From contig CAJFCJ010000014.1 in the NCBI GenBank assembly GCA_904063045.1, positions 1,671,643 to 1,735,642 of the forward strand: a DNA stretch of 64,000 nt, written 5' to 3'. Source of the DNA: Dimorphilus gyrociliatus (Eukaryota > Animalia > Annelida). Below are positions 1 through 64,000 of the stretch, piece after piece. The notes under the pieces are model-generated. The model worked only from the letters and a program-made list of their open reading frames with translations, made no database searches and was not told the origin of the DNA. The stretch's first letter is position 1, and every line of letters begins with the position of its first letter. Made by a program: the position numbers and the translations under genes.

Positions 1-336
1 ATCGCTTACGTAATTAACATCAAAGCTGAATAAATGGGCCGAACTTTACTTTAAACATACATACGTTGTTATTTTGTTAACTTTGTGTCTTAAACATTGT
101 ACTATACAGGAAAATGTATATTTACTTTACATTATACCTGTAGTATTAATAATAATTTAGATAAGCGACAATTAACGACAGTAGATAGCAATTCGCTTTA
201 GTAAGATATTTAGATCATGTGGCCTTATTCTCCCAGAGTTTTTCATACCATTATGAAACATTATTCGATCGATTACAATTTAAATTGATCGAATTTCCTA
301 AAATACAATATTTTCATTAATGATATATTTTCGCAG

Positions 337-465
337 GGCTTGTCCGTTATGACTGATACCATACCGAAGAAAAGTAGAAAAGAGAGGATGGAAGCAGAAA
401 TGGCACAGTTAGAGAAAGATATTGAACTAATGGAAAAACATCCAGTAATCTTTATTGCTAATTAA
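337..465 (+). CDS. ENKUR: Enkurin, terminal coding exon (gene starts upstream of the window)
   Basis: Acceptor ttttcgcag|337. Translation GLSVMTDTIPKKSRKERMEAEMAQLEKDIELMEKHPVIFIAN* matches the enkurin C-terminus as recalled (GLSVFIDSIPKKIRKQRLEEEMKQLEHDIGIIEKHKIIYIAN). Confidence 0.85.
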   Translation, partial: GLSVMTDTIPKKSRKERMEAEMAQLEKDIELMEKHPVIFIAN

Positions 466-1610
466 ATTATATCTAATTATAATAATTAATTATTTGGATT
501 TCTTTATTTATTTTACTTTATCTGACAAATACAGTATATAAATAGAAAAGTATATTTTACGAAATCCTTCTTTATTTGACCAATTAAAAAGCTTTAGAAG
601 AAAGTTACGTACTGGAATGATATTTACACGTCTCATTCTTATATAAGGAATTTTTTAAACCTTTGACTTTATCATATTAGTAATAGTTTAAATATATATA
701 TCAAAGGTTAACGAAAGGTAAATTTTCCTACCATGTGAAATTTAGTATTACCCTTTAGAACTTTTTGCTGTCTACTTTGCAATGAAAGTTTTAGATTTAT
801 GTCAAACTAAGCCTATAAACATTCGGCTAGCGAAACCAAAAATCTGAGGCCAAGTTATATAAATATTAGAACCAACGCTCTTACGAATTGCGCTCTTCAA
901 TTTGTTAGAGTTACTATGAATCACTGAGTTAATTGTATACTATCCGCGAAAATATCACCTAAAATGAAACAGAAATGAGAGATAGATAGGGAGAGACTAA
1001 CAGACAGGCAAAAAAAAGTCATGTTGACCGTTACCCTTTCTCTCGCTATCTATTTGTCTATCTATCTATCTATCTCTCTTCCTACTGTTCCATCATTTTT
1101 ATATTTTTACTGTATTCTATAAGAGAACAAGTCACAATTAATATACTTAGAGGGTGTCAGCCAATAATTCAATAGCAGCATCATTAGCATTCCTAAATAA
1201 GCGACTGATTAATAAATCTAAAGTTATAATTGATAAAATGTTAAATAAACATTCTTCGAATCGCAAATATACAGTCAATTGTATACTATATAATCACTAT
1301 ATATATACAGTATATATATATATATAGCCTCAAAATTTATGCAAAACATTCGTATTGTATTGAAAACTATGGACAGAAAGTTAAAGTTAGATTCTAGTTA
1401 AAAATGTTTGCTTCCTGATTTTTCGTTTTTTTTTGATAGCTCTACAATATAAAACTAAATGAAATATTAATACTTAAAAGGCGAGAACAAATTACCTAAT
1501 ACTAAATACTAACTGTAACAAAACTATGACAAATTCATAGCAGATGCGCGAAAACAAAAGGAAATATTTTGAATGATTAAAGAGTGTTTTTTTTTTTTAC
1601 TACTAAAAGA

Positions 1611-1760
1611 TTAATCTTTCGTACCTAAAATTCGTTTGTAGAGTGACTGAAATAGAAATTGGACACGTTTGCCACCTCCTTTCGGTTTTGAGGATTCTGA
1701 AGCGGTTTCTGACTGTTTATCAATCGACAATAAACTTTGACAAACCGCTCCAGCTAATTG
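1611..1760 (-). CDS. Candidate stop-codon readthrough extension of the innexin (49 codons after the UAG)
   Basis: After TAG (1763-1761) the frame stays open: QLAGAVCQSLLSIDKQSETASESSKPKGGGKRVQFLFQSLYKRILGTKD, then TAA at 1613-1611. Context is TAG CAA TTA. GC is 39% here versus about 24% in the next 170 nt (hand count). Confidence 0.7.
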   Translation of the reverse strand, partial: QLAGAVCQSLLSIDKQSETASESSKPKGGGKRVQFLFQSLYKRILGTKD

Positions 1761-1763
1761 CTA
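1697..1763 (-). promoter_or_regulatory. Readthrough signal: UAG-CAA-UUA plus a 3' stem-loop
   Basis: Minus-strand CUGGAGCGGUUU (1753-1742) pairs with AAACCGCUUCAG (1708-1697): 12 bp with one GU. Inner stem GUUUAUUG (1735-1728) pairs with UGAUAAAC (1722-1715). The stem starts 7 nt after the stop. Confidence 0.65.
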
Positions 1764-3255
1764 GCTGGTATCTTCTTGCGGTACTGTCACTTTTCTTTTT
1801 ACGAGGTCTTGATCTGTGCTCGATTCTCCATCGTAATATTCTTTTCTAGCTACATCTTCAGGAATATCAGCAGCGGGATCTTCTCTTAGAGTATCTCCTT
1901 TCAAGCTCAAAGCATCAGCTTCATAGCTTTCAAACCTAAAAATAGAGTTTCTAGTTCTTGTGTACATATCCCATAGACCAGCTATTAATTCGGCAGATAT
2001 CATATCACTTGTGTTTTTGGCGACCATTCGAACTATAAAGCAGCCATCTCTTCTCAAGTAATGATTTGTAAAATGCTTTAAACTTTCTGGGCTGGCTGCT
2101 TTTCCGTGATATTTGTCAATGGCTATCAGGCGCCTGAAGTAAGTTTATCAAAAGCTGAATTAATAAAGCGATTTATTTAATGAACAATGTATTTACCTTT
2201 TTATATACGATTCATGGTCTTTCATGCAGAAGCATTTAATAATCACGTAAAATAGACTTCCTGCCGTTGCAGAACTAAGGAAAACAAACCAAAACCATAT
2301 AACTATGAAGATCTTCTCATTGAATAGATTTATCGGTAAAGTACATTGAACCAAATATGACTGAACATTGCCAACGACTCTTATGTTAAAATCGCACATT
2401 GTAACTCTTGGAAATCTTTCCGATAAATTCCATGGTTCTTTGTTGATTATTTGTTTTAACACCTTAATACCATACATGTTATAGTCTGTTCCAAGGAAGA
2501 CATTCAATAGAAACAGTTGACCAATGGCATTACCTAGATAGACGACTTTAAAAAATAAATATAACACAGTTAAGTAATTTCCATAAAACTTCCAACAGAA
2601 ACTTCGACATGTTGTTGTCATGTGTTTTCTTGAAACCTCTTTTAGAAATCTACTAATATGATTTACCATATATTTCAATGTTTTTTCTCTATTTTCAGGA
2701 TCTCGCTGTCGTTGACAATCAATAGCAGCATCTGTAACAGTTGCCACAGAAATTCCAGAGTGCCTATTAAGAACTCTCCACAAAGGTCTGGGAATATAAA
2801 AAAACATGGCCATTGCGCAAAGTATTAAGGCTACCCATTGATAATATCCTATTCTCTTCACATTTTCATAATTAGCTAAAAAATGAGATAAAGAAAAAAA
2901 GAAGCAAAAATTAGTACAGTGTATTTAAAGTTCTTATCTAATGATTAATAAATTATGAAGATCAGGTTGATAGGAATGTAAACAAACCTGGAATTTCTGT
3001 ATCTTCTTGCACAGGCAAATAGAAGGTATTAGTTGTCCAGCATACCTTATTGGTATAATCTATGTGGCTTGACGTAAAGTGAGCAGGACACCAACAACTA
3101 ATCGGTTCTCCGACATAATGATTCGTAGTGATGATAATAGAAAAGATTACTAATAGAAATGTGGTGTACCTATTACTCAACCTATCCGTAAAGCTGTCGC
3201 CCCCACCAATTCGAGCGTCACTTAAATCGGCAAAAACTGAAAGTAGTCTATCCAT
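1761..3255 (-). CDS. Innexin (gap-junction protein), 3 exons, 439 aa
   Basis: complement(join(1761..2133,2197..2875,2988..3255)) = 1320 nt, GT-AG introns of 112 and 63 nt. Family motifs: DSFTDRLSNRYT, PISCWCP, CW, YYQWV, FPRVTMCDF, QCTLPINLFNEKIF, YLRRDG. Confidence 0.97.
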
Positions 3256-4020
3256 TCAGTCCTAATCAACATCCATGCACAAAAACACAGGCCTTAATTG
3301 GTTACATACAAACAAGTATTATCAGCGTAATTTTTCGTAAAGATATAATAATTTAAGGCTAGTATTCCTGAGCTAGCAAAGAGTCCCTGCATAAAACGAT
3401 ATTATAACTTCCACAATCGATATTTTTGCACACTATTATCAGATAAGGCACGATCATTGAAAAGTAAAGGCCAAACGTTACTTATTTAAGTCAGAAAAAG
3501 CGTTTAAACGTAAAAATGTTAATGTTGGAATTCCAAGACTGATCGATAATAGAAGGAAAAACAGATGGCGTTACTGTTTCACCTCTCCCCACTTATATTT
3601 GCTCAATGCATTCAACAAGAATTATGTGTATAGGCCGTATAAGTTTTTATACGATATGAATGAAAACATTTGTAATTTATTTATATTTATTTGAAATAAG
3701 TAGATTATTCAAATGAATAAATTAGAATATTTAATAGTAATTATTATATTAATTAAAAGAATATACATACTATACATATTAATGTATAGTAAGTATATTG
3801 AAGTGTTTATTACTTATTAACGCATATTGTAGTGATAACAGAACAAATAATCTAATTTGTTAAATATTTCAACAAGCTGTCCTTTATTTTTAATTATGTA
3901 ATCTCAAAAAAAAGATGAAAAGATTTGTTTCAGATAACAGCTGTAATTATTACGTCATAGTTAATTAAGATTTAAATAAATCAGATTTTTGTTGTTTTTG
4001 TTTATAAAATAATTTTAAAG

Positions 4021-4072
4021 TAATAATAACAGCAGCAGCAACAACAACAATAATAATAATAATAATAATAAC
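4021..4072. repeat. Compound trinucleotide microsatellite (TAA)n-(CAG)n-(CAA)n-(TAA)n
   Basis: Directly visible. Confidence 0.9.
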
Positions 4073-4943
4073 TATAACGATCGATAGATAATTTACGGCT
4101 AATTAAAGTTGTTTATGATTTTTTCTTAACATAATTTATATAACATTATTAAAATTCAATAAATTGACTGATGAAACAAATAAAGATGGTTTGTATAGGA
4201 CTATATATTGTAAATATAGAATATACTTGAATTTCTCGATTATCCAAACAAGAAAAAAGTAAAGAAAAGAAGAAGAAAAGAGAGAGAAAAAAAGACATCG
4301 TCCTTCACACTTAACTAGCTTTTGTCACTAATAATTTAGTTGCTACTAATTCTATCATATTCCCATTCAATTTATCAATGGTGAAATCAACCTTTGAAAA
4401 GAAGAAGCATCACTTCTGTAGTCTATTCAATCTTGTGTATAACCAAAAATTTCTTTATGAATAAGTCGGCTTATCCTTTATATAATAGGTAAAATATATT
4501 TATATATATGCTATAGAGTAAGTAATATATGATGGCTAAAAATAGATTTAACGCTTTATTGAGTGTATACTATATATATATATATATATATATTTTATAA
4601 GCAAGGGGAATTTTAGTTGTGTTTAGCTCTAATGGAAATAAAACATGTAACAAAAGGAAAGTCTATTGGAAAAAAAAATAGTCCATCCGTAATAATTAGC
4701 TCTGTTAATTTGATAGTAATTACTTGTCTGCAATTATGGCCAATTTTATTTCTTTTAATATGTAAATAATAACGCTTGATAACTGTTTTAAGTGTTTATT
4801 TATGCAAGTTTGTTTTTATTATTAATATTGTATGTGTACTATATAGTTTTCATTAGAGAATTATCGTTATATCAAGAAAAAGAGGCATAAAAAATATGTT
4901 TATTCTGGAAAAAGAGCATTTAAATTACTTTTTTATTGTCATT

Positions 4944-7900
4944 TTATATAGGCGTCTCTTTAACGCTTCCTTTTAAACTATCCCTAGATCGGTAAGCTGC
5001 CATAGGCGTAAGGTGAGCGCTAAACGTACTAATGTGATCGTAGGTAACACGATCGTATTCCGATGTTTGATCGCTAGATAAAATCGGTAAATGATTATGA
5101 CTACATAGAACATGATTGAATTCGCTTTCTCCTAAGTTTGACTCTTCTTCAACCTCATCAGCCGGAAGTCTTTCAGGTTCTGTTATAACATGAAAAGATA
5201 AAAACGATTGTACTTTAAACATACAAGTGCAAAGAGAAGATTAAAATAGTTACTAATTAAAATATTGAGACAAAACAAGAAACCTACAAAATTGTCAACT
5301 CAAATTATCGCTAGAGGGAAACACTGGTTGCTTTTAGTGTAAAATAAAGATAGATAAATAATTAAAGGGTGTGAAGGAAAGGGCGAGTGAGGGAGGGGGA
5401 AAAGACAGGGAGACAGAGAGCTTGAGCGAAAAAGAGAAAGTAGGGAAGAATACAGAAATAGAGAATGGGAGCAAGATATACAGAATGATAGAGAAAGGAT
5501 AAGTGTTGGGAGTGTACATATAAGTTTTAACAAACCTTTCCTGTTGCCGCTATAGGGTTCGGGGTTGGAAGAGACGGAAATAAATCAACTATATTTAGAC
5601 TGTCTAAGAATAGAAATAAAAGAGGCTTCATATATTCTATTAATAACTTACTTTCTACAATCAGAACTCTTTGGTCCAAAGTATTTAACATCTCCTAAAA
5701 TAAAAGGATAAAACGTAGACAATAAATTGTCAATAATTAGTGGGCTATCGTCTTAAATAATAGGACAGAGAAGACGAGAAGTTTGGCCCAAGTAGTAAAA
5801 AAGAAACGGCGTACCATATTTCAAAGCATCATCCTTTTGCTTCCTGCTTTTACCAAATACTTTGACGCTACATAAAGCTAACAAAACGGCAACTGCCAAG
5901 AAGGCCAGACCGCCAACAATTCCTCCAATAGCTGCTTTAGAAATTTTTACTCCTTCATTCAATGGATCTATCAATAGGACAGATGTGAACATCTTCAAAT
6001 AAAATAGGGACAGAATTTGCTTACCTCCTGTGTCGTAGAGGATTTCCTCTATTGTATTCGAAGGAGTGTTATTATGATAGCTAAATACCAAAACGTAAAT
6101 CTTATTAGTAATTACTGCCACAGATTATTTCCTTATTTAAGAAAAGAGCTTTTATAAACCCATAGAGAAGAATTAAATACTTAAGGCATTTATCGACTCT
6201 GACTTAAAAGGGATGAGTGAATGAGTCCATAATAAAAAATCTCTTTTAGCTAATTCTTAGAAAATGAATATAATTAGCAAAGAGCACAACCTCTTTTATT
6301 CATATATATATATTTATATATGTTTTAACTTTTATTTGTTTATTATTCTATTTTCTAATAGAGACTAGGGATAGTGAGCTTGAAAACGACGAAGAAAGGG
6401 AAAGCGGAGGGAATGGGAGAGGGAAAGAAGGAAAGAAATGAAAGAAAGAGGGAGAGGGGATACTATACAAGAAAATAATTTCTTTCTCTGTTTATTTAAG
6501 ACGTTGACTTATTTTTAACGTAAAGGAAGATGCCTTCTCATTGAATTAGGGACTCTTTGCTATTGATCAGAGCCTAGAAAGCTTTAGCATTCTCAACCGC
6601 TAATCTAACCTTTTAAATATACATAACTTCGTATCAAGAGGCATGCAAATTTTAGTCTCTAACCCTAAAAAGAAGCGGTAGGAATCAGAGCATATTTGGA
6701 CAACGTCTTACAAACCTTTTTACTTTAAAGCGATATTGAGCACCACGAGAGAAACCAAACCATTTGTAAAAAGTTTTATTTCGTATTTTTTCTGATAATG
6801 CAACTAATTTTCCAACAGTTCTATATATAAGAGATTTTACATAAAATAACTATATATCTGTGTATTAATTATCTTCTCTTTAATAGTTACATTAATAAGT
6901 ATTTACCTATAATGAACTTTGTAATAATGGACGGCAATAGTTTGGTTTTTTGGAGGTAGCCACCTAATTATTAAATAGTTCTTCTCAGGGCGTACTGTAA
7001 CATTCCTGGGTGGAAATGGAGGCGTTGCTGAAAAAGGAAAAAACCAATAACGTTCATGATTAATTTTAGAATATTTGTATTAATAATAGGAAAAAGAAAG
7101 AATGATTTATTTTGTCTTTTCATCTTATTTTCTTTCATTTGTTAGTTTTTTTTTCTTTTCGAGGTTACGCTTTTCTTTAACTATTCTCTTTGACTTTATC
7201 TATTGCTTATTTCTCTTACACTTTATTTGAACTATCCCATTTTGAACCCTCTCTTGTTTCCCTCAAAAGATCTTTTGCTATTACCTGCAGGTATCTTTAG
7301 GGTGCGTTCCGGTAGCAGTTGATTCTGTGGGACGTTAGTTATCAGTTTACCGGAGCCTGCAAATGTTTTTATGCCATAAATTATATTTGTATTGATTATC
7401 CGTAAAGGCCTATACAACCGTTTGTTTTTACTCTAAACTTGCGGCTGAACAAACCGTTACCCAAACTATTTCTGCACAAAAAAAAAGTAAAGTATACTGA
7501 AAGTGTTAATGGAATAACATGAATTGTTAGCCTATGTTTTTATTGCAGTAAAAGAACTCTCTTTCACAGGATAGGTGAGGGGAAAAAAAATCCAATACCT
7601 CGAAAGTATTACGAATTCATATTCCGTATCCGGTTGAAGGCTTTGAATAGCGACGCTAGTTTGTTCCTTCGGTACAAAAACAGTAGTCCAATTACTTCTT
7701 CCTATAACTCTATACCTTTTTAAAAGAACAAATAAACATTCAAAAATTGTTTACAATATTGCTTTTTAGTTTTATGAATATTCATTAGGTAAGATATGGA
7801 AGGGTGACAAATTAAAATAAAAAATACCTTTTTTTCCTCCCTTTTTCCCTTCCCTACCTATTTTTTATTTCTCTTTACAGCGATAAGTATTAAAAAGTCT

Positions 7901-8391
7901 ACCAATTTAGCCTATAACTACTGTACTTTGACATGACATGTAATTTTATCCCTATAGCCATCGTTTGGCGATTGTTTTATATTTCTGTTTTATTCGAAAA
8001 AAGAGGAAGAAAAAAAGAAATTTTAAAAGCTATATAACACTTTAATACAGTAGACGCCATTTTAACTTTTTGAATTAAGCTACTTTATAATCCTTAAATA
8101 AACTGAAAGATTCTTTAAGTGACATTTTGCTTTTAAAAATTTTAGTAATCAATAGAGTTTAATTACCATACAAAATAGTCTTGTAATTCTGAATAATCGC
8201 TATCAAAAGCTGGCAGCCAGTTGATATATAGTGAGGTCTCAGCAGTTTCAAAAGTTACGTTGAGAACTTTATGAGATGGAACGGCTGTAAATAAAGTTTG
8301 AATATTTATCAATCTAAAAAATGAACATTGCCTATATTAAAAGTTGATTTATGAGGATAAATGGATTTTTTAGACAGAAAAGGGAGAAAGA

Positions 8392-8453
<62 letters not shown>

Positions 8454-11400
8454 GTGAGAGAATGAGGGAATGAGAGAAGGGGGATATAGTTTATGGAAGG
8501 TCGAAAGGTTGAAGTAGACATTTAATGGTTAATAGGATGGACTTAATTGAATAGTATAGGAATAAAAGAGAAAGAAAGTTACCCTCGATTATGAGTAGAG
8601 TTGAAGTGACTATAGTAGCAACCGAATTCTTTGCTATACATTCAAAATAACCTTTATCTTCCCTTTTCAAATCGGCAATCACTAGACGTCCCCCTTCAAT
8701 CAGTGGCCCTTTCATATCGATTTCACCATTCACCTTTCACAAGACGTTTACTTAAGACTTTTTAATTACATTTTCTCTGCCGAATTATATACAAACCTTT
8801 CTCCATTCCAAAGTTGGGGTAGGATTACCATTAGCTTCACAAACAATACTGATTGTTTTACCGACCATTTCCTGATAGTAACGCCTAGGCCTAGTTGTGA
8901 AATATGGAGGATCTGCGGTAAATGATTTTTTTTCTATAAATAACGTAAGCCAGTGAAATATAGCGAACTAATTTTTCATGTCTGAGCGTAACGTTAAATC
9001 CGAGATCAAAGTAGCCTTTCTATAGTGATGTAAAGCTTCTATTCATACTAGTTTTCTACTAGCGTCAACTATTTCGTGCTAAGTGTCAAAGATCTCTTTT
9101 GGGCTTAAAGATTACCTCTCACGTGAACTTGAAAGAATTCTGGTACTTCTCGTTTTGCCTCGCAAGCATAAGTTCCCTCATCGTTGTCCATCACTACTCT
9201 GCGAAGGTTCAAATAAAAAAAAGAGAACATATATTTAATTGTATTGTCCGTAAAACAAAAGGAAGTGCCCATATTTTTCTTATTTACTGTAGACGCTATT
9301 AATATTAATGCGGTTAGTTTTTTTGGGATTTAAAAGCGGTCAAGAAACTTCTTTATAGGTTTAAAAAGTCCTTTTTCAAGACGAAGGAATTGTAAGAATT
9401 CAGTTTTCTTCTATCTTTCTCTTTCTGCTTTCAACTTAATGGTCATGGAAAAAGATAAATTAAATCATTTATCCCTGAATTGGCTACATATCTTTCTTTT
9501 CCCTTGTACTAATTCTTCAAAATTAGTTGTCTTCTATCATTAAAAGAAAAAAGGTGCCTTTTATTAATGCTCTCTTTCTTTTCCTTTTACATAAGTACAA
9601 AGACGCGTAATATATGGGAGGTAGTTAATAGGCGAGAAAATAGAAAAGACGTTTATCCGTTCTACCTTTTTTTAATATAAAGAAAACAAGTGACGCAGCG
9701 GAATTTAACGCTGGTTTTTTTAAAGGATGAACTAGGATGTACGAGCTTTGATACTGTGGTGAGTATTAATCATTTTTTGTTATCCTAAGCGTATTTACTT
9801 TAGGGCTTGAGATTTTTTACATCACTAACAGTGTGACTAAGAAGGAAATCTGGGTTCCAATAATTAACTTTATGGCACTTGATAAGAGGAAGAGAAAAAA
9901 TGGAAAGAGTAAGAAAAAGCAACAGAGCGGTCAGATCAAAGTTGATTCTCCTACTTTCCATCAAATTTAAACTTGCTACTGGAAGAGGCATTGAAATGGA
10001 AACAATAACGGGTAAAGAGGACCTATTCAAGATTCTTACTTGAAAGCCAAGCAGGTTGAGTTTAACTGATATATTCGATCGTTTCCAAGATGAAGCCTTT
10101 GTCCGTTCTTTTTCCAAAGAATGACAGAAACGGAGCAGCAAATGATTCCTGGGAGATTGCGAGGTAATAAAATCGTCAAATCCTTCATTAAGACATTTTC
10201 TGTATACGAAAAAGATTAATTTGTTTTAATTTAAGTTTATTAAGGTTAACTTGAAATATACAGCAGACTATATATTGATAAACTGTATATACTGTATATT
10301 CATATTCCCTATATATTTAGATATAGCATCAATATGTTGTATATTTATAATAAAATAAAAAAAGAGAACAGTATCAACGAACAAAGTCAACGACGGTTTG
10401 TCGCTCCCGGCAAACAAAGTACTGTAAACAGAATGTATAGATGAGACTAACTGTGATCAGCTTTAATCATTTTCCTCCCCAGAGCAGTTTTTACGCGTTA
10501 CTCTTATAGGAATTTACATAATTTTCTACTGAGACATTTAAGGGGGTTTGCATACGTATGAGGGGAAAAAGGCTAAGTAGTTGAACTGTTAGAAAATAGA
10601 CTTACAAATAAACAACTAGGAGAAACGTATCCGGAAATGAAAGAGAAACGAAAAGGAGAATTGTAAGATTAAGATTAGAAGAATAGTAGTATGATGGAAA
10701 AGAAAGACAGAAGAAGAAAGGATATAGTATTATTGGAATGTTAAAGCAATCTTGGAGTAAATTTTGGCAAACTTTCACTTCGTTAACAATCTTCCGATTT
10801 ATATTCGGTTATAGAAAAAAGGGGCGAGAGAAAGAGTAGGGTTAGAGAGAAAAGCTAGATTAGGCAAATGCATAGAACTTCCGCAATAATTTCCAACGTG
10901 ATATGACTACTAGAAACATTTCTAGAGATGCGTTGAATATTGTATAACTAATATTTTACTTATCATGCTTCTATATACAATATATATGTAGTACTATTAG
11001 TTAGATTACAAATATAGTCCCTATTGGACTCGAAGAGTGTATGGTACATTGCTTTAGGTTATATACACTGTAAAGTACTTATATATATAGCCCAGTCTTG
11101 GCTATCGATTCATCTAATCAATGATAGTTTGCTGCCTGACAAGGAGCTGTATACAAAACTGACCCAGGAGAAGGTGAAACTTTTCTCTTTTCTAACTAAA
11201 TCGATGTGATTTAGTATACTGTAACGATTGCAGTCTAATGAATTTAACATGGCCGGCTTTTGTAATTTGATAAACAACTATCGCCTCGCTTCACTGGTCG
11301 GTGATGGAAGGTGGAAGTAAACTTGTGCAATTTGACAATCGTTTCTTTTTTCCGGAAAGACGTTATTTTAAAACCAAATACTTTTTATCCATTATTGAAC

Positions 11401-13783
11401 AGTTAATTAAAAATTAACAATTATAAATTTTAGATAAAAACCAATTGACACTCAATTATGAATGAATAAAGAAACAATTTATATAGCTTACTGGCTTTAA
11501 TTGGTAGAAAATTTGCTCATTTTAACTACTTTTATAGAGAAGAGGGGGCGGAGTGAAAACTGATCAATTAAATGAATTATTGTAAATATGGTTCATTGAA
11601 CACAAACAGTTTTTTATTCAAAATAAATTTCCCTATAGCGTCAATTCCCAGTTCTCAACTTCAAATTGTTAGGAAGGGAACACAGTAGAGTTAAAAGAAA
11701 ACACTTTTAAAGATTTTAAATCTTATTTAAATAAATTATTATAAAACTTTATTAAAATCTACTATCAACATTTGAAAATCGTTTAGAGAGTTATTTTTAC
11801 TATTTGTTATAAATAAATAAATTATAATAAACACTAGCATGGACATTTCATACATATTTAAACGTATTTTGTTTAGAGTACATTCTATCCCAAAAATAAT
11901 TTCCCTACATGAATATTCATAAGGATTTCCTGTAATAACTAGATTATTTTTAGAAATCACTTAAAATTAGAGTAAAGAAGACTACTATAGTTAATTATAT
12001 AAATATAATATATACTATATATATGTTTTATTCGTATATTCTAAGATAATGTAATGCTATATTTCTATATAAAAATATAACATTGACGTATAGCATTTTT
12101 TTTTGAATTGATTTGTTATTAAACCTCTCTTCAAGAAGTTGTTTTTCCTTTTCTCTACAATTCAAAAGCATTAAAACCGAGCTTGAAAATATAATTTATA
12201 CACAATAACCAAAGAGAAGCTTTAGCTTTTAACATAATTCTTTTCCATTTTCCTTCTCTTCCAAACCACCTTCTTACCCTTTTTTTTTTGTTGTACATTT
12301 TGTTCTTATTCATTCTTTTCCCTTGATGTTAATAAGACTCGTGATAAATTTTATAGTCAAATCTTATGAAGTGCAGAGAAATATAAATAGATAGATAGAT
12401 AGCTGGATGGATAGGAAGAAAAGGGATTTAAGTTATTTAAATATATGAAATAATGATTTATAGGACGGAAAGATCGAAAAAAGCGGAAGTGAGTGAAACA
12501 ATGCCATTTAATTAAGTCTCTTTCTTCTGAATGAGATGATTGACAATCTATAGTTTTTATTCTATTTCTCCTTATATGTATATATATATATTTACAGTAA
12601 TATATATATATACTCTCAGAATGCACTTTGCATAAATCAGATACAAGGTAAGCCGATTAAATTGCTCTTTGCCCTAGAGTGCAGGTTGATTGGTTTAGTA
12701 GACGCTTTTCCCTTCCACCTGAATCTATCAAGTTCAATTTGCTATTCTGTAGTAAGAGGTTAACAGATTACAGATGCTAAAACCTCCTTATGGTCCCTAC
12801 TCCTACACTTTCTTCCCCTCTTGCCAAATGTACAGTTTTTAAAGCGATAAAGCATAAATCAATGTAAAACTATTTAAAATTTCAAACAACTGAAATCTTT
12901 CCAGAATCCATCCGATTAAAAATTGAAGAATAGAGAAAGTAAATAAAATAAACTATAAGATAAAAGAAGCTTAAACTGGTAGAAAAAGTAATTAAAACTT
13001 ATATTCTATCTTTTATCATCATTGACAATAATCTTGAAGAAAAGAAGGAGAATGAATAAAATATAAAAAGTACAAAATAGACCTAGACATATCAAAAGGG
13101 GAAATGAGTTATCATTTGCATATGTTACAAATCTGTACTTATGAGAAGTTAATTATTGATGTAAAGTGATATGGTTAACTGTCATCAGCCATAATCATTC
13201 ATTATAGAAATATTATTGCACTTTTATTCAATTTTCCAGGAAAAGGAAAGTAACTTTTTAAGGAACTTTTACCATTATTAATGATATAAATATAATCGAA
13301 TATATTATATTCAGAATAGAATATTCGTAAATTTACTTAAAATATGCCTGCAATAATTTCCATTTCAGCTCATAGTTACAATTAACTTGCTGCCAGGATA
13401 AAATAAAGAAAACCAATCAGGTTCTATACAATAAATTAACGTAATTTTATATCATTTTGTAAGATTCGTACGCTTCTTTGATCATGTTTATGCATTTGCT
13501 ATCTAATTCTTATAGATATCAGAGAATGTATTCTATATAGAGGTATGTTTTTTTTTGGTGTTTGTTCTAAAGGTAGATATTTTCTGACAAAAGGTTTACG
13601 ATACAATTTCTAGGCCTATACAAACATTTTAGAAATACATACAAAATAAATTAATTAAGTGAAAAATAATATAGAAATATATATATAATTTTTCATTGGA
13701 GGATATATGAAATAATAGAGAAATATCATACCGTAAATAAGAGATTGAAAGAGTAGAAAGAAGAGAGTTTGCAAAACGTCCAT
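4944..13783 (-). CDS. Turtle/IGSF9/borderless-like IgSF cell-adhesion protein (signal peptide, 2 Ig, 2 FN3, TM, PDZ-type tail), 14 exons, about 530 aa
   Basis: Minus-strand exons: 13783-13732, 10199-10040, 9198-9116, 8912-8797, 8733-8583, 8284-8167, 7715-7599, 7471-7419, 7356-7285, 7027-6907, 6820-6716, 6080-6025, 5967-5815, 5179-4944 (1593 nt, all phases compatible). Signal MDVLQTLFFLLFQSLIY (alternative start at 13798). Motifs: LPRNLPGIIC..W, DEGTYAC, DPPYFTTRP..C..W, DKGYFECIAKNSVATIVTST, WLPAFD, LQPDTEYEF, SRGAQYRF. TM AAIGGIVGGLAFLAVAVLLALC; C-terminus ETPI. Confidence 0.85.
8402..8450. repeat. (GA)n microsatellite
   Basis: About 24 GA units in an intron. Confidence 0.95.
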
Positions 13784-14467
13784 AATCCAAATGATCATTT
13801 AATTCCTCTTCGATAATCCTGGCTATGCATTCGATACGATCCTTCCTAAACGAAAACAACAACAGTTTGCCCAGTTTGTCCAAGCATATATACAATATAT
13901 AAATTAATAGCTATGAATTTATAGATATATACTTTATATAAACTATGTACACTTAAATATTAAATATATATTTTTGTATATGTACTTATGCATATTAATG
14001 TACTTTACATAGTAGTTGAGCTAACATATATCTTTCTTTTAATGTATTAATCTTTAGAAGTAATCCTTTAAGATATATGCTTTCTGATATCAATATATAT
14101 ATATATAAACTTGTATATATACATACATACATATATACTGTATATATATATATATATTTATATATTAATATATATATACTGTATATATGTCTTATATAGA
14201 TTTTCTCAGCTGAAAATGTATATTAGTACATTTATACATGTTTATATCAAACTACATTTAGATAATACCAGTTTTATTTACATAAAAGTATCATGAAAGT
14301 CGATATTCTCTCTTTCTAATATATAAATAGGCTTCTTTTCGAAAGCATTCATAAAACGTATATTTTCCAGGCCTGTCACATTTTCTCTAAGACCCGACTA
14401 AGCCACGTTAGGAGCGAATAGCGCTGGCGCCCGAGAAGCGATCTGCCGCTCTATTCTTCAATTATTA

Positions 14468-14483
14468 ACGCCACCTGCTGTGG
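14468..14483 (-). promoter_or_regulatory. CTCF-like site in a GC-rich patch upstream of the turtle-like gene
   Basis: Minus strand ACAGCAGGTGGCGT matches 12/14 positions of CCASYAGRKGGCRS. Confidence 0.45.
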
Positions 14484-16196
14484 AATATTTTCCGCTCCTA
14501 GGAGATCCCTCCCTCTTTTTTTAACCAACCAACCTAGATAACAAATTTTTCTCTTTCTCTTAAAAGTAGCTTTAAGTTGAATTTATAAAAAAAGGTGGAT
14601 GAAAGACTTTTCCAAGATTCAATAAATTGTCTAAGTAAGGGGTGAAGGTTTTCTTAACATTTTTTATTACTTTTGCAAAGATGTGTGCGGAAATAGATAG
14701 AGAAAACATATATATTAATGTATACAAACAGTTTATATATATATATCAAAAATATTTAGATTTCATCTATATCCTATTCCCAAGCTATCTAAGGAGAAAA
14801 AGTCAACAAGTTGCAGATTTAAATGTAAGGGAACAAAGAGAAGGACTCAAAGGCGAAAGAGGAATTGCCGTTAGGGGAATCCTTTGCTCCCATCTACTAA
14901 GTGTCCTTCCCTTCTAGCCCTTCTCCCACCTTCTTCTAACACGCAAATCAATATTTTAACGCCGTTTCTCTTTTGACTGTAATAGCGTATGGCGCACATG
15001 GTTGCTGAAGACTAATCGAATTTTTAGCCTGTCGGCACCTTAAGGTTGGTGGCGCAAAATTATGGCGAATCAAAGCGTCTACATGGTCTTAACGTGGAGG
15101 AAGGCATATCAATGGTTTATATATGATGAATAACAAGAGCGAGATTTATTTTTCATACAAAGAGGAAAGAAATAAAAGAAGATAGTAAAAGTTGAAATTT
15201 AGCTAGAATCAACTGATTAGCATAGTAGCATCTTAATTGCCTTTATAGCGAATTCTTTACTCTTTTATTTCCTTATATAAATTACATTATAAGTTAGAAA
15301 GTAAAAGAGGAATTTTCAATATTTAAATACGTCAGGGGAGGGTGGGGGTGGAATGACTGCAGGTATCGTTTTAATCGCAACGTAAACTATCCGAGTAATG
15401 AATATGCATACTATGAATTACATGGTGTAAACTACTAACCAATCAAAGATTTCAATATAAATTGTCCAGGGCTGGCGAATGCCATAGTCATTCCTTTTTA
15501 AGGAAAATTAAAATCCCCTGAGTTCGTCCTTTCAGTTTTGAAAAAAGAACGTTTTATTAAGTAAATCCTTTCGTATATGATTAATTCGTCTCATACTCTG
15601 TCCGATATCTCTAAATAGCCTATGTTATCCCACGACGGAATAACTTTAATATGGAATTATTCATAATTATTACGTCAAATTAACTTAAGCTGGTAGCAAC
15701 CTTGCATACATACCACTTAAGTCTTTCAAAAATATTAATGTTTCTCTATATCAAGCCTATGTGTAATTAATTCATATGTAGTATGATGTATATCACTATA
15801 TACTTTATCTACATATGTATATATATAATTAATAAGCAACTATAAATAAAAATTAAGAATATATGCAAGTAAGAGAGAAATTTTCTCCAAACTAATTTCC
15901 TATCTCTGCAATATTATATTTTCTAAGATTATTTAATGAGAGTTAATACATGGCTTTCTCCCGAAAGAATTGTCACCCTTAAATAATAAAGTATATCCTA
16001 CTATCCTCAGGCAAGATATTAATACATAATTAAACAAGTACTTTAAGAAAAAATTTCATTCTACCTTTAACCAACTTAATTTTAATAATAACTGGTAATT
16101 TATATCTCTATACAAAAATTATATGCAATACGTTGTTATTGTATATATTAGTATATAAATATATATTCTTTATATGAAGTATATCGTGTATTATGC

Positions 16197-16199
<3 letters not shown>

Positions 16200-16231
<32 letters not shown>
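16200..16231. repeat. (CT)n microsatellite
   Basis: About 15 units; a second CT-rich tract lies at about 16421-16450. Confidence 0.95.
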
Positions 16232-16234
<3 letters not shown>

Positions 16235-16419
16235 TTCACGCGTACGCTTTCACTCTCATCATTTTTTTTCTTTTTCAATTCTCTTTTTCTATCTTTCATT
16301 TTCTATTTGCTTTTCAATTTATTCAGTGTGAAAAAAGTGGATATTAAAATATATCTTAATGTGGTTTTTGTTTCTTTTTTCTTTTTCCACTCTCTTTCCC
16401 TTTTTCTCTTTTCCTACCC

Positions 16420-16452
<33 letters not shown>

Positions 16453-17455
16453 TGGGAGGATGCTTACTTTATAAACATAGAATGATTATCTTTTAAGAAA
16501 AACTACCACATATACAAATTTCCGGTAAATTTGGATGATGATACCAGCAGATGGAAAGGTGGATAAGGAATAGTATGCTAATATATTAAAATATTTGATT
16601 TTGCAACCAAGGGAATACAAAAAAGGTAGACGATTTTTCAATCAGTTAAGTAAAGCCTACTTTTACGTTTCCTTAAGTAGAATATACTAGAGTATATTAG
16701 CTGAAATTGTGGAGTTTTTTTTAATAGCAGTTTTAGCGATTCTTTGACGGAATCGAAATGACACTATGAAAATCTTTAAACACCAAACACGTAATAGAAG
16801 TTATTAATATGGACGATGTCAGCTCCTAATATAATAAAATATTTTCACGAATTTCCGTTTCCCTCTATAGTACTATTCGTGCCAAACAAACAACAGTGTG
16901 TAATCAATTAAGAAAATAAAAGTACAACCGTTTGGAAGAGTTCAGCAAGAGGAGGCTGCTGGTAAAATAAAATTAGCGAGAAACGAATAGATAGATGTGA
17001 AATGATAAAGCATAGGTGCTAAATCTTCTATCCTTCCCCCTCCCCACTCGCTCTTCCTCCTTGCCAAAGCTTTTTTTTTTACAGGGATAAAATTTAAATA
17101 CCCAAGTTAAAAAGCGGATTCAACATAATCCCTAAATATTTATCTATTAGGCTTATCATTCTTTCGATTTTATATTAACAAAGAGATAAAATGTTTGTAA
17201 TTGTTATTTGTGCATAACCGAAAGAGTATTAACTAGTACATATTGTATACTGATAATATAATAATGCATATAATATATTATATAAGTTACTTGTTAAAAC
17301 GAAAATATTTAGATCATATTAAAGAAATGATGATAAATTACATTCATCTCTTTTCTTTAAATGTAGAGTATTTAATCATAGAGATTGATTCCTTCTACCT
17401 CGGAACTTTTTTCTTTTCCTCTTTTCGAAAGCTATTTTTATTTTCGTACTCACAA

Positions 17456-17886
17456 TTATTGCAAGCTTATTCCCGCGGAACTTTTATAAAGATTAGAGAA
17501 GCTTCTAACCGAACGATTCTTCCTGTTAAGAGACTGATAAGAATAGTAATAGAGAGTAGAATCGCCGGATGAAATCGATTTCGGCTGAAATTTTGTTACT
17601 ACTTCTTCAGATGCCTTATCAAAATTTAATTTTTTAGAATTAGACGCTCTTAAGTCTCCGTTCTTTAGAATAGCGAATATGATAATGAAGTATACCAGAA
17701 TGAATGCCAAAGTTAATAGGGAAATACCAAAGGCAATATATTGGTTCGAACTATTCCAAACACCGCTAAATAACGACGTATCCGATCCCAAAATTTTCCA
17801 ATTGATGGACCGAATAATTCTCGGCTGACAGCAATTCCCTTTACAGATTTCTATAGAATATCCTGGTAAGTTTTTTACGCAATCTT
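17456..17886 (-). CDS. Probable terminal exon of a single-pass membrane protein with an LRRCT-like Cys segment
   Basis: Acceptor aatttaacggctttag|17886. The open frame encodes EDCVKNL..CKGNCCQPRIIRSINWKIL, a 23-residue hydrophobic TM (YIAFGISLLTLAFILVYFIIIFAIL) and a Ser-rich tail. The upstream exon partner is unresolved. Confidence 0.5.
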
Positions 17887-18435
17887 CTAAAGCCGTTAAA
17901 TTATTCGACTTGCCTTTCAGGGTAACTTTCGACACCGCGCCGTATTTATTGTACAGGCAGGCAGTTTACAATGCAAAAACGGTAGGTGGCATATCAGTAT
18001 GCAGGGTTTAAATAGCTTTTACACCCACCCACCCTATCGAGATGACACATTAAATCTAAACTAGTTATCGGCAAGGGAAGCGAAAAATTTGATCAATATA
18101 ATTGACAAAATGTTGCAAAATCGTATCGAAATCAAAATATTTACTTAATTAGAAACATTCAAAATTTGTATGTTATTCAAAAGTTACAAAATTAATTGTA
18201 TATAAATATAATCTACTAATTTCTCATCAAGAAAGAGAAAATGAAAGAGAAATACAGTTAAACGCAAAAAAAAAGAGAAAGAATTGGAAAGATTACAGAA
18301 GTTTTGTCACGTTCCGATGAAAGAATGATTCGGAAAATGAAATGTCTCGATGAAAATCAGAAATAACCGTCATTTTCAGTTATGAATGATGGATGATGAT
18401 ATGGACTATACTCATCCTTAATTCTCTTTCATCGC

Positions 18436-18713
18436 TTATCCGAAAGATGGCGTCTCATATGTTGCGTGGGAAGGGAAATATAACCAAGGCTTGTCACACT
18501 ATAGGAGATACAAGAATGGCAAAAAGTGTGACAAAAAAAAACAATTGCATTTTGCCGTAAATTACTCACTAAATCCGTTTTTGCATTGCTATTTTTTGCG
18601 CTTAATTCGCTAGAACAAGCGTCTAATAGACGCCTAAGAGCGTTCGAATTTGATAATCCAAAGCAAAAAAATAGTACCAACACATCTATAAACGCTTGAA
18701 AAAATATTAGCAT
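18436..18713 (-). CDS. Orphan signal-peptide gene or exon (candidate small secreted peptide precursor)
   Basis: Exon 18719-18570 has a pyrimidine-tract acceptor 6 nt before the ATG (18713) and a perfect GTGAGT donor. It encodes MLIFFQAFIDVLVLFFCFGLSNSNALRR... A 71-nt intron to 18498 would give a 68-aa product ending PSFG*. Confidence 0.4.
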
Positions 18714-18773
18714 AATCCACTTGATAAAAAGATTAAGAAAGAGAAGCTTTCAAAAGTAGAATAGAAAGAGCTT

Positions 18774-18783
18774 ATGACGTCAT
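18774..18783. promoter_or_regulatory. Palindromic CRE (ATGACGTCAT)
   Basis: Perfect CREB/ATF palindrome about 60 bp upstream of the 18713 ATG. Confidence 0.4.
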
Positions 18784-20965
18784 TTTAATTATTTTACAAT
18801 ATTTATTTTTAAAAATATTATTTTCTTTTAATGCAGTAAAATATATTGCAGTACGACAATCAGCAGAAATTGATAGATTGAAAGTAATAAACCCTCCTTA
18901 AACGGTATTCTTTTTATGTAGTTCTTATTACAAAACATATTGTAATATTAATAACATAACGAATTTTTAAACTAAACATTTTAGTGTATATATTAGTAGT
19001 ATAATACAGAAATGATCTTAAAAGCAATGACTCTGAACAGATGCAGCTCATTTCTGCCTCTTATTTTTCTGGAGCCTAAGTGGCAATGTGTTCAATGCAT
19101 TTTATACAATCCTACTCAGAAGAGAAATTAACAATACTATGTATATACTTTGTGTGTAAGTGTATGTATGTGTGTGTGTGGGGGGCGTGTGAGAGAGAGA
19201 GAGAGAGCGAGAGAGAGGGAGGGAGGGAGGAATTGGGGTAGTGAGTTAGGTGAGTGGGTGTTTTAACATGTATACTTTTAAATATATATGCATATACTAC
19301 TGTAGTTTATTTCAAACAGTAAAGTTAATACTGTATCTTGTTATATAAAGTACATGGTATATTTTTACTAACATAGTCAGTAGTAGATAGTTAAAGCAGT
19401 AATAATAGTCTTACAAATGAATAAAAAAAAATCTTTCTCACTATGTTTGCTTTTACTATTTAAAAAAAAACTTACTAGTAGGGAAAATCTAAGTTTTATC
19501 ATAATCTTTTCTCCTCTTTTATCTATTCTTTTTAAATAATACTGTCATACATTTTTTTTTTATTAAATAAGCATAAAAAAACATAGATTGTACACTTAAA
19601 AGTAAAGTATAATTTACTTAAAACGACGTATACATTTTCAATATATTTTTAGAAAATTATTGGAAAATCTATAAAAGTTCTTTCTCTGTTTCCTCTGCTT
19701 TTTTTTCTTTTTTTTTAATTTTAATATCAGTATATTCCTAAAAAATTAATAATAGTAACAAAAGAAACTACAGATAATATATATATATATACTGTATATA
19801 TATACTTAATAAGAAAAATCATATCTGAAATTTATTATAGTAATTGAATTGTAAAGTACGAAAATATCTGAGATAGATGTGTTAATATATATATATATAT
19901 ATATGATTTAATTACCAATAAAGAGTTCGTGCTTACACGAGATTCAATGTAATTTTTATAATTAATTTATTCATCTTAGTTTTACATATTAAATAAATTG
20001 CGTAACAATTACATCTCAATTTATCAATGAATTACTGTAATCGGAAAAAAAAACTTGACTCATACAGTATATATACAGTATATATAAAGGAGAGATATTA
20101 TATTTTTGCTCCTATCATCAAAAAAAAATGCCGTTCTTTACTTATTAAAAAGTATAATAGAAATGAGTAGAATTTATAGTCTTCATAGATTTTGTATATA
20201 TTCTATTCATTTCATTGTAATAGTATTAGCAACTACGTACTGTTTATATATATATATATACAATCTAAACAGTTGTGCAGTATTATATACATATATATTT
20301 ATATATTAATTCATTCATTTATGTAGAATTCAGGCTATACCCCTGTGTAGCATAGAATCTTGTTAAATGCACTTAATGGTATAAAAAGCATGTTACGATT
20401 TAATTGTAAATTATGTACAGTATGTAAACAGTGCATTTACTTATATATTTTTAAAGTTATATTCTATATATATACATATACAATATATATATATATATAT
20501 ATATACTGTATATATTTGGTACGATCGAAGTATTGTGGATCTATGTGTTTTTTATGTCAATTTATTAATTTCTTTATTTTTTTAGCCTATAATCTGTCCT
20601 ACTCTGAATAAAAAACGCTGTTTTTAGTTCTTCGCCCTCATTTTCTATACAATTCCCACCGTTTGTTTGATAATTTTGCCAATGTTGTTTCTATAAAAAA
20701 AAAAAGAAACATGATCTTTTCTTTATAAAAAAATTTATGTCTGTTTTTATTTCTTTAATTTATCTAAGTCTATTTAATCCATTCCTCTAATATGATCATG
20801 CGCAAAATACTGTGCACATCTGTTTGAGCAGTTTTTGGATGACCTGATCTTGGTAAATCCGCCACATTTTTCTGTATATTTACAGGCTATCACTTTAGAA
20901 TTCGTATAAATAGAGACCCAAAATATTTCGTTCGTATCTAATATCTATCTATATATACACACACG

Positions 20966-20969
<4 letters not shown>

Positions 20970-21013
<44 letters not shown>
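20970..21013. repeat. (TA)n microsatellite
   Basis: About 21 TA units in the 3' flank of the kekkon-like gene. Confidence 0.95.
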
Positions 21014-21016
<3 letters not shown>

Positions 21017-21120
21017 GCTGAAACATTGATAGCTAACCTTCATAGCCTCGTTAAATTCGCATCTTGTTTAAAGCCACTTCTTAAATATTAAATGTTTATA
21101 TAATTGAGCATTTTTTTTTA

Positions 21121-22605
21121 TCAGACAGCCGTTCCGTAAAGTTCAATTTTATTCAGAATGCCTGTAGCGCCATCTAATGTATCATCGTTTGAACAGCTTC
21201 CCCTCAATAGATCAGGAGTCGAGTGAACCTCCTCATTGATATTTTTTAGTGGCGCTGTCATTGATTCTTGATCCCCTTTAAGTGGATCATGGTCGATGCG
21301 GTAGACGCATCGCCGTTTTCTGCGTTTAACATATCGAACAACTACTAATCCAACTAGAAAAGCAATTATTACAATTAGTAAACAAGTTAAACTGACGCTT
21401 ATCAGTCTTAATCTACTTATATTCGCCTGGTTAGATGAAAACTTAGACGAATCAGTGAAGGTTACTATAAAGGTCACTTCAGATTGACCGGCCGAGTTCC
21501 TAGCCTGGCACTTGTAGGAACCGGTGTCTTCATTGGAAATTTTATAGAATACAAGAGTGCTATTATAGTCAAATATGTGGTCGTCATTAGTCCTGCTGAG
21601 TACAATTTTTTTCCTACTCTCTTCTGGCAACAAAATTCTGGATCCTTTGTAAAACCATGCTACTTCTGGTTGAGGATCACCACTAGATAAACAATATAGT
21701 GACGAATTAGATCCTTTTCTCGTTGTTAATCTCGTTTCAGAGTGTGATAGGATTGTAGGAGCGCAAGCAAAACTTGATGTATTTAAAGACGTCCAACCAA
21801 CACCTTCTAGCAATTCGGGTTCACTACAAGCTGGGATTCTCCTACCGAATTTCCAACTTATCGTCCCTCTCTTTGATTGACAATATTTCAATAACCAACG
21901 TAAATGACAATCACAATTCCATGGATTTTTAAATATTCTTAGGACGCTTAAACTCGGTGGAAAAAATGTATCGGAGGAGATTGTCTGCAGTTCATTCCCC
22001 GCAATATTAATCTCTAATAGTTTGTTTAAATCCTCAAAAGCTTTTGGATGGATATTCCGAAGACGACAATGACATAGATCGATCTTTTAAAAAGAGAGAG
22101 ATAAATAATTAGAAATCAAATGAAATTTAACAATGATAAAATAGTTTCAGCGTACCTTCGTTAACCGAAGGAGACCAGACAAATCTGATCTTTCCAAAGT
22201 CCTAATAGGATTGACTCGTAAAATCAGTTCTCGAAGCTTATAAAGCATCTTTATAGCTTCTGATGGTATCCTTTCAAGACGATTCTTACTCAAGTCTAAG
22301 ATATGAAGATTCTCAACTGGATGAAAAGCTGCGGCTGCTATATATTTTAGATGGCATGCAGTTATATATATCTCTTGCAATTGAACGTAACGATCGAGTG
22401 ATGTTGAACTGAGTTTAATAAGACGATCTTCAGATATCTTGAGAACTTTTATATCCAGGTCAAAATCCGTCGGTATTCGCTCAATACTTTGACCAGTACA
22501 GATGGCGTTTAATCGCCCGCTCATTGAGATGATTATACAAGGGTGGAGAAGGATTGGAGAGAAGGAAATTAGTAAGAGATACAAGGGTAGAATGGCTTCT
22601 TTCAT
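21121..22605 (-). CDS. Kekkon/LRRC24-like LRR-Ig transmembrane protein, 2 coding exons, 470 aa
   Basis: complement(join(21121..22083,22156..22605)) = 1413 nt. Signal MKEAILPLYLLLISFSPILL, LRR repeats (LHILDLSKNRL, LRELILRVNPI), LRRCT NPWNCDCHLRWL..C..P..FACAP, Ig (C..SGDPQPEVAWF, DTGSYKC), TM, intracellular PDL, PDZ-type end GTAV. Confidence 0.92.
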
Positions 22606-25600
22606 AATTGAATTTTCTCTAATATTGATCTGGCCTTTCGGCTTCTTTCTAATTATCTTCTTCACTAATCGGTTTTGACTAATTTGTCGGCGAGAGGTCT
22701 GGAACTAAAGGCGTCGTTCAGTTAGAAGCGAATACATATTTATTTTATTTAAATCTTCATAAATAAATTCAATCAATATATAGTGCATGAAAAATATATC
22801 ATTATAAATATATATAATGATTGATGATAAATAAGTAATTGTTGATTTGAATATAAGAGTGAAAATATATTAAAAGTAGTATATAAGGATGGAGAGAAGG
22901 AAGACAATTAAGGATGGAGTATAGTTAAAAAGTTTATTTGAGTTTTTTTGATGCGATCTACGTTTATACGGATGAAAGGATATTTATAACATATGAACCA
23001 GTCACCTATGTTTATTAAACTAATAGTCTCCATATTAAATATGAACGTCTGATTTAATTACCGTTCTTAGACTTTATTCACTTAGTTTTAAATCTTAAAT
23101 AGTTGATTAAATAGTCCTTTTAATTCATAGACTTTCGTCCCTAAAGATATAGTAATTAGATTCTCTTTAAAGTGATCAGTCTTAAAAAAAAACACTCCTC
23201 AAAAAAAGAGTATATCTTTAAATCAGCGGTTTTTTTTCTTTACACTATTAACTAGTAAGATATTTATGAACAATACAAAGTTCAATAGAGAAAAGAAGAA
23301 GGGATAAACAATGGAAAAGTAATAAATAAAATATATTAGGGAGTGAAGTGAACAAGTCTGCGCAATTACCTATTGTACTTATTGTAAAGAATATAAGCAA
23401 AGTATATTAGTTTTACAGTGTAATATTGCATTCTGAGTATGGATATCATCTACAGTTTATAAAATAAATCAATAATTCTCCGATTTCATAGTCATCTCTT
23501 TCCTACAATTTGTATTTATTACTAATGGCCGGAATAAATCCAATCTTTATATTATTCTTAATAGGTATCAGTTAGAAGAAAGGGGAACAACCATCACCGA
23601 CGCCCTACCCTCCGTAAATAATTACTATTTTACATCTCTTACTCCTTTTCCCTTTCTTATCTTCTTTTAAGAAATAAAAAAAAGTGGAATATTAGAATAT
23701 AATACAAATTTATTCATTAATTTCTCGGATGTAGACTATCTTTTGAAAAAGATGCAAACAAAGTCCAATGTAAGGCAGAATTGATACTGAAAACCAGTAT
23801 AAGTAAAAGAAAATAACTGCCTGATCAGGGTGACAATTGTTACAAAAGATTAAGGGCTTATTACAGAACTTGTTTTTGCATCTACTTACGTGCACTCGAC
23901 AAACAAAGGAGAGTTCCAATAAAAATCTCGTTCCTACATAATCGAATCAACGCAATTCCCAAGACCAATCAATATTAACTATTCGCTAATCAATCATAAC
24001 TTATTCATGAAATCGCACGCTAGAGTAGTTTAAATAAGGTAACAGTTGAAATAAAAAACCGGAAGAAAGTTTTAAAAACTAAAACGGAAGCTGGTGTGGT
24101 AAAAAATGGAATAATTTTAGAGGAAAAGAAGGAAATGAAACAAAATAAAATAAAAGGTGAAAAAAATACAAATTTTCCACTTTTTTATATAGTTCTTTGT
24201 TTTGAAAAATGCTCGTTTTTTTTAGAATAAATTGCATCAAAAAGATGAAAAGAGAGAGAGAGAGAGAGAGAAAAAGAGTGTGAGAGAACAACATCGTTAA
24301 CTTTCGAATATAACATCCTTGCCAAACCGTTCTAGAGCTTCGGTAATTCGATTTACGCTTATGTTAGACTAATAAATGAATGAGCGGAATAATTAATGAA
24401 CGTATACTTGTGTTAGGCCTAGCATTAATGGGCTAGATTGTTTACGGTTATGGTCAATAAAATAAATTTCTTAAATGACAACCATTCATTTAAGTTTAAT
24501 ATACTTGTATATATCTATACTTATGTAGAGTATTTTCTTAAAATTGTTAACCTTAACAATCGAACAAAAATAAAAGAACGTTTGATTCTCTTTGCAAACT
24601 TCAAAAACTTTTCTCTTTAATTTTAATAGAGTAAATAAATCCCTCACTTGTATGATTTCTTTAATGTGTATCTATATTTATATATAAGTTTAGATTTGTA
24701 CTATTAATACAGGAAAAAACGTTTCATTCGCTAAAGAAACACAACAAACAATTCTCTTTTTAAGGCAAAAACATTGAATTAACTAGTTTTCTTTTACAAT
24801 TATTAATTTATTTCAACTTGAAGAAACCGTTGAAATAAACTTTATATTGAAATATATTTAATGCCTCTATTTATATATAGATTTAAAAATAAAATAGAGT
24901 CATGTATTATCGCTCATATAATCAAGCTAATCAAGCTTGAAAGGTGTTAGTCAAAGGCGTAATGAAGGCTTTTACCTGTTGGCTCGTCTACTTTTCTCAT
25001 CATTCCTAAGTTTAATTTTTAAGAAATTTTTTAAATTTTTTCACCCATGCAAAAGAAAAAATAAAATTAAGAATTAAAATAGTAAAGTATATTATATACA
25101 CTAATAATACTACTAATATAATGGAACGAAGTCATGCGCAAGTAGCCAAAGGACTGAAAATTATGAATAATTTATTAAAAAAGTATATTATTTTGTAATG
25201 GTTGACAAATTTTTATATTCTCTTTAATTGGTTGAGAAGTTGACTTGTTTTTAGAATATACTGGTTTGTATAAACATTCGTCGAAAAGGGTTTGCAAATA
25301 TCCATAAATAATTAATATTATAGACAATTATAGACAGTTGATAAACACACATATACTTTTGTTGGATTATCATTTATCAGGTATTCATTCTTAAGAGAAA
25401 ATATAATAGTGACTCATTATTTACATTTTCATTTGTATTAATATTAATTAATCGCCATTTTTTATTATATAATATTTGGAAAATTACATAATTAATATAT
25501 TAATATTCATAAATATACAAATAAAGTATATATTGGCATTGAAATTTAGTAGAAAATGTATATAACCAATTGTCCCTGTCTACCTATTTTTTTGTAAACA

Positions 25601-28600
25601 TGTCATACAAATAATATTAGTAATTGCAATATAATAGTTCACTTGGGAATAGACGATGTTCAATAATTTTAAAATTTTATGCTTATAATAGAAGTATGCA
25701 CTACTTGCAACGTAACTAGATTAATGTTAAAAATTAGAGTAAATCCTAAATAGTTAAGAAGACATTCGTAAATATTAAATATATATTACATGATATTACA
25801 TCCCTTTATTTCCTCGAATGTAGATCTACTGTATATATCATTTTTATATTAAAGTTCGTATATAAAATATATATATATATGTATACTGTATTTCTACAAT
25901 TTCCAACCTTTATAAACTAATCAACAAATATAAAGTCGACCTATTTATATTTATGCTGTCTATCTCAAATTTTATATACACTTTTTTTCGTTTATTTCAA
26001 CATATAGCCTCGTAAAAGATGGGCTAGAAAGAGCTAAAGAGTGAAGGAGAAAGAGAAATAAAAAGATAGAGAAATGGAGATACGGGAAAAGAAAAGCAGC
26101 TGTAACATGCTCAGATGATAAACATTACTTCATACTTTTTATGCCTTGCAGGTGGTGGAAATTTGCTGTATTTATAAACAATACTTTATATACGTGAACC
26201 TAATTCGCATTAAGCGATTGCGAAAGTCATTTTTATATTTAATCCTGTAAAATATATAGCGAAAGATGATAATAAAGAATAAATAAACAGAGGGAAATAT
26301 TTTGAAGCTATATTTCTAAAGGATTTATCAGTTATCGGGATAATAGTAGAAAAAAAGAGAAAAAGATCTAAAAAATTTGCCAGCCACATGAAAAAGAGAG
26401 ACATGGAAGAAAAAAGTGACGATTCTCTTTTACTCTAAAGTCTACTAACAAAATACGACTAAACAAGCACGATCTTTTGTACTATTAGTCTAGTTTTAAA
26501 GCGTATGTATTACGCAAATATAGCACCTTTGCGACTAATTCGTTACCTATATGTATAAGTCATACAGAGAAAACCTGGTAAAATACGAAAGATAATGAGG
26601 AAGGAAGACTAAGAAAGAGCGTATTCAAATGGCGAAAGACCGTGAAAGATAAATAATTATGTGACAAAAAATTTTTAAGCAACTTACTTTTGTCTGCCTT
26701 TTTCCCCTTCTATTTTCTGACCAGGTATACGTATGTATCTTGTCTCTACTGATAAAATTGTTTAAAAAGTGGAAAAAAATTCGAGTAACGCCGGCGACGC
26801 CTTCGCGACGCCGAATGGCTAAGGCAGATGCTCGTGGCGCTACTTTCGCGCCTCTTCTCTCCTCGTTTCCTTACTGTAGCAGCTTTTGTTAAAGATTATC
26901 AGGGAATAAATAAGAGATATCTGTAGATAAATAAATGAAAATGATGCTAGTAGAATGAAAGATTCTTTCCCCATTATAAAAGAATTCAAATATAACATTA
27001 TAGATATCGTTGTTTAATTAACAACTTACAGAAGTCTCATTTATCAAATAGAAAAAGTAATATATCTCTGCTACCTGATACAGTTATACGTTCAAACTTA
27101 TTACATTACTGATTTATACATATGAACGTGTAGAGTATTATAGACTTCATGACAAAATATGTATATTATATTAATTCATAATTCCAACTTCCGGGGTAAG
27201 AGAATACTGTTTATCTATTTATGAAACTAAAAATCCTTTAAAGCAATTTATATAAAACTACTGTATATACCTTTACCCACATGTATTCTAAGAATACACA
27301 GTTCTCTGTACCCTTAATATAAATATATAAGGTATATAGAATATCTTTTACTCATTTACATATATTGTACTATCTATAATTGTCTTTTTTGCGTACAGAA
27401 CTATAAGGATTAATAATGATGCTAATTGGATATAAAACACCAGCAGTATAATTAATATATAAATGAATTTATCTTTCAGAGATTATTTAAAAATATGTCT
27501 ACATGTTTTTCGATATTCTTCATATTCCCTCCAAGCAGCAAGACTTAAGAACCTATATTAAAGCAGGTAGAGTATTCAGATCCGTTTTTTTTTCTCTCTG
27601 AACAAACAGACATTATATGTCTAATAGTAACAAATTAATAATTACCTTGACTTTATTAAACGTGTCCTATGTCAAACTTTGTAAACAAAGGGATCTTAGC
27701 GCTAATGAGTATATAATAATTCCTTTCGCAATTGCGTGGGGATTTTCCGACAATCGATAGAAATTTTTGATCTTTTAATGCTTTTTGTGTCCATTTTCCT
27801 ATTTCAGTCCATTATGAAAACATATTTTGTCCAAACTAATGTCCGACAGACGAGATTATTGTATTAGACTATATAAACATTAAGAAATAAGTTTGTATAA
27901 TTGACAGATTTTTTGCTACTCTTTCCTACTCTGCAAATACGATGTTATCAGCTTTAAAGAGCTTATTATATAATTAAGAGATCAATAAAATGTAAAATCA
28001 AACTCTTCATTTGTATTTCATTTGCTTTTATTTCTGGTATTCTACCGAGCAATTACATCTTCATTAAAAACCTATTGACTGTGACGTAATGTTTTCCAGG
28101 GGAAATATCCCACTTCAATTACGCCATCTAATGGCGGGATGCCGCTACAACTAATTAACAGTACCCAATTTGATTAATATATAGTTGAAAGGCTTTATTC
28201 TCAAGTGACTTACGTTGTGTTGAGCATATGCAAAACTCGCCAGCCTATACAGTACATTAAATAATTATGAAAAGATTTGCTAATTTTTGTCCCACAATAG
28301 TTATAGATTTAAACTTATTATTGTTATTATTCTATGAGCTTTCTCTCTATATCTTGTTCCCTGTCTTTGTCTCTCTTTTGTATACATACATTTATATTTA
28401 TATATATATACTGCATATAGAAACAATTCTTCCGGGCAATTCGTAAACTCTGCATTAGCATGTGAATAAAATGCTATAAAATGAAAAAGTTTGCAAAGTA
28501 ATGTAACGTCAATGGAAAATTGCGATGATTTTCCTATTCTCAATCTTCAATTGATTTTGTCATATTATATATTTATATTTTGCCGCTATTCATGGATATC

Positions 28601-29932
28601 TCACTCTTATGTTTCTCTTATTTTTCAAGAATCGTTTACACTGGATATACACAGTTTATGGCAGATATATCAAATACATTATTATGCAGTGTATATGGTC
28701 TGTCAACTATATACATATTTATATTTAGGTGTGACTATTTCGCCTATAAAATCTAATTAATGAAACAATAGTATGTGGCTTTGGTTTTAAATCTCTGTAG
28801 TTTGATTAATATTTGAACATACCTCACACTAAATATGAACATGTTCTTATATGTCTATTTATGGTTTATGGAAAAAGGAAGAGACGACTTAAGTTTTACG
28901 CAATAGTTGCGCTAATACTATCTTTCCAATAGTGAATTGGATTGAAGTTGTTCCGAATTCTTAAATCTACCAGCCGAATATAAACATTGAGTTAAGACGG
29001 TTCTAAATCGGCCTTAGACGGTCGACTTGCAACGATGGAAGGAAGTAACGGACAAATTTATAGGCTTTTGATCTAATCCGGCTCGCGACGTTACTCGCGC
29101 GATTTCTTCTGTTATTACGGCTCGTGATTAGGACGGAATGAAAGGTTTCACCCTCACTCTTTCATCAACAAAACACCGACTTTTTTCGACGAATTGTTAT
29201 GCATCCTCAGGCGTGATCCTTTCTCTCTAACATTTAACTGATTCCCTATTCCTTCTTCCTTGTGAGACATAAACCGCTTTGTTTAGCCAAAGGGATTATA
29301 TTTGCTAGATACTCGGAAGCGTTCGCCTCTTTGCGCTCCAAGATTTATTAAATAAGTAGATAAAGTTACAGAAGAAAGGAAAGAATTTCCTGACATATAA
29401 TTCTCACTTGCCTCTCCACCAGTATCTACTGATAACACATTTATTTATATTCCTGGTAGCTGACTATAACGAAGCAATTTAAACACTTCCCTGTTGATAA
29501 TTATCATGATGAAACGCACGTCTTTCTTAAAAACATTCATATAATAATGTAGGTCTTTATTATTTTTCTTCATATGAAAGCAGCATGATATTTGTGTTTT
29601 TATAAACATTTGAAATAGTAAAATTGTTTGCCAAATAATATACTCTTTCATCTAATTAATGTGCTTGTTTACTGCAAAGCCTTATATCTTTCCGTATTGT
29701 TTGGCTATTTTCCATTTTTTTGACGAGAGAAAAGCAGAAAGCATTTACGATTTAAAAAAATATATATTTATTTTTTTTTTAAATATAAAAAGGCCTAATC
29801 CCGAAAATGAGTAGATAAATAAGACAGTAAAAAGTTCCTGGAGGCTCATAAATCAACAGTTTTATTGTTAAACGTATCGTAAGGTGACCGGAAGGGGATA
29901 GAGAATAAAAAGTAATACTACGTTTCCCCCAG

Positions 29933-30138
29933 GCCGCTTAACTCATACAGACAGGAATGTGATAATTATTCGTCATAAGAATGGAATAGATTCGTACAAG
30001 GAAGACGATGAACGCGTCCAAATTGGCTGTCTTCGTCTCATGGGAAACGATTTTCGGTCTTTTGACGAGTTTTCCTTCAACAATTCTTTAGTCCCTCTAA
30101 GGATACTTCGCTTTAAAAAAGAATTTTCCTTCTCCTAA
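29933..30138 (+). CDS. Possible unannotated terminal exon (67 open codons)
   Basis: Acceptor tacgtttcccccag|29933, then RLTHTDRNVIIIRHKNGIDSYKEDDERVQIGCLRLMGNDFRSFDEFSFNNSLVPLRILRFKKEFSFS*. No homology recognised. Confidence 0.22.
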
Positions 30139-30878
30139 ATATCTTTTCAATATTTTCACTAGTTAAGAGTTTTTAATAGTGAGCATTACATTATTCGCAG
30201 TCAACAGATTTCACCATCCTACAGGAAATCATATGAATTAAGAATATCTTGTCTATTCATGGTTCTATTTAGAGTTAACACTCTGAAAAATATCAGATAT
30301 TTTTCAAATGTGAGACGCTTCTAATGCCGTTGCACCACAGATGGCGTAACCTTCCACAAAACACTGATTACTCACATAAAGATGAGATGGCTGTGAGACA
30401 CGATTAATTTTTCTACATGACTTAAGTTGTTTTATCTGAAATTATTGGCATTCAGCAACTATAAATAATAGGCTTTGTTCATCTTATACTTTATTATATA
30501 ATTTATTTTTTCTTCTGCAAGAATAATCCTTTGTAAGACTCCTTACATTAATTCTTATCTTTGTGATTGAAGAATAAGCATAAGAAAGATTTTTCTATTA
30601 TGGGTAATTAAATCTTGTAAGCAATTCTCTTTAATAATAATTTATACTCTCAGTAAATTCGCCATCTACTATGTCGGTGATATTTAGATACTTTTAAGAA
30701 TAACTTGTCCGCTTGATGTCAGCAAGCTAAAATGATATGATAAATTTCAATGATGGGTATCTATGGTGAATCAACTACAGTAATTTTGAACAACTCGACA
30801 TATTCGATAGTATTAAAGTTATTATATTTAATAAGGGCAAAAAGTAGTGTTTCCACGAAGAAATCGTTTATAAAATGT

Positions 30879-32037
30879 TTAGTCCATTCTGGCTTTAAGA
30901 TGTCTTGTAGTAACTTTATCTTTTTCACTGAAATATATCAATATTAATGAGATATTTGAAGAGGTGACTGCCAATAGACTTACATTACGTGGACAACACC
31001 ACCCCAACCAGAAACACAATCTCTATCTACCGCATTCATCAAGGCTTGTGAAATACATTCGAAAAGGGCGTCTGGAGACTATTTAAACAAAATTTTAAGG
31101 TCATGAAAATTCTAGGTACAAATATTCAAAACTTTTTTACCATATCTGGGACCCACAATGATTCACACATGCCGTACATTTGTTCGGTACAGGTTCCCGC
31201 TACAGCAAAATCTTCAAGAATCACAGAACATCCTATCAGATCTGCTGATGCAATGAAAGGTTTACCAGTTTTTTCATTTAAACCAGCAATTACAGGTTCA
31301 ACAAAATATGGTCCAAATCTGTTGTCATAATATGAATAAAAGTTATTTGAGCGAAATATGTTTTTGGTATTTAAATATTACCGTCTTTCATAAAGTAGGT
31401 TGGAAACCATACTCATTAGGGTATCTGGTTTAACTTTTCTATTTTCTCTAAGTTCATACAAGTTCTTTCGGAATTGGATGCGCTGAGCTCTAAAATGATT
31501 TGAAAGATTATGAGAATTTTCTTGAAAGTTGTTAAACTCTTTTTTAAAAGATTGCTATGTGACGGTGAACTTATTAAGCAATCTTTTAAATCTTGCAATA
31601 TTTGACATCACTACAACAGATGAATAGATTCCAGGTTATATAGAAATAAAAATGATTGCAATCGCCATGACGCAGCATATAAAAATAAAACAGTTTTAAC
31701 CGTTTTTTTTCTTAATGATGCTATCTATAGGCTCATATTTAACAAATATGTTCTTGGATTTTTGAAAATAGCTTAGATTCAAAATGCTTACACTGTCTGA
31801 ACATCAGTTGCCAAACCCGATAAGCCGATAAATAAATGTGGCCCTATTTCAAAAATCTTTTGGAAATCCATTGCGACAGTTTGTAACTGTATTCCAAAAC
31901 GCTTATCGGAGGCGATTGCTACACAGTCTTTTCCAGTCATGGCTATAATAGCCGATCCATTGTACTGCATTATACTCTGAAAATGTTATAATATCGCTCA
32001 GTTATACAAAAACATTAAAAAATTATGTACAAACCAT
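30879..32037 (-). CDS. PSMB3: Proteasome subunit beta type-3, 6 exons, 205 aa
   Basis: Exons 32037-32035, 31976-31792, 31489-31382, 31318-31141, 31078-30984, 30927-30879 (3+185+108+178+95+49 = 618 nt). Translation [29 protein letters not shown]...[13 protein letters not shown]...[14 protein letters not shown]. Confidence 0.98.
31667..31677 (+). promoter_or_regulatory. ARE (CNC/Nrf1-type) in PSMB3 intron 2
   Basis: ATGACGCAGCA matches RTGACnnnGCA. Confidence 0.5.
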
Positions 32038-32423
32038 GACGAATTAGATTTCTATTACTTTCCAAATAAATCCTCTAAATATGTAAATGATATCTTTGAA
32101 TAGTTACTATGACAAGGGAAACGGTAGGCAAAGTAATTTGTAGAAAGGTAAATTTTAAATACTCATGATAGAAATCTTAAGGAGTACGGAACCGGAAATT
32201 CAGCTTGCTTATTATTTTAGTAATTTTTTTCTGCAATATATTTATTATAGATAAAATTTTGGGAAGAAATTCTAAATGTATTGATATGAGAAACAGTTAT
32301 AGATGCAATTGTTATTCGCTGTTTAAGCTTTATTGCAAAGTCACAGCGAAAGTAGGGTTGTGTAATTGAGCTGGAAAGCTGATCATGTTCTAACCAACGC
32401 TGTGTGACAATATAGCATACAAA
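32038..32423. promoter_or_regulatory. Bidirectional promoter between PSMB3 and BIRC6
   Basis: Start codons are head-to-head and 386 bp apart. Contains an ARE (GTGACTTTGCA, minus strand, 32334-32344) and an ETS-like ACCGGAAAT near 32191. Confidence 0.7.
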
Positions 32424-35400
32424 ATGGCTTCGCACGACACAGAATGGTTGTCTGTCGAACTAGGAAATTATTATGATATAGGCAAGGATATACAAGATAT
32501 AGTGTTTCATCCAACTCTAAATACAATCTTAGTCATAAATTCTGATTCCACTGTTCAAGTTTTGGACGCGGGTTCTGGCTTAAAATTAGCAGAATCAGAT
32601 TTGAATGGTAAGTTGTGCAATATCAAGAAAGAATCCATAATTAAAGATTCTTTATGAACCTAATACAATAAATTTGAACAGCAAACACCGAGAATGCTCT
32701 TAGATGCGCCTATTTACCAAAATCTGACCGGCTGGTCTTTACGAATGGAAATAAATTGTCTTGTCGATCTGATTTCAACGGAATCATCCTTCTACCGTCC
32801 TCTTTGCAGTCAGGAGTTTGTAGTCTAGATGAGACGATAAAACTAGAATTGCCACTTCCAGAGGTAAGAAAGCATATTTTTGATTAAAGAAGTTAGTAAA
32901 TAAACTAACTTTCTACCTCCAAATAGGCGTACCATCTATATAAAGCATTATGTGTTGGGGACCTGGAGAATGTAGAACACTGTAAAGAAATAACGAATTG
33001 TTTACAAGAAGCAGTAGTTAAAGCACGAACAGAGAGTTCCAACAAAAACCATAAAATAGCAAAGGTTTGACGCGAATATTTCTTTAATTATAGTTGCTAA
33101 AGTTTAAATGTTTTTATTCTGACTTAGTGGGCGGTCGTGTGCATGGAAGCACCTATAGGAAAATTAAAAACAGTTTGCTCTCAACTTGTAGAAGAGTTAA
33201 AAAGAGATCGTAGCAAACATAATTTACCTGGTCTACCTGTAGCATCTTCAGTTGTTTATAGACTGCAAAATCTTTTTGAAAATTCAACGACAGCAGATAC
33301 TCGTTCACTAATGTGCAGTGAAGAAGCCCGTAGAAATACCTTTACTTCTTGGCCGCATATGACATATAAATGGGCTCTTCCCGAAGCTATGGCAGAAGCC
33401 GGATTTTATCATCAACCTAACTCCACCGGTGAAGATAGAGCCCTATGTTTTACGTGTAACGTTTGTTTAGTGTATTGGGAGCCATGCGACGAACCATGGT
33501 CAGAACATGAAAGGCATTCTCCAAACTGCCCTTTCGTCAAGGGTGAATATACGAACAATGTCCCACTATCTGTTTCGAATGCAACAGAACGAGCAATGTC
33601 TAGCGGGGAAGAAGAGGTATTTAATTACACCATATTTAAACCTTAAATCATATGACACCACAATCATAATATTTTTTTTAGATCACTGTAATTGGTTGCT
33701 CCTTAGGAACTGATTGTTTTGCAACTGGAACAAGCAAGGGAAATATAACTCTGTGGGATAATTCAATTAATTTAAAGGTTGGTAATTTATCCGATAGCAT
33801 CTATATTATTTATTTTATTCAATTATTTGCAGAAATATCTAGAATTTGCTGTTAATCCTTGTGATCCCTTAATATTATTTGAATTAGAAGAGCTATCTTC
33901 CAGGAAACAATCTGATTACAGCCGTCCATTAACTGACATCAATTTAACAGCATTATGCGTTCTAAGGTCTAAACATAATCCTCAAGAAAGTTGCAGCGTA
34001 ATAGGTGGAGTTACGGTCAATTTAAACAAATTACCAACAAACGAAGTCGAAGATTTAAATTCCGTCAATAAAGCCATTACGGCAGAAAATATCATAAATG
34101 ATGAACCTAGTGTTCAAAAAGAGTCCTTGAGCTTACTCTTGGTTTGGAGTGTCACAGACAGTACTAGTCTTGCCCTGCATAAGAAAAATGGAAAAACAAT
34201 GAAAAATTCAGAATCAGTAAAACCCCCACTACCACCTGCACCTGAAGGAGGTTGGGAAGACGATAACTACTTTGAGCATGTGCCTGATAGTCCAATGAAA
34301 TTGATGCAAGACGTCTTTCTCACCGGACCATCGTTGACTGACAGCGAAAATCTGCCTTTCTTACCGCAAAATCCTCTTCACATGGAAGAACCTAATGATA
34401 CCTATGTTAATTCTGAAAAGGGCAATCCCTCAGCTGAGTTAATTCAATGTGTAAGAGTTAATGGGGAAATGACAAATGTGCTATCAACTATTGATGGAAA
34501 TTTTATCATAGTAGCTGTCAAGGGGGAACAAACTTCGAAAGTATTTGTTTATAGTATTCTTCAAATGGGAATTAACTCAAAAGCTTGTTGTGAAAGAGAC
34601 ATTGATGGAATTATCAAAAATTTGTGCTTATTACGACAACAGGCTATTTTCAGCCAAGATACTGATTCCGTAGATGAGGAAACAGAGAGTGACCCACAGG
34701 AAGATGAAAATCCTCCGGAGCGAAAAACTGCCTGTGGAATGATGGCTGTCACTTTAGTTTGCGGTGACTTATTAATTCTAGACCTGTCAAACCTAAATAC
34801 TCTTGCAAGAATTCGAGACGCTAAATTTGTATCGACAACATATTGTTCGTCCTTAGATAAACTATGCGCTACCACAACTGACGGTAAATTAAATATGTAT
34901 TCACTCGTAATGAAAAAAGCTCGCAGATCAGCGAAACATTCATCGTCAGAATTAGAGAATGGTGATTTACGATTAGAAGATGATGAGAGAACTACCACTA
35001 CAATTGATATCAATCCCACTACTCTGAAGAGTTTACATAGTCTTCTTCAAATGCAAACTTTAAAATGTCATATAACTGCTCCCCAATGTTGGACAGAGAT
35101 ACAAAACGAATCCAGAAGAAATATGATTCAACAACAAACTCACACATTTTCTAGAACTTGGCGCTTAGAACAAGATTCGTATAGTTGGGATGAACATTTG
35201 TTTGATATATCTTTGCATAAGCCGAGCTCTGTTGCTCATGTTGATTTAACTTTGAAACTTCGAAATTCTTCGAATCATCATTCAACAGTTCAAGTTACTC
35301 TTCTTAAGCAATTTTCCGTCTCTTCCACTTTACAACGAAAAAGCAATCACAAAGCTCCAGTTGCTGGTCGTTCCATTGCCAACCCTGTAAAAGATAATGA

Positions 35401-38400
35401 GTTTTTGGCAGAACATAACGCTCAAATCCTTGTCGGCCCAATAGAACTATCTCAACATGTAGATGCGAATGGTAAATTTGCCTATATAACTCTTTCTAGT
35501 CCTGAATTGACAACGTCAAAAAGCAGAAATCTTTTGTTGCATTTTAAATGTACCTACATACCTTGTAACGCTCTATCTGAAAAGACTCTATTAAAAAGAA
35601 GAAAATCGAACGAATATCTCTTGTCATCAGCAAGTTCAAAAAATGATGTTAATGCTTTTGGTTGTGATATAATTAGTGAAATTGCAATTTCGGTCAGGAA
35701 ATATAAGAAGCTGGATGTGAAAGAGAAATCAGAACGATCATTGATGCTACGTAATAGGTGCTTCCTGGAAAAACTCGTACAATATATGTGTGAAAACGAC
35801 TGCAGTCGTTTAGAGCGAGAAAAATTGTTATGTTTGGACATCTTACAATGGAATGCTGGATTGCATTTTTATTCGAAGCTGGAGAACAGTGTTGTTTTGG
35901 ATGTGATTGTTGATAAAATCGATATTATTCTAAGGTCTTGTTTATTAAATGGATCACGATTGGAATCAGATAGAGTTTGCAAATTGTTAGTCCTCTGCTT
36001 TGATAAACAACGTTGCAAACGACATGAACCGCGCCTCTTAAAAGCTATATTGACTATGTTATCATCAATAGAGACTATTGTTTCGGCCAATGCTCTCTAT
36101 TCCGTATTCCTATTATTGGACCAAGTTAAAATGGCTGATGTTGCAACGGCTGGTGAACAATGTATTCAAGTATTAAACAGAATAGCTAAATTATACACTG
36201 AAAGAGATAGTGAAATGTATGCTCTTTTAAGATCTAAATTTGACCTGTATGGAAGACCTTTTGATCCCCTGATATTTCATTTTCAATTGAACCAATCGAA
36301 AGTTTGGAGTAAAAGTGTTCCTGTTACCTATTCATCTGCTGTAAGCCAAACCACCTCTTCAACCGCTGCAAATATAACTAACAGCACAGCAGAATCAGGA
36401 GAAAAAGCTCAACAAGTTTATGACTGGCACTCAGAATTTCAGGGATATTCAAGCTATGATAAAAAGAAAAGAGTTTTTTCGCCCTTTGGATTGTTGGAAG
36501 TTGAACCATTGCATTTAACTACCCACTCAGCCAGTGAAGGCATGAGAATGGAGGGAGCTGACTATACGCCCAGTGTTGCCCCTGATCCTGTAGTAAGCGG
36601 TTGGACTAGTTACGGCACCAAAGGCGGAGCTGAATCAAAACTGCCACTAGCTGGTATTTTTGTCTCTCATTCAAAACATTTATTATCAAGTATGCCTGCT
36701 ACACCGAAAACTACCCCTCAAACTGTTACGCCACAGGGTATGACACCATCTGCCTCACCTCCAGATAATTTTCAGTATCTGTCAGGTGCTCATTCTCCTT
36801 TTATTTCCAAAGGAGCTCAATCTAAAAGTGACCAGAATCAGACATCTATTCCTTCACCAGCAATCGGAGGAACATTAACACTACCACCAGCTCAATTACT
36901 ACTTGTTGATGGTATGCACTCAGGAGCAAGAAGATACATTACTCTGGACGCAGGAAGAAGTATTATGCTAACTGATATAGTAATTCCAACTTTACCAACA
37001 AATGTAGCCAGTTTGGCTATTGATGTTTGGGATGAAAGTGAAGAAAGTAATTCACAAAGAATATTGTTTAGCACTGACGTTTCACAAAGACCAGTCCATC
37101 TTTCATGCTTATCTCCCCCTCCAATATGTCGATACATAAAGTTGACAGCCACTGGTGGACACGGATGCTGTACCACTCGAACTGTTCTACCTTTGGGACA
37201 TTTCTTCGGATATTCGATAATTGAAAATGAAACTGTTGCTATGCACAGGCTCAATTCTTTAGTGTCTCATTACGAAGATGTTCACTGCAAGTATAGCTTA
37301 GCCTGTCACAAATTATCGTCAAATTTGCATTCCTTGTCTGGCATTGATGAGTCTGAAAAAGATAAAAAAGCAGTAAAAATATTGAAAGATTCTTATTATA
37401 CTTGTCTTCAGCTACAACTGCAATTGAGTTTCATCCATAGATCTATGAATCGATTTCGTAGATTGCTGGGCCAAAACTGTGAAGAAGAAGAAATACCCAC
37501 TGATAAGCTAATGGTTATCTCAGAATGTTTGTTGTCTACTTTACTGTGCTTGACCGTTTGTTCTTCGGGTACAGCTGATACAAATGCTATTGGAAATGCA
37601 CTAACCCCCAGTGTTTGCCATAATCTGTTACAATCTCTCTGTGTTAAAGGAACTCCGAAAATGCAAGTTTTAACGGGAATTTTCCTCGTAAGGGTTCACG
37701 GAACTCAAAGTTGGTGGGGTACTTTTGTGGGAAACAGTATATGCGACTTGTTCGCGTATCCCAATTGTAATTTTATACCCAAACAGAGATTACTTTCATT
37801 ATTTACAATTCTTGGACATAAAACAATATGCAGTGCTTCAAAAGCAAGAAATTATTTGGAAAGTCTTCTTACTTTATTATCTAGATTCCTAATGCCTCTC
37901 CTTGAAGTCTTGGCCCAGAATGGAACTGACGAAGACATTGCATTAGCAACCAGCAAATTAGATCTAGAACTGCTTACATGGATTCTTTTATTTTTATCCA
38001 AGAATTTAGAAGTAGTATCAAGTCAGAATGAAGAAAAAACAAATATGAGATCTCGTTGGTGCTTTCTTCAAAGCGATGTAAAAGCAGGACACGACAGTGC
38101 TTCAGGTGGGCCTTATAGTAGTTCTCAATGCGAAAAACTCTATAAAAGAAAATTACATAAGAGATTGCTGCACCATAAGCAACAATTATTGGAATTGCAG
38201 TCGGTCAAGTTGAACAAATTACAAAACTTAGCTGCAAATGCTATAGAGGCTCAGCAAATAAGCAAAGAAGCGGAAAAACTTGCGAAAAAAGAGCAGCAAA
38301 TAATTAGTAAAACATTAAAGCAATACGAATCCAAAACTTTCAAAGACGCCCTATTAGCCCGTCGTAAATTGGATGAACAGATGAGGAAGCGATTTCCCCC

Positions 38401-41400
38401 TGAATCTCGCTCCCATGCCTCTCATATGGCTATAAATTTGAGTTCTGTTGTTGATATTGAAAAAGAAAAATGTATACCTGTTGTTAAAGGTCTAGTCGGG
38501 CTACTTTTGACTATTGATGTATCTTCAAACGTTCATTTGTTGCTTGTTCTCTGCAAATTAATTGCCAAGATATCTCATTTGCCGAAACCAAGTATTAACT
38601 TATCAGAAGCTTTAACACCATCGCAATTGAAAAACCTTATGCTGTTACAATCAGAATGCGATAGCAAACATCTTTCGGGGCCATGGACATCTCATGCTGT
38701 TAACTCATTACTATATGATTTGGTACAACAGCAGAGTGATTCGTCTTCGCCAATTAACTTTACAGGAGAAGCCGCCATTCCAGGAGTTTCCGGTGCTTCA
38801 GGGAGCAACAACAGTAATAATGCTACTGCAAGCACAAGTTCAGGTGCTTGTGGTGGAGCGACGGCCAGTGCTATCTCCAATGTCAATTCAAGTTCTAACC
38901 TTAATGCAAGTGGAAGCGGCTTATCATCTTTTGCATCGTCTTCTAGTAAAGTTGAACAAATGGATTTATCTTTTTCTGATGAAGATTTGCCTATAGCGGA
39001 ACAAAGTAGCGACAAGGACGGAAACCCTGATTCCTCAAGTGACGATACCGTCATGAATAATCTTCCTGATTTAAGTATTGTTGGAGCTCCAATTACGATT
39101 ATTTCTGATCCTCAAGTTGAGCACATGAATGAACCAAATAATATTTTTCAATCATCAGTCCTTGATGTTTTGCTAAATGATCATATCAAGAAATCATCAA
39201 ATTTGTCGAAACATTCTAATAGTAGTAATAATAGCAACAACAGCGAATCGACGAATATTTCAATGGCCATCGACTCTAGAACTCAAGTTGGATTACAAAT
39301 TTTAGCAGATTTGAAAATAAGAATGACCGCTTCAAACCTGCAGGATAGCTTACATTCATCTTTCGTATCAACTTTACCATTATCTAGTAATTATGGTCAT
39401 TCATTGCATAGTTGTTTGAAACCATCTGTTGAAGATGAGAGGAGACAGACAGAAATAGTCCGTATTCTAAATATGAAATCATCAACAAATGAAGAATTGA
39501 TATATACAGCTTTAGACGACCTTGTATATTTATTTAAAGAAGGAAAGTTAAATATAGATACTCTTTTGAACATGTGGTCCTCGCTTGCAAGCATTTTGAA
39601 TTCTCCTATACTACGAAAGAACATGCCGGTTGTCATCTTGATGCGAATTGCTGATAATTTGCTTACAATACTCTCTTCCCAACATTTCCTAAATGTTACC
39701 ACTAGCGTTCTGGCTTTAAACATATTAAGTAAGTTATGCGTATCCGAAATCGTTGCAACAAATTTGTCATCCAAGGACGAGATATTTCGCTTGCTAAAGT
39801 CTTTATTAACGGACATGAACACTGAATTAGCAGGTCCGGGAGTTTGCACCGCTTTATCTAAATTTTTAGCTGATTTACAAAAAGGAAAACTCTGCTTGGA
39901 AATCATGTTCAAGTTGGCTACAGATATATGTCAGGTATGGCCCAGAGGTCCAATCGATTTACAGCATTCCTTCCTGACTTTCCTCTCTAAGATTGTGACT
40001 GGAAAAAACAGCAAAATATCTCAAAACTTGGCTTTGCAATACGTTCAATGCGTATCTACCTTGATTTCAATTGGAATAAATACTGGTAATGTCAGCTGTC
40101 AGACAAGTATTGATTCCAATAGAACGTCCTGTCTAGAAAGCATCTTTCAAGAAGATCAGAAAGAAGAGAAAATATTTGTCAATAGACCAACTCTCTTGGC
40201 ATTAGTAATTAGAATATGTGCCCATCTCGTCCCTTATGTAATCAACAATATAGAAATGAATGTTCAATATAAATTTTTATCAGCTTTGAACGACTGCTCG
40301 TCTAATACACTGGCTATGCTGATGTGCGCAGCTGGTAGACCACCTCCTCAAATTATAAATCGAACTCCAAGCAATGCTTATGATGAAATGTTTTCTTTTC
40401 TTCTCAGTATTCACAAACAAGAGACAGGTCGAGAAGTCGGTATTCAAGCTATAGCCAAAATACTGGCAGATGCAACTAAATTATCTCAAGCTGTACTATG
40501 GTTATGTCTTACTGTTCTAGATGAAAAGAAAAAGCTAGCAATATTCTTACGTTTAGGAGGAGTTATTGCTGTATGCCGCCAACTTATTAATAGTTCAAAA
40601 TTTTCGTTGTGCTCTTGGCCTTTAGTCTTAACAGAAATGTTAGAGGAAGATCAACTTATGACTGGTCCTAGCACAAAGCTTAAGGAAGAAGAAGATGGTC
40701 TTAAAAATTTAGCACCTTTATGTCGCATCACCAGCTCAAGTAAAAACAATGCTGAGGCTCTTCTCTTATCAAACCCACCACATAGGAGAGCCAGATCTGC
40801 CACTTGGACTTATCACTTTTCACCTGGTGAAGTGTGGGTAGATCTAACCCTTCACCTTCCATTCGCGGCTCTTCTTTACCAAGTAAATATTGTGCCACAT
40901 GCTATTTCTTTATCAACAAGCCCTTATTTAGTCGCTTTGGAAACCGCAATGGATAGCAATAATGTCTTACCACTGTGTGAACCACTTCATACTGCAGGAA
41001 TGTCAACAATTAAACTTAAATTAGATTCTCCAACAGTAGTAACATCTGTCACTATACGATTACATAGACCACTTGATAACTCATCAATTGGCTTATCTCA
41101 AGTGCTCCTTCTTGGAACACCAGCCTTCTTGAAGATAAAAAGTGATATTACTGATGGTAGCAACAGAAAATCAGGTGCAGCTTGGTTGAAACTCTTACAT
41201 CATTGTTTAATTTCTTCATCTGAACTTAGTAACGACGTAATATCTTGCGTACAAGCATTTTCTACAGAAAATAGAAATTTTGTTCAGAGTTGCACTGCAT
41301 TGACTTTAAATAATTCCTGCGGCATTTACGGCGATGCTTTGGAAGAAGTTCTCGTGAAACTGGGAAGTTGCGAGGAAAGTTTAAGCAAAAGAGTTCTGGA

Positions 41401-44400
41401 ATGCATCCTAAATTTCACAGAATCGACAGAAATGAGCGTTGAAATATTTAAGAAACTTGCTGCTCGAGTTGATCAGTTTATGAGCGATCGATTAACTTAT
41501 ATTTTGGAATGGCTATCAAAAACAGCGGCAAACGTTGTTCATAATAGAGTAAAACCACCGGCGAATGGACATGTACAGGCCATTGGAAATGTCTTATGGA
41601 ACGTTGCGGACCAAGTAGATCGTTTCTCCGGGCTCCTGAATATAAATTTATTACAATCTTTATTTGAATGGGCTATGAAAACACACGACAGCTCAACCCG
41701 TTGTGCAATTGAAAGTGTTATCTGTTCAATTTGTATGTTGATACCTAGCCTTTTAAAACCATTAACTGAAAATTTATACAACATCGATCAACAAGCTCTA
41801 TCAATCCTTGCTTCTGCCTGTTCGTCTAAACGAGCAGTGGTTGCAATGTTGGAGGGAAACTTTTTACTAAGCTTAGTTCAAAAAGTTAGAGCGACTTTTG
41901 ATTCATCAAGCCAATTTGATTCTTTCCCCTCTCATTTACATGCTCCAGTTTTAAAATTTTTGGCTCGGGTGTCAACAGTATCCCATTTTCAAGATTTTCT
42001 TGGCAGTTTAGGGCAAGAATTTTGGAATGGGCTACTATTATCGGTCTGCACATGGAAGCACATGTCCGACTACGTATATAGGGAGAGCGTTCATACAGCC
42101 TGTATTGAATTAGTTCGAGCCGTTACTCTTTGCCATCGGGAGAATCAAAAACTTATAGCATCGTGCCTTTGTCATGTTTTACAAACGTCCCCGTCCGTTT
42201 CCGCCTTTCTCAGAAGAATTCTCCTTCAAGTATTATTGGAGTATGAAAAAATAACCATCAACATCCACGGAAATGTTCCTCTAACAAGTTCTCTCGGTTA
42301 TCCTGGATTACCGGCACACCCTAGGCACGCGCTTGGCTTAAAAGGACGTTGCTTATCAGCTGCAGTAAATTGCAAATTAGCCCAATTAATATCAGTGGAT
42401 ACATCGTCATCTGAAGTTGACGATGAATTTTCCCAAAATTCCGATGATCGGGAAGACGATCGAAGAAGAACGATTAACTATTTCTCATCTGTGCATGTGA
42501 CATCAGCTTGTAAAAGAGTAAAGAAGGCATCAAAGAACGATAGTAATTCAAAGCAGCAAGCTCTCAAAAAAGCCTTTAAATCTCCTATCGTGCTATATTT
42601 TACCCATTCGGCTCTTGGGGATTCAGTGAAAATTTCACCTCAAATGAAAGTGGGAACCTTGTTAGAACTTTTGAAAAACCACAAAAGAGATGAAAACGTG
42701 CTTGACTTAATGGCTCATGATGCAAAAGAAGGGACAGATTGTAAAGAAACACTAATTGAGTCTTGTGATAAGCTAGGCTCATCATCTATTCTACATGCAT
42801 TTGCGGATTCTGGTGGCTTGGCTCTTTTGGCAGATAGACTACCATTGCTACATTCTGTTGCTCAAACAGCATCTGCAGCTCAGCCAATGATTTCATCCTC
42901 CAGACCTAACATGGACGATTGGATTACTCTCGAAAGTGGCGATGATTTCTACGATGATTTGAATTTCATATCACAGACAATGCAGATAAATAATGTAGAA
43001 ACCACTCAAAAAACATCAAAGAGTGCAGCACAGGCTGCAAATGCGTCAGCTTTCCAACCAGCTCCCCCTCATTCACTTTTAATATTCGGTTTGTGTCTAC
43101 GGCTTCCGAAATATGCGGATGTGTTACTAAGAAGTAATAAAGAAAAAGCTGTCAGTCTCTTGAGATTGGCTTTGGGTGTTGCTGATGACGCGGCAGGCGT
43201 TCCCATAATAGGATCTGAAGCAGCCCAAGGTTTGGCTATTTTACCAATGGTCGTTCTCAATGATCTTTTGGAGTCTACCGAGGAAGATGGAATGAAGCTT
43301 CGACATAACATTGCAGATTTAGGAATTTTGCATGTTCTTTTGGCTGTTCTCGCAATTCTCAGCCATCAGAATCCCTTCGAACCCTCTATAAGCCATCCCC
43401 ACTCTCATCTGATAAATGTTGCAACACAATCGGCAAAAATGCTAACTACTACAACTAATAATAAAAAAGTTTCAGCATCCGAGACAGCAAAAAAGACAAC
43501 CGTGGGTACTGCTCAAGGTACTGCTGCGGGACAACAATACTGGGCCAAGGGAACAGGATTTGGAACAGGAAGCACAGCCAGCTCTTGGGATGCAGAGCAA
43601 GCTCTATTAAGGCAAAAAGCAGAAGAGGATCACGTGTCAGCTTTATTTCATGCCATTTCCTCATTCTTCAATAACAATGACTTGAGAAAAGATCGAAATT
43701 TTACTAATGATCTCTTCGAGTTGTTTAATTCCTCATGTTTAGTTTCTGCTTCTTGCTCTTATTTGAGAAACGACTCAGTTTTGGACATGTCCAGGCATGT
43801 TCCGCTGTATAAGGCGTTACTTCGATTGCTTCGATCAATCAGTTCAGTTCCAACCCTCGTACCTTTACTAACAACATCAACGTCAACATCAGATGCAAGT
43901 CTAAACTCTCTACTTACAAGTATGAAAAATTGTGTCGATACTTATTCATCTCGCTTGGCAACCAAAGTAACGGCTGGTATAGCAGAAGAAAAAGGAGAAT
44001 TATCTCAACTGATTCCAGACATTCAGAGAACAGCTAAAACTGTTGAAAGTGCCACCGAAGTTTTACAAAAAGATATTCAAATGACAGATGTCACAGATAG
44101 ACTGAATTGTGTTTCTGAAGAGCAAAGCTTAGAGGAAACTTATATGCAAACTATGAAAAGTCTGCAATTTGACACCTATAACATGGTTGTAACAGAAAGA
44201 ACTGGTCCACCAAAATTTGTCGTCAGTCACCATTACGCTAATAGCGTTAAAGTCGCAGGAGAGCCAACTGGCCAGAATGCCGCCTCGCGAGCGAGGCGGT
44301 TAGCTCAGGAAGCAGTCACTTTGTCAACTTCACTCCCACTTTCGGCATCCAGTTCAGTCTTTGTCAGATGCGATGAAGAAAGGTTGGATGTTATGAAAGT

Positions 44401-45031
44401 ATTAATAACAGGTCCTGATGGAACACCATATGCTAATGGATGCTTTGAATTTGATGTTTACTTCCCTTTGGATTACCCAACTGCTCCGCCTCATGTTCAT
44501 CTATGTACTACGGGAAACAGAAGCGTTCGATTCAATCCTAACTTATATAATGATGGAAAGGTTTGCTTATCTGTATTGAATACATGGCATGGAAGACCAG
44601 AAGAAAAATGGAACGCATCTACTTCAAGCCTACTTCAAGTTTTAGTCTCAATACAATCGCTAATTTTGGTTGCCGAACCATATTTTAATGAGCCTGGTTA
44701 CGAAAGATCTAAAGGTACTGTAAGTGGAGAGGCCAGTAGCCGAGAATATGACAGTAATATCCGTCAGGCAACAGTTAGGTGGGCAATGTTAGATATGCTG
44801 CAAAGACCACCAGCAGCATTCCGAAGCGTCATTAAAAAACATTTTTGGTTGAAGAGAAATCAGATAACCAAACAATTGGATGATTGGCTAAATGAGACAC
44901 AAGGGCTTTCCAACGATAGAAGAAGCACAAGAGCAATAGCTCATAGTCTAGCATCATTAAAAGTTCATGCAGCGCAAGTTAAAGAAGAACTACGAAACAT
45001 GAAATGCCCGGACGATGATGGTTCGGTATAA
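32424..45031 (+). CDS. BIRC6: Baculoviral IAP repeat-containing protein 6 (Bruce/Apollon), BIR + UBC, 6 exons, 4095 aa
   Basis: join(32424..32607,32682..32863,32927..33064,33128..33616,33682..33777,33833..45031) = 12288 nt. BIR domain: EEARRNTFTSWPH..AGFY..DRALCFTCNVCL..WE..DEPWSEHERHSPNCPF. C-terminal UBC: GPDGTPYANGCFEFD..NPNLYNDGKVCLSVLNTW. Confidence 0.98.
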
Positions 45032-45127
45032 GCTCTGCAGCAATTAACTTGTGTTAAGGAAAAAATTTTAAATTATATTTATATGTATTCGTTTTTCATT
45101 TACAATATAATATATATATGTATTTAC

Positions 45128-45154
45128 ATATATATATATATATATATATATATA
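45128..45154. repeat. (TA)n microsatellite
   Basis: Lies in the BIRC6 3' flank. Confidence 0.9.
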
Positions 45155-45502
45155 AATCTGTATGTAAAAAAATATCCGAAGTGTATATATATTTATATAC
45201 TTACATAAATATATATATGCCTGAAAGTGGGTATGTGTGTGCTTAAAATTTACTTATTATAGTGTATATCGTACTTTGAAAATTTCTGTTACTCTATTTT
45301 GAATTAAAATTCGCTTACGGCTTATTTCGGACATAATGATGACTCATGAATATCTTCACTACATTTTTCAGTGAACTTTTAGGTAATATTTCGTAAAGAA
45401 ATAGGCCTATTCGTTGTGGCCTATTTTAATCGATATTGCTCTGTTAATCGAAATAGATCTATGCAGTTGCATTTCTTCAGTTAATCCTATATAGATGGTA
45501 GA

Positions 45503-47016
45503 ATGAACAATATAAACAAAGATTCCCGAAAACGGAGGTCTCTACCAGGACTTATCGAATTTATACTTGCTCTTTCTATGCTAGCTATGGGAGGCAGTCC
45601 TGTCCTAATTTCACAGTTCATTTACGAGTTAACATCAGAAAAATACAATTTCAATGATAATGGAGCTAGTGCTTGTTCTAATGATACAAACAGTACTACT
45701 TTACAGGAAACTGTACAAACAGAATCATCCCATTTTATGATGTACATCAATATAGCTACAATGGCACCAAGTATACTTATGACAATATTTCTCGGAGCTT
45801 TCAGTGACATAAATGGTCGGAAAATATCAATTGTTATATCTATTTCTTGTGCAGGACTGGCTTTTTTTGCCTATGATATTTTTATATTTTTTAGAATTAG
45901 TAGGAAATATTTTGTTCTACCTGGACTGATCCAAGGGTTAGGTGGAGGTTGGATTGCTTTATATATGGCAACATTTTCTTATTTATCAGATACAACTAGC
46001 ATAGAGACGCGATCCTTTAGAGTAACTTTAATGGAAGCTGCAGCGGGGGTAACCGTAACACTTTCTCAAATAATTATGGGATTAGCGATAAAGAAACTCG
46101 GTTATTTATACTCTTTTTTAATAATCCAAGGAATATTAGCGATTAGTTTAATAATTACCGTCGTTTTCTTGGAAGATGTTATCAGAGTTACTCCTAATGT
46201 CAAGCGGGGATTATTTTCATACATTAAAGCAACGTTTCATGTCTACACGAAGCCATCAGAGTGTGGTAGACGGTGGAGATTATTGCTTATATTAGTGATA
46301 CTCTTTATGGTTGCCTTCGTTAATCTTGGTCGCATAGATGTTATAACCTATTTATTAAAAGACAGTCCATTTTGTTGGAAATCCGATTATATAGGATATT
46401 ATATGGGTACTTCAACTTGCATGACATATACTAGCAGTTTGATTTTTACTAAATTAACCGGGAAGATCTTTGGAGATAAAGGATTAATGATGATAGGAGC
46501 AATATCTGGTATAGCAAGCAATTTGCTTTTAGGATTCGCTCAATCATTATCACTTCTTATCGCTGGTGAGTTGTATATGTATTTTTTCTAGCCTATACCT
46601 TTATGTTATGCTGTATTAATTTATCTAGGACTCTTTGCGAATATATTCACCTCCTTAGTAATACCAATGGTACGCTCGATAGGCTCAAAGCTAGTATCTT
46701 CTGACGAGAAAGGTGCTATGTTTGCAGGTATTGCATGCATTGAAACTATTTCCACCCTTTCAGGGTTAGTGAGTATGGATGCAATATATATGGTAACTGT
46801 AAACATATTTAAACCGACGGCTTTCATCGTTTGCTCCGGAATATTGTCCATTTGTTTATTTACTATCTGGTCAGTATCCTAATTCTAAGAAATTCTTAGA
46901 CTATTATTATTAATTATCAATAAGTTCCTTGAACTTAATTTGACTATTTTACCTTCTTTAGCGGCTATATTTGGAGAGAGAAAAGGCTTAGTAGATTGGA
47001 GCCTCAACCTCTTTGA
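45503..47016 (+). CDS. SLC46 family (proton-coupled folate transporter-like) MFS transporter, about 452 aa
   Basis: join(45503..46565,46629..46869,46962..47016) = 1359 nt. Motifs: GAFSDINGRK, FSYLSDTTSIETRSFR, CW..DYIGY, RSIGSKLVSSDEKGAMF. The last intron is less certain; an unspliced form stops at 46882. Confidence 0.9.
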
Positions 47017-48257
47017 AAGACATCTATTAATGTAGAAAAAAGGATGCTTTTTGATTGCCTCTTTGCCCTTTACAAACACTCTGCTTTATCAACTCAAAAC
47101 GGAATGGGAATGCTGAAAGAAAACTGATTTTTAATATAAAAAAACAGGCAATGTGCTATATATACATAAAGTTATATGCACACAATGTACAGCGCATACA
47201 CACTGTATGTAGAGGATTTACTGTATATATTGCATATGTACTTATCGATCGGATGTTTATTTATGCAAGTATTTTTTTTTTAAATATTTTTTGATCTCAT
47301 TTAAAAACTGAATGTAAACTGATCAAAGGTCATGGACACATAAACAATTGATAATATCACTTGATATATTTGTATAGATTAATAAATATTTACGTTATGC
47401 ATAGTTCTATTTATTTGTTTACACATTCAATTTTAAACGATAAATTGAGAAAAAAAAGAAATACAGACTTGATTTGTTAAAATGCTGTTAAATAGTTAGT
47501 TATTAACCCTAATTAAGAAAGACTCTTTTCGAAGACTAAATTAAATTGAAAAAGCTCCAAAACAACTACAGGATTGCATAAAATCTATGTCCCCTCTAGG
47601 CCTATTATTGATTGCATTTACGCCTATGCCTCTCCGCATCTATCTTTGTTAATGGTTTTTTTTTATAGGAAATATCTCATTCTGCTTTAGGCCTAGAAGT
47701 TTAAGTTATTCATGAACTAGCAACAATTTTCACCGGGGATACTAGTTAACTGTTCAATAGTTCATATGTACATTCCATAATATTAAATCAAAGGTAACAA
47801 CATGAATTGAAGTTATAAATAAAGATATAACAAATGCATGATATTTTAAATATATAACATTCAATGTTATTATATAAAAAAAAACCCATAAAAACGATGT
47901 TAAAAATTAAAATTTCCAGCTTAAAAAGTCAATTTCCTTTTCCGACTATTTTTTTCATTTTCCAATTAAGTTATTGCGCTTTTAACAGGTAATTTGCATT
48001 AGATTAAACTTTTAATATATAAACAGCACATCTATATTTAAATTATTCACTTAAAAAGAAGTCGTTAATTTGTGTGAAAACATTGTGCTGTGTGTGTGTG
48101 CTAAATTGGCGAAATACGGAACTATTTTCTCAATGCGGAAGAATATAGAACAAAGGTGTTGTTTGGTTAAGGGAAATTAAAGAACGAGCAGGAAAACGAA
48201 TCGCATTCTTAACTAGATCAGTGATGACAATTGATCGAGTTTACTGAAACGTTTGCA

Positions 48258-49952
48258 ATGTTGAGGAGGAGTACATCGAGGATTTTAATTCTCGGTGCAT
48301 TTTATGCCCTTTACCTTGTAATTGGTGCATCAGTTTTTTGCGCTATAGAAGGGCCGGATGAAAATAAGAGGAAACAAGAGTTGAAAGATATTAGAAAGAC
48401 ATTCCTAGAAGGACATACTTCTTGTATTACTGGTAAATATTCATATTTCATTTCAAATATATTTAAATATTCATCAAGTTCTGCTCTTCAATATAGTTAT
48501 GTGTATAAAATGTAAACGTTCTAAATAATCGATGTTCTTGTTCTAGCTATAGTATTAAAAAAAATAAGATATAGGCTAAGTATAGTTTTGAACACCTGTT
48601 CAACGATTTAATAAAATTTTCAGCGTAGAACAAACAGGCATTTGCCATGTTCGTGCCAAATCGCCTTAGAGAATTTCGACTTTTATTTCTTTTTATATTT
48701 ATGGTGTTTTATTTGATATTAGGAGCAATTACATTTAATTTACTTGAAGAAGAAAGATCAAGACAACTATTGGATAATGTTCAATCTATTCGTAACAGTT
48801 TCTTACTTAACCATTCAAGCTGTTTAAAGGGTACTCTTTTAAATAGATCTTTCAGGGCCTTCATTCCTTATTTAATTTTAATCACATTTAAAATAAGAGA
48901 AAATCAAACTTTAAGTTTGTAAAAAGAGATAACTTAAAATATATTACGTATTGATATTAAAGAATAAGACGTTGATTCGCACCAAGCAGATGGTGTGAAG
49001 TTAATGCATGATACGATGATACAATACTTTATTCTCTCATACTATCTTTTTTAGATGGAGAATTAGAGGCATTTATAGAGAAAATCGTTGAAGCACAAAA
49101 TCGTGGTGTCAGTGCTATAAAGAATGTGACAAGTGAATCTAATTGGAGTTTCGGGCAGTCATTGTTTTTTGCGGGTACCATTTTAACTACAATAGGTAAA
49201 TGACTGAAAAAATCAGAGATATTTACATAGAGGTTAATGATAAATATGCTATTATACAAAATAGGATACGGTCACGTAACTCCCCTTTCCGAAGGTGGTA
49301 AAGTTTTTTGCGTTGTTTACGCCTTGATCGGAATACCCTTAACTCTAATCCTCTTTACTGCCATCGTCGAGCGTCTCATGCTTTTAACAAATGCAATACT
49401 GTCTCTACTGGAGAAAAAACTCTCTCATATTTTGACTTATTTACAAGTCCGACTTCTTCATTTGGCTATTATTTTTACCTTCCTTCTAGTCTTTATTTTC
49501 ATCACGCCTGCTGTTATATTTACGTGCATCGAGAAACGGTGGAACTTTTTGGATTCTTTTTACTATTGTTTTATCTCTATGACCACCATTGGGTTAGGCG
49601 ACTACATTCCTGGAGATGATGTCAATCAACAAAACAGAGCCTTATATAAAATATTAACAACTGGTAAGGTATTACTTAGCGCGTTTGATCGAGCTATTTC
49701 AAACACTTTTCTCTATCATTTATTCATTAAACAGTCTATTTATTTATTGGATTGACTATCATGATGCTCACGTTGGCTACAATATATGAAATACCGGAAT
49801 TAAACATCGGTTCTCATTTCTACTTGAAATCGGATGCTGAGCACGAAACAGAAAAGCAAACGCTAAGAAAACCGACAAACAATTATAATGCGGCCGAGAC
49901 GGAACAATCTACATTCGGCGGGGCTAAAGATAATGAAGCTTTAACGGAATAA
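48258..49952 (+). CDS. KCNK1: TWIK-type two-pore-domain K+ channel (KCNK1/KCNK6-like), isoform with exon 1A
   Basis: join(48258..48432,49055..49195,49265..49663,49735..49952). M1 YLVIGASVFCAIE, cap Cys HTSC, [27 protein letters not shown], P2 YYCFISMTTIGLGDYIPG (the GLG filter is typical of TWIK). Confidence 0.92.
48647..48830 (+). CDS. Alternative first coding exon 1B of the K2P channel
   Basis: ATG at 48647; MFVPNRLREFRLLFLFIFMVFYLILGAITFNLLEEERSRQLLDNVQSIRNSFLLNHSSCLK, then a phase-1 GT donor at 48831. Paralogous to exon 1A and phase-compatible with exon 49055. Confidence 0.75.
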
Positions 49953-51065
49953 CTTTTTTTTTTCTTAACGTTGTCTGCTATTGCCGTAAGTCTGTCAAAT
50001 ATGTGAGACTGCATATCCCTAAGTCACAACTAGATCCTACTGTTTTCATTCCCTTTAGAGGCATTTAGTACACTAGTAGCATAACTAGCGTCTTAAATGT
50101 ATCATAAAAATTTACAGAGACTCTATTATATACGCTTTACATATGTCAACATATTATGTACCATATGAATATACTGTACATATACAGTATATCTAAGCAG
50201 AATAGAATGTACGTAATATGCTCATATAATATGCCTATATATATATATATATAGAGAAAATATATTTATATACTATAAAAAAAAACACGTGACCTAATTT
50301 TCTTTCGTACTCGCACACAATAGTCACTTCTGCATAATTTTCTCGAAATATGTATTTAGAAAGTCAGAGCTTGCTTTTTGTCACGCAACGTTCTTCAATG
50401 ATCTACTTCGACTTTGGCTGAATCGATTAGTATACTAATTATAAATTTAATTTGTCAGTAGTGCAGCATATTCTCAAACTATTTCAAATAAAGTTTGCTG
50501 TATGCTTATTGGTTTTGTTAGATTAACAATTTAAGATTACTATTAATACCGTCCTTGTACTTATGCTATTGAAATGGTAAGCTTAACAGTTCCTAGAAGA
50601 ATCTCTGCGAGAGAGACGTAATAAAATAGACGCGAATAAGAGTAGAAGGGTATTTCACACAACCCTTAAGCCAGTTTAAGTTGCCTTCATCATATGGAGT
50701 TTTATCGAACGGAAGCTGGCTGTATTTATAGATATAAATATTTTATATCACTAAATTGTTTATAAAATATTGTTTAAAGAGCTTTAAAAATAAAACAATG
50801 AATCAAATGTTACATAGGACGGAATGCGCAAACAATGTACTTAAAGCTTATTTTCATACTCATACATTCAGTTTTTCCCATTAAATAGAATGTAATGCGA
50901 TCTTTTGGAATTCGCTTTCTTTAATTTGTATACGACATACTCAAAGTAATAAACATGAATTAGTAATCCAAAATGGAGTCTTTTCTAATAAACTACGCTT
51001 TGATGAAGCTATAGGAAATCTTGGGTGTCAAATTTTTGTTATTTAAATTTCTTTCAGTTTATTAA

Positions 51066-53810
51066 TCATATCATCAAGGCGTCGTATTTCTCTAGAAGCC
51101 TTTGGGGGGAAAAAGATGATTAATAGAAATATTACAGTTTAATAAAAGAATGCGGTTGTGTTACTTGAAATCGCTTGCTTCAATTCTCCCTCGAAGAATA
51201 TTGGGACCCAAAAATTTTGCCAATTCCATCCAACAATGCCTTGCTGCATTTGAAGTCAGAGCGCTATCGCAATTCTGTATAAATTAAGCGAAATCCTTGG
51301 AGAATAAGCGTGATTTTGCTAGATTTTTTTTTACAAACCGCTGAATCGAAAAGGACAGGAAAAAATTGCTCCAAGTTAGGTTTGAATAGACGTTTACCTA
51401 ATCCCTTTGCAATATCTATTAGCTAATTGAGGAAAAGAAAGGATGAGAAAAATGTAAACATTATCAAATCATTTATCATTTTCTATTATACAAATTATGT
51501 TACCCTTTTACAGATTGTTTCCCACAATACAACGTGTTGAGTGTAGTGTGTATAACCAGCTGCTTTAACAATATTGGATAATAGATTTGCAGTTTCGGGA
51601 AGGAACTCCGACAATTTTGATAATTCAGCTACACAATGAACGCAACTAGGAAAATTAAATAAAATAAAATAATTAAAATGTTCGAAGGTGAAATATTTAA
51701 TCATTAATTTTTTTACCCATCAGTCATTTGCCACGGTTCTGGCGGTTTTCTAAATGTACTATTCATACAACCTCCAGATCTTTTACCCCTATGCATTTTC
51801 GGTGCAAGAGATCCACAAGAATACATTTGCTGGTTTGTATGTAAAGATTCATCATTATCTCTTGCTTTTTTGACAACTCCATACACGGCTGGTCCTTTGT
51901 CAATACCAGAATATTTATCAACATTTGCTGCTTGATTTTTGACGTTTTCTAACCCTTCTATGATTTTATTTACCACAATGTTGTAAGCTTCTCTCCCTGA
52001 GCGTAAAATGAACTTGTGTAAATCTTTCAATCAAATTCCTATTAAATAAATACCGTAAGCGTTGATAACGTTGAATAAAGCTATTGCAGCACCTTCTCTT
52101 ACTGATGCAATACTATCTTGTAAGTTTTCAAAGAAAAGAGGATATAATGAGGTCATCGAATCCCTTAAATATATAATTAAAAAATTACTTTTCACGACTT
52201 AAATAGATTAATCATTAAAAAATATAGAACCTAGCTTCGTCTGGGAAGCACTTAACGAAATTGCCACAGGCAACGCATGAAGCTGTTGGTAAGAATAAAA
52301 TATTTTTTGAAATATGCTACTAAAATTTTGCTTATATATATATATGGAAACTTAAAAAAAAATGTAACGAACCGTCTCTTACAGGCCAACTTTCGTCTTT
52401 GAAACAAATCAATAAAGTATCGAGTAAACGTTTAACAAAGGGTCTAACAACAGAAGCCTTTAATTTCAGTCCTAATTCGGCAATGCAAGCGCAAGCAGCT
52501 TCTCTAACGGCATGATTGTCAGCCTCAGATTGACATATATAAAATTCGACCTTAAAAAGAACACATAATAAGAATGAGTCAATAAACTGCTTCCTTTGTA
52601 AAATTTATAAAAATAAAAGATATTTAAATAGTATTTACCACTGAATCTATGAACTCTTCAACAAGTTCTTTACCTTTTTCCCCTGTTATTAATCGCCAAG
52701 TATCTTGATTATATATTCGGACACCTTCAGCGACGTAGTACCTTTTCAAGTAGAAAGTAAGTTTATTTCATTGAAATGACTTGTCAAACAAAAATCATAT
52801 ACCTGTTCAGGCATAATTGGGGTAGGAGAACGGGAAAGAATCTTTTCCGAATTTCATCAGCTGGTAAGCTTATAAGAAAACTTCTTGTTGCAGTTGATGC
52901 AGCCAAACGAACTTGACTCCAATTGTCAGCTAGGCCTTGGGAGAGATGTTTAGCAAAATCGTCACCATTCATCAAAATCTGATTGCGTTCCCCCAACTTT
53001 CCTGCTTCCGCCGCGTTACAGGCAACCAAAGAAGAGCAAACATAATATCCAGTCTCTCTTACAAAACGATTTGTGTGGGTCAAAGTTTTGAAAACAAGGG
53101 TTAATAGTTGTTCCGTTACAAAGTCATTAAAATTCTCTTTGCATCCTTCAATCATACTCTGCAAGCACTTCATCCATGTTTCTAGGGATTTCCAACCAGC
53201 GGTGTCGTGAAATATCTGACTTGCATTACTGGAACCGCTCTGAAAATCAGTTTAATTATTTTTTAAGTTTTAATAACAGGAATACCCTAAAGGTACTTAC
53301 TAAGGAAGAACTATCAGAATTACTACTCCCCTCGTCGCTTGATTGACTTCTAACCAATTTCTCTTGAAGCTTTTTTGTTTCTTCTTCTTTGACATCGAGG
53401 GCTTGCCTTTCAAGATTCATTTCAATTCCTTCAATAACATTTTGACAACATTCTTGATAAATTTTTACTCCAATTTTTCTACATAGTACACCCATAACTT
53501 CGCCCGCAGCAATTCGCACTCGAAATTCATCATCTTCTAATAAATTCAAGCTATATTCGTAAATTGATTGTTCAAAAGTTGCCGATACAATTGCCTTTCC
53601 GTGTGTTAAAATCGCTTTAGCACCCATTAATGCCCCATGCTTTGTTTCCCAAGGCGATTCTGAATCAATGAGAAAGCGTATTAGCTCATTTTCTAAAGGC
53701 ACCAACCCAGCTTCGTAAGTTTGATCGATGAACTTGTTTAGAGATTCGACACCACGGTCCCTTTCTAATTTGGCAGAACTACACAATAGAGAAATAGCAT
53801 CATCAGCCAT
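51066..53810 (-). CDS. Uncharacterised HEAT/ARM-repeat protein, 11 exons, about 679 aa
   Basis: Exons 53810-53301, 53239-52803, 52741-52639, 52550-52373, 52282-52231, 52163-52054, 51996-51717, 51645-51504, 51422-51339, 51274-51165, 51099-51066 (2040 nt, phases consistent). HEAT-like motifs: DDEFRVRIAAGE, HTNRFVRETG, DNWSQVRLAAS, ADNHAVREAAC, DESWPVRDAS, DSIASVREGAA. Confidence 0.9.
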
Positions 53811-55531
53811 TTTAACGATTGCGAAACGAATTCAACACAAGGCCTCGAATCGGTGGAATACGACGAAATATATATGCCGCTAAGAAAATATAAGTGTCAT
53901 TCAAATTCGGAATTTAGTAACACCCATCTTTTATTTTCTTTTTTTTTTAAATTAGGCATTTCTTCTAAACAGAGATAAAGTTACCTAAAATTCTCTTAAT
54001 GATTGAAAAATTAAAGGTTCTGAATAAAACATAAGAAGTATTTATACTTTTAATTTTAAAAGTAATTCAAAGTAATTTAAAATAGCCAAATATAATAAAT
54101 ATTTTTATAGTTGAGAGTTTTCCTAATTATCGCTCTACTCAAGGTCGATAGATTCTCTTTGTTTGTGTTATACCTATTCATTGACTCAATCATATGGCTT
54201 CTAGTATATTTAACGTAAGTATACAAAAAGTTTACTAAATTTTAACCATCTTTACGGGGTTTTAATAATGATAGTAAAATTATAATAAATATATATTATT
54301 TAATTACAACTAAGAATGAAAGTATAAATGAGTATTTTATTTATCCCAATCCATAAAGATTTATTATAGAAGGTTAAAACAAAACCATATTACGGGATTA
54401 ATTGATCCATCTAAAAGAAAAAGTTGTTTTTTATAGAAATAGTAAAAAAAAACAATTTTAATATAACTGTATTTAAGTATCTAAAATCGTTTTAAGAGTT
54501 ATCTATATTAGTCTATCCGATTATTTTTAATGTAAAATATTTTATTAACAATTAAAAAATGAATGTAGATTAGAGAGATAAAAAGCTTTTAACAATTTGT
54601 ACTCATATTATGTAATTATAATCTATAACAGAATTTAACAACAAATTCTAATCATCTACGCTCATATAAAGAAATAGTTATATCTAATTCATACATTATA
54701 TAAGATATTACAACTACTTTCATAAATAATATATACCGCACATTCCAATGCGCCTAAAAAAAGTATAATCAAAGTAAAAGATTCAAAAGAATCAGCCTTG
54801 AAAGTTGAATGGCTGATTGATTGTGAGTTAAGAGATTAAAAATTATTGATAGAGAAAATAATAATTGTATTAGCTTTTTTGTTTATCAACTAGTTTTTCT
54901 CTACTTCAAGGTTAACATTTAAACTAACTATTCTCCTTTCTTCATTCATTGAGAAAGAGATCTCCATACTTTTGTTCTTTTTTTGCAATGATAGAAACCT
55001 CTTGTTGTATTGGTATTTGTGGAATTTCATTCTAACAGAGCAGCTGAAGTAGATCGAAATGAATATATAATATTCAATATGTGCCCTAATTTTCTCCTTC
55101 CTCGATTATTTTACATTTGCTTTTTATTTTATTAACAAAACTAAACGTTTTTCTTATCGCTTAGATACTAAACTGTTTCTAATTTATCACCAAAATTTAT
55201 AATATAAAGAAAATATTACTTTTCCCCCATTTTCACAAAGGAAATTCAATTATTTATAATATAATTAGTTCACTATATTCCACTACTATAATGTTCTCTT
55301 CCTTACAACTAGCCGATTGGCGAGTACTCAATAGTATTATCTCCTAGAATCATAGTATCATAGTAAATGTAGGAGTACATTGTTTTCTCTGATCGTTTAA
55401 TCTGCAAGAAATCTAATTATCTTTTTTAATATTTTTATCGTTCTTTATCAAGGATTCTTAATCCAAAGAGATTTACTCTTTGGATCAACATTCTGAAAAC
55501 ATATCGTGTAAGAGAGTAAATTAACGAAAAC

Positions 55532-56854
55532 ATGAATTCAAAGAAGGATAAAGGTTATGCCTGGGTGATAGCGATTAATGGAATGGTATTGAATATGCTA
55601 TCAGTTCTGGGTTTAGCATCACAGAGTGTACTTATTATTTTTATTACGGAATCTTTGGGAGAGTCATACTCCAAAGTTTCTCTGATAACTAGTTTTTTAA
55701 ATATGTTTTTTGGAGCCGGCGGATTTTTGTTCGGATTTCTAGGGAAAAAGTTTAGCCCTAGATCAATCTTAATAGGGGGGTCTCTGTTATTATGCTCTTG
55801 TAGTGTTGTAACGTGTTTTGTGAGGAATATATATGTATATTACCTAACTCTTGGTGTTGGATCAGGTATTGGAGTTGCAAGCTTTGTTTATTGCGGAACG
55901 ATTACTATTGCCGAATGGTTTGACCGTTATAAAGCCATGGCTTTGTCGATATCAGCTGTAGGAGCTAGTGCTGGTTTTTTTATATGGACCCCAATCACAT
56001 CTATATTAGTTGATACTTTCGGGTGGAGAAGTACATATTTAATTATTGCTGGCATTTATCTTCAAGGCTGCTGCTTGGCTATGCTAATTAAAAAAGCTCC
56101 TCAAAATATGAATATTACCATCTGTAAAACAGATCATGTAAATCCAAGACTTTTTAATATTAAAATTTTTAAAAATCTTCCTTTAGTTCTATTTTATCTA
56201 AGTTTAACTTGTACTTATATTGGTCAAACCGTACCTTATTTCTGGATACCAACAAGAGCCGAAAGAAGTGGGATAGGTTTAAGAATGGGTACATTAATTG
56301 TATCAATTACTTCAGCCTCTTGTGGAATCTTTACTTTGATTGCTGGATTTCTTGGGGATAGACCATCGTTTAATCGTATCCTTGGATTTGGAATTAACTC
56401 GGGACTTACTGGCCTACTTTCAATCTTTTCTACATTAAGTCACTCCGTCATTATCCTAATGTCGTATGGTTTCTTATTTGGTTTAACTTCGGGTAATTTA
56501 TATTAGTATATACAACTATCTTCACTGTATCTTTTATATCAATCAATCTAAAAATTCTTGGAAAATCCTTAATGATCTTTTTCTTTTATAGGTTTTTATC
56601 AAGCTTTAAATATGACTGTCGTAACAGACCTTGTTCAATTAAATGATCTGCCCTGTGCTATTGGACTTGACGTATTTTGTATTGGATCAGCTCAATGTTT
56701 GTGTATACCGTTAGGAGCGATGCTATTTGACATCTCGGGATCATCCATGATTCCATTTATTGTAAAGGGTACTATACAGGGATTTTTTGGACCTCTCTTC
56801 GCAATACTGGCTTTAATAACTCATAGGAGACGTGGGATACAGTATAAATTATAA
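55532..56854 (+). CDS. SLC16 family (monocarboxylate transporter-like) MFS protein, 2 exons, 407 aa
   Basis: join(55532..56492,56592..56854) = 1224 nt. Motifs: DKGYAWVI, IAEWFDRYKAMALSI..GASAG, FGWRSTYLIIAG, GFLGDRP. Confidence 0.92.
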
Positions 56855-57331
56855 AAGAGTAATAACCATTCACCAAATAAATAATCTATTTTTTTTCTTT
56901 TAATTCAAACGGTAATTACTTTGCTACTTTACCATTTTTGATATTAACAATATCCAATCTAATAAAATATATGTATATACGAAAATTACTGTTAAGTGGT
57001 CAGTGTAAGTGACTTGAATTTCCGGTTCAAAATTTAGTAATTTTATAGAACAGAATCCATTAAAAAAACAAATGAAAAAGATAAAATAGCTTTTCTCTTT
57101 TTTTTTTCTTACAACATCCTTATTTTAACCAAAATGCTTTTACAGTAAAATTAATACGTTCCTCTATTATTTGAATGCGAAATGTTCATCCATTTCAACA
57201 ATTGGATAACTGTTTTTAGAATTCGGAATACAAATTCAAATCCTTAATATTGTACAAAGTGATACAGTGTCATTTCAACTGGCAATTTCTTTGGGTGTAG
57301 AAGAAAAACTGTAGCGTACGGTTTGATAAGA

Positions 57332-57376
57332 AGAGAGAGAGAGAAAGAGAGTGAAAGAGGGAGGGAGAGAGAGAGA
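57332..57376. repeat. GA-rich simple repeat
   Basis: Imperfect (GA)n between the convergent 3' ends of the SLC16 gene and ERp44. Confidence 0.8.
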
Positions 57377-58260
57377 AGACCTAAAAGGAAAGGTAATATC
57401 AATAATTACAAGTGGTTATAATCAATGATTGTATTCGTATAATTGTGTTCTAAAAATATCTAGAGCGAAAACTTGAAAGCGTAACGAATACGATGGAGGA
57501 TCTCAGTAATTTACTACCGATTAAACGATGCCTATCAAAACTCAATTCTAATTTTAACAATACAGAATACCTAATAAATATTCAGGAAAATTATCTAATC
57601 AGCATACTTTTATATTTAGCTTGGCTAAACATATTAGACGAAATATACAGCTAGCGATTTGCAGTATTCAAAAGACCGCAGTAAACGCCAAACAATATAT
57701 ATTGTAAAGGTTGTTTACAAGAAACGCAAACGAATTTATTCCTTTTATCGTTATTTGGTTACCTCTTTCTTTTTTAGTTTTATATCAATTGTTGGTTTAA
57801 ATAAGATTATCAACCATAATCCGTAGGAATGCAAAAATTAATGGTATGTAGGAAAGGATATACACATCAAAATAAGTAATATTTACGCGTGAACGTAATA
57901 TTATTTGACTAAACATACAATTTAAAGGTCAGTAGTGAGACTATGAATAAACCTAATATAATTTATCACTGATGGATTGAATATTATTTTTCAAGTAGAG
58001 TTTTTTTAAATAAACTGCCTTTGACATACATAGCTTAATACAAGAGCAGTAATAAAGTATAAGTTTCAAATAATATTTTCAGGCTATTATGTAACTAGCA
58101 TCATGAAAATAGAAACACTAAATGACAATGTAGCGGAATTTTAAGTACATAAATATGTTGTATGGTTGAAAGAACGAGTTTTCTCCTTTTTTCACACGTA
58201 ATTATTACACACTATGTTCAAATATTCTTAGATGAGCAAAGTCAAACGATTTTCAGATTC

Positions 58261-60375
58261 CTATAATTCATCCCTAATAATTGTATAACGATTTCTCGAT
58301 GGTGCAAGCTTTTTAAACGTTGATTCAGGAGGCGATGTTCTTCTCTTTGCATCTATTCCTTGAGGTTGCATATCTTGCTCCTTTGGTACATGAGCTGTCG
58401 CAGTATCACCATCTTCTGATTTTTGCTCCTCTTTTGGTTGATCTGGTTTTGGTGGTTCAGTGGGATCGGGTCCGTTATGAAATTCACGATGTAATTTACC
58501 AGAATGCAAATCAGCAATAAAATCTTTAAGCAATTGTCCATTTAGCATAGATTCTTTTAAATTTTTATGTGGAAATTCGTACATATGCCTAAATGAATCA
58601 ATAGCCAAAATTGGGAGATCTTTTTCCGACTTTCCCAAATGATGTAGTGGATGAGTAAACTTAAGTCCATCCGCTGTTAGGAAATTTACTGAAGCTTTTT
58701 CAGCGAGAAGGTTACTAGTGACTGTCTTGGCAAATACTTCTGGAGTTTCTTTGTCGTCAGGATGATAAAATAGAATAACAAAAGGAAGACCCTCTTCAGT
58801 AAGTTCTTCAGCATTTTCAAAAGTAATTTCGCGAACAACCGGAACACATTTATCGAGTGTCCAGTGCCAGAGAGATTGATAATCAGTTATAGAACCTAGA
58901 TTAATCGGAAGAATAGGCTTTCAAAATTTTTATATAAAATTGTATAAAACAAAGAGAATAATACCTGCATAGGGTATATCCGAATGAAAATCCTCATTTG
59001 GTCTATAAACAATTCTATTGCCAGCAGCTTTGTCTTTGGCAAATGTCTCTCCAGCAGCAACGTGAAATTGACATTCATCTCTGAGCATAGAAGCTACCTG
59101 TTTATCATAAACGTTCAGTAATTATCTCATGACGGACACTCTGCAAAAAAAAGAAGAAATTTCAGTATATAGACCTTGCTAAAACTGTCATAGTCATCTC
59201 CTTGAGCCTGTTCGAAGTAACCAATGACATGTCTCTTCTTTTTAGATTTATCCAAATTTTCTAAACTTTCTTGACTATCAGCGTAAGACTTCGGATCTTT
59301 TATCTGTTCTCTAATATATTCAATAATTTGATCATGCGACCGGCGACCGCGATATTCTCTTTTAGTCATTTCACCATAACGGAAAAGTTTAAGTGTAGGG
59401 TATTTAGAAACCCGATATTTTGCTGCTATTCCATCTGTCGGTAAAGAATACTAATAAAAAAGTAACCCAATAAAAATTGTCGATTTTTATGAGAACTTTA
59501 CATTACAATGAAAATGTAAGTAAATTTTTTTTAGATATTATTCGATATTTTAATTTATTTAAAATCCGTCTATTCATTCACAATGTATAATTAAAACGCT
59601 TACTCTCTCGGTCGCAATCAAGCTTTGCAAGTCGAACTTTCTTCTCATCCTATATGGAGCACAACAATAGTAATGGCATTCTTTGTTTTAAATAATTATT
59701 AACAAACCGGAAATTCTTTTCGAATACTATCTGCAGCTTTATCAAACTCTGGGGCTAAGATTTGACTAAATCGGCACCTATAATTTGTAATTAAAAGAAT
59801 TATATATTAAAGAAAATGATGACCTCCTTTTCAACTTACCAGTCAGCGTAAAAGTTGATTAGCACCACCTCAGTTTCCTCTGAAATTATATATTTTATTT
59901 AGACTGGTTGATTAGAAACCACATTTGATTTTGTATGACATTCACTCTTATAATATCGCCCAAAAAGAAACTTATTATTTACCAAGATGAGCAATCCTAT
60001 TACGGATTACAGGCCACTTTTCGATAAATTATTTAAATAACTAAAAATTTTATAGACAATATTAATTAAATAATTTATCCTACCGAGATCATAATGTTAA
60101 AAATGTAATTAATACAATATAAAAATACTCACGAAGTATCTTATCAACGTTCGATGAGGTGAGTTGATCAGCTTCGGCCTTAGAAAACTTCAAATGGGTG
60201 AGAGAAATCTGGAAATGTTACAATTGGTATAAAAAATTCTGTCGAGAATCAATAATTGTCCATTTTTTTAAAGCACAGCTCTACTGTTGATAACCGGCTG
60301 TTATTTACCTTTGATGATTAAACTAAGAATGTGACAACTTACCAAAACGAAACTCAAAACTATTCTATGATGCAT
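58261..60375 (-). CDS. ERP44: Endoplasmic reticulum resident protein 44, 8 exons, 430 aa
   Basis: Exons 60375-60343, 60208-60133, 59879-59840, 59777-59708, 59649-59604, 59434-59175, 59097-58965, 58895-58261 (1293 nt). Motifs: NFYADWCRFS, VSKYPTLKLFR, VREITFENAEELTEEGLPF, DLHSGKLHREFH, C-terminal RDEL. Confidence 0.97.
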
Positions 60376-61501
60376 TTTTCTTTTTAAACAATTTACTTTA
60401 ACGAAACAGTGCCTGATTGGCACAAAAAATAATCAGTGTTTAGTATTTATTCGAACAAGCAGACTGCCAAAAAACAATCATGGCTACCAGTAGAAGCTCT
60501 ATTGTATTGGCTAAGAAAAACATGTATATTCATGACCATATTAATATGCAACGAATATGGCGGCAATTTCAAATTTAAAAGAAATATTCGTTGTTAAAGT
60601 TAATATATTTTCTATTTTAACAAATATACTTTTGTAATATATTAATATTTTTGTTATAGAACGTTATAGTTTGAATTATATTGGTATTTGAACATATTTA
60701 TATAACAATCTGCATGTTTACTTTTGTTGTTCATATATATAAATACATAAAATTTACTATATTTTAATTCATATTTATTCTTTATTTCAGATTTTTCAAA
60801 AATCAATATATATGAAAATATATTATTAATTACCTTTCTAGACAATTATTTATTTCAAAGTACTAAATGTGTGACAGAAATAATCAAAATTTGTAAGAAA
60901 ATGTGAAACAGAAATATAAAATAAGTTTTAGAATACGTTAATATATTGTTTAATATGTTAGAAAATATATTTATAAGAAGTGCGGAATAAAATTCAGCAT
61001 ATTCTCGACGTGGCATGTTGAGAATGAAGTAAAAAGTCGATGGAATACCGCTCATGAATAAACATTATGTCATTAGGGAGCGATATATGTATGCCACGCA
61101 GTTCTTTTTCCTGTCGAAAAGATGCTTTATTACTTAAATATTTCTTTGAAAGAAATAAAGTTTTAGATAAATCATTTTATTCTGAAATTTTAATAAAATT
61201 TAGCGAAAAGAATTTCTATGTTTAGATTAACGATATATTCTAAAATGATTTTAGTCAAGAAAACGGTTTGAGCAGACCCCAGAATCGGAAGTAAATTCCT
61301 GAAGCCGATTTTGAAATAAATCTTGTTGTGTAAATTGATTACTATGAGCTGTAATATTAAAGAAAACTAAAAAGATCAAATAGAATATCAATTAATTTTG
61401 TTGATTATTGCTCTAACTTATTTTGAAGTAGTTTACATTAATCAGAAATCCAGCTTTTTGGTTGTGTTACTAATGACGCTATATAGGAATATATAAAGAA
61501 A
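60376..61501. promoter_or_regulatory. Divergent promoter region of ERp44 and BBS9 with CCAAT, YY1-like and UPRE-like boxes
   Basis: Head-to-head genes. ATTGG at 60416-60420 and 60506-60510, ATGGCGGC near 60557, GACGTGGCAT at 61007-61016, ATGCCACG at 61091-61098. Confidence 0.5.
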
Positions 61502-64000
61502 ATGTCGCTATTTAAAGCTAGAGAATGGTGGGAGACAAACGCAGGAGAACAGGAAACCTTTGATAAAGGTTGTCTATGTGTTGCCAATATTGATAATGAT
61601 CAGGATAAAGTTGGTAAGTTAGACTGCATTGTCTATTATAGATATTTAAAGTTAAAATATTCTTGAACAATTCATTCAATTGTAGTAAGAAAAACTCTAA
61701 ATTATCTTTCAATATTGCTATATGAACAGAGAACAATAGCTTACAAAATTTACATAAAAATTATGTTCAATTAAGTGATGATTCATGAAACTATTTATTA
61801 TTTATTTACCTAAATCTATTTAATATTCTTACGTTTCAACTTTCTTTGTAGACAAAATCATAATAGGCAGTTATAATGGAATATTAAGAATCTACAAACC
61901 ATCTATAAAGGTTGATGAGGAAACTGGAAAGAAATTAACTTTCAATCCCGACGATGTCTTGTACGAGCAAAAGTTATCTGAGCCTATACTACAAGTTGAA
62001 GCTGGTCGATTTATTTCAAGTACAGAACAATTAGCTCTGGCTATACTTCATCCCAGAAAATTTTGCGTTTATGCCGTGTCAAAATCATCGGGTAACAATG
62101 ATCGGCTCTGTCACTATCAGTTGAAAATAGCTTACGAACACAATTTAAAGAGAACGTCTTTTAATTTCTGCTATGGACCATTCGGAGGTAAATTAGTTTA
62201 TTTGATTTGATTAATAACTAAATAACATTGGATATATTTGAATATAGGCGTAAAAAACAAGGATTTAGTTTGCATTCAATCGCTCGATGGAAGTATCAGT
62301 ATTTTGGAACAAGACGCTTTTTCATTTACTAGACATCTACCTGGTGCCTTACTTCCTGGACCTTTCAGTTACGTGCCAAGTACAGATTCTTTTGTCACAG
62401 TATCTTCAAATAGATACTTGGAAAGTTATAAGTATCAAATTCTGGCTGTAGCTGCAGATTCTAAGGAGGATTCAAAATCTGGCAAAAAAGTGGCTGTACG
62501 TAAACTCTAGCCTTCAATAATAATACTATTCCAAGTGATCTTATTACTGAATATATATTATTATTTTTTATTAGAGTGACTGGTCTTTAAATATAGGCGA
62601 ACAAGCGGTAGAAATTTGTGTAATGCATACCTCAACTGGCTATATGATACTCGTAGCCACGGAAAGGAGTATATTTTGCGTAAAGGAGAATGGAAAAGTG
62701 ATCTGGCAGAAAAAGTTGGATTTAGTACCTTCTGCTTGTACTCCGTTCTTTGCGCCATCTTCCGAAAATATTCGATATATCTTATCTGTTCATTCCTCAG
62801 AGAATTTGTTTATTTACGATAAAACAATTATGATATGGGCTGCTCAAATTCACATAGAACCTGTTGCTATAAAAGTAATACGAGAGGGTGAAATGAAAGG
62901 TGGAATAGTTGTATTAAGCGAAAATGGAAATATTCAAGTTCTCTACTTGGGAACGGATCCCGAACTGATGGCTCCTCCAAGCATGTCCCAAAATCGAGAT
63001 ATGGATTATGCTGCAATGGATAGGGAACTGAAGCAGTTACAAAGTATTATCAAAAGTAAAAGTTCTTCTGCTGGAGGTAGGAATGATAGCTTTATACTGT
63101 ATAATTAATATCTGTATGAAAATTACATAAAATTCTTCTATACTCTTTTCCTAAAAAAAGTTGTCCTCCCAACAAAAAGAGCTGAAGATGAATTGGAATT
63201 TATATGTCAGCCTGAACCTCAGCTAGATTCTCCTTCTGTAAGTATCTCAAACATCTTTTTCACTACCAAATAATAATGGTTTTTAAGACTAACACTAACA
63301 ATGATAAATATAATCTAGAAAGGGAAAGTTCTTTCCCCTGACATTCCTCAGTGTTTAGAACAGTACTGCATTGATGTAAGGAGCAAAGCTAAAAACTTAT
63401 CTATGCTTTTTTTCTTGAAAATTCACTATTAGCTTTCAAATTTGGAAAAGCGTGAGTTCTACGATTGGAACGATCCTATTTTAGAGACTTTAAAGATTGA
63501 TGATTTTAAAATAACAATAATTACTCACAAGGCACGTTTTGATCTTAGATTTCCAGTTAAAAATCGAAATAGACTAAGAAATTATTCATGGTCATACTAC
63601 AAAAAAATCCATAAGATTTTTACTGGGAAATAGACATTTTTTTGCACGAATGATTTGAATTTTCATTCCTCCGACAGCTCCTTTCGACTATTAATGATGG
63701 TTTACTAATCATAATTTAACTTAACAGATAGCCTCCAGTGAGATAAAAGAAGATGTTCCCTCCCTAACCTATAAAGTAACGATTAAGTGCAAAGCTGCAT
63801 TAAATGATGTGGCTCTATCCATCCACATCCCAGCTCCTTTTGCCACACCCACAACTCTTATTAATATCCCTCACATTGACGCTTCGAAACCGTATGAACA
63901 TTCCTTCCCAATTTTTATGAAATGGAATATGGCTCCTTCTAATTTGAGTTTGAGTACCTCGATTAGATTCAATACGTCACAAGGATCACCATACACTGCC
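61502..64000 (+). CDS. BBS9: Bardet-Biedl syndrome 9 (PTHB1), 5' part (runs off the window)
   Basis: join(61502..61613,61852..62187,62248..62495,62575..63076,63161..63237,63728..>64000). Motifs: MSLFKAREWW..FDKGCLCVANIDN, LHPRKFCVY, YGPFGG..DLVCIQSLDG, LLPGPFSY, YLGTDP. Confidence 0.97.

What the first reader, a model, noticed from the sequence alone, without database searches (positions are those of the whole stretch)
1611..1763. Innexin with a candidate programmed stop-codon readthrough isoform (UAG-CAA-UUA, +50 aa)
Seen: the innexin stop reads AGC TAG CAA TTA GCT, and the same frame stays open for 49 more codons to TAA at 1611. GC drops from 39% to about 24% right after that second stop. 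No other gene in the window has a leaky context combined with such an extension. Established: UAG-CAR-YYA is the tobacco mosaic virus readthrough signal and is also leaky in yeast and animal cells; readthrough-extended channel isoforms exist (e.g. AQP4ex). Inference: this gap-junction subunit is made as 439-aa and 489-aa forms, which could give mixed hemichannels with different tails. I am not aware of innexin readthrough being described in this lineage.
Basis: partly seen in the sequence, partly recalled or inferred. Interest (0 to 1): 0.93.

Follow-up and report, generated by a model that had tools for sequence, protein, structure and literature searches.

The report
Conserved leaky stop extends an annelid innexin
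A gap-junction (innexin) gene of the tiny marine worm Dimorphilus gyrociliatus ends at a stop codon in a classic "leaky" context, and a related species keeps the same stop, the same context, an RNA stem and a protein-like 47-49 codon continuation, so some ribosomes very probably read through the stop and make a longer channel subunit.

Summary
The window is Dimorphilus gyrociliatus (GCA_904063045.1). The minus-strand innexin has three exons and encodes 439 aa. It ends AGC-TAG-CAA-TTA at 1763-1761, followed by 49 open codons and TAA at 1613-1611. GC falls from 39.5% to about 25% after that TAA.

A spliced transcript contig confirms both introns. It runs unspliced through the TAG, and RNA contigs continue past the second stop. 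The TAG is present in both RNA and DNA contigs.

The decisive evidence is a syntenic ortholog from a related, unnamed species (L005). Synonymous sites between the two are saturated.
- It keeps AGC-TAG-CAA-TTA at the same position, followed by 47 open codons.
- The extension is 49% identical in amino acids. Changes are biased to third positions (19/13/30), with pN 0.33 against pS 0.80 (Fisher p 1.5e-6).
- The only gap inside the extension is 6 nt.
- Alignability ends at the second stop.
- A 10-bp stem starting at +13 is conserved, with two compensatory changes.
- The candidate splice sites that could remove the TAG are not conserved.

The best reading is programmed stop-codon readthrough giving 439-aa and 489-aa isoforms (about 0.78). 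There is no direct evidence of translation, and only two species are available. This is a new member of a known kind. The scan's other notes on this stretch are re-readings of the same DNA.

The parts
2988..3255 (-). Innexin exon 1 (ATG at 3255; donor CAG|GTTTGT)
   Evidence: Pfam PF00876 positions 1-64, E 2.7e-22. The intron 2987-2876 is skipped in RNA contigs of X3, X1 and X2.
2197..2875 (-). Innexin exon 2 (core of the channel domain)
   Evidence: Pfam PF00876 E 7.8e-62. X3 contig record 9 joins 2875|2988 and 2132|2196.
1764..2133 (-). Innexin exon 3: end of the innexin domain plus the cytoplasmic C-terminal tail, up to the last sense codon AGC
   Evidence: Pfam PF00876 positions 290-332. 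The assembled CDS is 439 codons. The annotated protein DgyrCDS10047 ends at the same TAG.
1761..1763 (-). UAG, the candidate leaky stop
   Evidence: Present in the genome, in the X3 RNA contig and in the X4 DNA contig. A TAG sits at the homologous position in the ortholog, L005:2340-2342.
1755..1760 (-). CAA UUA, the tobacco-mosaic-virus-type readthrough context
   Evidence: Identical in D. gyrociliatus and L005, although synonymous sites elsewhere in the extension differ at about 80%. PMC9272376 describes it as the most effective suppression motif.
1614..1760 (-). 49-codon in-frame extension
   Evidence: The frame is open. Codon usage is coding-like. Against L005: tblastn E 1.3e-9 and 49% amino-acid identity. 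pN/pS is 0.41, Fisher p 1.5e-6. It is the only frame of six that is open in both species.
1611..1613 (-). TAA, the second stop; conservation and the GC plateau end here
   Evidence: L005 also has TAA (2484-2486), followed by the same TC and an A-run.
1742..1751 (-). 5' arm of the conserved 10-bp stem (GGAGCGGUUU); its first base is +13 counting U of UAG as +1
   Evidence: RNAalifold on the two species gives 10 pairs with none broken and U-A changed to C-G at one pair. A further compensatory pair lies just inside. The D. gyrociliatus 81-nt fold has z -4.63.
1699..1708 (-). 3' arm of the conserved stem (AAACCGCUUC)
1656..1670 (-). K-R-V-Q-F in the extension; K-K-V-K-F in the ortholog. It fits a PP1-docking RVxF pattern. 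The role is inferred only.
   Evidence: The motif assignment rests on general knowledge and was not tested.
1629..1640 (-). Y-K-R-I in the extension; Y-R-K-I in the ortholog. It fits a YxxPhi sorting pattern. The role is inferred only.
   Evidence: The motif assignment rests on general knowledge and was not tested.

Best explanation
This is programmed translational readthrough of the innexin UAG. Most ribosomes terminate at UAG (1763-1761) and make the 439-aa subunit. A fraction decode the UAG with a near-cognate tRNA, because the codon is followed by CAA-UUA and then, after a 9-nt spacer, by a stable stem that would sit at the ribosome's mRNA entry channel. Those ribosomes continue for 49 codons to UAA (1613-1611) and make a 489-aa subunit with a longer cytoplasmic C-terminal tail.

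Shown: the gene model; an mRNA that carries the whole extension unspliced; conservation of the stop, the context, the stem and the frame; and purifying selection on the extension's amino-acid sequence.

Inferred: that readthrough is how the extension gets translated, how efficient it is, and what the tail does. A reasonable guess is that the tail adds short docking or sorting motifs (K[RK]VxF and Y[KR][KR]I, both conserved) that alter trafficking or phospho-regulation of the channel.
For: (1) The window is Dimorphilus gyrociliatus: L001 is identical to window 3255-1761.
(2) X3 contig record 9 (1643 nt, depth 586) skips exactly the two introns and runs continuously from 2132 to 1645 across the TAG. 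Further RNA contigs cover 1587-1674, 1569-1723 (X1) and 1336-1598. The transcript therefore contains the TAG, the extension and the second stop.
(3) The ortholog L005 has the same neighbours (Enkurin on the opposite strand, then a Ubiquitin_2/CAP-Gly gene). It reads AGC TAG CAA TTA at the same place, followed by 47 open codons and TAA.
(4) The substitution pattern is that of coding sequence. Differences by codon position are 19/13/30, pS is 0.80, pN is 0.33, and Fisher p is 1.5e-6. That is as constrained as the canonical tail just upstream, where pN/pS is 0.52.
(5) A free nucleotide alignment gives 57% identity in the tail and 56% in stop plus extension, with one 6-nt gap. Identity is 39-48% after the second stop. 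The remaining roughly 1.1 kb is unalignable apart from one 41-nt block.
(6) Only the sense frame 0 is open in both species. The antisense ORF seen in D. gyrociliatus is closed in L005.
(7) The 10-bp stem at +13 is conserved, with two compensatory U-A to C-G changes, three of the four changed bases at synonymous third positions, and no broken pair. The other four third-position sites in the arms are unchanged, against about 80% synonymous difference across the extension.
(8) The literature describes CAA UUA as the most effective suppression motif (PMC9272376). [quoted passage not shown]
Against: There is no ribosome footprint, peptide or reporter evidence that the UAG is ever read through. Only two species could be compared, and the second is unnamed and has no RNA data. 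Logan contigs drop rare variants, so a minor spliced or edited isoform cannot be excluded. The L005 hairpin region alone is not significantly more stable than shuffles (z -1.52). With two sequences, the covariation evidence amounts to two events. The extension has no detectable homolog in 1.84 billion representative proteins. More distant innexins and the 50% paralog lack both the context and the extension, so the feature is lineage-restricted. The codon alignment was guided by the protein alignment, which slightly favours synonymous matches, although the free nucleotide alignment gives the same register.
Confidence: 0.78

Rival explanations
1. Alternative splicing: a minor isoform removes the TAG by joining an upstream in-frame donor to an acceptor at or after the TAG. 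The extension, or part of it, would then be ordinary coding sequence of an alternative 3' end.
For: D. gyrociliatus has in-frame GT...AG combinations. Examples are CTC|GTAAAA (1802) joined to TAG|CAA (a 42-nt intron) or to TTTCAG|TCACTC (1647, a 156-nt intron). Contig data cannot exclude rare isoforms.
Against: The dominant RNA contig is continuous from 2132 to 1645, and no joint is reported there. In L005 the GTAAAA and GTAGCT donors and the TTTCAG acceptor are absent at the aligned positions. The only GT near the first donor is out of frame. The sequence before the TAG is purine-rich in both species, which makes it a poor 3' splice site. The 1647 acceptor would leave 38 of the 49 conserved codons unexplained.
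Confidence: 0.07
2. RNA editing: A-to-I editing turns UAG into UIG, read as Trp, in some transcripts, as at the hepatitis delta amber/W site. The conserved local pairing would serve as the editing substrate.
For: UAG is the triplet ADAR prefers (general knowledge). In D. gyrociliatus the UA of the stop lies in a perfect 7-bp hairpin, CCAGCUA/UAGCUGG, next to a longer stem.
Against: No G variant at 1762 reaches the 10% threshold in RNA contigs at depth 586. The 7-bp hairpin shrinks to 4 conserved pairs in L005, because a synonymous GCU to GCA change breaks it. That is far shorter than typical ADAR substrates. The conserved CAA-UUA has no role in this model.
Confidence: 0.05
3. The extension is not translated. 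It is a conserved structured 3'UTR element (regulatory RNA or protein-binding site), and the open frame and leaky context are coincidental.
For: The stem arms are constrained at the RNA level. There is no direct translation evidence. A 49-codon open run alone has about a 3% chance.
Against: RNA-level constraint does not predict the third-position bias (19/13/30), pN well below pS (p 1.5e-6), an in-frame 6-nt indel, a frame kept open independently in two species despite 44% nucleotide divergence, or coding-like codon usage. Between the stem arms the sequence differs freely, but in a codon-respecting way.
Confidence: 0.07
4. The TAG is a recent nonsense mutation or an assembly error, and the extension is a decaying remnant of a formerly longer ORF.
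For: Before the ortholog was found, coding-like composition after a stop was equally compatible with a recent truncation.
Against: The TAG is present in independent RNA (2017) and DNA (2020) data sets. It sits at the homologous position in a species so diverged that synonymous sites are saturated. The extension is still under purifying selection.
Confidence: 0.02

Closest known systems
Tobacco mosaic virus replicase readthrough (type I signal, UAG-CAA-UUA)
   Same: The stop codon and the six following nucleotides are identical. The 0-frame continuation produces a C-terminally extended product.
   Different: This is a cellular animal gene, not a plant virus. It also has a conserved downstream stem, which TMV is not listed as having (table in PMC13517186). 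The extension is short (49 aa), not an enzyme domain.
Viral readthrough sites with a 3' stimulatory structure (MoMLV gag-pol pseudoknot, Colorado tick fever virus, alphaviruses)
   Same: A stable structure begins about 8-9 nt after the stop. Here it starts at +13, against +12 or +13 in those viruses.
   Different: The conserved part here is a simple 10-bp stem closing a variable interior. No pseudoknot was tested. No Rfam family matches.
Conserved cellular readthrough genes found by comparative genomics in Drosophila and Anopheles (Jungreis et al.; PMC5100048) and in mammals (for example AQP4, from general knowledge)
   Same: The evolutionary signature is the same: a conserved stop, coding-type conservation up to the second stop, and enrichment of RNA structures within 100 nt 3' of the stop. 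That paper also notes more TAG stops among Drosophila candidates with structures. As with AQP4, the target is a membrane channel whose cytoplasmic tail is lengthened.
   Different: Insect and mammalian cases mostly use UGA-C or UGA-CUAG, whereas this one uses the TMV-type UAG hexamer. The lineage is Annelida (Dinophilidae), where the library shows only one earlier proposal, the Platynereis EFLGa precursor. No innexin case was found.
Innexin family (PF00876) gap-junction subunits
   Same: The full innexin domain spans the three exons. The closest relatives are annelid and other spiralian innexins.
   Different: The C-terminal tail is unusually long, and the readthrough extension is absent from more distant homologs and from the 50% paralog.

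Membership tests
Programmed stop-codon readthrough (conserved cellular case) | An in-frame ORF continues from the annotated stop to a second stop | tested here: met
   49 codons in D. gyrociliatus and 47 in the ortholog.
Programmed stop-codon readthrough (conserved cellular case) | The first stop codon is itself conserved, not replaced by a sense codon, across species | tested here: met
   TAG sits at the homologous position in both species, although synonymous sites are saturated. Only two species were available.
Programmed stop-codon readthrough (conserved cellular case) | A protein-coding substitution signature lies between the first and second stops and ends at the second stop | tested here: met
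   pN 0.33 against pS 0.80, Fisher p 1.5e-6. The single indel is 6 nt. Identity falls from 56% to 39-48% after the second stop.
Programmed stop-codon readthrough (conserved cellular case) | A leaky stop context and/or a stimulatory 3' RNA structure | tested here: met
   UAG-CAA-UUA is conserved. A 10-bp stem at +13 has two compensatory changes. The context's effect is taken from the literature and was not measured in this organism.
Programmed stop-codon readthrough (conserved cellular case) | Splicing, editing, alternative initiation and antisense coding are excluded as explanations | tested here: inconclusive
   The dominant transcript is unspliced and unedited at the 10% threshold. The candidate splice sites are not conserved. 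Neither extension contains a Met codon. The antisense frame is closed in L005. Rare isoforms cannot be excluded from contig data.
Programmed stop-codon readthrough (conserved cellular case) | Direct evidence that ribosomes translate past the stop (footprints, peptides or a reporter) | not testable with these tools
   No ribosome profiling or proteomics data were reachable. Read laying allowed one call, and it returned contigs only.
Innexin (Pfam PF00876) | A significant match to the innexin profile across the protein | tested here: met
   E 2.7e-22, 7.8e-62 and 3.1e-5 for exons 1-3, covering profile positions 1-332 of 333.
A-to-I amber/W recoding | An edited adenosine in an extended double-stranded substrate, seen as G in cDNA | tested here: not met
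   No G at 1762 at 10% or above in RNA contigs. Only 4 conserved base pairs surround the UAG. Low-level editing is not excluded.

The most novel reading that the evidence does not exclude
Dinophilid annelids use a composite recoding signal on a cellular gene: the TMV-type UAG-CAA-UUA hexamer plus a +13 stem. It produces a substantial fraction of a second innexin isoform. That isoform's extra cytoplasmic tail carries conserved PP1-docking (K[RK]VxF) and tyrosine-sorting (Y[KR][KR]I) motifs. The ratio of short to long subunits would then tune gap-junction trafficking, turnover or phospho-regulation. This would be the first recoded gap-junction protein and the first well-supported readthrough gene in Spiralia.
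Probability: 0.3. Interest if true: 0.72.

Novelty: new member of a known kind. Interest (0 to 1): 0.58.

Why it matters
Conserved cellular readthrough is well documented in insects and in a handful of mammalian genes, but hardly at all in Spiralia. In the searchable literature no gap-junction protein, innexin or otherwise, is reported to be recoded.

This case is compact and easy to test: a 9-nt signal, a 10-bp stem and a 49-codon tail, in a laboratory annelid with a 74-Mb genome. It combines the plant-virus type I hexamer with a structure at the spacing used by animal viruses. That makes it a natural substrate for asking how context and structure cooperate on a eukaryotic ribosome.

Biologically, it would mean that gap-junction channels in these worms can be built from two subunit forms that differ only in a cytoplasmic tail carrying candidate docking and sorting motifs.

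It also shows that the public gene model needs correcting. The 322-aa model is missing 117 residues that the transcript supports, and the extended isoform should be annotated.

Tried and rejected
- **Extension peptide search.** A search of 1.84 billion representative proteins with the 49-aa extension gave no hit at E <= 1e-3.
- **C-terminal searches.** The word-indexed search with exon 3 found only one distant hit at 49% identity. The search with the last 66 aa of the tail had no candidates.
- **First ortholog contig.** L002 stops inside exon 3. The full locus was reached only through the second member of its 90% cluster.
- **A third species.** L002, L006 and L007 are 100% identical to L005, so they are one organism. 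The cluster of the L005 C-terminal ORF has no other members. A scan of metagenome contigs for the conserved 27-nt signal found nothing. A protein-guided scan confirmed no relative.
- **More distant innexins.** L008, L009 and the paralog L003/L004 have unrelated stop contexts and no extension.
- **Naming the second species.** Searching papers for its run accessions gave nothing.
- **Known RNA families.** Rfam at E <= 1 and a tRNA search on 1-3400 found nothing.
- **Explanations rejected.** Chance ORF, recent nonsense mutation, assembly error, antisense gene, and polyadenylation upstream of 1611; the reasons are given under the rival explanations.
- **Minor X3 variant contig.** A variant contig over 1587-1674 carries two differences from the reference. 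One lies by graph geometry at 1644, the third position of a Ser codon. The letters were not shown and read laying could not be called again, so I draw no conclusion from it.

Full report
**Where we are.** The gene lies on the minus strand. L001, the NCBI record CAJFCJ010000014.1 of Dimorphilus gyrociliatus assembly GCA_904063045.1, is identical over its gene range to window 3255-1761. The organism is therefore the miniature annelid D. gyrociliatus, whose genome paper is PMC7854359.

Reading the sequence gives three exons: 3255-2988, 2875-2197 and 2133-1761. Together they encode 439 aa. All three exons match Pfam Innexin PF00876, covering the profile from position 1 to 332 of 333. The public protein DgyrCDS10047 (P0001, 322 aa) uses the same ATG and the same TAG. 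It lacks two internal pieces.

**The observation.** The stop reads AGC TAG CAA TTA GCT, with TAG at 1763-1761. The frame then stays open for 49 codons, to TAA at 1613-1611. GC is 39.5% in the extension and 25% and 23% in the next two 150-nt blocks.

An open run of this length is not rare on its own. In the window, 3.7% of stop-to-stop intervals are that long, and composition models give 1.5-3.3%. Codon usage adds weight. The extension scores +11.9 bits in frame 0, against -7.2 and +0.5 in the other two frames. Only 2% of other 49-79-codon open stretches in the window reach that score. Bona fide coding windows average 8.6. GC by codon position in the extension is 0.49/0.43/0.27, close to the 0.44/0.40/0.30 of long ORFs in the window.

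**Transcript evidence.** Run X3 (2017, kind not recorded) behaves as cDNA.
- Its 1643-nt contig (record 9, depth 586) skips exactly 2987-2876 and the 63-nt second intron. It then runs without interruption from 2132 to 1645, straight through the TAG. This confirms the 439-aa model. It also shows that the dominant mRNA is neither spliced around the TAG nor different at the TAG.
- Further X3 contigs cover 1587-1674 (depth 445) and 1336-1598 (depth 136). An independent RNA run, X1, has a contig over 1569-1723. The mRNA therefore extends beyond the second stop.
- The DNA contig of X4 agrees with the window throughout.
- X1 differs from the window at two sites in exon 2. Both are synonymous third positions, so X1 comes from a slightly different population.

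Because these are assembled contigs, isoforms or edited forms below roughly 10% cannot be excluded.

**The ortholog.** The closest non-self protein, P0002 (74% identity), lies on a contig that ends inside exon 3. The second member of its 90% cluster, P0122, lies on an 8.4-kb contig, L005. That contig carries the innexin, then an Enkurin gene on the opposite strand, then a Ubiquitin_2/CAP-Gly gene. This is the same order as in D. gyrociliatus, so L005 is the syntenic ortholog from another organism. Its contigs from four runs are identical to one another. Coding identity to the window is about 73% at the nucleotide level. Synonymous sites are saturated, with pS between 0.62 and 0.94 in the different pieces. 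I could not name the species.

**What the ortholog shows.** Its innexin ends ...CCG CAA GAG GAC AGC TAG CAA TTA GCA GGA GCG GTC TGC.... The D. gyrociliatus gene ends ...CCG CAA GAA GAT ACC AGC TAG CAA TTA GCT GGA GCG GTT TGT.... The stop is TAG in both, at the same position, and the following hexamer is identical. The ortholog's frame then stays open for 47 codons, to TAA.

| Measure (extension, D. gyrociliatus vs L005) | Value |
|---|---|
| Amino-acid identity | 49% |
| tblastn E-value | 1.3e-9 |
| Differences by codon position | 19 / 13 / 30 |
| pS | 0.80 |
| pN | 0.33 |
| Fisher p (synonymous vs nonsynonymous) | 1.5e-6 |

The canonical cytoplasmic tail just upstream is no better conserved: 46% identity and pN/pS 0.52.

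An unconstrained nucleotide alignment gives 57% identity for the last 150 nt of the CDS and 56% for stop plus extension. The only gap inside the extension is 6 nt. Identity after the second stop is 39-48%. Apart from one 41-nt block, the remaining roughly 1.1 kb down to the convergent Enkurin gene does not align at all.

Of the six reading frames, only sense frame 0 is open in both species. The 68-aa antisense ORF of D. gyrociliatus has three stops in L005. Neither extension contains a Met codon, so independent initiation is unlikely. GC also drops in L005, from 43% in the extension to 22% after its second stop.

This is the classic comparative signature of functional readthrough: a conserved stop, coding-type conservation up to the next stop, and nothing after it. 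PMC5100048 describes the same properties for insect candidates.

**The RNA structure.** In D. gyrociliatus the 81 nt around the stop fold to -26 kcal/mol, with z -4.63. The fold has a 7-bp hairpin that includes the UA of the stop, followed by a longer stem-loop.

Comparison with L005 shows which parts are conserved.
- The small hairpin shrinks to four pairs, because a synonymous GCT to GCA change breaks it.
- A 10-bp stem is kept: GGAGCGGU(U/C)U paired with A(A/G)ACCGCUUC, at window 1751-1742 and 1708-1699.
- No pair in that stem is broken. One pair changes from U-A to C-G, and a second compensatory U-A to C-G pair lies just inside.
- Three of the four changed bases are synonymous third positions (GTT to GTC, GAA to GAG, TGT to TGC); the fourth is the third position of a Ser-to-Pro codon change (TCA to CCG).
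- The other four third-position sites within the arms are unchanged, in an extension where about 80% of synonymous sites differ.

The stem starts at +13, counting the U of UAG as +1, which leaves a 9-nt spacer. A recent review lists +12 or +13 as the start of the MoMLV, Colorado tick fever virus and alphavirus readthrough stimulators. [quoted passage not shown] PMC9272376 calls CAA UUA the most effective suppression motif and identifies it with the TMV context.

The L005 region alone is not significantly more stable than shuffles (z -1.52). Two sequences give only two covariation events. The stem is therefore well supported as conserved, but its stimulatory role is inferred. No Rfam family matches.

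**Alternatives.**
- *Splicing.* D. gyrociliatus has in-frame GT...AG pairs that could bypass the TAG. No such joint appears in the RNA contigs. The donors CTC|GTAAAA and GAT|GTAGCT and the acceptor TTTCAG|TCACTC are absent at the aligned positions in L005. The sequence before the TAG is purine-rich in both species.
- *A-to-I editing of UAG to UGG.* This is conceivable, because UAG is ADAR's preferred triplet (general knowledge). However, no G variant reaches the 10% threshold at depth 586, and only four base pairs around the stop are conserved.
- *A recent nonsense mutation or an assembly error.* The ortholog and the independent RNA and DNA data sets exclude this.
- *A purely RNA-level function.* That would not explain the third-position bias, the in-frame indel or the open frame in both species.

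**Mechanism proposed.** Most ribosomes terminate at the UAG. A fraction insert an amino acid through a near-cognate tRNA, helped by CAA-UUA in the +4 to +9 positions and by the +13 stem at the entry channel. Those ribosomes add 49 residues to the cytoplasmic C-terminus. That innexin C-termini are cytoplasmic is general knowledge of the family.

Residues conserved between the two extensions cluster in four places:
- at the start, QLAGAVC-SL-S;
- at ETAS;
- at K[RK]V-F;
- at LY[KR][KR]I-G.

The last two fit the PP1-docking RVxF pattern and the YxxPhi sorting pattern. Another first-stage note suggested this (s1-084280). I can add only that both patterns are retained in the ortholog. Their function is untested.

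**Distribution and novelty.** More distant innexins (L008, L009) and the 50% paralog in the ortholog's genome (L003/L004) have ordinary stop contexts and no extension. The extension peptide has no detectable relative among 1.84 billion representative proteins. The feature therefore appears restricted to this dinophilid lineage.

In the searchable literature I found no report of innexin readthrough. No innexin name appears in the supplementary tables of PMC5100048 as held. Readthrough has been proposed once in an annelid, for the Platynereis EFLGa precursor (cited in PMC5100048). That paper places abundant readthrough as arising after the divergence from centipede.

This is a new, well-supported member of a known kind of recoding, in a new gene family and an under-sampled phylum. 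It is not a new mechanism.

**Verdict.** Direct proof of translation is missing. Interest is moderate to high for recoding and gap-junction specialists.

Noticed in passing
window 1761-3255 (minus strand): The public gene model DgyrCDS10047 (322 aa) omits two internal segments, 117 residues in all, including transmembrane parts. The transcript contig X3 record 9 contains those segments. The RNA supports a three-exon, 439-aa protein.
   Followed up: yes
window 840-880; L005:3336-3376: A 41-nt block is 85% identical between the two species in the otherwise unalignable region between the convergent innexin and Enkurin genes. tblastx shows a shared NIYITWP peptide in one frame. Its nature is unknown; it could be a UTR element or a small ORF.
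   Followed up: partly
window 900-1294: An X3 RNA contig of 1325 nt has higher depth (858) than the innexin CDS (586). It covers the intergenic stretch between the two convergent genes. It may be the Enkurin 3'UTR, overlapping 3'UTRs, or an unannotated transcript.
   Followed up: no
window 1586-1598: A genomic A12 run lies just after the second stop. Its length varies (a one-base insertion in X3 and X1 contigs), and RNA depth drops from about 445 to 136 there. This could be internal oligo-dT priming or a proximal poly(A) site. No AATAAA lies nearby.
   Followed up: no
window 33776-45028 (plus strand): A single open stretch of 3751 codons without interruption, presumably a giant single-exon gene.
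   Followed up: no
runs X1 and X2: RNA libraries labelled 'invertebrate metagenome' and 'coral metagenome' contain correctly spliced fragments of this D. gyrociliatus innexin. X1 carries two synonymous differences. The worm, or a close strain, is probably present in those aquarium or field samples.
   Followed up: partly
L003:1367-2839 and L004:1091-2563: A 50%-identical paralogous innexin occurs in the same samples as the ortholog. It has a Glu/Lys-rich low-complexity tail, a TGA stop and no extension, and it lacks the first intron.
   Followed up: partly
window 1764-1784; L005 2319-2339: The last residues of the canonical ORF (V-P-Q-E-D-(T)-S) and their codons are much better conserved than the rest of the tail. 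The difference between species is an in-frame 3-nt indel just before AGC-TAG. The conserved block around the stop therefore extends upstream as well.
   Followed up: partly
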